Positions 1 to 64,000 of a stretch of DNA of 64,000 nt are shown piece by piece. The position numbers were made by a program, and so were the translations under genes. Source of the DNA: Anaeramoeba ignava BMAN (lineage: Eukaryota; Protista; Anaeramoebae). Where the stretch lies: assembly GCA_028826165.1 (NCBI GenBank), contig JAPDFW010000058.1:1-64000 (forward strand), read 5' to 3'. Positions within the stretch are counted from its first letter, which is position 1, and each line of letters opens with the position of its first letter. A model generated the notes under the pieces. The model was not told where the DNA came from. It made no database searches and saw nothing but the letters and a program-made list of their open reading frames with translations.

Positions 1-1859
1 TAATAATTATATTTGATATTTTATGTGATTTTGATTGAATAATTTTAAGAAAGAATTTGAAAATTAAAATCAAATAAATTTCATTTTGATAATAATTTCT
101 TGGATTGTTTCAAAAATGAATCATTTTCATCTTTTTCAATCATATTTCCATTTTTTTTCATTTTGATTTAATTTCTTTGAATAGCGTTATTTTTCTTTTT
201 CCATTTCATATATTTGAAATTCAAATGTTGTTAAAACAAAATCTTTTGAAATTTTCCAATATTTGATTTAATTTGATTAAGTCATCTTCTAAACTAATAA
301 AAATATCTTTTTCATCTTTGAATTTGATTTTCAAAATAAGAAATTTTGTAGATAAATATTTCAATAAATTAATTTTGAAAAGTATGAATAAAAGAAGTAT
401 TAATATATTTTAGAAGTTAAAGATCTTGAAAAGGAGAATTGATTTAAAAAGATTGCTGTATTGGATTTTTGGAGAAGGAATTAAAATCAAATTGAATATT
501 TTGTTGAATTGATAAATTTTTTGTTTTTGAAATTTTAATTTTAATTTGTTTTCAATTTCTTTTTGTTTTTCTTTTGAATTTGATTTTGAATTTGATTTTG
601 AATTTGATTTTTGTGTTTTTTTTGATTTTGATTTTGTTTTTGACGGAAAGTTAAATTTTTGATTTAAAAGTTGAATTTGAAAAGGATTTTGATTTACATT
701 TTGGATTGAAATGACATTTTTATTTTTGGATTTTTGATTTATATTTGAAATGATTTTTTTGATTTTGATTTTATTTCAATTTTGATTTATATTTTGATTT
801 TTGATTTTTATTTTAACTAAATTTATATTTTTGATTTTTGATTTTGATTTTGGATTTTGAATTTAAATTTTATTTTTGATTTTTGATTTTGAATTTTGAT
901 TTTGTTCAAATTCTAGATTTATATTTTTGATTTTTGATTTTTGATTTTTGGATTTTTTGATTTTGACGGATTTTGGATTTTTGGATTTTGGAATTTGGAA
1001 TTAAATTTATTTTCGATTTTTGATTTTGATTCTTATTTTTGGAGATAATTTTAAGCGACTTACTCCATTTCTTTTCTTTGTTTGTTGTAAAAATTGAGTT
1101 CGAATTTGGATTTTGATTCAAAGTTTTGTAAAAATGAATTATTATTATTATTATTTTAAATTTTGTTGATTAAATGAATATTTTTGAGAAATATTTTGAG
1201 AAATATTTTTGAATTATTTAATTTTGACATTTTGATTTAGAATATTCAATTTTCTTTTGATTCTTTTTCAAATCATTTTGAAATAAATTCGTGTAAATTT
1301 ATTTTTGTAATCTTTCAATTTTTCTTTTAAAACTTTTATTTTATTTCATCTTGATTTTTGTTGAGTTTTTAATTTTGTAATTTCAGAATCAAGTTTTAAA
1401 TTTTCTTTTTCTTTTTGAAATAATTTTTCTTAAATATAAAATTTTCCTTCAATTAATTCATTTTGATTGAAATTATTATTAGATTTTTGAATTGTTATTA
1501 AATTTTGATACACTGAATTTCATACTTTTGATTTAATTTTGATTTGGATTCAATTTGAATTTTGATTATAATTTATTTGGTGAATTTTGACTGTACCTTG
1601 ATTGGAATTTTATTTATAATTTATTTGCAATTTGGATTATACTTTGATTTTAAATTCATTGTGAATTGATTATAATTTTGTTGAAAAGATTGAATTTGTG
1701 AATTTTGTTCTTTTGAATATTATTTTCAAAATTTAAATTTGATTTGAATTGTTAATAATTAAAAATAAATAAAAATGAAAATGAAAAATGAAAAATTTTT
1801 CCTTTTTAAATAAGCTATTTTTGTTTTGTTTTTGAATTAAAAATGGAATGAATTAAAAA

Positions 1860-2600
1860 GCAAAAACAAGAAATTGAAAAGAAATTAAATTGAACTCAAA
1901 TTGAAATTGAAATTGAAAAGAATTAAATTGAACAATTCAATTGAAATTAAATTGAAATTAAAAAGAAATTCTAAATTGAAATGAAATTGAAATGAAATTG
2001 AAAAGAAATTAAATTGAAATTAAAACTGAAATTGAATTGAAAAGAAATTAAATTGAAATTAAACTTGAAATTAAATTGAATTAAATTGAAATTAAATTGA
2101 AATTAAATTGAAATTAAAATTGAAAATTAAATTGAAATTAAATTGAAAATTAAATTGAAAAAGAAATTAAATTGAAAAGAAATTAAATTAAATTTGAATT
2201 GAAATTAAATTGAAGAAATTAAAGTTAAATTGAAAAGAAATTGAAAATTGAAAAAGAAATTAAATTGAAATTTGAAATTGAAAAGAAATTAAATTGAAAA
2301 GAAATAAAATTGAAATTAAATTGAAATTAAATTTGAAATTGAAATTGAAATTAAATTGAAAAGAAATTGAAATTAAATTGAAAAGAAATTAAATTGAAAA
2401 GGAAATTAAATTGAAAAGAAATTCAAATTAAATTGAAATTAAATTGAAATTAAATTGAAAAAGAAATTAAATTGAAATTGAAATTAAATTCCTCCGGAGT
2501 GAAAAATGAATTTGAAAAGAAATTAAATTGAAAGTATAAGGAATTGAAATTAAACTGAAAAGAAATTAAATTGAAAAAGAATTGAAATTAAATTTTAATT
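1860..2600. repeat. Degenerate (AAATTG/AAATTAAATTG/AAAAG)n simple repeat
   Basis: Directly visible low-complexity tandem repeat. Confidence 0.85.
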
Positions 2601-2639
2601 TTGATTAAAAGTATCTTTTCTAATTTTATTTTTTTGATT

Positions 2640-5460
2640 TCTAAGAATTGAAAGCCAATCAACAAACATCTTGTTTATTTTCACAAGAAATAATAGTTCT
2701 ATCTTTTTCATCTTGTTTAGGAACCAAAACAAAAGAATTTTTTTTTAGAATCAGAAGGTTTAGCAAAAACATTCTAGTTTCAGTATCAAGAAAATAACAT
2801 CAATAGGAGAAGAAAAAGATCATCATTATTTTTCTGAAAAACAGCTTAAATAATAAGATTTCAAACAATATATCTTTTTCCATCCTAATTTTTTGTTTTA
2901 TGTTGAATAACGGTGTTTTCAGTTGAGCTGTTAAATTATCAAGCCAAGAATTTAATAAACTTGATTCAACTCTTGTGATTTCTTTTGGTTTTTCAATCTT
3001 CTTTGGTTTTTGTTTTTTGTTTTGTTATGATTTATTCTTAATTGTCTATTTTCATTTGAATTTTTATTCGTTTTTCGTTTGAATTTTTGTAAATTTTCAC
3101 TTGTTTTTCTGTTGATAATATTTTCCCTAATTCTGTTAATAATAATTGAATTGATGCAAAAACTTGTTTAATGATGATAAATTTTTAGGTTGTTAAATTA
3201 ACTTTTTTCAATTAATTGTTGTTGAATATTTAACCTAAAAGAAAAATTATTGTTTGAAAGTGATCCATAAACTATTTCTAATAAATTTGATGCAAAATCT
3301 TTCAGGATTCCAATTTTGTATCTGGAAAATAATTTAAGAAACTAAGATTTTGAATTTTTGAATCAATTCCCTGAAAAACTTCATAATATTAAAATTTTCT
3401 GAAAATGATTGATTAGTTTTTGAATTTCCTAAAATTTAAAATTTAAATTTGACCAAAATTTTTCTTTTTTAAATTAAATTTTTACAGAAATGGAAATGAA
3501 AAATTTCTTGTAAATAAAACATATATTTAAGAAGTAAATCATCTAAAGGAGATAAATATTCTGTTTCATTTTCAAAAGAAGCACCTTTTGATAAATTTTG
3601 AAAGAATAATGAAAAGATATATAATATTCTTTTTATATGTTGAGTTAATTGAACTAATATAAATAAAAATATAAAATATAAAGCAAATCAATTTTTGAAA
3701 ATTATTTTTTTTCATTTAAAAATTGTCCTTTGAAATTTCAAAATCTTGAGGATCTTCAAAACATTGAGTAAAATATGTAAAAAGAATATTCCAAATACAC
3801 AAATAAAGATCATCTTTGCAAACTTAAGTAAAGTAATATTTTTTTAAATAATAACAAATAACTTGGAATTTCAATAGGAATTGATTCCTTTTGAATTTAT
3901 AACTTGTTGAACATTCTCCAAATAATTGTTTTATATTACTGAATCTTTCCCAATAATTGATTTTGATTACTAGTATATTCTGGTTTTGGATCAACTTCCA
4001 AATAAAAACTTGTTTTTGATAATTTTTCAATAAAAATCTGATAATGAATCTTTCAAATAATTTGAATAAGTTAAAATGTATTTTAATAATATTTTTGTTC
4101 CAAATATCTATTGTTTGAAAAGTATATCTTGGATTTTCTCCTTGAAATACTTCTCCAAAATATAAAAGTTTTAATAAATGGCATTGTAACTCAAATGTCT
4201 AAAAATCAAATAAAAAGGTTGAATCAATATATGAAATTGGTTTTTTTTTCAAAAGAATTTCAATAAAAATAAAAATCATCTTCATTTAAAAACAAAGAAA
4301 GATATTCTTTTCTTTTTCAAATTTGATTGATTTGAATCTTTTCTGAAATGATTTCTGAATCTTTCCTGATTCTTTATTTCAAATTCAGATGTTGTTCTTT
4401 TATCACTTCTTATAATCATTCTTATTGTTTTCCAAATAGCTTTTTCTTTTGCTAATTGAACTATATTTTTGGAGACTAAAATTCCAAATTTTAAATTAAT
4501 GAAAAATTGAAAATGTCTTGTAAATTAAAAATTTTTACATCATTCATGTTTTTGTAATTTTAAAAAGAAGATATTGATTGTTCAACAAGTTAAAATTTGG
4601 AAACCAAAAATGAATTTTGAGATTGTAAACCAACTATTCTCTACTTTTCATTAACTTAGATTCTTTTTAAATAAGAAGAAAAGAATAAAAATATTTTTAA
4701 TTTTAAATAAAATTGTCTTGAATTGTTTTGTGAAAAATAATGATGTTAATTTATGAATAATTTGCATTTAAATGTGAAAAATAAAAATTATTAAATAATG
4801 CTTGTAAAGAACGATAGATATTAATTTTATTTGTTAATTTTTCATTTGAAAGTGTAAGATTAATTTGATCTAAAGTATGGAAAATCATTGAATCATTTTT
4901 GATCAAGAAATGTAATCATATGTCTAATTTTTCAATCTTGAATCTGATAACGAGAAGTTGTATTTTATTAATAATTGTAAAATATAGTTTTTTATAAAAT
5001 TTTTAAATTAAAATATCAAATAATCAATTTATTGAGTGATTTTTATATTATTCCAAAATTCTCATCAAATTTATTTACTTTTGATTTATTAATAAAGGAA
5101 TTTTTAAAAAGGAATTTAAATTTCATATATATGTCTTCTTTTTAAATCTCTTAAAAATAAAAGAGAAATTTTAGACTTCTTTTTAAAATAACTTTTTGAA
5201 TCATATTTTAATCAATCAAAATCAAAAGATCAGATTTTTCATTTTTGCTTTTTCTTCTCCTTTCAATTTGTTTTTATCGATAATTCAATTATAAAATATC
5301 TTTACATATTAGACATTTATATTTTGATTGAAGAATCAATTTTTTCTTTAGTTTTTCTTTTTGAAATAAGATCAAGAAGAAGATTTTTCCTTTTCTTTTT
5401 TTAATTAAATCAATGTCCACTTTTTGAGGATTTCAAAAGGAATTTTTGATAAAATCTCAA
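2640..5460 (-). pseudogene. Frameshift-riddled RasGAP/IQGAP-like gene fragment with C-terminal PH domain (pseudogene or unpolished assembly)
   Basis: Minus-strand peptide fragments stitched across indels: YLEVDPKPEY (~3970-4000), LSKGASFENETEYLSPLDDLLLKY (~3525-3595, GRD-like), and PH-like LGWKKIYCLKSYYLSCF..SPIDVIFL..KPSDSKKNSFVLVPK..RTIISCEN..DWLSILR (~2640-2890). No long ORF survives. Confidence 0.4.
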
Positions 5461-5476
5461 TTCATTTTTCTTTTAA

Positions 5477-8309
5477 ATGAAGCTTTTTATTCGTTTTCAA
5501 GGAAATTTTTGTGTGTTTGATGCTGAAAAGATCCTAAACTTTAAAACCTTAATTAAAGATGTGAAAGATAACTTCAACATTCGACAAAAGATTCAAGCAT
5601 TCACCTATCTCTTTCAAGATAAAAACTGTTCGTATTTCAAACAATTCACAACTTGTAATCTTCTAAATTGTGTTAAAAGAACAAGTTCTTCTAATAACTT
5701 CAGAGGAAATTCCTATTTTGAATGTTCAAATCTCTATTTCAAAAAGTGGAAAAGAAAGTGCCAATGAATACTCAAAAATGATCGATCAGGATCCATTTCT
5801 TTCATATGATTTAGATACACAAAAAGTTTTTGTTCTTCTTGTGATAAGGAATTGAAAAATTTAAATTCATGGAAGCTAAAAGAGACATTTAAATTGTGAA
5901 CATCATCGTTTTAAGATTCCATTTTACCTAAAATCTCAAACAAAATCAAAAGAATGGGTTTTCACAAATCATGAAAAATATCCTTCGAATTTTAGATCAT
6001 TTAGAAACATTTACAACGATTGATTTTTACAGCAGAAAAGATATACCTGTTTTCCGCACAAGTTTGACAAAAAGACTTTTTAATCAAATACAGGATAAAG
6101 AAAATGATCTTAAATATGGGACTTTCTGCTCACTTCTTCAAAAAGTATTTTTCAATTCATTCTGCAACAGCTTTTTCCAGTGTCCAAAAATGTTCTAATC
6201 CAATCATGAAAAAGGCAGAATCACCAAAAGAAAAGTTCTTGAAATGAGAAATTTATACAAATCGGAAATTCAACTTCTTGATCAAATTATTTTATTCTTG
6301 GACTTTGCAGTCAATTTTCAAGAGTATCGAGATAATTGGGAAACACAAGAATTCTATCATAAGAAATCATGGTGATCTTCAATATTACTATTCAGTTTGA
6401 AAAACAGTTGTTCTATTTCGATTATATTTCAGGAGAGGATCAAACTAAAGTAAGTTTAAAAATTGAATTCCTTTTTGATTCTATTAATTTTCTATTTCTC
6501 TTATAGGATTCCCAATTTGTTCTTCAAAGTTTTCAAGATTTTCGATATAAATTCCATGAATGGCAACATAAAAGAAATCTATTAAACATATCAAAACTAA
6601 GGATTTTTTCTGATAATGGAGGACACATTAAAAATAACTTTGTTCTGGGGATGATTTTTGATGCTTTTAGTTCGCAATTTTTAGATATTAAGGTAATTTT
6701 CTTTCTTAGAAACCATGCTAAACATATGTCTGATCGTCATTTTGGTAACATATCAAGGAATAAGGCAAATTTTGGGGATATTACAACTATTAATTTACTT
6801 TTTGATTATTTATCTCAACTTAGTAACACAACACCAATTATTTTGAATGTGAATAGAGCACTCAAATTTCTTTACAAGAATCCAATTGCAAAAATTAAAA
6901 AATCACACATTTTTATTTTCTTAAAAGGAAACTTGAAAACTGCAAGAATGCCAAACACCAATTTTCGAAAAAGAAGAATACCTATAATTGAACAAATTTT
7001 TCAAGAGAAAGAATTTGGAATTAAACAAAATTCAGCATTAATTCAGGAGAATTATTCTATTCCTTTCTTTAATACTCAAATGACAAATTCCAAAAATGAA
7101 AAGGTGATTCCAAATGAAACACAAAAATTTCATTCGCAAAGAGAAAAGAAGATGAAGGAAATGAATCATATGAATGGAAATCTACGAAGTTCTTCCAGAA
7201 AACATCAACAAATCAAGAGAAAAATTGAATTTGAAGAAAAAGAAGAAATCAAAAATTTGCGCATTTCAAAATTTCAAGATAATCTCCCAAAACAAAAGAA
7301 TTTTACATCATCAATATCCATTTGCAAAACAGGAGTAAGAAAATTCTTCTTTTTATTATTTTTCTTTTTGATTTTCTCATTTTTAATTTTTGATTAGAAT
7401 TTAAGAAAGATTCCAAATTCACACAATTCATGTTATATCGCTTCCATCATTCAAGTGCTTTTAAGAACTTCTGTAATTGAACTATTAGGTTTAGGTGATA
7501 TTTCTGAAACTTTGAGCGATATTTTACAATCTTCAGAAGAATCGATTAATATAACTCCACTAAGAAAGGTAATAGGAGAACATGTGACTCAATTTTCCAA
7601 CAACACTAATGAACAAGATATACATGAATTTTTTGTTTCCTTGATGGATTTAATATCAAATGAGAATATTTCAGATTTCAATGTTTCATATGATCTTCTT
7701 TATCAAGAATTTGATATTCACAATCGAGCTATAATAAATGATTTTCGCATTCGTATTGTGCAAAAGGTGACATGTAAGAAATGTAAAAGATTTACTTACT
7801 CCTTTCCTCAAGAAACAAGTCTTGTGATTAGCTTTCCAATTTTGAACGGAGAAATTAGCATTTCTTCAATGCTCGATAATTATTTCGCTGAAAAGGATTT
7901 AGATTTCTCTCAACATTATCACTGTGAAAATTGTGACCAAAAAGTAGAAAGCTCCATTAAATTGTCTCTTTTGACTATTCCTAAATATTTGGTTATTTTT
8001 TTCAAGAGAACTTATTATGATTCCTTGACTCGATCTACAACAAGAATTGGAACCAAAATTCAATGTGAAGAAAAGATTAATGTCAAATCTTTTATGTTTC
8101 AGAGTTGTCCTAATCAAGAAACTGAAATGAAATTGCTTGGATCAATACACCATATTGGAAATGCCAATGAAGGTCATTATTGGACTGAAATCTTAGAAAC
8201 CAAAACTAGTTCAAATTTTTTTGGAATAAGTGATGCTCATATATTTCCCGTGAATCCTTTTAGAACAGAAGATACTTTTACAATGATGATTTTTACAAGA
8301 GAAGATTAA
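5477..8309 (+). mobile_element. Sola-like DDD transposase gene fused in frame to a USP/peptidase C19 deubiquitinase domain
   Basis: N-terminal C2H2-like finger CSSC..RHLNCEHH (~5830-5906, across 1-nt indels). Catalytic motifs LDFAVNF (D at 6301), IFSDNGGHIKNN (6604-6639), FFLRNHAKHMSDRHFG (~6700-6745). GT-AG introns 6450-6506 and 7335-7397 join ORFs 6651-7397 and 7455-8309 in frame. The 5' part has several homopolymer frameshifts. Confidence 0.75.
7398..8309 (+). CDS. Ubiquitin-specific protease (peptidase C19) domain, last exon of the transposase fusion
   Basis: Cys box NSHNSCYIASIIQ, EQDIHEFF motif, fingers-domain CKKC and CENC, PKYLVIFFKR, His box HHIGNANEGHYW and FGISD. Confidence 0.9.
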   Translation, partial: NLRKIPNSHNSCYIASIIQVLLRTSVIELLGLGDISETLSDILQSSEESINITPLRKVIGEHVTQFSNNTNEQDIHEFFVSLMDLISNENISDFNVSYDLLYQEFDIHNRAIINDFRIRIVQKVTCKKCKRFTYSFPQETSLVISFPILNGEISISSMLDNYFAEKDLDFSQHYHCENCDQKVESSIKLSLLTIPKYLVIFFKRTYYDSLTRSTTRIGTKIQCEEKINVKSFMFQSCPNQETEMKLLGSIHHIGNANEGHYWTEILETKTSSNFFGISDAHIFPVNPFRTEDTFTMMIFTRED

Positions 8310-8809
8310 GAAAAAATAATCATTCTTTCTATTCCTTTTTTCTTTGACAAGAATCTAATTCATTTTTCTTTTTTTTTGATTTTTTTTGATTGATTTTTTT
8401 TGATTGATTTTTTTTGATTCAATTTTTCTTGATTCAATTTTTCTAATTCTCAAAGAAATAAACCTTTATCGTGCCTCAGGAAGCACCAAAATTTGAGGCT
8501 TTTATCGAGATTTCTTGTTCAATTTTAATTAAAAAAGGGAAAAAAAATAAACAAAAAAAAATTTTTCACATCAGCCTCAAATCACTCATATTTATTTTTA
8601 AATCAATTTTGAATTAATTTAGATAATAAATTCTTTTTATAAATTATATAAATAAATTATTTTACATTTTAATTAACATTTTCTCTTTATTTTTTTTTAT
8701 AATTTTGTTTTTGAAATTTTTATTTGATTTTTTCTTTTTATTTTCTTTTTATTTTTTTAATTTAGAAAAAAAAAACAAAAAAAAATGAAAAAAAATGAAT
8801 AAAAGTTTT

Positions 8810-9800
8810 AAAATCATTTCTTAATTAATTTTATTGCAAAATAGTAAATTAATTATTATTAAAAATTAAGTAAAATAATAAATAAAATATTTTAATTAAA
8901 TTTATTTCATTATTTTTAATAATATTAATTTAATATTAATAATAAATTCTTTTTAAAATCATTTCTTGATTAATTTTATTACAAAATAGTAAATTAATTA
9001 TAATTAAAAATTAAATTAAATTTTTATCTAATTTTTGTTTCAAATTTATTTCTTTATTTTTAATAATATTAATTTAATATTAATAATGAATTCTTTTTAA
9101 ATCATTTCTTAATTAATTTTATTGCAAAATAATAAATTAATTATTATTAAAAATTAAATTAAATTTTTATCTAATTTTTCAAATTTATTTCATTATTTTT
9201 AATAACATTAATTTAATATTAATAATAAATTCTTTTTAAAATCATTTCTTAATTAATTTTATTGCAAAATAATAAAATAATTATTATTAAAAATTAAATT
9301 AAATTTTTATCTAATTTTTGTTTCAATTTTATTTCTTTATTTTTAATAATTTTAATTTAATATTAATAATAAATCCTTTTTAAAATAATTTCTTAATTAA
9401 TTTTATTACAAAATAATAAATTAATTATTATTAAAAATTAAGTAAAATAATAAATAAAATATTTTAATCAAATTTATTTCTTTATTTTTAATAATAATTA
9501 ATTTAATATTAATAATAAATTCTTTTTTAAAATCATTTCTTAATTAATTTTATTGCAAAATAATAAATTAATTATTATTAAAAATTAAATTAAATTTTTA
9601 TCTAATTTTTATTTCAAATTTATTTCTTTATTTTTAATAATATTTATTTAATATTAATAATAAATTCTTTTTAAAATTATTTCTTAATTAATTTTATTGC
9701 AAAATAATAAATTATTTATAATTAAAAATTAAATAAAATTTTTATCTAATTTTTGTTTCAAATTTATTTCTTTATTTTTAATAATTTTGTTTATTTATTT
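8810..9800. repeat. Intergenic AT-rich satellite, ~144-bp unit, ~7 copies
   Basis: AAATCATTTCTTAATTAATTTTATTGCAAAAT-like anchor recurs near 8811, 8956, 9099, 9239, 9383, 9529 and 9673. Confidence 0.9.
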
Positions 9801-9812
9801 TTAATAAAAAGT

Positions 9813-12082
9813 TTAATCAAGCTTTCTTTTTCTTTCATTTGTAATAGAATTGGAAATTTCTTCGTTTTTGAATTCAAGGTGTTGGTCATTATTTTGAGGA
9901 AGAGAATTCAAGAAAAAAGCCTGCAAAGTGTACATTTTTTTATCAGAATCCCAAAAAGAAGCGAGTCTTCCTTCGCGTCTATCTATTGGAATATTTGGGA
10001 TTTTAAAAGCAATAGTTTCATATCTGATTGCGCCGAAGAGAAGGTATTGGAATTTCTTATCAGGAGTTTCGACCTTCTGTTCAAAGGGGCTCATGAAACG
10101 ATAATAAGGTTTTGTTGCTTTTTCGATTTGGGGGTATTCAATTTGGAATAAGAGACTGTATTGATTTGTGACAGGCTCAATTTGTTTTATCACTTGATAT
10201 CCTGGTGTTCCCATTTTGGGTATGTTTTTTTGCTTCTGTTTTGGCTTGTTTTTGGGGACGATTCCTTGGTTTGAATCTTTTGCTTGCATATACGCTCTTT
10301 TTTTTAAATTTGTTTGGTGTTTTTTTCCTTGTGTATGAGCTAAATAACTTCCTTCGTTCAAATGAAGAGTTAAACAAAGCTTACATTCATAAAGACCGAT
10401 GTGATTGCGAAAGAAATATGGATCCTATTTTTATATTTATATTTATATTTATATTTATATTTATATTTATATTTATATTTATATTTATATTTATATTTAT
10501 ATTTATATTTATATTTATATTTATATTTATATTTATATTTATAATTATATTTATATTTATATTTATATTTATATTTATATTTATATTTATATTTATATTT
10601 ATATTTATATTTATATTTATATTTATATTTATATTTATATTTTATATTTATATTTATATTTATATTTATATTTATATTTATATTTATTTTTATATTTATA
10701 ATTATATTTATATTTTTCAATTATATTTATATTTATATTTATATTTATATTTATATTTATATTTATATTTATATTTATATTTATATTTATATTTATATTT
10801 ATATTTATATTTATATTTATATTTATATTTATATTTATAATTTTTATTTTTATATTTATTTTTATATTTTGTTTATTTTATATTTATATTTATATTTATA
10901 TTTCTTAATTTATATTTATATTTTATGTTTATATTTTATTTTATGTTTATATTTATATTTATATTTATATTTATATTTATATTTATATTTATATTTATAT
11001 TTATTTTTTTATTTATATTTTATATTTATATTTATATTTATATTTATATTTATAATTATATTTATATTTATATTTATATTTATATTTATTATATATTTAT
11101 ATTTATATTTATTTTATATTTTATGTTTATTTATATTTTATATTTTATATTTATATTTATATTTATATTTATATTTATATTTATTTATATTTATATTTAT
11201 ATTTATATTTTATGTTTATATTTATTATTTATATTTATATTTATATATTTTATATATATTTTATTTTATATTTTATATTTTTTTTTATATTTTATATTTT
11301 TATATTTTATATTTATATTTATATTTATATTTATATTTATATTTATTTATATTTTATATTTATATTTTATATTTTATATTTATACATTTTTATTTATATT
11401 TATGTTATATATTTATATTTTTATATTTATATTTTTATTTTTTATTTTTATGTTTATATTTTATATTTATATTTATATTTTATATTTATTTTTATATTTT
11501 ATATTTATATTTATATTTATATTTATATTTATATTTATATTTATATTTATATTTATATTTATATTTATATTTATATTTATATTTATATTTATATTTATAT
11601 TTATATTTATATTTATATTTATATTTATATTTATATTTATATTTATATTTATATTTATATTTATATTTATATTTATATTTATATTTATATTTATATTTAT
11701 ATTTATATTTATATTTATATTTATTTATATTTATATTTATATTTATATTTATATTTATATTTATATTTATATTTATATTTATATTTATATTTATATTTAT
11801 ATTTATATTTATATTTATATTTATATTTATATTAATATTTATATTTATATTTATATTTATATTTATATTTATATTTATATTTATATTTATATTTATATTT
11901 ATATTTATATAAATTTTAGAAATGATGTAATTTTTTGTGTTTTTGTTTTAAATATTTACTTTCGATAAATCAACAGTTTCTAAGGCAAGTCGACGAAGTC
12001 TTTCACGCCTATCAACATATTCTGCACCTGTTGTTGCTAAACCACCAACACCAGGTTTTGAACCATGTTCTCTTTCTGACAT
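9813..12082 (-). CDS. SF3A2: Splicing factor 3A subunit 2 (SF3a66/Prp11), 2 exons (12082-11960, 10424-9813)
   Basis: [32 protein letters not shown]|[41 protein letters not shown]1-type zinc finger. Also contains [14 protein letters not shown] and [13 protein letters not shown] intron 11959-10425. Confidence 0.97.
10430..11910. repeat. (TATATT)n microsatellite filling the SF3A2 intron
   Basis: Directly visible; source of the spurious FIFI/YLYL/YIYI ORFs. Confidence 0.97.
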
Positions 12083-12149
12083 TTTCAAAAAAATGAAAAA
12101 GAAAAAATGAAAAATGAAAAATGAAAAAAATTTTTATTGATTTTTTTTT

Positions 12150-13310
12150 TCAATTCTTTTCTAAATTGGAAACAACACAAATTGAATGATAATAAGAGCA
12201 ATCAGCATCAATTAATTGTTTTGCTTCTAAATCAACTTTGCGAGGGATATTTTCGCGGAATAAATAACGATAATTTTCTGATTCAGAATGGCCAAGCCTT
12301 CCATTTGAACCGCAACCCCAAGTATAAAAGCCATCGTTTGTCATCAGTGCAGAATGGATTCCACCAGCACAAATTTTAAGAGGAACGGATTTGACGTTTT
12401 GCAAATCAACAGAAAGTGGAACACTTGATTTCTGGATTTGTTCGCCGACACCCAATTTGGATTTGTAGTTTGAGCCGAAGGAAAAGATCTGGCCTTTCTC
12501 GGACATTACCAAAGTGTGCAAATAGTGTTCGCTTTTATTGCAGGAAACGGAAACAATGGGGGAGTCTGTTAAGTGGGAAAAATCAACTTGAACTGGCGAA
12601 TCAATACTTATGAATTTAGAGTCGATTTTCTCTTTTCCGTTTCCCAAGCAGCCATCTTGGGTTGATCCGAACATGAAGAGTTTTGAGTCTGAAATTATTC
12701 CTGCGTGGCCAAGTCCGCAAGATATTTTTTGGATTTTTCTGTTTTTCCATGACTTGATTTTTTGGGGCAAAACGGGGGATTTATTTGATCCTAGAATTCC
12801 ATCTCTATTTTTGCCCCAACCATAAAGTTGACCGTTGTCATCAATTGCGAACATGAACTGGTCTCCACAGCAAACATTTGTGAATCGGGTGTCTTTGATT
12901 TTGGGGTTGTGTTCGTGAATGGGAGTTGGAACAAGAATATCATCTTTTGAAGGAATACCAGTTCCAGATGATTTTCCCCAAGAGTAGATTTTGCCGTTTT
13001 CAGTGAGAAGGGCGCCGACCCAGTTTCCAGCTGAAATTTGCACTACTTTTTCTTTGATTTGCTTGTTGATTTGGATCGGTGTGTGTTGATCTGTTTCGGA
13101 ACCTGAGCCGAGTCTTCCATATTTGCCATATCCGCAACTAAAAACGTCTCCGTTTTGTGAAAGAAATAATGTGTACCAACCGCCGCATGAAACTGAGGAT
13201 ATGAAGGTATTTTCTGGTAAGAGAACTTTTGTGGGTTTGTGGACTTCTTTTTGCGGTTTTCCGATTCCGAGTTGGCCTTGTTGATTTACACCAAAACCAA
13301 AAGTAATCAT
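12150..13310 (-). CDS. RCC1/BLIP-II repeat beta-propeller protein
   Basis: Repeated VSCGGWYTLFL..GDVFSCGYGKYGRLG, CGDQFMF..GQLYGWGKNRDGILG, AGGIHSAL..YTWGCGSNGRLG motifs; intronless 386 aa. Confidence 0.93.
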   Translation of the reverse strand: MITFGFGVNQQGQLGIGKPQKEVHKPTKVLLPENTFISSVSCGGWYTLFLSQNGDVFSCGYGKYGRLGSGSETDQHTPIQINKQIKEKVVQISAGNWVGALLTENGKIYSWGKSSGTGIPSKDDILVPTPIHEHNPKIKDTRFTNVCCGDQFMFAIDDNGQLYGWGKNRDGILGSNKSPVLPQKIKSWKNRKIQKISCGLGHAGIISDSKLFMFGSTQDGCLGNGKEKIDSKFISIDSPVQVDFSHLTDSPIVSVSCNKSEHYLHTLVMSEKGQIFSFGSNYKSKLGVGEQIQKSSVPLSVDLQNVKSVPLKICAGGIHSALMTNDGFYTWGCGSNGRLGHSESENYRYLFRENIPRKVDLEAKQLIDADCSYYHSICVVSNLEKN

Positions 13311-13545
13311 TATTTAATTTTTAAAAAATGGAAAAAAAAATGAAAAAAATTTTATTCATTTCTGTTTCAATTATTCAACAAAATCCTCTTCTCCTTCTTG
13401 AAATTCATCTAACAAAAGTCAAATAAAAGTAATCATTATTTAATTTTTAAAAAATGGAAAAAAATTTTATTCATTTCTGTTTCAAATATTCAACAAAATT
13501 CTCTTCTTCTTCTTCTTCTCCTTCTTGAAATTCATCTAACAAAAG
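13299..13545. repeat. ~125-bp tandem duplication spanning the homeobox stop, intergenic spacer and RCC1 start
   Basis: 13299-13418 and 13425-13545 are near-identical (AAAAGTAATCATTATTTAATTTTTAAAAAATGG...GAAATTCATCTAACAAAAG). Confidence 0.85.
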
Positions 13546-14406
13546 CCAATTTGGACACTCGATCCTATTTTCAAGCACTAATTTTTTTATTCTTCTTCTT
13601 TTATTGCCGAACCATGTTGAAATTTTGCACACAGAAACTTTGCATAATTGAGCGAGAAATTCCTTCTCTTCTTTATCTGGATAAGGACCGTTTGCCTTGT
13701 TTTCGTTTTTGGAAAACCATTCCTCAAGAATTGTTCTTTCTTCAATACCAATTCTGCTTTTCAAGGCTTGAGAATTAATTTTTATTTTTTTTGGGGTTTT
13801 TTCTTTTTCCATTTCAAGTGATTTGGAAATTTCTTCAATTTCGTTATCAAGATTTTCAGCAACACAATCAATATGAAGATTTGCCAAGTGTTTTTCTTCT
13901 TGGACAAATGACTCTAAATGTTCAAAAAATAATTTATTTGATGAAAATGTGTTTTCGAGTTTTTTTTCAAGTTGATTTTGAAGTTCTTGAATTTTTTGAT
14001 TGAAATTAGTTTTAATTTGTTTTAATTTTGCAATTAAATTTTGTGAATTTTTTGAGGAAGAATTTTGGAAGTGATTTTGATATGGATTTTTTAGAAAAGA
14101 ATTTTTTGATTTTTGAAGAAATTGAGATTGTTTTAGAATGTTTGATAACAAAGGAATTAAATGAGTGAAATTTTCCTCAATTATAGTTTCTGGTGATTTT
14201 TCAAGAACATTTTGAAATGTATTGTTATTATTATTTAAAGATTGTTTTTCTTGATTTGTTTTATTTTGTGAATTTTCAATTTCATTTTCAATTTCATTTT
14301 CATTTGCATTTTCAAATTTAAATAATTCTTCTGGTAAAATATCAGGAATTGAATTGAAAAAATCATCACAAATTTCCATTTGATTCAATTCTTTTTGATT
14401 TTCCAT
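13471..14406 (-). CDS. TALE-class homeodomain transcription factor (PBC-like WFGN)
   Basis: ILEEWFSKNENKANGPYPDKEEKEFLAQLCKVSVCKISTWFGNKRRRIKK: PYP loop plus WFGN helix 3. First ATG at 14406. Confidence 0.9.
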   Translation of the reverse strand: MENQKELNQMEICDDFFNSIPDILPEELFKFENANENEIENEIENSQNKTNQEKQSLNNNNNTFQNVLEKSPETIIEENFTHLIPLLSNILKQSQFLQKSKNSFLKNPYQNHFQNSSSKNSQNLIAKLKQIKTNFNQKIQELQNQLEKKLENTFSSNKLFFEHLESFVQEEKHLANLHIDCVAENLDNEIEEISKSLEMEKEKTPKKIKINSQALKSRIGIEERTILEEWFSKNENKANGPYPDKEEKEFLAQLCKVSVCKISTWFGNKRRRIKKLVLENRIECPNWLLLDEFQEGEEEEEENFVEYLKQK

Positions 14407-14590
14407 TTTTAAAAACAAATAAAATGTAAAATGATAATGTTTTTTGTTTTTTGTTTTTTTTTTGTTAATAAATTTTTGTTTTTAAATTTGACATTGATTT
14501 TATTAATTTATTGGAAAAAAAATGACTTTGAAAAAAATTTTTTTCATTTTTCATTTTTTTCTTTTCTTTTCATTTTCAAATCATTTTAAA

Positions 14591-16051
14591 ATGGAAAGTT
14601 ATTCAAATTTAGAAAAACTTTCAAATGATTTAAAAAATCTATTTCCAAATGAGGAAGAAAGTTATTTTGATTTTGAAATAATTTGTGAACAAAACAAAAT
14701 TTCATTTAAAACTCACAAGGCAATTCTTTCAGCAAGAAGTCAATATTTCAAATCTCTTTTCAAATCGAAAATGAAAGAATATCAAGAAAACAAACTAATT
14801 TTAAAAGATTTTTCAAGCTCAATTATATCTTCAATTTTGAATTATTTTTATTCAGGAAAGATTGAAATCAATTTAGAAAATGCAATTGAAATTTTAATTT
14901 TTTCATCAAAATATTTAATCGATGAGCTGATTGAATTTTCTTCAAATTTTATCAAAAAGCATTTCCAATTTGAGACTGTTGTGGATGTTCTTAAATTATC
15001 TGAGTCGATGAACTTCAACCAATTAATTGATCCTTCTTATCAATTTATTTTGGAGAATTTTGATGAATTTATGAAAACATCTTTTTTTCTCGAACTTGAA
15101 GAAAACCATTTAAATTTCATTCTGTCAAAAGATACTATTCCAACAGAAGAATTTGAGAATTTTCAATCAATCATCAAATGGGGGAAACACAAATCGAATA
15201 TTAGTCAAGAAAAAGAAAATCAAAAGCTGGAAAAAGAAGAAAAAGACAAGCTGAAAAATGGAATTTCTGATCTTATTTACAAAATCAGATTCATTGATTT
15301 CTCGCAAGACGAAATTGGAAATGTTTTGAAGGAGGATTTGGTTGGAAATCAAGTTTCGCAAAAATTGGTTCAATTCCAAAAAATGCAAAAAAATAAAAAG
15401 GACTTGAACCAGCTTATTGAAAAAGAAAATCAAAATCCACATTCGTTCATTTTCAAATCGCGATTCAAATTCAAATCCTTGATTATCAAAGAAATGGAAT
15501 ATTACAACAAAATCAGAGAATGGATCAACGATGACGAATTCTTATCGAAAATGAAATTGGGGTTTTCAGCCAAAAGAGATGGGTTTTCTGATGTAACGTT
15601 TTACGAGAAGTGCGATAACAAAGGAAAAACATTAGTGATTATCAAAACAAAAACTGACTTTATTTTTGGAGGATTTACTTCGGTTGGATTCACGACGGAT
15701 ATCCTCAAATGGAAAGAGAGTTTTGGAAGTTGGGGAAATATTTCCGATCCGGAAGCGTTTATTTTTTCGTTACGGAATGATAAAAATGATAGGAAGCCTG
15801 AGAAGTTTCCTGTTCAGAAAGACAAGAGTCATAAAGCAATTAGTTATTATCCTGGATATGGACCGAGATTTGGAGATGGGAATTCTGATATAGCTGTGTT
15901 TTCTGATTTTCAGAGGGAGAATTATTCCAATTTTGGGGATTGTTATACCTTGCCTGATGGAGTTGTTCGAGGTTCTAAAGATTCTTATAAATATTTAGCA
16001 GGTACTTGGTATAATTGGGAAATTGAAGAGCTTGAATGCTTTTTTATTTAA
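14591..16051 (+). CDS. BTB/POZ-BACK-TLDc domain protein
   Basis: DFEII..FKTHKAILSARSQYFKSLF..MKE (BTB), BACK-like IIKW region, TLDc AKRDGFS..FYEKCDNKGKTLVIIKT..IFGGFT..DPEAFIFSL..GPRFG. Confidence 0.93.
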   Translation: MESYSNLEKLSNDLKNLFPNEEESYFDFEIICEQNKISFKTHKAILSARSQYFKSLFKSKMKEYQENKLILKDFSSSIISSILNYFYSGKIEINLENAIEILIFSSKYLIDELIEFSSNFIKKHFQFETVVDVLKLSESMNFNQLIDPSYQFILENFDEFMKTSFFLELEENHLNFILSKDTIPTEEFENFQSIIKWGKHKSNISQEKENQKLEKEEKDKLKNGISDLIYKIRFIDFSQDEIGNVLKEDLVGNQVSQKLVQFQKMQKNKKDLNQLIEKENQNPHSFIFKSRFKFKSLIIKEMEYYNKIREWINDDEFLSKMKLGFSAKRDGFSDVTFYEKCDNKGKTLVIIKTKTDFIFGGFTSVGFTTDILKWKESFGSWGNISDPEAFIFSLRNDKNDRKPEKFPVQKDKSHKAISYYPGYGPRFGDGNSDIAVFSDFQRENYSNFGDCYTLPDGVVRGSKDSYKYLAGTWYNWEIEELECFFI

Positions 16052-16539
16052 TTTAAGCAAAACAAAACTTTAAAAATTTTGAAAATTTTTTAATTTGAAT
16101 TTTATTAATTTTTAATTTTATTTTTTAATTTGAAAAGCAAAATAAAAATAATTAAAAAAAGAAGAAAAAAAAAGAAAAGTGAATAAACTCCATAACAATT
16201 ATTTTAGATATTATGAAGAGCCAATTAGAGATTTTGTAATTGGAAAGTTTTTGAACTAACACACCAATTTTAGAATCAAAAGAAGAACGAAAAGGAATAA
16301 TTTTGTTTTTAATTAAAGTATTGTGTAGAGATTACAATTTCCACGAAAGATTTAACATCTGATATTATGTTTCCAATATGAGAAATTTTGATTTCTGATC
16401 AAATAAAATGGATAAAAAGAAGAACAAGAAGAGGTTGGTTCCATCTTTGCTTTTTAGTTAGATGTATTTACAATATTTGGTTGTACAGTCCAACATTTCA
16501 TAAAATCACAAAATATCAATTAAACGAAAAAATTATTCG

Positions 16540-18290
16540 AGAAAACACATAAATATCATGTTATCAAGTCTCAAACAATTAATTCAAAGAAAAAAGTAAT
16601 TAGGAGAAAACACATAAATGTCATGTTATCAAGTCTCAAACAATTAATTCATCAAAAAATTATTCAGAAGAAAACATAAATGTCATGTTATTAAATCTCA
16701 AACAATTAATTCATCAAAAAATTATTCAGGAGAAAACACATAAATGTCATGTTATCAAATCTCAAACAATTAATTCATCAAAAAATTATTCAGAAGAAAA
16801 CATAAATGTCATGTTATTAAATCGCAAACAATTAATTCATCAAAAAATTATTCAAAGAAAAAATTATTCAGGAAAACACATAAATATCATGTTATTAAGT
16901 CACAAACAATTAATTCAAAGAAAAAAATTATTCAGGAAAACATAAATATCATGTTATTAAATCTCAAACAATTAATTCATCAAAATATTATTTAGGAGAA
17001 AACACATAAATGTCATGTTATCAAGTCTCAAACAATTAATTCATCAAAAAATTATTTAGGAGAAAACATAAATATCATGTTATCAAGTCTCAAACAATTA
17101 ATTCATCAAAAAATTATTCAGGAGAAAACATAAATGTCATGTTATTAAATCTCAAACAATTAATTCATCAAAATATCATTCAGGAAAACATAAATACCAT
17201 GTTATCAAGTCACAAACAATTAATTCAAAGAAAAAAGTAATTAGGAGAAAACACATAAATGTCATGTTATCAAGTCTCAAACAATTAATTCATCAAAAAA
17301 TTATTTAGGAGAAAACATAAATATCATGTTATTAAGTCTCAAACAATTAATTCATCAAAATATTATTCAGGAGAAAACACATAAATGTCATGTTATCAAG
17401 TCTCAAACAATTAATTCATCAAAATATTATACAGGAGAAAACATAAATATCATGTTATTAAGTCTCAAACAATTAATTCATCAAAATATCATTTAGGAAA
17501 ACATAAATACCATGTTATTAAGTCTCAAACAATTAATTCATCAAAATATTATTCAGGAAAAAACATAAATGTCATGTTATCAAGTCTCAAAATATCAATT
17601 AAACAAAAATATTAATTAGGAAAGCATAAATGTCATGTTATCAAGTCTCAAACAATTAATTCATCAAAATATTATTTAGGAGAAAACATAAATACCATGT
17701 TATCAAGTCTCAAACAATTAATTCAAAGAAAAAATATTTAGGAAAACACATAAATGTCATGTTATTAAATCTCAAACAATTAATTCAAAGAAAAAATTAT
17801 TTAGGAGAAAACATAAATATCATGTTATTAAATCTCAAACAATTAATTCATCAAAATATTATTCAGGAAAACACAAATATCATGTTATTAAATCACAAAC
17901 AATTAATTCATCAAAAAATTATTTAGGAGAAAACATAAATATCATGCTATTAAATCTCAAACAATTAATTCATCAAAAAATTAATTAGGAAAACATAAAT
18001 GTCATGTTATTAAATCTCAAACAATTAATTCATCAAAAAATTAATTAGGAAAACATAAATGTTATGTTATCAAGTCGCAAACAATTAATTCATCAAAATA
18101 TCATTCAGGAAAACATAAATGTCATGTTATTAAATCTCAAACAATTAATTCATCAAAATATCATTTAGGAAAACATAAATACCATGCTATTAAGTCTCAA
18201 ACAATTAATTCATCAAAAAATTATTCAGAAGAAAACATAAATATCATGTTATTAAATCGCAAACAATTAATTCAAAGAAAATATTAATTA
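16540..18290. repeat. Minisatellite, ~62-bp unit, ~28 copies
   Basis: Unit AAAACATAAATGTCATGTTATCAAGTCTCAAACAATTAATTCATCAAAAAATTATTCAGGAG repeated head-to-tail with point variants and no unique spacers. Confidence 0.95.
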
Positions 18291-18805
18291 TTGAGCAACA
18301 ATTTTATAATTTCATTTTAAGTTCAAAGAGAATAATCATTGAACACTATTATGCAAGAATAAAAAAATTATGGAATTTTAATAATTTTAATTTCCCTTTT
18401 TTTGGAATTAAAATTAAAGAAAAAATTTCCAGTTAATAGATTTTTAAAACTGAAAAAACTGAGATTGAACAGAAGTAGAAAAAAAAGTTAAATCGAAATG
18501 AAACAATTTCCAATTTTCAATTTCCAAAACAATAGAAAAACAAAATTTTCTTTTTTTTATTTTAGAAAAAAACATAGCATTTAGACTGTTTATTCAGTTT
18601 AGCCACTATAAACATAAAATCGTTCTCATATATCTCAAAGATTATAACTCAAGGAATGGATTTTAAGTCTCAGGGAAAAAGTTATTTATTCGGGAAAGTT
18701 TGAGTAATACGAATAAAAAAGCACTTTACTTCAAAAATTTTCAATTCAAGAGGAAAAAAGAGAAAAAAGAGAAAAATGAAAAATGAAAAATGAAAAATGA
18801 AAAAA

Positions 18806-19130
18806 TTTTAATTTTAATTTTGATTTTAATTTTGATTTTGATTTTGATTTTGATTTTGATTTTGATTTTGATTTTGATTTTGATTTTGATTTTGATTTAA
18901 ATTTTGATTTTGATTTTGATTTTGATTTTGATTTTGATTTTGATTTTGAATTTAATTTTGATTTTGATTTTGATTTTAATTTTAATTTTGATTTTGATTT
19001 TGATTTTGATTTAAATTTTGATTTTGATTTTTGATTTTGATTTTGATTTAAATTTTGATTTTGATTTTGATTTTGATTTTGATTTTGATTTTAATTTTGA
19101 TTTTAATTTAATTTTGATTTTGATTTTGGT
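18806..19130. repeat. (ATTTTG)n microsatellite
   Basis: Directly visible. Confidence 0.9.
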
Positions 19131-19186
19131 TTTTATTGAAAAAAAAGAAATTAAAAAAGGAAAGTAAAAAAAAAACGATGAACAAA

Positions 19187-20230
19187 TCAGAAGCATTTCT
19201 CAAAGCAAATATTTGGGCCGAATTCGGAGTAATCTGAATAACTGATCCAACTACTGTCATCTTTAAGAAAATAAGAACCAACAATTGAACCACCAACAAA
19301 AGGAAGTTGTTGATCATCAGTTTCAATAGTGATTTGAGGAACAACAGTTGAAGGGATGAAGAATTGGACTTCAGCAGCTAATCTCTCTGAAAGACCAGCG
19401 ATGCGACTTGTACCACCGAAAAGAAGGATGTTTGTTATTAGGGATTTGCGAGAATAAATGGGCGATCTTTTGTAAATGGAGTTGACAAGTAGTTTGTGGA
19501 TGCCTTCAAATTGAACGCCATAATCGCGAGGAGAAAACAGAATTTCGGGCGCTTTCCAGTGCTGGTCTGAGAACTCAATCTCAAGGTTTTCTGCGCCTTT
19601 GACAGGAACATTCTTGGGATTGGGATAATTTTCATTGATATTTGTGGAACGTCGAAATTCTAATTGAGTTTCTTTTAAATCACGAACATCCAAATTATTT
19701 TTGGAAAAAATACTCAAATTGTGCTCGTTTTTGATGAGTTGTTCAAGAAAAACATCTTCGATATCAAACGCACCAATCTCTAGGCGTTGGATTGCATAGG
19801 GGAATATACGCTCTCGATAGATGGGGACGATAGATGTTGTTGAGTATCCGAAATTAACTGAAACTCCAGTTGATTTCCCAGTTGCAAATAAAGCAAGAAC
19901 ATTTTGAAGAGCAAAAAAAGCCTCTTTGAAATGTAGAGTTTCGAAGAGAATCTCGGCGTTTGTCTGCCGTATTTGCTTCGGTTGAAGAGGCGTTTCTGTG
20001 ACTAACATACTGTATTCAATTGGATTGATTCCAAGTTTTTTTTGAATTGACGTCCAATATTCTTCAAGCTTTGGTTTGTTACTTTCGGGTATTTTTTTGT
20101 GTGTTTTGTTGTATTTTGTTGTTGTTATATCTTTGCTAATTGTGAATTGTGGTTTTTTTTCTCCTCCAAATCCAATTCTTGCTTCAAATTCTCCGTTATC
20201 TACAACAACTACATTTGTTTTATTTGACAT
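19187..20230 (-). CDS. Divergent actin-like / actin-related protein
   Basis: VVVDNG..RIGFGGEKKP, MLVTETPLQPK..R..AEILFETL, QNVLALFATGKSTGVSVNFG..TSIVPIY, KAPEILFSP, NILLFGGTSRIAGLSERL, WISYSDYSEFGPNICFEKCF. Confidence 0.92.
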   Translation of the reverse strand: MSNKTNVVVVDNGEFEARIGFGGEKKPQFTISKDITTTKYNKTHKKIPESNKPKLEEYWTSIQKKLGINPIEYSMLVTETPLQPKQIRQTNAEILFETLHFKEAFFALQNVLALFATGKSTGVSVNFGYSTTSIVPIYRERIFPYAIQRLEIGAFDIEDVFLEQLIKNEHNLSIFSKNNLDVRDLKETQLEFRRSTNINENYPNPKNVPVKGAENLEIEFSDQHWKAPEILFSPRDYGVQFEGIHKLLVNSIYKRSPIYSRKSLITNILLFGGTSRIAGLSERLAAEVQFFIPSTVVPQITIETDDQQLPFVGGSIVGSYFLKDDSSWISYSDYSEFGPNICFEKCF

Positions 20231-20425
20231 TCTGGCTTAATTTTTGTTTTGATTGGTTATAATTTGTTAAAAAAAAATGATTTTTATTTTTATTTTTAAA
20301 TTTTTTTTTAATTTTTTTTTTCATTTTTTTTCTTTCATTTCCAAATTTAAATTTACAAATAAAATTTACAAATAAAATTTACAAATAAAATTTACAAAAA
20401 TTATAAAAATTATAAAAATTACAAA

Positions 20426-23197
20426 ATGAGTGAAAATCAAAAGAAAGAACAAGAAGAAGAAAAGAAAGAACAAAAACAAAATGAAAATGAACAAAATGAA
20501 AAAAGATGAAAAGAAAAATGAAAAAGAAAAAAAAGATGAAAAATTTGTTTTAAAATTTTCTGTTGAAGAAATTGAAAAACAAATTATGCTTGATGAAAAA
20601 TTAGAAAAGGTTATCATTTTTAATTCTGATGGTGAAATTATTTTTTCTTATGACCAAGAACCTATTAATCAAGATGAAATCAAGTATTTAATTTCTTTGT
20701 TTAGATCTTCTTGAAATTATCTTTCTTTTCTTTTTATATGATTAAAAATGGTAATTGTTTTATTGTTTCTTTTTTTTTTAGAGAATATTTACATGCTTTT
20801 GATAGTTATGATAATACTGTGGGTAAAGGTTTTGTTCTTCATGGATTAGATTATGTTGTTTACAGGTAAAATTTATCAAATTATTTATAAAATTATTTAT
20901 TAAATTATTTACAAAATTATTTATAAAATTAAATATAGAATTATTTATAAAATTATTTATAAAATTATTTATAAAATTATTTATTAAATTATTTATAAAA
21001 TTATTTATAAAATTATTTATAAAATTATTTATTAAATTATTTACAAAATTATTAATAAAATTATTAATAAAATTAATTATAAAATTATTTATAAAATTAT
21101 TTATAAAATTATTTATAAAATTATTTATAAAATTATTTATAAAATTATTTATAAAATTAAATATAAAATTATTTATAAAATCATTAATAAAATTAATTAT
21201 AAAATTAATTTATAAAATTATTTATAAAATTATTAATAAAATTAATTATAAAATTATTTATAAAATTAAATATAAAAATTATTTATAAAATTATTTATAA
21301 AATTAAATATAAAATTATTTATAAAATTATTTATAAAATTATATATAAAATTATATATAAAATTATATATAAAATTAAATATAAAATCATTTATAAAATC
21401 ATTTATAAAATCATTTATAAAATTATTTATAAAATTATTTATAAAATTATATATAAAATTAAATATAAAATCATTTATAAAATCATTTATAAAATCATTT
21501 ATAAAATTATTTATAAAATTATTTATAAAAAATTATATATAAAATTATTTATAAAATCATTTATAAAATTATTTATAAAATTATTTATAAAATTATTTAT
21601 AAAATTATATATAAAATTATATATAAAATTATTTATAAAATTATTTATAAAATTATTTATAAAATTATTTATAAAATTATTTATAAAAATTAAATATAAA
21701 AATTTATAAAATTAAATATAAAATTATTTATAAAATTATTTATAAAATTATATATAAAATTATTTATAAAAAATTTATAAAATTTATATAAAATTAAATA
21801 TAAAATTAAATATAAAATTATTTATAAAATTATTTTATAAAATTAAATATAAAATTAATTATAAAATTAAATATAAAATTATTTATAAAATTAAATATAA
21901 AATTATTTATAAAATTAAATATAAAATTATTTTATAAAATTATTTATAAAATTATTATATATAAAATTAATTATAAAATTAAATATAAAATTAAATATAA
22001 AAAATTATAAAATTAAATATAAAATTAAATATAAAATTATTTATAAAATTATTTATAAAATTAAATATAAAATTATTTATAAAATTAATTATAAAATTAT
22101 TTATAAAATTAAATATAAAATTATTTATAAAATTATTTATAAAATTATTTATAAAATTAATTATAAAATTATTTATAAAATTATTTATAAAATTAATTAT
22201 AAAATTATTTATAAAATTATTTATAAAATTAAATATAAAATTATTTATAAAATTATTTATAAAATTATTTATAAAATTATTTATAAAATTAAATATAAAA
22301 TTATTTATAAAATTATTTATAAAATTATTTATAAAATTATATATAAATTATTAATAAAATTAAATATAAAATTATTTATAAAATTATTAATAAAATTATA
22401 TATAAAATTATTAATAAAATTAAATATAAAATTATTTATAAAATTATTTATAAAATTAAATATAAAATTATTTATAAAATTATTTATAAAGTTATTTATA
22501 AAGTTAATTATAAAGTTAATTATAAAATTATTTATAAAATTATTTATAAAATTATTTATAAAATTATTTATAAAATTATTTATAAAATTATTTATAAAAT
22601 TATTTATAAAATTATTTATAAAATTATTTATAAAATTATTAATAAAATTATATATAAAATTATTAATAAAATTAAATATAAAATTATTTATAAAATTATT
22701 TATAAAATTATTAATAAAATTAAATATAAAATTATTTATAAAATTATTTATAAAATTATTAATAAAATTATATATAAAATTATATATAAAATTATTTATA
22801 AAATTATTTATAAAATTTATGAAAATGTGGATCAAAAAAAGATTTTATGATACACTAATATATGGAAGAAATGGAAACGAAGGAGAAGGACCTGGAATAT
22901 GTCTTTATCGAGTAAATCAAATTTTATAAAATCAAAAAATCAAAAAAATAATAAAATTTTTCATTTAAAAAATCAAAAAAAAATTAGTTTAAAAAAGAAG
23001 AAGAGGAAAAAGAAAAAGAGAAAGAAAAAGAAAAAGAGAAAGAAAAAGAGAAAAAAGAAAAAGAGAAAGAAAAAGAAGAGAAAAAAGAAGAGAAAAAAGA
23101 AAATTATTGGTTTGGATTAATCACATATACTTTCCCAATTGTTTCTTCTTGTGCAATTCCATATTTCCAACAAATTTGCGAGAAATTTTTCATTTAA
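20426..23197 (+). CDS. Profilin-like protein with acidic/lysine-rich extensions, 4 exons
   Basis: Exons 20426-20682, 20782-20865, 22842-22911, 22988-23197 give VIIFNSDGEII..EIKEYLHAFDSYDNTVGKGFVLHGLDYVVYRFYDTLIYGRNGNEGEGPGICLYR..YWFGLITYTFPIVSSCAIPYFQQICEKFFI. One homopolymer frameshift near 20500. Confidence 0.65.
20880..22815. repeat. 12-bp (ATAAAATTATTT)n repeat filling intron 2 of the profilin-like gene
   Basis: Directly visible between donor 20866 and acceptor 22841. Confidence 0.95.
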
Positions 23198-23707
23198 CTT
23201 TCAAATCTAAAATAATAGAAAAAAAAAAAACTTTAATCAAAATCTTTTTACTTTTTTTTTTTCTTTAATTTTCATTAAATAATATCAACAAATCCTTTTA
23301 AAAACGATTCAAAATAAAAAGAATTTTAAATTTTTTTATTATTTTTTGATTACTTTAATTTATTTAAATAATTTTTTATTCAATATTTCAATTAGAAAAA
23401 AAAAAAGGAAAAAAAAAAAAAGAGAATGGTTATTTTAATCAATAAATCAAATTAAATTGAATAAGATTTTATTTAAATTATTTTTTAAAATAAATTCGTA
23501 AGAGTTTTTTAGTTTTTTTTAATTTTAAATTTTTTTAATTTTAATTTTTAATGTCGAATCAACAGATCTTTTTTTATTTTTTTGTTTCTCTTTTATAAAA
23601 AATTACATCATTTTTTTTTATTTTCATTTTTTTTCTTTTCATTTTTTTTCTTTTCATTTTTATTTTCATTTTTTTTCTTTTCATTTTTTTTCTTTTCTTT
23701 TTTTTTG

Positions 23708-26700
23708 ATGAATTTAAAATTACAAATTTTAATAATTTTAGCGGTTTTATTGAGTTTTGTTGTTTCAGTTCCATCAAAACTTTATTATGTTGTTGGACAT
23801 GAATATGTTTATTCATTACACGGAACATTAGATGCAAGAGGGCATGATGTATCAGCAGGAACAGTAACTTATGGAACATCAAGTGCAATGGATGCAACTT
23901 ATGCAACTGAATGTGTTGATGAAGATGATGAAAAGTATTTGTTTGTTACAAACATGTTTGACACAACTGTTTCGGTTTCTCAAGGCAATAACCCCCCTCA
24001 ATTACGTAATTTAGGTGATACACCATTGGGAGATGATATGTATTATGAACAATACAAAGGTATTTTATTATTATAGGATGAAAATAGGAATTAAAATGAA
24101 ATTAAAATTAAAACAAAATTGAAAACAAAATTAAATTAAAATTAAAACAAAATTAAAACAAAATTAAAACAAAATTAAAACAAAATTAAAATGAAACAAA
24201 ATTAAAACAAAATTGAATTAAAATTGAAATAAAATTGAAATTAAAATTAAAATTAAAACAAAATTAAAACAAAATTAAAACAAAATTAAAACAAATTGGA
24301 ATTAAAATTTAAATTAAATTCAAACAAAATTAAAATTGAATTAAAATTAAATTAAAATTAAAATTAAAACAAAATTAAATTCAAATTGAATTAAACAAAA
24401 TTGAAATTAAAATTAAAACAAAATTAAAATTAAAATTAAAACAAAATTGAAAACAAAATTAAAATTAAAATTAAAACAAAATTGAAATCAAAATTCAAAC
24501 AAAATTAAAACAAAATTAAAATTGGAATTAAAATTTAAATTAAATTCAAACAAAATTAAAATTGAATTAAAATTTAAATTTAAATTGAAATTAAAATTGA
24601 AATTAAAATTTAAATTTAAATTGAAATTAAAATTGAAATTAAAATTGAAATTAAAATTTAAATTTAAATTGAAATTAAAATTGAAATTAAAATTTAAATT
24701 TAAATTGAAATTAAAATTGAAATTAAAATTTAAATTTAAATTGAAATTAAAATTGAAATTAAAAACAAAATTAAAAATAAAATTGAAATTAAAATTGAAA
24801 TTGAAATTAAAATCAAATTAAATTAAATTGAAATAAAATCAAAATTGAAAACAAAATTGAAAACAAAATTAAATTAAATTGGAACAAAATTGAAAACAAA
24901 ATTGAAAATAAAATTAAAAATAAATTCAAACAAAATTCAAACAAAATTAAAATTAAAACAAAATTAAAACAAAATTAAAATTAAAATTAAAACAAAATTG
25001 AAAACAAAATTAAATTAAATTGGAACAAAATTGAAAACAAAATTAAAATTAAAATTGAATTGAATTAAATTAAATTAAATTGGAACAAAATTAAATTAAA
25101 ATTAAAACAAAATTAAATTAAATTCAATTCAAATTAAAACAAAATTAAATTCAAATTAAAACAAAATTGAATTAAATTAAATTAAATTGAAATTGAAATT
25201 CAAATTAAAATTGAAAACAAAATTAAATTGAAATAAAATTGAAATTGAAATTCAAATTAAAATTAAAACAAAATTAAATTGAAACAAAATTGAAACAAAA
25301 TTGAAAACAAAATTGAAAACAAAATTAAAATTAAATTGAAATTAAAATTGAAATCAAAATTGAAATTAAAACAAAATTAAAACAAAATTCAAACAAAATT
25401 AAAACAAAATTAAAATTAAAATTGAAATTAATTGAAATCAAAATTAAAATTGAAATTAAAATTAAAATTAAAATTAAAATTGAAATCAAAATTGAAATTA
25501 AAATCAAAATTAAAATTAAAATTAAAATTAAAATTAAAATTGAAATTAAAATTCAAATTAAAATTAAAAATAAAATTGAAATTAAAATTGAAATTAAAAT
25601 TCAAACAAAATTAAAAATAAAAATAAAATTAAAATTGAAATTAAAATTGAAATTAAAATTGAAATTAAAATTCAAATTAAAATTCAAATTAAAATTAAAA
25701 ATAAAATTGAAATTAAAATTGAAATCAAAATTGAAATTAAAATTGAAATAAAATTAAAATTAAATTGAAATCAAAATTGAAATTAAAATTGAAATTAAAA
25801 TTGAAATTAAAATTGAAATTAAAATTGAAATTAAAATTGAAATTAAAATTGAAAATTAAAATAATTAAAAAATTAAAATAATTAAAAAATTAAAAAGCCA
25901 CCGGACAACTCGGAAACATCTGGTATGAATCAGACGATTCAATGGAACTCGTCAAGATCAAACTAGGAGCAATCAACTCTATGCAAACATATCTTGTTTC
26001 ACCAAACCAACACGCAACATATTTAGAAGACGACCCAGTAGGAAAACACGACTCAACAGTTTACGGATACAACGCAGCAGATGACAGTTTAAAAATCACG
26101 AAATCATTCACAGAAAAGAACGTAATAACATTTGCAGACACAGCATTGCTAGCCAAAGATGTGAAGATCCAAGCAACAACAACAACTGTGCTTGAAACAT
26201 ACGGGCACATCCAGACATCGTCAGTAAACCAACTCTCAGTATTCTTGAACAACGCGGCATCAAAACGACTCCGCGGCGCTGAGGGATACAACAGCGACAT
26301 CGGATCACAAGGCACCTTGGATGTTGTTCTCCAAATTATTTACGGACAAGGAGAACAAGGAAAACGTCTTAAGAGCTCAAATCACTTGAATTTCAAAACT
26401 CTTGCAAACTCAAAACGCCATGTTAAATCAACTTTGTTCGATCTCACACGCAAACACATTGAGCTCGAAAAGAAATCCAAAGATTTCGATTTCGATCCAA
26501 AAGAACTTTTGAACGAAATCATCTCGCTTCATTCCCAATTCCCTTCTTATGATGGCAAAATTGTGTCGAAATCACACAAATTGTCGAAGTATTTCCAGCG
26601 CAATCCTGAATTTACCCACGAAATCATGAGACCAATTCTTGAACTAGGCAACAACGATTATTTCTCAACTCTTTCATTGATCCTCACAAAGGCAGGCACA

Positions 26701-29083
26701 CCTGAGGCTCAAGATTTGCTTATCCAATTCGGACTCAATTCAGTAGATCCCGAAATCAAAAACAAGGCGATTGTTTCCACTCATTTCATCGAGCATCCAA
26801 CACTTGATTTGATCCAAGCGCTTATGCGCATTGGCAAGAAGGAGCGCAATTCTCTCGCGCTTTTCGCATTAGGATCTGTCCTCAAATCCACCGACAGTGA
26901 GGAGATACGATCGCGAGGATTGCAAATTGCTGGCAAGATGCTTTCGCGTGCAATTTCCTCAAAGAAACACAACAAAGTTGCTAATTTGTTATACTCTTTG
27001 GCTAATGCAGGTTCTTTTGTTGTTCCTTTTGAAATGATCCCTATTACTACTCTTGCTACTTATCCTGACACCACTGTCAAGAGAGCCTTCATCAATTTGA
27101 TTTCAAAGTTTTTGACTCATCCTCAACATTCCGAATCTGCTTTCCAAATTCTCTATTATTTGGCTCGAACTGAATCGGATTATACAATTACTTCTCATCT
27201 CAGCAAGTTGCTTCATCTTGATGCAACACAAGTTCAAATTCAAGGCAGTGATTTCCCATTCAACAAGTCATATGACAAAGGTTGATTATTTAAAATGAAA
27301 TTAAAATTAAAATCAAAATTAAAATTAAAATTAAAATTAAATTAAAATTAAAATTAAAATTAAAATTAAAATTCAATTTAAAATCAAAATTAAAATTAAA
27401 ATTAAAATTAAAATTAAAATCAAAATTAAAATTCAAATTAAAATCAAAATCAAAATTAAAATTAAAATTAAAATTAAAATTTAAATTTAAAATTAAAATT
27501 AAAATTAAAATTAAATTAAAAATTAAAATTAAAATTAAAATTAAAATTAAAATTAAATTTAAAATTAAAATTAAAATTAAAATTAAATTAAAAACAAATT
27601 AAAAATCAAAATTAAAATTAAAATTAAAATTAAAATCAAATTCTTTTCAGAATTAAAACTTGGTGGAAGCACAATCTCAGTTACTTTCAAAGGTGAATTA
27701 TTTGCAGGTACTAATTTCGATTGCAATCAACAATACTTCAATTACAAAGCTTACGCAAATGCAGAAGCTGATATTGATTTGTTTGGATGGGGAGATACCG
27801 CATTCCAAGCACAAGCAGAATACGGAAGAGAAAATGGAATAGTTCTTTCTGATAGAATTTTCGTTACTGTTTTTGGAAAAACAATTTATTCCAAAAACAT
27901 TCCTTATCTTGATTGCCAAGAAGTATTTATTTTTTATTGAAATTATTTTCCATTTTATTTTTTATTGAAATTTCTTCAATTGTTTAGCACACTTATAATT
28001 TGGCTCATACAAGTCCTGGATTCTCAGTATCTTATACTCTTTTTGTTTCTGTTATTCCAATTACATTTTATGCTCAAGCAACTTTGACTCTTAATCTTGA
28101 TTGGGTAAAAACTCAATTTAAAATCAAATTAAAAATTTAAATTAAATTAAATTAAATTAAATTATTTTTATTAATAAGGGTTGGAATATTTGTGATTCAG
28201 ATCTCAGCGCAATGATTGAATTAATTCCAGGTGCAATTGTTACATTTTCAGGAGGAGCAGAAATTGTAATTAATTTAAATTTTAATTTTATAAATGGATT
28301 TTAATTTAAATTTTACTATTGAATTTATAAATGAATTTTAATTTTAATTTTAATATTGAATTTTAATTTTAATTTTAATTTAAATTTTAATTTTAATTTT
28401 AATTTTAAATCAATTTAAATTTTATAAATGAATTTTAATTTTTATTTAATTTTGTAAAAATAAAGAACTTGTTCATCATCAAAGGTGGAGTTGAATTATC
28501 TGGAAGTATGAACACAGACATCAGACCACAAGGATATATCCACGGTTCTCTTTGCACTGTTGGATTTGATCTCCGAAGAACAAGTACACCCTTCTCAATT
28601 CAATTAGATGCATATTATGCATGGAAAGAATGCAAATTTTTGGTATGAATTTTTTTATCCGATTTTTAAAAAATTTTTTTCCGATTTTAAAAATTACTAA
28701 ATTTTTTTTATTTTATTTTTTTAAAACAAAAATAGATCTTTGATTGCCACTGTATTTTTTAAATTTTAAATTTAAATTTTAATTTAATTTAATTTATTTA
28801 TTTTTATTTTTATTTTTATTTAATTTTTAGGGGAAAACATGATGAATATGTAATTAGTTTTATTATTTAGATTTAATTTATAAATTTATCATTTTTTTTT
28901 ATAATTCCGTTTTTCTTTTTAAATTTTTCTTAATTTCTTTAGGTTTTCTGGAAATGGGTAATTAATTATTTTCAATTTAAATTTTCATTTTAAATTTTTA
29001 TTTTAAATTTTTATTTTAAATTTTTTTAGAGCGAACCAACTCATAATGATATCCTTTACCAAAAAGAATGGAAAATTGCTTAA
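23708..29083 (+). CDS. Secreted vitellogenin-N/MTP-like large lipid transfer protein (~830 aa, ~10 exons)
   Basis: Signal peptide MNLKLQILIILAVLLSFVVS. Motifs GHEYVYSLHG, IKLGAINSMQ, EDDPVG, LTKAGTPEAQDLL, HPTLDLIQAL, ALFALGSV, then a beta-rich C-terminus. Exons 23708-24059, 25898-27280, 27651-27922, three further internal exons and three 15-19 nt microexons before stop 29083. Confidence 0.6.
24090..25890. repeat. (ATTAAA/ATTGAA/AACAAA)n repeat filling intron 1 of the lipid-transfer-like gene
   Basis: Directly visible between donor 24060 and acceptor 25897. Confidence 0.93.
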
Positions 29084-29492
29084 GCATTTCAACAGTCCTT
29101 TTTTTAGCATTAAAAGTTTTGTTTTTCATTTCAATGAATTTTGAAATCAAAACTTTTTTTTCTTTTTTCAAATTCTCAAATCTTTTTCCAATTCCTTTTT
29201 TTCTTTTTCCAATTCCTTTTTTTCTTTTTTTTTTCAATCAAATTTCTGAATTGATTTCATTTTTTTTCATTCTTTTTTTTTTAGGTCATCTTTGATCTAA
29301 AAAAAAAATCAACAAGAAAAAAAATTATTGAAATCAAATTGATTTTTTTCTTCTTTCTTCTTTCTTCTTTCTTCTTTCTTTTTAAAAATTTCCATCTCAA
29401 ATTCTTTTCCAAAAAAACAAAATAAAAAATTAAAAAAAAAATTTTTCATTTTTTTCCTTTTTTTCCTTTTATTTTTAATAATAAATTTTATA

Positions 29493-31223
29493 ATGAATTT
29501 ATGGGATGATAAACATCAAAAACCTTTTAAAGAATTTGCAGATTTAAAGATTATTATTAATAAAGAAATATTTTATTGTCATAAATATTTGATTTATCAA
29601 AATGGATGTGAAAATTTTGCTCAATTTCTTCAATCAAAAAAATTTAGAAAAAATTTAAAAGAAAAAGAAAAAGAAAATTTAAAAGAACAAATTGTTGCAA
29701 TTCTTCGATTTATTTATAAAAGATTTGAAGAATCTATTCCTTTAAAAGATGCAAAATTAATTTTAGATTTTTTCATAAAATTTCCTGATCAAGTTTTGAT
29801 CTCAATTTTGATTCCTTTATGGCAAACTTTTATTGAATCAACAATAATTAAATCATCAGAAAATTCAACAAACAATTCAATGATTATTTATGGCAAAAAT
29901 TCCAACTTATTTGATGAAGATTTAATTTTACTTATTAAATCTTTTGATTTAATTTGTAGAACAGATGATTTATTAAGTGATCTCAAAGAAATAGAATATA
30001 AAAAATATAGAAACTTTATAAATTTAATGAGAAACAATTTTCAAACTTTTATTGAATTACAAATTGAAGTTTTTTATGATTTATCAATGCAAAGTTTACA
30101 AGAATTATTTGCGAATGATGTTTTACTTTGTGACAAATTGAATTATTTGATAAAATGGGCGAATCATCAAAATCAATTAGAAAATCAAAATCAAAATCAA
30201 AATCAAAATCAAAATCAAAATCAAAATGAAAATCAAACAGAAAATCAAATAGAAAATCAAAATCAAAATCAAAATATAAAAAAGAAAAAAAAAGATTCAA
30301 ATATTTTCGAGAAACAAGATGAAAATATTCGTAATTTAGTAACCAAAATATTGTACAAATTTGAACCACATGATGAAGTGGAGTTGATTCGTTATAGAAG
30401 TAATTATCACTTAATGAAGATCCTCATTTCAGAAACAGGAAAACTACTTAGTTCCAATAATTTTAAAAAAAAACAATCCCGTCATTCAATTTTGAAGGAA
30501 ATTTGGTCAATGATTCCTTCTGAAAAGATAAAACAAGATAACATAAACTATGAATACCTCCAACAAGGATTATCTTGGGTTGTTTTTCCATTAAAATCAA
30601 ATATTCTTGTTGAACAAGCTTTATTAGAAGTTTTCCAAGAATCAAAAGGAAATCAAAATCAAAAATTTCCACGAATTAATTATATTGAATATTTGAAAAA
30701 GTGGATCAATAACGAAGAATTCTTCAAAAATGTTGAACTTGTTTTTGAAAAAAAAGGGAAAAATTCATCTGCAAATTTTCACAAAGCTTGTGATAAACGA
30801 GGAGAAACCCTTGTTTTAATTCAAACCATTTTTGATAATCGACGAGCAATATTTGGAGGATTTTCCAAAGTGGGATGGAATCCTGAAAAATATGGAACAA
30901 AACAATATATTCCTGATCCAAATGCTTTTATTTTTTCGTTATTAAATCCGTTAGATTTGCCTCCTCAAAAATTCAAAGTTGATCCAACAAGATCTTCTTT
31001 TGCTCTCCAATATAATGAAAAATGTGGACCTATTTTTGGAGGAGGAATTGGTGGTTCGGATATTGCTATTTTGGATGATTTGGAGAAAGGTTTTTCTTTT
31101 TTTGGAACTGCTTATAAAACTGTTAAAAATTTTTATTATCCAATTCAAACTCAAAATTATTTTGCTGGTTGTTTTGATAAATTTCGAGTTCAAAAATTAG
31201 AAGTTTTTTGTAAAAGAAAATAA
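29493..31223 (+). CDS. Divergent BTB-BACK-TLDc domain protein
   Basis: FADLKIIINKEIFYCHKYLI (BTB start), LIKW, NQ linker, TLDc NFHKACDKRGETLVLIQT..IFGGFS..DPNAFIFSL..GPIFGGG..SDIAI. Confidence 0.88.
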   Translation: MNLWDDKHQKPFKEFADLKIIINKEIFYCHKYLIYQNGCENFAQFLQSKKFRKNLKEKEKENLKEQIVAILRFIYKRFEESIPLKDAKLILDFFIKFPDQVLISILIPLWQTFIESTIIKSSENSTNNSMIIYGKNSNLFDEDLILLIKSFDLICRTDDLLSDLKEIEYKKYRNFINLMRNNFQTFIELQIEVFYDLSMQSLQELFANDVLLCDKLNYLIKWANHQNQLENQNQNQNQNQNQNQNENQTENQIENQNQNQNIKKKKKDSNIFEKQDENIRNLVTKILYKFEPHDEVELIRYRSNYHLMKILISETGKLLSSNNFKKKQSRHSILKEIWSMIPSEKIKQDNINYEYLQQGLSWVVFPLKSNILVEQALLEVFQESKGNQNQKFPRINYIEYLKKWINNEEFFKNVELVFEKKGKNSSANFHKACDKRGETLVLIQTIFDNRRAIFGGFSKVGWNPEKYGTKQYIPDPNAFIFSLLNPLDLPPQKFKVDPTRSSFALQYNEKCGPIFGGGIGGSDIAILDDLEKGFSFFGTAYKTVKNFYYPIQTQNYFAGCFDKFRVQKLEVFCKRK

Positions 31224-31346
31224 AAGAAAATAAAATGAAAGTTTTTTTTATTTTTGTTTTTATTTTTTTTTTTAAGATCTTATTTTGAAAAATTTTTTAA
31301 GAAAGAAATTTTTTTTCTTTTGAAGAAAAAAAAAAGTTTTGAATTT

Positions 31347-34300
31347 TTAAATGTCATCATGATCAGGTTCATCAGGACCTTCATCAAAACCTTTTTCTTC
31401 GCTTTCATTTGCTTTTTCAGCTAATTCTTTTGCTCTTTCTAATTGGTCTTCTGTAGTTTTTTCTGATTGACGAATAAGTTCATCAGGAAATTGTAAAGAT
31501 TTGATTGCGTTATTATGAATTTCCAAACAAAATTTAATTCTTTGATCGAAAACTTTTTGAGGAATAAATGTTGTATAAATGTTAATTTTTTGGTTAGATT
31601 TTAAGAATCCATTTTCGTGATCTATAACAGCATCAATTACACCATCTTTTATTGCCTTTTTTTAAAATAAATTTTTCAAATAAATTTTTAAATAAATTTT
31701 AAAATAAATTTTCAAATAAATTTCTAAATAAATTTTTAAATAATTTTTAAATAAATTTCTAAATAAATTTTTAAATAAATTTATAAATAAATTTTCAAAT
31801 AAATTTATAAATAAATTTATAAATAAATTTTCAAATAATCTTTTAATAAATTTTTAAATAAATCTCTAAATAAATTTATAAATAAATTTATAAATAAATT
31901 TTATAAATAAATTTCTAAATAAATCTCTAAATAAATTTTTAAATAAATTTCTAAATAAATTTTCAAATAAATTTTTAAACAAATTTTCAAATAAATTTTA
32001 AATAAATTTCTAAATAAATTTTTAAATAAATTTCTAAATAAATTTTCAAATAAATTTTCAAATAAATTTATAAATACATTTTTAAATAAATTTATAATAA
32101 ATTTTTAAATAAATTTCTAAATAAATTTTTAAATAAATTTTTAAATAAATTTCTAAATAAATTTTTAAATAAATTTTTAAAATAAATTTATAAATAAATT
32201 TTCAAATAAATTTATAAATAAATTTTTAAATAAATTTATAAATAAATTTATAAATAAATTTCTAAATAAATTTCTAAATAAATTTTCAAATAAATTTATA
32301 AATAAATTTCTAAATAAATTTATAAATAAATTTTAAATAAATTTTTAAATAAATTTTTAAATAAATTTTAAAATAAATTTTCAAAATAAATTTATAAATA
32401 AATTTTAAATAAATTTTTAAATAAATTTATAAATAAATTTTTAAATAAATTTTTAAATAAATTTTTAAATAAATTTTTAAATAAATTTCTAAATAAATTT
32501 TCAAATAAATTTTCAAATAAATTTTTCAAATAAATTTCTAAATAAATTTTTAAATAAATTTATAAATAAATTTCTAAATAAATTTTTAAATAAATTTCTA
32601 ATAAATTTCTAATAAATTTATAAATAAATTTTCAAATAAATTTTCAAATAAATTTTCAAATAAATTTTTAAATAAATTTATAAATAAATTTCTAAATAAA
32701 TTTTCAAATAAATTTTTAAATAGATTTTAATCAAATTTTCTATTTATACTTTTGCACAAATAAATTCAGCATCATTTTCAGAATCTAAGTGAAGTTTTGA
32801 AGCAATATCAGCGAAAGAAATTCTAGAGTAAGAAACACAAATCTTTTTAAGTCCTGTTTTAATAACGTTATGTTTGAGTCTATTTTTTAATTTTAATTTT
32901 AATTTTGATTTTAATTTTAATATTAATATTAATTTTAATTTTAATTTTAATTTTAATTTTAAATTTTAATTTTAATATTAATTTTAATATTAATTTTAAT
33001 TTTAATTTTAGTTTATAATTTTAATTTTAATTTTAATTTTAATTTTAATTTTAATTTTAATTTTAAATTTTAATTTTAATTTTAATTTTAATTTCAATAT
33101 TAATTTAAATTTTAATTTTAATTTTAATTTTAATTTTAATTTTAATTTTAATTTTAATTTTAATTTTAATATTAATTTAAATTTTAATTTTAATTTTAAT
33201 TTTAATTTTAATTTTAATTTTAATTTTAATTTTAATTTTGATTTTAATTTTAATTTCAATATTAATTTAAATTTTAATTTTAATTTTAATTTTAATTTTA
33301 ATTTTTAATTTTAATTTTAATTTTAATTTTAATATTAATTTAAATTTTAATTTTAATTTTAATTTTAATTTTAATTTTGATTTTTAATTTTAATTTTAAT
33401 TTTAATTTTAATTTTAATATTAATTTTAATTTTAATATTAATTTTAATTTCAATTTTAATTTTAATGATTTTAATTTTAATATTTGAAAATTACCTCATA
33501 ATTAAAGAATAAGTTCCATCATTTTGGAAAATAAGATTATATTTTTCAATAACTTTCAAATAAGAAGATAAATTACCAACTCTTGAAGCACTTGTAATTT
33601 CCAAATAAGGAGATAATTCATGTTGAAGTTCTTTCTGGAAAAACAAGTCTTTTTCTGGAATTTCACCCATTAGAAGCTGAACGACACACAAGAACTTTGT
33701 GGCCTTTAATCGAAATCCCTTTGCACCAGTTTGGGGTGCTTTTCTAATTGCTTGAGTTAAATATTGAAGACTTTCTGAGTAATCTAATTCAATTGCTTTT
33801 ATTCTTCCTAAATAATAATAATATCTTGCAAATTGTGCATTTTCACTATTTTCGGGAAATTGTGTTTTCGATACTAATTTATCTGCTTGTTGATATAGAT
33901 TGTATCGTAAATAATTGTGAAGAAGTGTGTTGATTAAGACTGCTTGACATGCTTCATCGTGTCTTATTGTTGCTGTTCGAAGATTGCTGAATAATTTTCT
34001 TTTTAATTTTAAATTTTAATTTTGATTTTAATTTTAATTTTAATTTTAATTTTAATTTTTAATTTTAAATTTTAATTTTAATTTTAATTTTAATTTTTAA
34101 TTTTTAATTTTAATTTTAATTTTAATTTTAAATTTTAATTTTAATTTTAATTTTAATTTTAATTTTAATTTTGATTTTAATTTTAATTTTAATTTTAATT
34201 TTAATTTTAATTTTAATTTTAATTTTAATTTTAATTTTAATTTTAATTTTAATTTTAATTTTAATTTATTATTGAATTTTAATTTTAAATTTAATTTTAA

Positions 34301-34863
34301 ATTTTGAATAAATACTCTCTAATCTCAATATCCTTATCCAAAAGTTGATGAACCCTAGCGAAATAAAAGAACACTTTAGCAGCCAAATCATCCAAAGTTC
34401 TTCTATTTTGTTCCACGACAATTTGATAAAGAAGTTGAGCAATTAAAAGAGCATTTTGAACTAAAGCGAAGTCAATAAGAGAAACAAGAAGAAGAAGAAG
34501 AACATAAATTTCCTGCTCAACAGTATCTGATTTCTCTTCTTTAATCATTTGAATAACAATTTCATTTTGAATCATTTTATCGATTTGAATTTTTTCGTCT
34601 TCAGAAACATTAAGAAGCTTTCCAATATCAATGCCGAGTTGGGTAAATAAAGCGTGTTCCGGCTTGATGTAAATTTTCGTTAGTAAGAACAATATTGTTC
34701 GGTTCATTTTCTTCCGATTCGCATTGAATTTTCGAAGTACTCGCTGCAAAAATCTTCTTTCTTCTGTTGATACATATTTCTTGATTAATCCCATCTGCGA
34801 CTGGATTTCTTTTAATGTTAGATAATCTAATTCGTTGCTTTCTTGTTTTTCTTCAATTTCCAT
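31347..34863 (-). CDS. PSMD3: 26S proteasome regulatory subunit Rpn3, 4 exons (34863-34316, 33998-33495, 32879-32750, 31655-31347)
   Basis: [91 protein letters not shown]; all introns GT-AG. Confidence 0.96.
31665..32720. repeat. 12-bp (AAATAAATTTTT)n repeat in PSMD3 intron 3
   Basis: Directly visible. Confidence 0.93.
32885..33480. repeat. (TTTTAA)n repeat in PSMD3 intron 2 (same motif fills intron 1, ~34000-34300)
   Basis: Directly visible. Confidence 0.92.
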
Positions 34864-34944
34864 TTTATTTGTAAAGAAAAAAATGAAAAATGAAAATGAA
34901 AAATTAAAAAAAATTTTTTCTTGTTTTTTTTTTCAAATTTTTCA

Positions 34945-36730
34945 TTTTTTATTTAATAACAAAATATCAATAATAAATTAAAGTTTGATTTATATTTAAT
35001 AATAGAATTGTTTTAGAAATATCTTTTTATTAAATTTTATAATTTTTAAGTAAATAATTTAATTATTTATTAATTGTAAAAAAATAATATTATTCTTCTT
35101 TTTATTTAATAACAAAATATCAAGAATAAATTAAAGTTTAATTTATATTCAATAATAGAATTGTTTGTAAATATCTTTTTATTTAATTTTATAATTTTTA
35201 ATTAAATAATTTAATTATTTATTAATTGTAAAAATAATATTATTCTTCTTTTTATTTAATAACAAAAAATATCAATAATAAATTAAAGTTTGATTTATAT
35301 TTAATAATAGAATTGTTTTTAAATATCTTTTTATTTAATTTTATAATTTTTAATTAAATAATTTAATTATTTTTTATTAATTGTAAAAAAATAATATTAT
35401 TCTTCTTTTTATTTAATAACAAAATATAAAGAATAAATTAAAGTTTGATTTATATTTAATAATAAAGAATTGTTTTGAAATATCTTTTTATTTCTTTTTA
35501 ATTTTATAATTTTTAATTAAATAATTAAATTATTTATTAATTGTAAAAATATTATTATTCTTCTTTTTATTTAATAACAAAATATCAATAATAAATTAAA
35601 GTTTGATTTATATTTAATAATAGAATTGTTTTGAAATATCTTTTTATTTAAATTTTATAATTTTTAATTAAATAATTAAATTATTTATTAATTGAAAAAT
35701 TAATATTATTCTTCTTTTTATTTAATAACAAAATATCAATAAATAAATTAAAGTTTGATTTATGTTTAATAATAGAATTGTTTTAGAAATATCTTTTTAT
35801 TTAAATTTTATAATTTTTAATTAAATAATTTGATTATTTATTAATTGAAAAATAATATTATTATTCTTTTTTTTGTTTAATAACAAAATATCAATAATAA
35901 ATTAAATTTTAATTTATATTTAATAATAGAATTGTTTTTAAAATATCTTTTTATTTAATTTTATAATTTTTAATTAAATAATTTAATTATTTATTAATAA
36001 AATTAAAAATAATATTATTCTTCTTTTTGTTTAATAATAAAAAATATCAATAATAAATTAAAGTTTGATTTATATTTAATAATAGAATTGTTTGTAAATA
36101 TCTTTTTATTTAATTTTATAATTTTTAATTAAATAATTTAATTATTTATTAATTGAAAAATTAATATTATTCTTCTTTTTATTTAATAACAAAATATCAA
36201 TAATAAATTAAAGTTTAATTTATATTTAATAATAGAATTGTTTTGAAATATCTTTTTATTTAATTTTATAATTTTTAATTAAATAATTTAATTATTTATT
36301 AATTGTAAAAAAATAATATTATTCTTCTTTTTATTTAATAACAAAATATCAATAATAAATTAAAGTTTAATTTATATTTAATAATAGAATTGTTTTTGAA
36401 ATATCTTTTTATTTAATTTTATAATTTTTAAGTAAATAATTAAATTATTTATTAATTGAAAAAAATTAATATTATTCTTCTTTTTATTTAATAACAAAAT
36501 ATCAAGAATGAATTAAAGTTTGATTTATATTTAATAATAGAATTGTTTTGAAATATCTTTTTTATTTAATTTTATAATTTCTAATTAAATAATTAAATTA
36601 TTTATTAATTGTAAAAAAAATTAAAAAAATAATATTATTCTTCTTTTTATTTAATAACAAAATATCAATAATAAATTAAAGTTTGATTTATATTTAATAA
36701 TAGAATTGTTTTGAAATATCTTTTTATTAA
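34945..36730. repeat. Intergenic AT-rich satellite, ~153-bp unit, ~12 copies
   Basis: TTCTTCTTTTTATTTAATAACAAAATATC anchor recurs at roughly 150-160 bp intervals. Confidence 0.92.
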
Positions 36731-37034
36731 AAAGTCCGATTTTAAAAAAAAAAAGAAAAAAAAAGAAAAAAAAAAGGAAAATTAGATTTTTATTTAATAA
36801 TAAAATGTCCATTTTCAAAAGCAAAAAAATTAAGTCTACTTTTTTTTTCTTTTTAAAATAATTTTTTAATTATAATTTATTTTTATGATCAAATTAAAAA
36901 CCTTTTTAATAATTCAAAAAAAAACAAAAATAAAAATTTAAATTAAAAAAGGAAAAATCTTTTTTTTTTGTTTTTCATTTTTTTTCTTCTTTTTCATCTC
37001 TTAATAGCTTTTATTCCTAAATAATTTGATAAAA

Positions 37035-38453
37035 ATGGCTATAAGATATTTATGGGGATATATTTCTTTAATTTGCAGTATTTTACTTGTAAAAATCACA
37101 AAAAAAAATTTTTTACACAAACGCATTTTTCAAAAAACTAATTTAGATTATATAAATAAATTGCGAATAAAAATTCTAAAATAACTTTATAAATAAATTA
37201 ATAATCAATTTTAATCAATAATTCTCAATTTAATTAATAAATAAATTAATAAAAAATAAATTTTTAAAATAAATTAATAAATAAATTAATAAATAAATTA
37301 ATAAATAAATTAATAAATAATTTAATAAATAAATTTATAAATAATTTTATAAATAAATTTATAAATAATTTAATAAATTAATAAAATTTCAAAAAAAATA
37401 ATTTAATTAAAAATAAATTTTTAAATAAAAATAAATATAATTTTAATAAATAAATTAATGAAATAAATTAATAAATAAAATTAATAAATAAATTAATTTA
37501 AATTAAAAAAATAAATTAATAAATAAATTAATAAATAAATTAATAAATAAATTAATAAATAAATTAATAAATAAATTAATAAAAATAAATTAATAAATAA
37601 ATTAATAAATAAATTAATAAATAAATTAATAAATAAATTAATAAATAAATTAATAAATAAATTAATAAATAAATTAATAAATAAATTAATAAATAAATTA
37701 ATAAATAAATTAATAAATAAATTAATAAATAAATTAATAAATAAATTAATAAATAAATTAATAAATAAATTAATAAATAATTTAATAAATAATTTTATAA
37801 ATAAATTAATAAATAAATTAATAAACAAATTAATAAATAATTTAATAAACAAATTAATAAATAATTTAATAAATAATTTTATAAAAAATTTATATAAAAA
37901 AATTTATATTAAAATTTATATTAAATTTATATTAAATTTATAGACTATTATATCAATGTCAACACCATATTTATGGACAGAAGTATTTTCATCAATTGAT
38001 ACACAAGTATACTGTGGGAATTTTGGGTGTATTTGTAAAGGATGCACAGGAGATTACTCATGGAAATTATCAGACTGGAAAGATGCAGACAAAACAGTTT
38101 ATCGAGCATTGACAGTCAATATAACATTTGAATTAACAGGAGCAATAATATTGATTGTGGCATTGATTTTCCTTCTTCTTCCATTCAAAAAAATATCTTA
38201 TTGGTTGACTTTGATAGGCGGATTTGTTATCACTTTCTCTCTTATTTGCTTTTTGGCAATATTTGAAAGTAGCATGTATTTTATTAACTTACAAAAAACT
38301 GAACAAGTTTCTTTTGCTGCTTGGAATTATTCTGTTTCTGTTGGCTTAGAATTGGCTGCTATTGTTTGTGCTTTGTTTTGCTTTTATGTTGTCAGACTTG
38401 AAAATCTTTATTCAAGAAAAGATATCAAATTTGTTAAAAGTCTTTTGAACTAA
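37035..38453 (+). CDS. Claudin/PMP22/amastin-like four-TM membrane protein, 2 exons (37035-37088, 37944-38453)
   Basis: TM1 split by a repeat-filled intron, then W..G.FGC.C..C extracellular loop and three further hydrophobic helices. Confidence 0.6.
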
Positions 38454-38902
38454 AAAAAAAACAAAAACAAAAACAAAAAAAAGGGAGAAGGAAAGAACAT
38501 TTGACTTTTAATTTCTTTTTTGATCAATTTTCTAAATCAATTCCTTTTATTTTTATTTTTCTTTTTCTTTTTTTCTTTTAATTCCACTTTTTTCTTTTTT
38601 CTTTTTCTTTTTACAAATAATTATTTCCAAAGTTGAGTCAAAATTATTTTTAAATAAAAAAAAAAAAAAATAATTTAAAAAAAAAATTAATAAAAAATAT
38701 GAGAGCTGAAACCAATTTTATGTTTAAAAACAATTTAGTTTTTTAATTTCTTGTTTTTTTTTTCATTATTTTATTTTTTTTCTTTTATTTTTTCTTATTA
38801 TTATTTTTCTTTTTTTAAAATAATAAAAAATATTTTTTTCTTCTTTTTTTTTTTTAATTAAGAAAAAAAATTTTTTTCTTTTTTTTTTAGAAACAAATAA
38901 AT

Positions 38903-41900
38903 ATGGATACATTAGAAGTTATTGCACCAAAAGAATTACCAAATGCTTATCTTAAAACATTTGATGAATATAAAGACCTTTATTTAAAAAGTGTTCAAGA
39001 TCCAATTACTTTCTGGAAAGAACAAGCAGAAGAATTTCTAACTTGGGATTCACCATTCGAATCTGTTTTAAATGGGTTATTTTTGTTTTAATTAAATTTT
39101 TTTTATTTATTTTTTTTATTTATTTTTTTTACACGTGTTTTTTGTTTTTTTATTTTATTTAAAAATAGAGAATTAACAAAAGGAAACGTTAAATATTTTG
39201 AAGGTGGAAAATTAAACGTTTGTTATAATTGTGTTGATAGACATTTACCAAAAAAAGCTGATCAAATTGCTTTAATTTATGAAGGAGATGATCCAAAAGA
39301 TACTAAAAATGTTACTTATTCTGAATTAAAAGATAAAGTAAGAAAATCTTCACTTTTTTTTTCCTTTTTTCCTTGTTTTTAAAAAAAAAAATATAATAAG
39401 ATCTTTTTTCTTTTATTTATTATTTCTTTGATCTATTATTTAAATTTATTAAAAAATAATTTGGGAAAAAAAATTTAATTAAATTAATTATTTGATCTAT
39501 TATTGAAATTGACATAAAATTTAATATCAAAAAATTAATATAAAACAAATTGAAAATAAATTCAATTAAAATTAATAATTTAATTTATTATTAATTAATA
39601 TAAAATTAAATAATATAAAATTAATATAAAACAAATTGAAAAATTTAATTAAATTAATTATTTGATCTATTATTGAAATTGACATAAAATTATTATCAAA
39701 AATTGACATCTTTCATCAAAAATTAATATAAAAATTAAAATTGAAAATAAATTCAATTCAATTTAATTATTAAATCTATTATTAATTAATATAAAACTAA
39801 TATAAAATAATTTGGGAAAATAAATTCAATTCAATTTAATAATTAAATCTATTATTAATTAATATAAAATTAAATATAAAATTAATTTGGGAAAACAAAT
39901 TGAAAATAAAATTAAATTTAATAATTTAATCTATTATTAATTAATATAAAAAACATCAAGGTTTGTAAAAAAAATTGAAAATTTATTAAAAAGAATTAAA
40001 ATTAATTAAATCTATTATTGAAATTGACATAAAAATTAATATAAAAATTTGGGAAAATAAATTGTAAAAATCAAATTTAAATAAAAATATTTTAAATCAA
40101 ATCAAATTGAAATAAAATTTAAATCAAAAAAATATAAATAAAATATTGAAAATAAAAATTTAAATAAATATTTTAAATTAAATAAATAAAATTAAAATAA
40201 AAATAAATTGAAAATAAATCAAAAATTTAAAATAAATAAATAAATAAATAAATAAAAATAAATAAATAAATAAATAAATAAAATAAATAAAATATATTTA
40301 TATGCCAACTTGCCTTGAAGCAGTTTATGCAATGTAAAAATCAAATCAAATCTAAATAAAATATTCAAATCAAATCTAAATAAAATCTAAATAAATAAAT
40401 AAAAAGGCTCGCTTGCGCAAGAATAGGAGCAATCCACAGCGTTGTATTTGGAGGATTCAGCGCAAACGCACTAAAAGAAAGAATCCTCGACAGCGAATGC
40501 AAAATTGTATTCACAACAGATCAAGGGATGCGAAAAGGACGACCAGTAAACCTGAAGGAAATTGTAGACGAAGCAGTGAAAGAATTGAAGTGCGTTGAGC
40601 ACGTAATTATACACAAGAACACAGGGGGAAAAATCGATATGCAAGAACCACGAGACATCTGGTTCGAAGAGGGAATTGAACGACAAGAGACAGAATGCGA
40701 AATAGAAAAAATGGATTCAGAATCGGAACTTTTTTTGCTTTACACGTCAGGTTCAACTGGCAAACCCAAAGGAATAGCACACACAACAGCAGGATATTTG
40801 CTTTACACAGCGATCACGTTCCGGTACATTTTCAACTATCACGAGGGAGACGTGCACGCATGCGTTGCGGACATCGGATGGATCACAGGACATTCGTATG
40901 TGGTGTATGGACCGTTGTGTGTTGGAGCGACAAGCATGCTGTTTGACGGTGTACCAATTCACCCCGATGCGTCGCGATATTGGGAGGTAATTGAGAAGCA
41001 CAAGGTCACAACGTTCTACACTTCGCCAACGGCAATCCGTTTATTGATGCAATTCTCGGACGATTATGTGCTCAAACACGACTTGAGCAGTTTACGGATC
41101 ATTGGGTCTGTTGGGGAGCCGATCAATCCCGAAGCATGGCGTTGGTATTACAAAGTTGTCGGACAAGAAAAATGTACTGTTGTGGATACATATTGGCAAA
41201 CCGAGACTGGAGGGGTTATCTTGACCCCGATCCCCTCAGTGACTCCCCTCAAGCCCGGCGCTACTTCGCTCCCTTTCTTCGGCATCCAGCCTGTTGTGCT
41301 CGATCCAAACTCAGGCGACGTTATTGACACGATGGTTGCTGACGGCGTGCTTGCAATCAAGTCGTCGTGGCCTGGAATCGCTCGCTCAATCTACGGCGAC
41401 CACGACCGTTATCTTATGACATATTTCTCCCCTTATCCCGGCTTCTATTTCACTGGCGACTCCGTCCATCGCGACCAGCACGGGTATTTTTGGATCAACG
41501 GCCGTGTTGACGATGTTATTAACGTCAGCGGCCACAGACTCGGCACTATGGAGATCGAGAGCGCTCTTGTCTCGCATCCTGCTTGTGTAGAGGCTGCTGT
41601 TGTCGGCACTCCCCACGATATAAAAGGCCAATCCATCTTCGCCTATTGCACTATCAACCCCCAATATAAACATCTTGACCCTAAAGAACTTGAAGCAATG
41701 CTCAAGAACCAGGTCGCTCAGCAGATTAGCAAAATCGCTATTCCAGACACCATCGTCTTCACAAATACCCTCCCCAAAACTAGATCTGGTAAGATCATGA
41801 GGCGCATCTTGAGAAAGATTTCCACTGACTCAAATCCTAGACAATCTCTTGGTGATATTTCCACTCTTTCTGACCCCGCTGTTGTTGATACTCTTATTAA

Positions 41901-41949
41901 TAAAGTCCAGGAGTTGCTTGGTTTGCCAAAGAGATGTGACTTGCAATAA
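38903..41949 (+). CDS. acs: Acetyl-CoA synthetase (AMP-forming), multi-exon
   Basis: [111 protein letters not shown]. One conserved segment is not found (see findings). Confidence 0.96.
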
Positions 41950-42260
41950 ATCCTCTTTCTCTTTCTCTTTCTCTTTCCTTTTCCTTGATTTTCTTTTTTT
42001 CTTTTTCTCTTTTTTTCTTTTTTGCTTTCCTTTTTTGGAATCCATTTGCTAATAAAAGATTAATTCAAAAAAAAAAATAAAAGTAATTTTAACCCAATTT
42101 AAATAAAGTCATTTATTAACTAGCATTTTATCTGAAAATTTAATTTAAAAATAAAATCAAATTGAATTTAATTTGGTTGTTTTATTGTAAAGAAAAAGAA
42201 AATGGAAAAAAAAGTAAATTCCACTTTTTAATCTTTAAAAAAAAAATTTCTAAATTGTTT

Positions 42261-45200
42261 CTAAATTAAAGGAAAGACGAAAGCAGCAAAGAATCCACCA
42301 GCAAACATTCCACCAATAGCAATCATTGAACGGATTGATAAAGAAGTCATTCCACTAAGTCCATTTCCTGAAGCACAACCTCCACATGTTTTAGCTCCAA
42401 AAATAGAAATAAAACCGCCAATGAAAGCAATAAAAGGATGAAGACCTTGAATAGGGAAAAAAGATTCACTTGTTACTCTTGTGAAAGATGCTCCAACTGC
42501 AACAGCAAAAAGATAAGGAACTTGCCAATAACTTTCAAATCCTCCAAATGCTCCTGAAAAATATGGATGTTTTTTGAAATATTCGGGCCAAATTTTATCA
42601 AGAATTCTTACAATAAAAACATTATATCCAGTTGCTGATCCCATTTCATTAAGCTTTGTAAAGAAAATCAATTTAAAAATCAAAATCAAAATCAATTAAA
42701 TCAAAATCAATTAAATCAAAATTAAAATCAAATTAAATCAAATTCAAAATCAAAATCAAAATCAATTAAATCAAAAATCAATTAAATCAAAATCAAAATC
42801 AAATTAAATCAAAATCAAAATCAAAATTAAATTCAAAATCAAAATCAAAATCAAAAATCAAAATTAAAATCAAATTAAATCAAATCAAATTCAAAAATCA
42901 AATTCAAATTCAAAATTAAATTCAAAATCAAAAATAACTTACAGCAATCAAAATAACTGGAATTTGAGCTGTTCCAATTATGATTCCACAAATCCAAGGA
43001 GGCCAAACTTCATTTTTTAACATTCCCCAAATACTATGATAATCCATAGTAATTAATCCATCAAATTGTTGAAGATCTTTAATTGTTGGAAAGAAAAACT
43101 CAATTAAAAACACTATAAAGAACATTAATGCACTCATTGCAAAAGCAAAATAATGGAATGGAATATGGAATTTCACATCTAATGTATTTGCTTTCATATC
43201 AAATACTTGTTTGGGTTTATAATTGTTAAAACTAGGTTTGAGTAATCCAACAACAATAGATGCCAATAATCCTCCTAATATTGCAGGAATTGCACTAGAA
43301 ACTCTTGATCCTAAAAGATTATTTAATTTAGTTTAATTTGATTTAATTTAATTTAATTTGATTTAATTTAATTTGATTTAATTTAATTTGATTTTGAATT
43401 TGATTTAATTTGATTTAATTTAATTTAATTTAGTTTAATTTAGTTTAATTTAATTTAATTTAATTTAATTTGATTTGATTTAATTTAATTTGATTTGATT
43501 TGATTTGATTTAATTTGATTTAATTTAGGGAAAAATGCTTTTTTTGTTCCACTTTTTATTTACCAAGTTGAGATATAGTAGTTCCTGGACAAGAACCAGA
43601 AAGATAAACTCCTAAGAATATCAAATTAAAATTAAAATTAAAATTAAAATCAAAATCAAAATTAAAATTCAAATTAAAATTAAAATTAAAATTCAAATCA
43701 AAATCAAAATTAAAATTAAAATAAAAATCAAACCAATTCCAAATATAAAACTTCCAACATAAACAAGAAGTTTTTGATTGGGAAGATCAAAACAATATCC
43801 TCTAGCACATCTAAATCTTTCACAGGCACCTGGAATTAAAGAAATAACACCTTTTACAAAAGCAGCAGTTGCTAACGCTGAAAGAAATACTCTCATAAGT
43901 ATAAACGATTTTAGATGAAATTGAGCAACAAAAGCATGTGGATGAAACAAATATCCCTTTTATTTTTATATTTAAAATTAAATTTTAAATTGATTTGATT
44001 TGATTTGATTTGATTTGATTTGATTTGATTTGATTTGATTTGATTTGATTTGATTTGATTTGATTTGATTTAATTTAATTTAATTTAATTTAATTCGATT
44101 TAATTTAATTTAATTTAATTTGATTTAATTTGATTTAATTTGATTTGATTTGATTTGATTTAATTTGATTTAATTTAATTTAATTTGATTTAAATTGATT
44201 TAAATTTAATTTGATTTGATTTGATTTAATTTGATTTAATTTGATTTGATTTAATTTGATTTAATTTGATTTGATTTGATTTGATTTGATTTTGATTTAA
44301 TTTGATTTAATTTGATTTGATTTGATTTGATTTGATTTAATTTAATTTAATTTAATTTGATTTAATTTGATTTAATTTGATTTAAATTGATTTGATTTGA
44401 TTTGATTTGATTTGATTTGATTTGATTTGATTTGATTTGATTTGATTTAATTTGATTTAATTTAATTTGATTTGATTTAATTTGATTTGATTTGATTTGA
44501 TTTAATTTAATTTAAATTGATTTGATTTGATTTGATTTAATTTGATTTAATTTAAATTAATTTAATTTAATTTGATTTGATTTGATTTGATTTGATTTGA
44601 TTTGATTTAATTTAATTTGATTTAATTTAATTTAATTTGATTTGATTTGATTTGATTTGATTTAATTTAATTTGATTTGATTTGATTTGATTTAATTTGA
44701 TTTTGATTTAATTTAATTTGATTTAATTTAATTTGATTTGATTTGATTTGATTTGATTTGATTTGATTTGATTTGATTTGATTTGATTTGATTTGATTTG
44801 ATTTGGTTTAATTTGATTTGATTTGGTTTAATTTGATTTGATTTAATTTAATTTGATTTGATTTGATTTAATTTAATTTGATTTTAATTTAATTTAATTT
44901 AATTTGATTTGATTTAAATTGATTTGATTTAATTTAATTTAATTTAATTTGATTTAATTTAATTTAATTTAAATTGATTTAAATTGATTTGATTTGATTT
45001 GATTTGATTTAATTTGATTTGATTTGATTTGATTTGATTTGATTTAATTTAATTTAATTTGATTTGATTTGATTTAATTTGATTTGATTTGATTTGATTT
45101 GATTTGATTTGATTTGATTTGATTTGATTTGATTTAATTTAATTTGATTTGATTTGATTTGATTTGATTTAATTTGATTTGATTTAATTTAATTTAAATT

Positions 45201-46059
45201 GATTTAATTTAAATTAATTTAATTTGATTTAATTTAAATTAATTTAATTTAATTTAATTTAATTTAATTTGATTTGATTTGATTTGATTTGATTTGATTT
45301 GATTTAATCTGATTTAATTTGATTTGATTTGATTTGATTTGATTTAATTTGATTTGATTTGATTTGATTTGATTTAATCTGATTTAATTTAAATTGATTT
45401 AATTTGATTTAATTTAATTTGATTTGATTTAATTTAATTGAATTTGATTTGATTTTATTTGATTTAATTTGATTTAATTTAATTTAGTTTGATTTAATTT
45501 GATTTAATTTAATTTAATTTAAATTGATTTAAATTGATTTGATTTGATTTGATTTAATTTGATTTAATTTGATTTGATTTGATTTTAATTTGATTTGATT
45601 TGATTTGATTTAGTTTAATTTAATTTAATTTGATTTGATTTAATTTGATTTAATTTAATTTGATTTAATTTGATTTAATTTGATTTGATTTAATTTGATT
45701 TAAATTGATTTGATTTGATTTTAATTTAATTTAATTTAATTTAATTTAATTTGATTTGATTTAATTTAATTTGATTTGATTTAATTTGATTTAATTTGAT
45801 TTAATTTGATTTGATTTAATTTGATTTAAATTGATTTTAATTTAAATTGATTTAATTTGATTTAATTTGATTTTGATTTAATTTAATTTAATTTAATTTG
45901 ATTTAATTTAATTAGAAATTGAATATTATTTACTTTTGATAAACCAATGCCAAAAGCAAATCCTGAGTAAATAACTGCAGCTAATTTAACTGCTAATGGA
46001 TATTGCTTTAATTGTTGTGAAAGATTTGGTGTTGGTGGATGTAATATTGATTTATTCAT
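42261..46059 (-). CDS. YeeE/YedE (sulfur/thiosulfate transporter) family protein, paralog 1, 5 exons
   Basis: GFAFGIGLSK|GYLFHPHAFVAQF..FLSA, GSFIFGIG|VYLSGSCPGT, WPPWICGIIIG, GGFISIFGAKTCGGCASGNGLSG..MFAGG; multi-TM; GT-AG introns. Confidence 0.88.
43985..45910. repeat. (ATTTG/ATTTA)n pentamer repeat filling intron 1 of YeeE paralog 1
   Basis: Directly visible within intron 45933-43957. Confidence 0.95.
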
Positions 46060-46085
46060 GATCAGAAAAAAAAAAGTGAAAGTTG

Positions 46086-46110
46086 AAAAATGATTTTTTC
46101 TACGTGTAAA
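46086..46110 (-). promoter_or_regulatory. Conserved upstream motif (plus strand AAAATGATTTTTTCTACGTGTAAA) of YeeE paralog 1; also at ~48706-48730 and ~51040-51063
   Basis: Same motif lies ~40-50 bp upstream of all three start codons, although adjacent flanks differ. Confidence 0.5.
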
Positions 46111-46370
46111 TAATTCTTTTAAACATTTTTTTTGAGGGAATTATTTTTTATTTTAAAAATTTATTTAAAGATTTGCGAATTATTTTGTTTTAATTTTTTT
46201 TTCTCTTTTTTTCTTTTTCAATTAAAGATTTGGAAATAATTAAATTAAAATTTATTTTTAAATTTGGTTTTTTATTAATTAGTTAATTTTCTTGAATTAA
46301 AGAAAAAGAAAATGGAAAAAAAAGTAAATTCCACTTTTTAATCTTTAAAAAAAAAATTTCTAAATTGTTT

Positions 46371-48676
46371 CTAAATTAAAGGAAAGAAAAAAGCAGCAAA
46401 AAATGCACCAGCAAACATTCCACCAATAGCAATCATTGAACGGATTGATAAAGAAGTTGTTCCACTAAGTCCATTTCCTGAAGCACAACCTCCACACATG
46501 TTTTAGCTCCAAAAATAGAAATAAAACCGCCAATGAAAGCAATAAAAGGATGAAGACCTTGAATAGGGAAAAAAGAATCACTTGTTACTCTTGATAGAAA
46601 TGCTCCAACTGCAACAGCAAAAAGATAAGGAACTTGCCAATAACTTTCAAATCCTCCAAGTGCTCCTGAAAAATATGGATGTTTTTTGAAATATTCGGGC
46701 CAAATTTTATCAAGAATTCTTACAATAAAAACATTATATCCAGTTGCTGCTCCCATTTCATCAAGCTTTGAAACAAAATCAAAATCAAAATCAAAATTAA
46801 AATTAAAATTAAAAATTCAAATTAAAAAGTGGAACAAAATCAAAATTAAAATTAAAATCAAAATCAAATTTAAATTAAAATCAAAATCAAATTAAAATCA
46901 AAATTAAAATTAAAATCAAAATTAAAATTAAAATTAAAATCAAAATTAAAATTAAATCCAAAATCAAATTCAAAATTAAATTAAATTTAAATTCAAAATT
47001 AAATTAAAATCAAAATTAAAATTAAAATCAAATTAAATTAAAATTAAAATCAAATTCAAAATCAAATCCAAAATTAAATCAAATTCAAAATTAAATTAAA
47101 ATCAAAATTAAATTTAAAATCAAAATTAAAATCAAAACTAAAATCAAATCCGAAATCAAATCCGAAATCAAATTAAATTAAATCAAATCCAAAATCAAAT
47201 CCAAATTCAAATCCAAATTCAAAATTAAAATCAAAATCAAAATTAAAATCAAAATCAAAATCAAAATTAAATTCAAATTCAAATTCAAAATTAAATTCAA
47301 AATTAAATTCAAAATTAAATTCAAAACTAAAATCAAATTCAAAATCAAAAATAACTTACAGCAATCAAAATAACTGGAATTTCAGCTGTTCCAATTAATA
47401 TTCCAGCAATCCAAGGAGGCCAAACTTCATTTTTTAACATTCCCCAAATACCATGATAATCCATACTAATTGTTGCATCAAATTGATGAAGATCTTTAAT
47501 TGTTGAAAAGAAAAACTCAATTAAAAACACCATAAAGAACATTAATGTACTCATTGCAAAAGCAAAATAATGGAATGGAATATGGAATTTCACATCTAAT
47601 GTATCTGTTTTCATATCAAATACTTGTTTGGGTTTATAATTGTTAAAACTAGGTTTGAGTAATCCAACAACAATAGATGCCAATAACCCTCCTAATATTG
47701 CAGGAATTGCACTAGAAACTCTTGATCCTAAAAGATTATTTAATTTAGTTTAATTTGATTTAATTTAATTTAGTTTGATTTAATTTAATTTAATTTAATT
47801 TAATTTGATTTAAAATTAGGGGAAAATGTTTTTTTGTTCCACTTTTTTTGTTTTTTGTTCCACTTTTTATTTTTATTTTTTATTTTTATTTATTTACCAA
47901 CTTGAGAAAGCGTAGCTCCTGGACAAGAACCAGTAAGATAAACTCCTAAGAATATCAATTCAAAATTAAAATTAAAATCAAAATCAAAATCAAAATCAAA
48001 ATTAAAATTAAAATTAAAATTAAAATTAAAATTAAAATTAAAATTAAAATCAAATCAAAATTAAAATTAAAATCAAAATCAAAATCAAAATTAAAATTAA
48101 AATTAAAATTAAAATTAAAATTAAAATTAAAATTAAAATTCAAAATTAAAATTAAAATTAAAATTTAAAATTTAAAATTTAAAATTAAAATTAAAATTAA
48201 AATTAAAATTAAAATTAAAATCAAAAATTAAAATAAAAATCAAACCAATTCCAAATATAAAACTTCCAACATAAACAAGAAGTTTTTGATTGGGAAGATC
48301 AAAACAATATCCTCTAGCATATCTAAATCTTTCACGAGCACCTGGAATCAAAGAAATAACACCTTTTACAAAAGCAGCAGTTGCTAACGCTGAAAGAAAT
48401 ACTTTCATAAATAAAAATGATTTGAAATGAAATGAAGCAACAAAAGCATGTGGATGAAACAAATATCCCTTTTATTTTTATATTTAAAATTATTGTTGAT
48501 TATTTTTTTTTAAATCTTTTTTTTGTTGTTATTTTTTTGTTTTTTTTTACTTTTGAAACGCCAAGACCAAAAGCAAATCCCGCATAAATAACTGCAGCTA
48601 ATTTAACTGTTAATGGATATTGCTTTAATTGTTTTGCAAGATTTGGTGTTGGTGGAAGTAATATTGATTGTTGCAT
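46371..48676 (-). CDS. YeeE/YedE family protein, paralog 2 (2-nt insertion frameshift at ~46495-46500; pseudogene or assembly artefact)
   Basis: Same exon structure as paralogs 1 and 3. AAA ACA TGT GT GGA breaks the frame just before GGCASG; the downstream frame is otherwise intact to TAG at 46371. Confidence 0.82.
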
Positions 48677-49002
48677 TACTAATTAAGAAAAAAAGTGAAA
48701 GGAAAAAAATGAATTTTTTCTACGTGTAAATTATTAATAAAAATTGTTTTTAATTTGTTTTTAAAAGGGGAGTCGTTTTTGAATAAACTATTTTTTATTT
48801 TAAAAATTCATTAAAAGATTTGCGAATGATTTTGTTTTAATTTTTTTCTCTTTTTTTTTTTCAATTAAAGATTTGAAAATAATTAAATTAAATTAAAATT
48901 TGAATTAAAAATTGAATTTGGTTTTTTTATTAAAATGTAAAAAAAAAAAGAAAAAGTAAATTCCACTTTTTAATCTTTAAAAAAAAAATTTCTAAATTGT
49001 TT

Positions 49003-51012
49003 CTAAATTAAAGGAAAGAAAAAAGCAGCAAAAAGTCCACCAGCAAACATTCCACCAATAGCAATCATTGAACGGATTGATAAAGAAGTTATTCCACTAA
49101 GTCCATTTCCTGAAGCACAACCTCCACACATTTTAGCTCCAAAAAGAGAAATAAAACCGCCAATGAAAACAATCAAAGGATGAAGACCTTGAACAGGGAA
49201 AAAAGAATCACTTGTTACTCTTGATAGAAATGCTCCAACTGCAACAGCAAAAAGATAAGGAACTTGCCAATATTTTTCAAATCCTCCAAATGCTCCTGAA
49301 AAATATGGATGTTTTTTGAAATATTCGGGCCAAATTTTATCAAGAATTCTTACAACAAAAACATTGAGTCCAGTTGCTGATCCCATTTCATCAAGCTTTG
49401 AAACAAGATCGAAATAAATTAAAATTCAAAATGAAATCAAATCAAAAATGAAATTAAAATCAAATTTAAATTAAAATCAAATCAAAATTCAAATTCAAAA
49501 TTAAAATCAAATTCAAAATGAAATCAAATTCAAAATGAAATCAAAATTAAATTAAAATCAAATCCAAAATCAAATTCAAAATCAAAATTAAAATCAAAAT
49601 TAAATTCAAAATCAAATCCAAAATTAAATTAAAATCAAAATCAAAATCAAATTCAAATTAAAATTCAAAATCAAATTCAAAATCAAATTTAAAATCAAAA
49701 CCAAAATCAAAATTAAATTAAAATCAAAATCAAATCAAATCAAATCAAATCAAATTCAAAATCAAAATTCAAAATCAAAAATAACTTACAGCAATCAAAA
49801 TAACTGGAATTTCAGCTGTTCCAATTAATATTCCAGCAATCCAAGGAGGCCAAACTTCATTTTTTAACATTCCCCAAATACCATGATAATCCATACTAAT
49901 TGTTGCATCAAATTGATGAAGATCTTTAATTGTTGGAAAGAAAAACTCAAATAAAAATACCATAAAGAACATTAATGTACTCATTGCAAAAGCAAAATAA
50001 TGGAATGGAATATGGAATTTCACATCTAACGTATTTGTTTTCATATCAAATACTTGTTTGGGTTTATAATTGTTAAAACTAGGTTTGAATAATCCAACAA
50101 CAAATGATCCTGCTAATGATCCTAATATTGCAGGAATTGCACCTGAAACTCTTGATCCTAAAAGATTATTTAATTTAATTTAATTTAATTTAATTTAATT
50201 TGATTTAATTTGATTTAGTTTGATTTGATTTAATTTGATTTAATTTAATTTAATTTGATTTAATTTGATTTAATTTGATTTAATTTGATTTAAATTTAAT
50301 TTAATTTGATTTAATTTGATTTAAATTTAATTTGATTTGATTTAATTTAATTTGATTTGATTTGATTTGATTTGATTTAATTTGATTTAAAATTAGGGAA
50401 AATGTTTTTTTGTTCCACTTTTTTTGTTTTTTGATTTTTATTTACCAAGTTGAGATACAGTAGCTCCTGGACAAGAACCAGCAAGATAAACTCCTAAGAA
50501 TATCAAATCAAAATCAAAATCAAAATTAAAATTAAAATTAAAATTAAAATTAGAATTAAAATCAAAATCAAAAATTCAATTCAAAATCAAACCAATTCCA
50601 AATATAAAACTTCCAACATAAACAAGTGGTTTTTGATTGGGAAGATCAAAACAATATCCTCTAGCATATCTAAATCTTTCACGAGCACCTGGAATCAAAG
50701 AAATAACACCTTTTACAAAAGCAGCAGTTCCCATTGCTGAAAGAAATACTTTCATAAATAAAAATGATTTGAAATGAAATTGAGCAATAAAAGTGTGCGG
50801 ATTAAACAAATATCCCTTTTATTTTTATATTTAAAATTAAATTTATAAATAAAATTATTTTTATTCATTTGATTTATTTAATTTACTTTTGATAAACCAA
50901 TTCCAAAAGCAAATCCTGCATAAATAACTGCAGCTAATTTAGCTGTTAATGAATATTGTTTTAGTTTTTTTGCAAGATTTGGTGTTGGTGGAGGTAATAT
51001 TAGTTGTTGCAT
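49003..51012 (-). CDS. YeeE/YedE family protein, paralog 3, 5 exons
   Basis: MQQLILPPPTPNL..GFAFGIGLSK|GYLFNPHTFIAQF, VYLAGSCPGA, GAKMCGGCASGNGLSG. Confidence 0.88.
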
Positions 51013-51279
51013 TATAATTTATTATTTAATGGAAAGAGAAAAATGATTTTTTCTACGTGTAAATCTTTTTTTTTTTTAGGGGTTTGTTTTTTTCCATTTA
51101 TTATTATTTTTTTTCTTTGGAAAATTTAATCCTCAAAGAAAAATAAAGTGATTCTTTTTCATTTCTTTCTTTTTTTAATCCAAAAATTAAATTCCATTTT
51201 ATTTGTTTAGATAAATTTTTAACAAAACAAAAAAAAATTTTTTTCTTTTTTTCAATCCAAATTCTTTGATCAAAAATCT

Positions 51280-52860
51280 TTATTTAATTTATTTTATTTA
51301 ATTCAATTCAAAATATTTATTTAATTTTATTCAATTCAATCCAAAATATTTATTTTATTCAATTCAAAATAATTAATTTACTTTTATTCAAAATATTTAT
51401 TTTAATTTTATTCAATTCAATCCAAAATATTTATTTTATTTAATTCAATTCAAAATATTTAATTTAATTTAATTTAATTCAATTCAAAATATTTATTTAA
51501 TTTTATTCAATTCAACTCAAAATATTTATTTAATTCAATTCAACTCAAAATATTTAATTTATTTAATTTATTTAATTCAATCCAAAATATTTAATTTATT
51601 TAATTTTATTTAATTCAATTCAAAATATTTAATTTTATTTAATTCAAAATATTTATTTAATTTATTTAATTCAATTCAATCCAAAATATTTTATTTAATT
51701 TAATTCAACTCAATTCAAAATATTTATTTTATTCAATCCAAAATATTTATTTAATTTAATTCAATTCAATTCAAAATATTTATTTATTTAATTCAATTCA
51801 ACTCAAAATATTTATTTAATTTATTCAATTCAATCCAAAATATTTAATTTTATTTAATTCAATTCAAAATATTTTATTTAATTTTATTTAATTCAATTCA
51901 AAATATTTAATTTTATTTAATTCAATTCAATCCAAAATATTTAATTTTATTTAATTCAATTCAATCCAAAATATTTAATTTTATTTAATTCAATTCAAAA
52001 TATTTAATTTTATTTAATTCAATTCAATCCAAAATATTTAATTTTATTCAATTCAATCCAAAATATTTATTTAATTTTATTTAATTCAATCCAAAATATT
52101 TATTTAATTTTATTCAATTCAAAATATTTATTTAATTTTATTCAAAATATTTATTTTATTTAATTTTATTTAATTTTATTTAATTCAATCCAAAATATTT
52201 AATTTAATTTATTTAATCCAAAATATTTATTTAATTTTATTTAATTCAATTCAATTCAACTCAAAATATTTAATTTTATTCAATTCAATCCAAAATATTT
52301 ATTTAATTCAATTCAATTCAATTCAACTCAAAATATTTAATTTATTTTTAATTTTATTCAATTCAATCCAAAATATTTATTTAATTTTATTTAATTCAAT
52401 TCAAAATATTTTATTTAATTTTATTTAATTCAATTCAAAATATTTTATTTTATTTTATTTAATTCAATTCAAAATATTTAATTTATTTAATTCAATCCAA
52501 AATATTTATTTTAATTTTTTTAATCCAAAATATTTAATTTTATTCAATTCAATCCAATTCAAAATATTTAATTTAATTCAATTCAATTCAAAATATTTAT
52601 TTAATTCAATTCAACTCAAAATATTTATTTAATTTTATTCAATTCAATTCAAAATATTTATTTAATTTTATTTAATTCAATTCAAAATATTTAATTCAAT
52701 TCAACTCAAAATATTTATTTAATTTTATTCAATTTAATCCAAAATATTTATTTAATTTTATTTAATTCAATTCAAAATATTTTATTTATTTAATTCAATT
52801 CAAAATATTTAATTTTATTTTTAATTTTATTTAATTCAATCCAAAATATTTAATTGATTT
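51280..52860. repeat. Degenerate intergenic repeat built on ATTCAATTCAAAATATTTAATTTT
   Basis: Directly visible variable-length units anchored on CAAAATATTT. Confidence 0.9.
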
Positions 52861-52864
52861 AATT

Positions 52865-53623
52865 TTAATTTTGATTTTGATTTTCATTCGAATTTTGATT
52901 ATCAAGATCATTAATAGCTTCATCTGCATCATAATAACCAAAAATATTTGGAAGTGGTTTCATACCTAAGAAATCCTTCAAATCATCAGGAAGAGGATAA
53001 TCTTGATGAATAGGGAATTCGAGGATTTTATTTTTTTTCTTCTTGCGAAAATTAACATAAGTTAATTGAGAAAATAAAGTTATATCTTCAAAATCTTTAA
53101 CATAACGATCTATAAATTTTCTCAAAATTTTTCCTTTTAACCCAAAATATAATGCTTTTCTTTTGCGACTGCCATTTCCGTTGCAGTCTTTCGAAGGAAC
53201 AAATTGAAAGCAAACAAAACTCTTATTTTTTTTTGCCTTTTCTAGTTCTTGTTTCCATTCTTTTTTTTCAGAATAAAGTTTTTCAGTTTTTTTAAAGTGA
53301 GTTGGCATTCCCCATTTCAGAATCTTTTCAAACCCCTTTCTTGTCATCCGGATTGCAAGAATTTTTTCTTTTTTCTTATTGCGACCCCAATTTGTTTGCT
53401 GCATTACCCCAAGAAACTCTGTTTGAAGCCAAATCATTTTGGAAAAAGTGTCATCTTTCAAATGAAGTGTATTTTGTTTGCTTAAAATTTTCCCAACTTC
53501 TTCACTTACAATCTGATAAACAATTATTGTTTCTTTGTCGTATGTTGCTAGTATTTTGCATCCTCTGATTGGCCATGTTTTTTTCTGTTCTTCATATTGT
53601 TCTAAATGTAATGATTTCCACAT
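52865..53623 (-). CDS. Divergent DUF4291 family protein
   Basis: YEEQKKTWP..GCKILATYDKETIIVYQ, FSKMIWLQTEFL, NWG..KEKILAIRMTRKGFEKIL, RKALYFGLKG resemble the DUF4291 consensus; intronless. Confidence 0.72.
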   Translation of the reverse strand: MWKSLHLEQYEEQKKTWPIRGCKILATYDKETIIVYQIVSEEVGKILSKQNTLHLKDDTFSKMIWLQTEFLGVMQQTNWGRNKKKEKILAIRMTRKGFEKILKWGMPTHFKKTEKLYSEKKEWKQELEKAKKNKSFVCFQFVPSKDCNGNGSRKRKALYFGLKGKILRKFIDRYVKDFEDITLFSQLTYVNFRKKKKNKILEFPIHQDYPLPDDLKDFLGMKPLPNIFGYYDADEAINDLDNQNSNENQNQN

Positions 53624-53660
53624 TCAAATAAAAAAATGAATTTTTTTGTTTTTTAATTTT

Positions 53661-56102
53661 TTATTTGAATGAATGTGAAAATTTTTTGTTTTTGATTCTA
53701 AATAAAAGTGATGCTATGATTAAACAATTTCCAATTATTGAAAAGATATCTATTTAAATTAAAGAGAAAAGAGAATTTAATTTTTATTATTAATATTAAA
53801 TTAATTTTAATTTCAATTTTATATTTAATTAAATAAATTTATTCAAAATAAAATATTAATTTGATTTTTATTATTAATATTTAATCAATTTTAATTTCAA
53901 TTTTTATATTTAATTAAATAAATTTATTCAAAATAAAATATTGATTTGATTTTTATTATTAATATTTAATTAATTTTAATTTCAATTTTTATATTTAATT
54001 AAATAAATTTATTTAAAATAAAATATTAATTTGATTTTTATTATTAATATTAAATTAATTTTTAATTTATTTTTATTAATTAAATAAATTTATTCAAAAA
54101 TAAAATATTAATTTGATTTTTATTATTAATGTTTATTTAATTTTAATTTCAATTTTTATATTTAATTAAATAAATTTATTCAAAATAATATATTAATTTG
54201 ATTTTTATTATTAATATTTAATAAATTTTAATTTCAATTTTAATATTTAATTAAATAAATTTATTTGAAATAAAATATTAATTTAATTTTTATTATTAAT
54301 ATTAAATAAATTTTAATTTCAATTTTTATATTTAATTAAATAAATTTATTCAAAATAAAATATTAATTTAATTTTTATTATTAATATTTAATCAATTTTA
54401 ATTTCAATTTTTATATTTAATTAAATAAATTTATTCAAAATAATATATTAATTTAATATTTATTATTAATATTAAATAAATTTTAATTTCAATTTTTATT
54501 TTTAATTAAATAAATTTATTCAAAATAAAATATTGATTTGATTTTTATTATTAATATTTAATTAAATTTTCAATTTTATATTTAATTAAATAAATTTATT
54601 CAAAATAAAATATTGATTTAAATTTTTATTAATATTTATTAATTTTAATTTCAATTTTTATATTTAATTAAATAAATTTATCCAAAATAATATATTGATT
54701 TAATTTTTATTGATATTTAATAAATTTTAATTTCAATTTTTATATTTAATTAAATAAATTTATTCAAAATAATATATTAATTTGATTTTCATTATTAATA
54801 TTTAATTAATTTTAATTTTAATTTTTATATTTAATTAAATAAATTTATTCAAAATAAAATATTAATTTGATTTTTATTATTAATATTAATTTAATTTTAA
54901 TTTCAATTTTTATATTTAATTAAATAAATTTATTCAAAATAATATATTAATTTAATATTTATTATTAATATTTAATTAATTTTAATTTCAATTTCTATAT
55001 TTAATTAAATAAATTTATCCAAAATAATATATTAATTTAATTTTTATTATTAATATTTATTTAATTTTAATTTCAATTTTTATATTTAATTAAATAAATT
55101 TATTCAAAATAATATATTAATTTAATATTTATTCAATTTTAATTTTAATTTTGTTTTGATTACTTGGAATCAAATAATACACAGTTCTACTCATAATTTC
55201 ATCTGATAAAAGTAAAGAAATCATATTATTCACAGAATGCAAAATAATAGACAAATATATATTTCCAGTTAAAACAGTTACTAAACTAAATATCAATCCA
55301 ACAAGAAAAGAATTCAAAACAAAAAAAATCAAAGTAATAATCGCTTCTTTTCTTAAAGATACAACAAAAAGCATCTGCCAATGACTTATACTAAAGCAAA
55401 TACTTGTCCAAATAGATGCTTCAAAATATATTCTTTTTGTTTTTGTAACACTTCTTGAAAAAATATCCATCAAATATCGTGAGAATGTTATATTACGAAA
55501 AAAAATCTCTTCTGCAATTGGACTTAAAATTAAACCTTCAATCACTCTATGAACTTCTTTCAATTTTGCGAAGACAATAAATGCTTTATTCCAATAAACA
55601 CTCCATCCAAACAGAAAAAATAAATTGATTAAATGCAACCCAATTATTTCTATTACTGGATACATAAATAACTTTAATATCCCATTCAATTTTGATTTAT
55701 TTTGAATTGTATCCTTTTGATATTTTCTTTTTCTTTTTCTTTTTCTTTTTCTTTTTCTTTTTCTTTTGAAAATGGATTTGAAATCTTGAATAAATTTTGT
55801 AATTTATATCGATTTTTAAATAAAAACACCATAATTAAAAATTTAAAAAATAAATAAAAAATCATAAAAATCATCTTTCTTGATTTTTCTTGTCTAAAAT
55901 CTCTGTCTTCATTTTCATTTTCATCTTCATTTTGATATTCATTTTGATATTCATTTTCCTGCAAATCATCAAATCCAAAAAAAATTCTCAAAAATTCTTT
56001 TAAAATATCAAGTAAAAAATTTTTTAATAAATATAAGCTTAAATAAGAAATTAAATTAAATTCAATTGATTTTCGAAAGCAATGTAACAAATTCTTAAAC
56101 AT
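53661..56102 (-). CDS. CPBP (Abi/Rce1-like) intramembrane glutamic/metalloprotease, 2 exons with one apparent homopolymer frameshift near 55700
   Basis: SPIAEEIFFR, FSISH, SIILHSVNN motifs. GT-AG intron 55163-53750 adds a final TM exon (IFSIIGNCLIIASLLFR..stop 53661). Confidence 0.82.
53780..55130. repeat. ~85-bp AT-rich minisatellite, ~16 copies, inside the CPBP intron
   Basis: AAATAAATTTATT anchor at 53831, 53916, 54001 and onward. Confidence 0.92.
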
Positions 56103-56215
56103 TTTTCAACTATATTTTTTTTTAAAAATGAAAAAATGAAAAAATGAAAAAATTTATGAAAAATTTATTTGGAAAATACAAAATCATTTTTTTAAAAGAA
56201 AAAGAAGTTATTAAA

Positions 56216-57610
56216 CTATTTCTTAATTTGCAAACTTTTTCGATACAAAAAAATCTCACAACATTTAAAATATTCATTTCCTTTTTCATCAATAAGCATT
56301 AAATTCAAATCATATCGAACACTACATTTATTTTCAATATTTGGATAAGTTGGTTTTAATCTTATACTTTGCAAGAATATTCGGATTGGGATGCAATCAC
56401 CTTTATTCGGTGAACCATCCATAATTTCAAATTTTGCCAATACTTCAGCATTCCGAATAACTTCATCTGTTGCTATTATTGTTTCTTGTCTTATAAATGA
56501 TATTTCCATTGATCTTAATTTAACTCTTGAAAATATGAAGAAAACTTTTCCAATTAAAACATCTTGAAGATCATAACTTTTTTTTTAAATAATAATAATA
56601 TTAAAATTATTTTAAAATAACAAAAATTCCTTTTTTTTTTTTGCTTTTTTCTGCTCCAATTTACTTTAATTTAAGATATTCTATTTGTATATGCAAACAA
56701 TTAGGAACTCCAACTTCTATTTGAATTGGATTTCCTTTATCTTCTATTTCTTGTTTTTTTAAGATCCAAATATCGAATTCCTGATTTAAATTTTTTGAGA
56801 AAGATCTTTTGATTGAAACTTGGATAAAATAACTAAATCAAATTAATTAAAATCAAAATTAAAATTCAATTTTAAATTAAAATTTAAATTCAAATTAAAA
56901 TTAAAATTAAAATTCAAATTAAAATCAAAATTAAAATTCAAATTAAAATCAAAATTAAAATTCAAATTAAAATTAAAATTAAAATTCAAATTAAAATTAA
57001 AATTAAAATCAAAATTAAAATTAAAATTAAAATTTAAATTAAAATTCAAATTAAAATTAAAATTAAAATTAAAATCAAAATTCAAATTAAAATTCAATTT
57101 TGAAATTCAAATCAAAATTCAAAAAAAATGTCTTTTTGGTTTGATTAATTTATATACCGAACACAAATTAATTTACCAACAAATGATTCATATAATTTCT
57201 CTACATTTTCAAATTCAAATTCCCATTCTTTTTTCCCTTTTATTATTGTCTTTGAGGAAATTTGTTTTGTTATTGATAGAAACTTATAAGGTTTTTCACC
57301 TTTAATTTCTTTTATTTTTTTTTTGATTTTTTTTATTTCCATTTTTTAAAAATTAATTCTTAATTTTTTTTCATGATTAAAAAATGAAATTACCAAGTTG
57401 GCCAATAAATTCGATTAGTATTTCATTAAATTTAAAATATTTCCCATTTTTTATTTGTAATAATATTGTTCCTGAAATATTTTCTTCTGAACCAAAAAGT
57501 GGAATTCTTTTATAAGCATTTCCAAATTTTTTCGAAATTTCGTCTCTCTTTTTAATATCTTTAATTTTTAATAAAAATTGAGAAATGCTTTCGGGTAAAT
57601 TTGATGCCAT
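56216..57610 (-). CDS. VPS26: Divergent vacuolar protein sorting 26 (retromer, arrestin fold), 4 exons
   Basis: PLFGSEENISG..IEFIGQL, FEFENVEKLYESFVG..VRYFI, IEVGVPNCLHIQIEY, YDLQDVLIGKVFF, KFEIMDGSPNKGDCIPIRIFL, SVRYDLNLMLIDE..YFKCCEIFLYRK. Confidence 0.9.
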
Positions 57611-57716
57611 TTTTATTGGCAAAAAGAAAGAGAAACAAAAGAAAAAAAATGATTTGAAAATTTAAAAAAAAAACAAATTTTTTTTTTCATTTTTTTATTT
57701 TTTATAATTTTTTTTT

Positions 57717-60700
57717 ATGCAAAATAATTTACAAAAAGAAAAACAAATTCAAGAGCAAAAAGATTTAATCGAAAAAGAAACAAAACTTGAAGAAATTGAT
57801 AATAAAATGCAAAGCAAGTTTCAACCAGAGCATTTTATTTCATCAAATCAAAAAGTAGACAATTCTATAATTCAAAAAGAGGAAAAAACAAATGAAACTT
57901 CAAATATTTCTTTTACCTCTCCAACAATTAATGAAGAAAATCAAAATGAAAATCAAATTGAAAATCAAATTGAAAATCAAAATCAAAATCAAAATGAAAA
58001 TCAAAATCAAACTGAAAATGAAAATCAAATTGAAAATGAAAATCAAAATCAAAATCAAAATCAAATTGAAAATGAAAATCAAAATCAAAATGAAAATGAA
58101 AATGAAAATCAAAATGAAAATGAAAATCAAAATCAAAATCAAAATCAAAATCAAAATCAAAATCAAAATCAAAATCAAAATCAAAATCAAAATCAAAATC
58201 AAAATCAAAATGAAATTCAAACTGAAAATCAAAATCAAAATCAAAATCAAAATGAAAATCAAAATGAAAATCAAAATCAAAATCAAAATGAAAATCAAAA
58301 TCAAAATGAAAATGAAAATGAAAATGAAAATGAAAATGAAAATGAAAATCAAATTGAAAATGAAAATCAAAATGAAAATCAAAATGAAATTCAAAATCAA
58401 AATGAAAATCAAAATGAAAATCAAAATGAAAATGAAAATCAAAATCAAAATCAAAATCAAAATGAAAATCAAAATGAAAATCAAAATGAAAATCAAAATG
58501 AAAATCAAAATGAAAATCAAAATGAAAATCAAAATGAAAATCAAAATCAAATTGAAAATCAAATTGAAAATGAAAATCAAAATGAAAATCAAAATCAAAA
58601 TCAAAATGAAAATGAAAATGAAAATGAAAATCAAAATCAAAATCAAAATGAAAATCAAAATCAAAATGAAAATCAAAATGAAAATGAAAATCAAATTCAA
58701 AATCAAAATCAAAATCAAATTGAAAATCAAAATGAAAATGAAAATGAAAATGAAAATGAAAATGAAAATCAAAATGAAAATCAAAATGAAAATCAAAATG
58801 AAAATCAAAATCAAAATCAAAATCAAAATCAAAATCAAAATCAAAATCAAAATCAAAATCAAAATCAAAATCAAAATCAAAATCAAAATCAAAATCAAAA
58901 TCAAAATCAAAATCAAAATCAAAATCAAAATCAAAATCAAAATCAAAATCAAAATCAAACTGAAAATGAAAATGAAAATGAAAATGAAAATGAAAATCAA
59001 AATGAAAATGAAAATGAAAATGAAAATCAAAATGAAATTGAAAATGAAAATGAAAATGAAAATCAAAATCAAAATGAAAATGAAAATGAAATTGAAAATG
59101 AAAATCAAAATGAAAATGAAAATCAAAATGAAAATCAAAATGAAAATCAAAATGAAAATCAAAATCAAAATGAAAATGAAAATGAAAATCAAAATCAAAA
59201 TCAAAATGAAAATGAAAATCAAAATGAAAATCAAATTGAAAATGAAAATGAAATTGAAAATGAAAATCAAAATCAAAATGAAATTGAAAATCAAAATGAA
59301 ATTGAAAATCAAAATGAAAATGAAATTGAAAATGAAAATCAAAATGAAAATCAAAATGAAAATGAAAATGAAAATGAAAATCAAAATCAAAATCAAAATC
59401 AAAATGAAAATGAAAATGAAAATGAAAATGAAAATGAAAATCAAAATCAAAATGAAAATGAAAATGAAACTAAAGTAAAAACTAGACACATTTGGAAAAT
59501 ACCTTCCGAATCAAAAAAAAGAAATACAAATGAAAAATTCAAAACACAAAAAAAGAGGTTTCAATACAGATTAAAAAATTCACAAAAAAATAATGAGAAA
59601 AAAACAGATAATACATCTAAATGGAAAAGAAAAAATCAAGAGAATTCTTTCGATTTAAATAAAGATATATCAAATCAAGATCAAAGTTTTAATGAAAAAG
59701 ATCAAGAAAAAACTGAAAACAAATCAAATAGACAAATATTCTCAAGGAAAAAAAGGAATAACAAAAGAAGATTTCAAAGAAAATCAAGAAATGATAATGA
59801 TAAAAGATCATTTTCAAATGAAAGAAGATTCCAAAGAAAACCAAGAAATGATAATGAAGATAATAATAATAATAACAAAGATGATATTAATCAAAGATCA
59901 TTTTCAAATGAAAGAAGATTTCAAAGAAATCGAAGAGATAATAATAATAATAATAAGCAAAGAAGATTCCAAAGAAAATCAAGAAATGATAATGAAGATA
60001 ATATTAATCAAAGATCATTTTCAAATGAAAGGAAATTCCAAAGAAAATCAAGAGATGATAATGATAAAAGATCATTTGTAAATGAAAGAAGATTTCAAAG
60101 AAAACCAAGAAACGATGATAATAATAGTGAAGATAATAATAATATTAATCAAAGATCATTTTCAAATCAAAGAAGATTCCAAAGAAGGCCAAAAGATGAC
60201 AACTATGATAACAATAAAAATAAAAGAGTATTTCAGAGAAAAGAAAATAAAGAAGAAGAAAAGGATAACAACAACAACAACAATAATAATAATAATCAAA
60301 GAAGATTCCAAAGAAAGGAAAGTAGAGATAATAACAAATCAAGATTTCGAAGAAAAACAAGAAATGAAAATAATGAATCAAAATTTCAAAGAAATGATAA
60401 TATAAGAAATGATAATTGGAATAATAACCAAAACTCACTTGAAAATGAATCAAAATTTCAAAGAAAAGATAATATAAGAAATGATAATTGGAATAATAAC
60501 CAAAATCAACTTGAAAATGAATCAAAATTTAAAAGAAATGATAATAGAAAAAATGATAATTGGAATAACAATCAAAACCCACTTGAAAATGAATCAAAAT
60601 TTCAAAGAAATGATAACAGAAGAAATGATAATTGGAATAATAATCAAAACCCACTTGAAAATGAATCAAAATTTCAAAGAAATGATAATAGAAGAAATGA

Positions 60701-63700
60701 TGATTGGAATAATAACCAAAATCCACTTGAAAATGAATCAAAATTTAAAAGAAATGATAATAGAAGAAATGATAATTGGAATAATAACCAAAATCCACTT
60801 GAAAATGAATCAAAATTTAAAAGAAAAGATAATAGAAGAAATGATAATTGGAATAATAACCAAAATCAAATCGAAAATCAATCAAAATTTAAAAGAAAAG
60901 ATAATAGAAGAAATGATAATTGGAATAACAATCAAAACCCACTTGAAAATGAATCAAAATTTAAAAGAAATGATAACAGAAAAAATGATAATTGGAATAA
61001 CAATCAAAACCCACTTGAAAATGAATCAAAATTTCAAAGAAAAGATAATAGAAGAAATGATAATTGGAATAATAATCAAAATCCACTTGAAAATGAATCA
61101 AAATTTCAAAGAAAACCACAAAACAATAATAAAAGAAATGATAATTGGAATAATAACCAAAATCAAATCGAAAATCAATCAAAATTTCAAAGAAATGATA
61201 ATATAAGAAATGATAATTGGAATAACAATCAAAATCAAATCGAAAATCAATCAAAATTTAAAAGAAATGATAACAGAAAAAATGATAATTGGAATAATAA
61301 CCAAAACCCACTTGAAAATGAATCAAAATTTCAAAGAAAAGATAATATAAGAAATGATAATTGGAATAATAACCAAAATCCACTTGAAAATGAATCAAAA
61401 TTTAAAAGAAATGATAATAGAAGAAATGACAATTGGAATAATAATCAAAATCAAATTGAAAATGAATCAAGATTTCAAAGAAAAGATAATATAAGAAATG
61501 ATAATTGGAATAATAATAAAAATCAAATTGAAAATCAATCAAAATTTAAAAGAAATGATAATTGGAATAATAACCAAAATCAAATTGAAAATCAATCAAA
61601 ATTTCAAAGAAATGATAATTGGAATAATAATAAAAATCCACTTGAAAATGAATCAAAATTTAAAAGAAATGATAATAGAAGAAATGATAATTGGAATAAT
61701 AATAAAAATCCACTTGAAAATCAATCAAAATTTCAAAGAAATGATAATTGGAATAATAATCAAAATCAAATTGAAAATCAATCAAAATTTCAAAGAAATG
61801 ATAATATAAGAAATGATAATTGAAAATCAATCAAAATTTAAAAGAAATGATAATTGGAATAATAACCAAAATCAAATTGAAAATGAATCAAAATTTAAAA
61901 GAAAACCACAAAACGATAATAGAAGAAATGATAATTGGAATAATAATAAAAATCCACTTGAAAATCAATCAAAATTTCAAAGAAAAGATAATAGAAGAAA
62001 TGATAATTGGAATAATAATCAAAATCAAATTGAAAATCAATCAAAATTTCAAAGAAATGATAATTGGAATAATAACCAAAATCAAATTGAAAATGAATCA
62101 AAATTTCAAAGAAATGATAATTGGAATAATAATCAAAATCAAATTGAAAATCAATCAAAATTTCAAAGAAATGATAATTGGAATAATAATCAAAATCAAA
62201 TCGAAAATCAATCAAAATTTAAAAGAAATGATAACAGAAAAAATGAACATAATCAAAATATCCTCCCACTTGAACAAATGGTTCAACAACCAAAGGAAGA
62301 TTTCATGCAGAACAAAAACCAAAACCAAAATTATATGGATCAAAATATTCCATACAGTTCAATAAAACCTCAAAGAAAAGCAATTCATATAGAAGAAGAA
62401 AAACAATCACATTTTTCACCAAATTTTCAAGCAAAAAATCAAAATCAAAATCAAAATCAAAATCAAAATCAAAATCAAAATGATTCAAAATCAGTAAATT
62501 GATTTTTCTTTTAAACAAAATTCAATATAAATATAAATACAATTTTTTTTTTGATATTAGTCAAATCTTCTATTTAATACTTATTTTCACCACGACGAAA
62601 AAGAAATTGAACGTTTATTAAAAGAAGGTGCATTATCTCATGATTTTGAAGTAAATTAATTTTTTTGAAATAAATACTTTCCCTTTTATTTATCACAAAA
62701 ACAAACATATTTTTTTTTATTTCAAAAATTAGAATGTAAACTTTTTTTTACAATTTTGATTAAATTTTGATTAAAATTAAAATTAAAAAAAAAAGAATAC
62801 ACCTCTTCACGCAGCAATCCAAAGTCATTGTTCTCATAATATTATTCGTCTTTTATTAAATCATGGAGCAAAAGTTAATATGCGAAATGTATTAAAATGA
62901 AAATGAACATTTTGATTTACATTTTCTAAAAATATCCTTTTTTTTTAGAGCGTAATTCTTGAATTGTTTCATTTTCTTATTAGATTTTGATTTTGATTTT
63001 TATTTTTTGAATTTAGTTTGTAAATTTTTTTTTCCTTTTAAATTAAAAAATTAAAAATAAAATATTTGATTTTTGGATTGAAATATTATTAGGATCTTCC
63101 TCCATTATATTATGCATGCAAATCTGGATATCCAGTTACAAAATTACTTTTAGATTTTGGAGCAAATCCAAATTTACTTTTTGTATTAATTATTTACGAT
63201 TAAAACAAAAATTTTTTTTTTGATTTAGAAAATTAATTATTTGATAAAATAGCCAGTAAATAATTTTTGGATTTATTTAAAAAATAATTCTAAAATGATC
63301 TTTTTTTCTTTTTAGATTGTAATAAAAAAAAAATAAATTAAAAATTCGAAAATTAAAAATTCGAAAATTAAAATAAATAGGAAGAACAATTTTGTCAAGA
63401 TCAAAAAACAGAAGATCTAATAATAAGATACAATTCGTTAGTTGAAGATATGCAAAATTTACTGAATAATCAATTCACGAGTGATCTATCAATTAGAACA
63501 AAAGATGGAAGAATTCTTGTTCACAAAAATATAGTTTCAATCCGGATTGGATCGATAACAGTTCTTCAAGATATTTTTTCAAAATATTCAACAAATGTAG
63601 CGAATGATATAGCAGAATGGATTTATGGGAAAAATGAAACGGAAGTTCAATTTTTATCGAATATTCATTTCTTTATGGAACAATTAGGAATTAAAAATTG

Positions 63701-64000
63701 GGAAAAACTTTCAGGAAGAAACGGTTTACTTCAAGATCTTTCGAGACTTTTTAGAGATGAAAAATCAATGGATTGTGAAATTGTTATTAATAATCAAAGT
63801 TTCAAAGTTCATCGCTCAGTTTTAATGGCAAGAAGCAATTTTTTCCTTGAAGTTTTTAAAGGAAACTTAAGTATTCATCGTGAAAAAAAATCTTTTTTAA
63901 CTCAAACTATTCAAGAATTGATTCATTTCTTTTATTTTGATGAGATTTCTTCTGGTTTACCAAAATCTGTTTTGAATGAACTTAAAGAAGCAGTTTCATA
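57717..64000 (+). CDS. Giant protein: ~1,600-aa N/Q/E-rich repetitive N-terminus followed by ankyrin repeats and BTB domains (runs off the window; frameshift at ~61820)
   Basis: ORFs 57717-61823 and 61813-62493 lead via donor 62494 to exons 62561-62650, 62796-62888 (NTPLHAAIQ..IIRLLLNHGAKVN), 63093-63182 (PPLYYACK..LLLDFGANPN) and 63381-end (SDLSI..VHKNIV; DCEIVI..FKVHRSVLMARSNFF). Confidence 0.75.
57935..59470 (+). repeat. Coding (AAAATC/AAAATG)n microsatellite encoding poly-NQ/NE
   Basis: Directly visible, in frame within ORF 57717. Confidence 0.93.
60370..62240 (+). repeat. Coding tandem repeat, 72-bp/24-aa unit (NDNWNNNQNPLENESKFQRNDNRR) with 57-bp/19-aa variants
   Basis: GATAATTGGAAT recurs every 72 bp (60411, 60483, ...), shortening distally. 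Confidence 0.93.
62733..63318 (+). other. Five 3-nt microexons: AAT 62733-62735, AGC 62949-62951, TTT 63017-63019, CCA 63253-63255, ATT 63316-63318
   Basis: Each is TAG|NNN|GTAA, separated from neighbouring exons by 60-82 bp GT-AG introns, all phase 0. Confidence 0.75.

Follow-up and report, generated by a model that had tools for sequence, protein, structure and literature searches.

A Sola2-like DNA transposon of Anaeramoeba ignava with a predicted DDD transposase joined to a USP deubiquitinase domain

The window analysed here, a stretch of 64,000 nucleotides from Anaeramoeba ignava BMAN (contig JAPDFW010000058.1, positions 1 to 64,000 of the forward strand), contains at 5005-8592 a copy of what is, with a probability of about 0.8, a recently mobile cut-and-paste transposon with a three-exon gene; like every feature given below, it lies on the forward strand. 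The gene product would run from a PB1-like beta-grasp domain through a BED finger, a Sola2-type DDD transposase and a Lys/Asn-rich linker to a USP (peptidase C19) domain, with the transposase moving the element and the USP removing ubiquitin. The element has a defined structure and several copies in the genome, and the fusion is conserved across diverged lineages; the transposase core is predicted to adopt an RNase H-like fold. A chance pattern is ruled out: the DNA has a G+C content of 20-28% yet holds open reading frames 296 and 303 codons long, a Pfam match reaches 1e-24, and there are six near-identical copies. The window copy itself, as assembled, is damaged or badly assembled and holds no intact gene.

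Exons were searched separately, and the GenBank proteins P0001, P0015 and P0023 served as full-length models. Exon 1 (5477-6449), which comprises 327 codons in intact copies such as the one on C1, holds the PB1-like beta-grasp domain, the BED zinc finger, a CxxC motif and the first catalytic Asp. It is followed by intron 1 (6450-6506; 57 bp, GTAAGT...TAG), which is in phase 0 and contains an in-frame stop; an identical splice position is used in the GenBank gene model of the paralogue P0015. Exon 2 (6507-7334), open over 276 codons, contains the remainder of the RNase H-like core and then the linker, and is 99-100% identical to its counterparts on C1, C128 and C24. Intron 2 (7335-7397; 63 bp, GTAAGA...TTAG) precedes exon 3 (7398-8309), an open stretch of 303 codons plus stop that matches the USP family (Pfam PF00443). 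The first-pass annotation had called a 63-bp, phase-0 GT-AG intron between transposase and USP at 7335-7397, and this predicted intron is found in the sequence as described; intron 1 is a second intron that was absent from that annotation.

The limits of the window copy were set by blastn against the five other copies and by end alignments. The complete subfamily A element, a DNA transposon with inverted repeats, measures ~3.8 kb; homology of the window copy to the full copies begins at element position 58, and because the 5' terminal 57 bp are absent, the 5' inverted repeat is absent as well. Only the 3' terminal inverted repeat, AATCACTCATATT, is present (8580-8592, copy-end alignment), and the ATAT at 8588-8591 is probably a target-site duplication. 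Compared with the intact C1 copy, the window copy has 17 indels, every one in a run of A or T; two lie upstream of the ATG and one after the stop, and those that shift the frame inside coding exons, about 12, all lie in exon 1. The reading frame switches at least five times between 5477 and 6449, and DFAVNF does not share its frame with the motifs that come later. The exon 1 indels may be uncorrected Nanopore error, given that a contig end is only 5 kb away, and some of the damage, the 5' loss included, may be assembly error. As assembled, the 5' end cannot be cut, and the truncated, frameshifted copy cannot yield the complete fusion; an autonomous copy was defined by a full pair of inverted repeats and a transposase frame that is open, and the window copy has neither.

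The N-terminal domain was assigned from structure. The first open reading frame of the window copy (96 codons, 5477-5764) covers it, and an AlphaFold2 model of the corresponding part of a paralogue (P0023:1-112) reached a pLDDT of 81.5, resting on only six sequences. In a structure search this model was closest to the PB1 domains of MAP2K5 (Z 11.9, rmsd 2.0, 85 aa) and NBR1 (Z 11.0), with ubiquitin lower at about 7, and is described as PB1-like; a profile search of the N-terminus gave no Pfam PB1 match. A weak match to Crinkler-N (E 0.011) was set aside, a PB1-like beta-grasp being the better explanation. A BED-type zinc finger (CxxC...HxxxxH, 5810-5920) follows, and the intact exon 1 of C1 scores 21.5 bits against zf-BED PF02892 (cut-off 20.6). 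Because of the frame changes in exon 1, the C2H2-like finger and CPKC motif that had been noted ahead of the transposase can be read in the window copy only by hopping between frames: an extra A at 5878 splits the finger between two frames, and an extra A at 6186 splits CPKC.

The motifs from which a transposase had first been recognised, DFAVNF, DSQFV, FSDNGGHIKN and FFLRNHAKHMSDRHFG, were all located in the window translations. The putative catalytic triad consists of an Asp in LDFAVNF (6301-6303; column D306 of P0001, on predicted strand beta-1), one in FSDNGGHIKN (6612-6614, after predicted strand beta-4) and one in NHAKHMSDRHFG (6732-6734, where the helix that follows predicted beta-5 begins). 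These positions, D306, D389 and D429 in P0001 numbering, are nearly invariant columns. Screening 1.84 billion proteins recovered 232 homologues, and the columns that are conserved read D, W.D and HGK...D..F. An AlphaFold2 model of the core has a predicted RNase H-like fold (pLDDT 84.7) in which the DDD triad can be placed, and a structure search with this model retrieved Metnase (Z 12.3, rmsd 2.9, 166 aa), Mos1 (Z 12.1) and integrases (Z 9-11). The fold anticipated from the motifs alone is thus borne out at the level of prediction.

At motif level the core is best fitted by Sola2, a class assignment made by comparing motifs with one published alignment. Five blocks (DFxEN; E..aromatic..S.L; S...HD..V; (S/T)D.G...(F/Y)KN; NFF..HGK) agree by eye in order and spacing with Sola2-1_HM in that alignment (PMC3985635 supplement), and the core motifs fit Sola1, Sola3 and Zator less well. 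Sola elements, in the summary of Bao et al. 2009 given in PMC10741241, have a DDD transposase, duplicate 4 bp of their target and end in inverted repeats at least 11 bp long (range 11-1124 bp); the short repeats of the A. ignava element fall within this range, and its ATAT flanks appear to fit a 4-bp duplication, though ambiguously. Unlike Sola2 transposons, the element encodes a USP at the C-terminus of its protein and a PB1-like domain at the N-terminus, along with a BED finger; it resides in a metamonad-related anaerobic amoeba, and it is very divergent, the related Pfam model giving no detectable match. The core could instead belong to a separate, unnamed DDD superfamily within a DUF7869-related clade (metagenomes, Diplonema), in which case the rest of the interpretation would stand. 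By shape (TM 0.71) and by language-model features, PF25273 (DUF7869) is the nearest named family, and 17 of 94 homologues touch it, some above the 26-bit cut-off (e.g., P0032, 27.2 bits); however, neither any A. ignava protein searched nor the genome gave a match to this profile, and the connection to it is a transitive one. Furthermore, the modelled core lies nearest to mariner-type transposases and integrases, whereas Majorek et al. group Sola with RNase H1, and the Sola2 link is drawn from an alignment, not a reference profile. With the five ordered blocks, the poorer fit of the other Sola types and Zator, and the flanks on the other side, a separate superfamily is a serious but rather unlikely alternative. 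The original description as Sola-like thus holds for the motif blocks, here narrowed to Sola2, and for the ATAT flanks, and does not extend to a match with a Sola reference profile.

Exon 3 was found to encode the complete USP domain that had been proposed. The translation of 7398-8306 matches Pfam UCH PF00443 with an E-value of 8.5e-25 (88.2 bits, cut-off 23.9), and its predicted catalytic residues are in place: Cys in NSCY (7431-7433), His in EGHYW (8175-8177) and, as third residue, Asp in GISD (8232-8234), together with a QDxHEF box and two CxxC pairs. The USP of the C40 lineage gives a stronger match (E 3.9e-38, 131.9 bits). The closest solved relatives of exon 3 are USP9X, USP21, USP8 and USP15, at E about 1e-7. 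Cellular USPs of solved structure, USP46 among them, share with it the catalytic domain, including the Cys box, the His box and zinc-ribbon 'fingers'; in contrast to them, the transposon USPs sit within inverted repeats and form their own clade, which in a tree is separated from four host USPs with support 88/94 (the C26 USP was entered as two exons separated by X). The domain might bind ubiquitin or act as a scaffold without being catalytically active, because the Cys box of subfamily A is atypical (NSHNSCY in place of GNTCY) and its transposase has drifted as well, from HGK to HAK. However, the Cys box is intact in all lineages, the Cys, His, Asp, QDxHEF and both zinc CxxC pairs are kept down to 21% identity, and C40 has the textbook set GNTCF / GHY / DD, which makes an inactive domain improbable.

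The evidence for mobility comes from the copies. Genome DNA searches with both element ends identified six copies of subfamily A on six contigs, 95-98% identical over the whole element and about 99% in the coding part, and all three exons are open in the C1 and C24 copies. Element ends were defined by copy alignment, a generic inverted-repeat search being swamped by AT-rich noise. In the subfamily A copies other than the window copy, the inverted repeats are 13 bp long and perfect, AATATGAGTGATT / AATCACTCATATT; in these five full copies the flanks are unrelated and homology ends exactly at the repeats. Subfamily B has five copies; its ends and those of the C40 element are related (ATATGAGAGA...), flanked by ATAT and forming inverted repeats of about 10-12 bp. 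Every full copy in subfamilies A and B, 10 in all, has ATAT directly abutting GAG(T/A)G...C(A/T)CTC on both sides; because ATAT is palindromic, these flanks would also fit if only TA were duplicated or if the inverted repeat were longer. The shared ends and the copy number, which it had been suggested should be determined, point to a young, low-copy, recently mobile cut-and-paste DNA transposon.

A domesticated transposase-USP fusion, an alternative already raised in the first-pass annotation, would make these loci an immobile host family spread by segmental duplication. GenBank does label the A. ignava loci simply as ubiquitin carboxyl-terminal hydrolases, the copies are few, and no short non-autonomous derivatives were among the genome matches to both element ends. 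Against this, near-identical dispersed copies stop precisely at perfect inverted repeats amid unrelated flanks, their coding parts differ by about 1%, several carry disabling indels, and the end motif is common to lineages whose proteins share 21-45% identity. A domesticated host gene family is accordingly very improbable, and the preferred reading remains that of a mobile element.

The same comparison bears on the junction between transposase and USP. Splicing of intron 2 is predicted to join ...ICKTG to NLRKIPNSHNSCY, and the GenBank model P0023 has this junction. At least three further diverged lineages (21-40% protein identity) keep the transposase-then-USP order inside related ends; the order is the same in A, B, C40 and C26, whose proteins are 21-45% identical. 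Intron 2 is missing from the C40 lineage, where one continuous ORF of 567 codons crosses the junction. An in-frame fusion, as originally proposed, is therefore upheld for the family, but not for the window copy. Two separate proteins, arising from unspliced intron 2, whose stop would end the transposase there, or from a promoter of the USP's own, are scarcely credible given the C40 frame, the canonical GT-AG ends, phase 0 and multiple-of-three length of the intron, the lack of an ATG ahead of the Cys box in exon 3, and the agreeing GenBank junctions.

In the proposed mechanism, the transposase would cut the element out and reinsert it at ATAT sites, and the USP, delivered in the same polypeptide, would strip ubiquitin. 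The likeliest substrate would be the transposase, or else its partners, and loss of ubiquitin would keep these from being degraded by the proteasome; factors of chromatin or repair at the donor and target sites are less likely candidates. The first-pass annotation had suggested that the USP may deubiquitinate histones or may protect the transposase from BTB-Cullin3-type degradation; both roles are speculative. The PB1-like domain would probably mediate oligomerisation of the transposase. We tentatively suggest, as a possibility with the odds somewhat against it, that a deubiquitinase permanently welded to the transposase counters ubiquitin-dependent host restriction while the PB1-like domain drives oligomers.

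MULE and CACTA elements carry Ulp1-like (C48) SUMO protease domains, usually encoded in an ORF of their own, apart from the transposase. They resemble the A. ignava element in being cut-and-paste transposons with a cysteine protease directed at a ubiquitin-like modifier; however, their protease differs from the USP in clan and in modifier. Helitrons and Helentrons carry OTU or VTD deubiquitinase domains, for which a role in guarding transposition proteins from degradation has been proposed (PMC9741609). These too have a deubiquitinase with conserved catalytic residues within the transposition protein of a DNA transposon, but they are rolling-circle elements with RepHel, whereas the A. ignava element has a predicted DDD transposase and a USP/C19 protease. 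Transposon-borne proteases of the ubiquitin system are known (Ulp1 in MULEs, OTU/VTD in Helitrons). The A. ignava element has a predicted deubiquitinase of the class that is understood best, in one polypeptide with a small DDD transposase, so that the system permits a clean test, in which transposition and protein stability are compared with and without the catalytic Cys. If the role in countering host restriction is correct, DDD/E transposons would gain their first USP-class 'anti-defence' module, and with it a compact setting in which to ask why mobile elements carry deubiquitinases.

No description of a transposase-USP pairing was found in the literature searched, and outside A. ignava the sole match in word-indexed protein searches was P0161, a Logan metagenome protein of 758 aa (E 1.6e-25) with no Pfam domain. 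The analysis brings in a divergent family of Sola2-like transposons from a branch of the eukaryotes that has been little studied, and corrects a public annotation in which these elements are listed as ordinary host enzymes. A single acquisition of the USP is not firmly resolved by the transposase tree (support 60/87). One relative, C142, has no USP, and it is available for comparison with a fusion that has been kept through deep divergence in one genome.

The window is extremely AT-rich, with a G+C content of 7-15% in intergenic DNA and 27-39% in coding sequence, and its translation revealed the pieces of one gene scattered across three reading frames between 5477 and 8309. Two forward-strand exons of this gene have open frames, exon 2 (6507-7334, 276 codons) and exon 3 (7398-8306, 303 codons), and they are separated by a 63-bp phase 0 intron (GTAAGA...TTAG). 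A second forward-strand intron of 57 bp (6450-6506; GTAAGT...TAG) precedes exon 2, and upstream of it the frame changes repeatedly. Exon 3 encodes a USP domain (Pfam PF00443, E 8.5e-25; score 88 bits, cut-off 23.9) in which the Cys (7431-7433), His (8175-8177) and Asp (8232-8234; all forward strand) are present together with a QDxHEF box and two CxxC pairs; the nearest solved structures are ordinary USPs (USP9X, USP21, USP8 and USP15), at an E-value of only about 1e-7. Searches with this gene used its individual exons. At the sequence level, these data bear out the first-pass annotation of a 63-bp GT-AG intron joining a transposase in phase 0 to a USP domain with Cys, His and Asp. Of the transposase motif series described there, the part from DSQFV onward lies in the clean exon 2; the motifs listed before DSQFV fall in other frames as assembled.

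A genome-wide count of copies and their shared ends, which the first-pass annotation had advised, was obtained by DNA searches of the 42.8 Mb A. ignava genome, in which the window occupies the opening 64 kb of contig C59. Six near-identical copies (contigs C59, C1, C128, C24, C105 and C80) form subfamily A, with 95-98% identity over the whole element and about 99% in the coding part. In the five copies outside the window, homology extends from AATATGAGTGATT to AATCACTCATATT. Together these ends make a perfect inverted repeat of 13 bp, and the flanking sequences are unrelated between copies. All three exons are open on C1 and C24 (327 + 276 + 302 codons). These data show that subfamily A is an element with inverted repeats whose copies are young and dispersed. 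ATAT stands directly outside the GAG(T/A)G...C(A/T)CTC termini in every full copy of subfamily A and of the diverged subfamily B, and the ends of subfamily B and of the element on C40 are of the same type (ATATGAGAGATT... / ...TCTCTCATAT). At least nine of ten full copies (C1, C128, C24, C105, C80, C96, C90 and C93; loci L041-L050) lie within AT-only tandem-repeat arrays, with an identical repeat unit on either side; this location may reflect a preference for ATAT targets, survival in "safe" DNA, or both. A (TTGATTGATTTTTT)n-like minisatellite follows the USP stop codon (window 8369-8449) in the 3' untranslated part of subfamilies A and B, and also occurs at dozens of further genomic sites (83 matches in the genome search).

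The window copy is a poor copy of this transposon. It lacks the 5' repeat because it begins at element position 58, and alignment with the other copies places its 3' inverted repeat at 8580-8592 (forward strand). Compared to the C1 copy, it differs over 2.9 kb by 46 substitutions and as many as 17 indels, all of the latter in A or T runs. Frameshifting indels inside coding exons are limited to exon 1, with two more upstream of the ATG and one after the stop; exons 2 and 3 carry a single in-frame CAA insertion and no other indel. The assembly was built from Nanopore R9 reads and polished with Racon, Nanopolish and Pilon (PMC11550330). Because the copy sits within a repeat and 5 kb from the contig end, some of its damage may be uncorrected homopolymer error. 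Across the first 1.6 kb of the copy (5042-6657), near the start of C59, homopolymer indels far outnumber substitutions, a pattern suggesting that the Nanopore assembly is poorly polished in this region; further genes near the beginning of C59, within its first few kb, may therefore be affected as well.

The order of transposase exon 1, exon 2 and USP is kept in other lineages with 21-45% protein identity to subfamily A, namely subfamily B (five copies, on C96, C48, C90, C93 and C105) and the single elements on C40 and C26. On C40, a single uninterrupted ORF of 567 codons comprises the latter half of the transposase together with the USP, so the fusion does not hinge on splice prediction. The Cys box is retained in all lineages, and in a tree of small sample the USPs of the transposons group together, apart from four host USPs (support 88/94). 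Judged from these predicted proteins, the USP is fused in frame to the transposase and has retained its catalytic set in deeply diverged lineages, and the fusion is old and conserved; this retention of the catalytic set implies selection on the element for its USP domain. A USP-less relative on C142 (locus L053:3796-7302, reverse strand) is a 1168-aa ORF that shares the transposase core, contains long Asn/Gln repeats and ends in a CCHC zinc knuckle; it provides a useful comparison for the USP-bearing elements. The transposase tree (support 60/87) is compatible with a single USP acquisition, without establishing one. A further locus, G000:C73:208480-211821 (L054), holds a USP fragment and two incomplete copies of exon 2 in tandem, which have 67-73% identity to subfamily A, and is an older, decayed subfamily.

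A Pfam search with the transposase core gave no match. Exhaustive HMMER searching with the core of C142 as query returned 232 homologues, mostly unnamed proteins from metagenomes along with Diplonema ambulator transcripts, among which the HGK...D..F block and three acidic columns are nearly invariant (D306, D389 and D429 of the GenBank model P0001; spacings 82 and 39 residues). The AlphaFold2 model of P0001:130-560 (mean pLDDT 84.7, core >90) has the topology beta1-beta2-beta3-alpha-beta4-alpha-beta5-alpha, with the three Asp at canonical positions. Foldseek matched it to RNase H-like proteins only, and an exhaustive structural aligner gave Metnase (Z 12.3, rmsd 2.9, 166 aa), Mos1 (Z 12.1), retroviral integrases (Z 9-11) and Sleeping Beauty (Z 9.7). 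The RNase H fold on which the first-pass annotation had staked its transposase is present in the prediction, and the modelled structure shows the core to be that of a DDD RNase H-like transposase.

The Sola2-1_HM RNase H core contains GDFAENY, E.Q..HW....S.L, ISDD.THD..YV, FTDGCAGQYKN and NFFATSHG (PMC3985635 supplement). The consensus of the A. ignava transposase family (DFKEN, E....F......S.LG, S..L.HDS.FV, WSD.G.HF.N and N.F.EYHGKS.CD.HFG) has these five blocks in common with it, in identical order and at near-identical spacing. The defining features of Sola elements are a DDD transposase and 4-bp duplications (PMC10741241); the ATAT flanks fit a 4-bp duplication, but as ATAT is a palindrome the duplication may instead be TA. 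Among named families, Pfam DUF7869 comes closest in shape and in language-model features; it is touched by 17 of 94 homologues, with the database protein P0032 above its cut-off; none of the A. ignava proteins passes it. The earlier label "Sola-like" is thus backed by the motifs and compatible with the flanks, and the element is filed as Sola2-like, its membership being unproven. The Sola1, Sola3 and Zator cores (PMC3985635 supplement) fit the motif blocks less well than Sola2-1_HM.

Intact exon 1 encodes a BED zinc finger (Pfam score 21.5 bits, cut-off 20.6). The first ~90 residues (window 5477-5764; residues 1-112 of the GenBank model P0023) are predicted to form a beta-grasp (pLDDT 81.5, modelled from six sequences), for which Pfam gave a weak Crinkler-N match alone. 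The best fold matches were the PB1 domain of MAP2K5 (Z 11.9, rmsd 2.0, 85 aa), NBR1 (Z 11.0) and p62 (Z 8.6), with ubiquitin below the PB1 domains at about Z 7, and the N-terminus is accordingly predicted to be PB1-like. PB1 domains oligomerise, and oligomerisation of this type would suit a transposase.

SUMO proteases carried by transposons are known, and deubiquitinases on transposons are likewise known already; a USP on a DDD/E transposon would be a new variety, with no report found in the literature searched and no transposase-USP fusion outside A. ignava in the protein searches made. The element would move by cut-and-paste transposition into ATAT sites, and the USP may act in cis, stripping the transposase or its partners of ubiquitin and so preventing their degradation. 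The model for this role is provided by the VTD and OTU domains of Helitrons, proposed to protect against degradation (PMC9741609). Chromatin or repair factors are less likely substrates.

In GenBank, these genes (KAJ5079105.1, KAJ5069497.1 and KAJ5069443.1) are named plainly as ubiquitin carboxyl-terminal hydrolases, with "(22)" in places and the transposase unmentioned, and the splice junctions of the models are those found here. The GenBank model on C105 bypasses frameshifts via invented introns. Elsewhere in the genome, several genes for polyubiquitin, built of canonical 76-aa units, are clustered within 12 kb (G000:C75:49787-61588).
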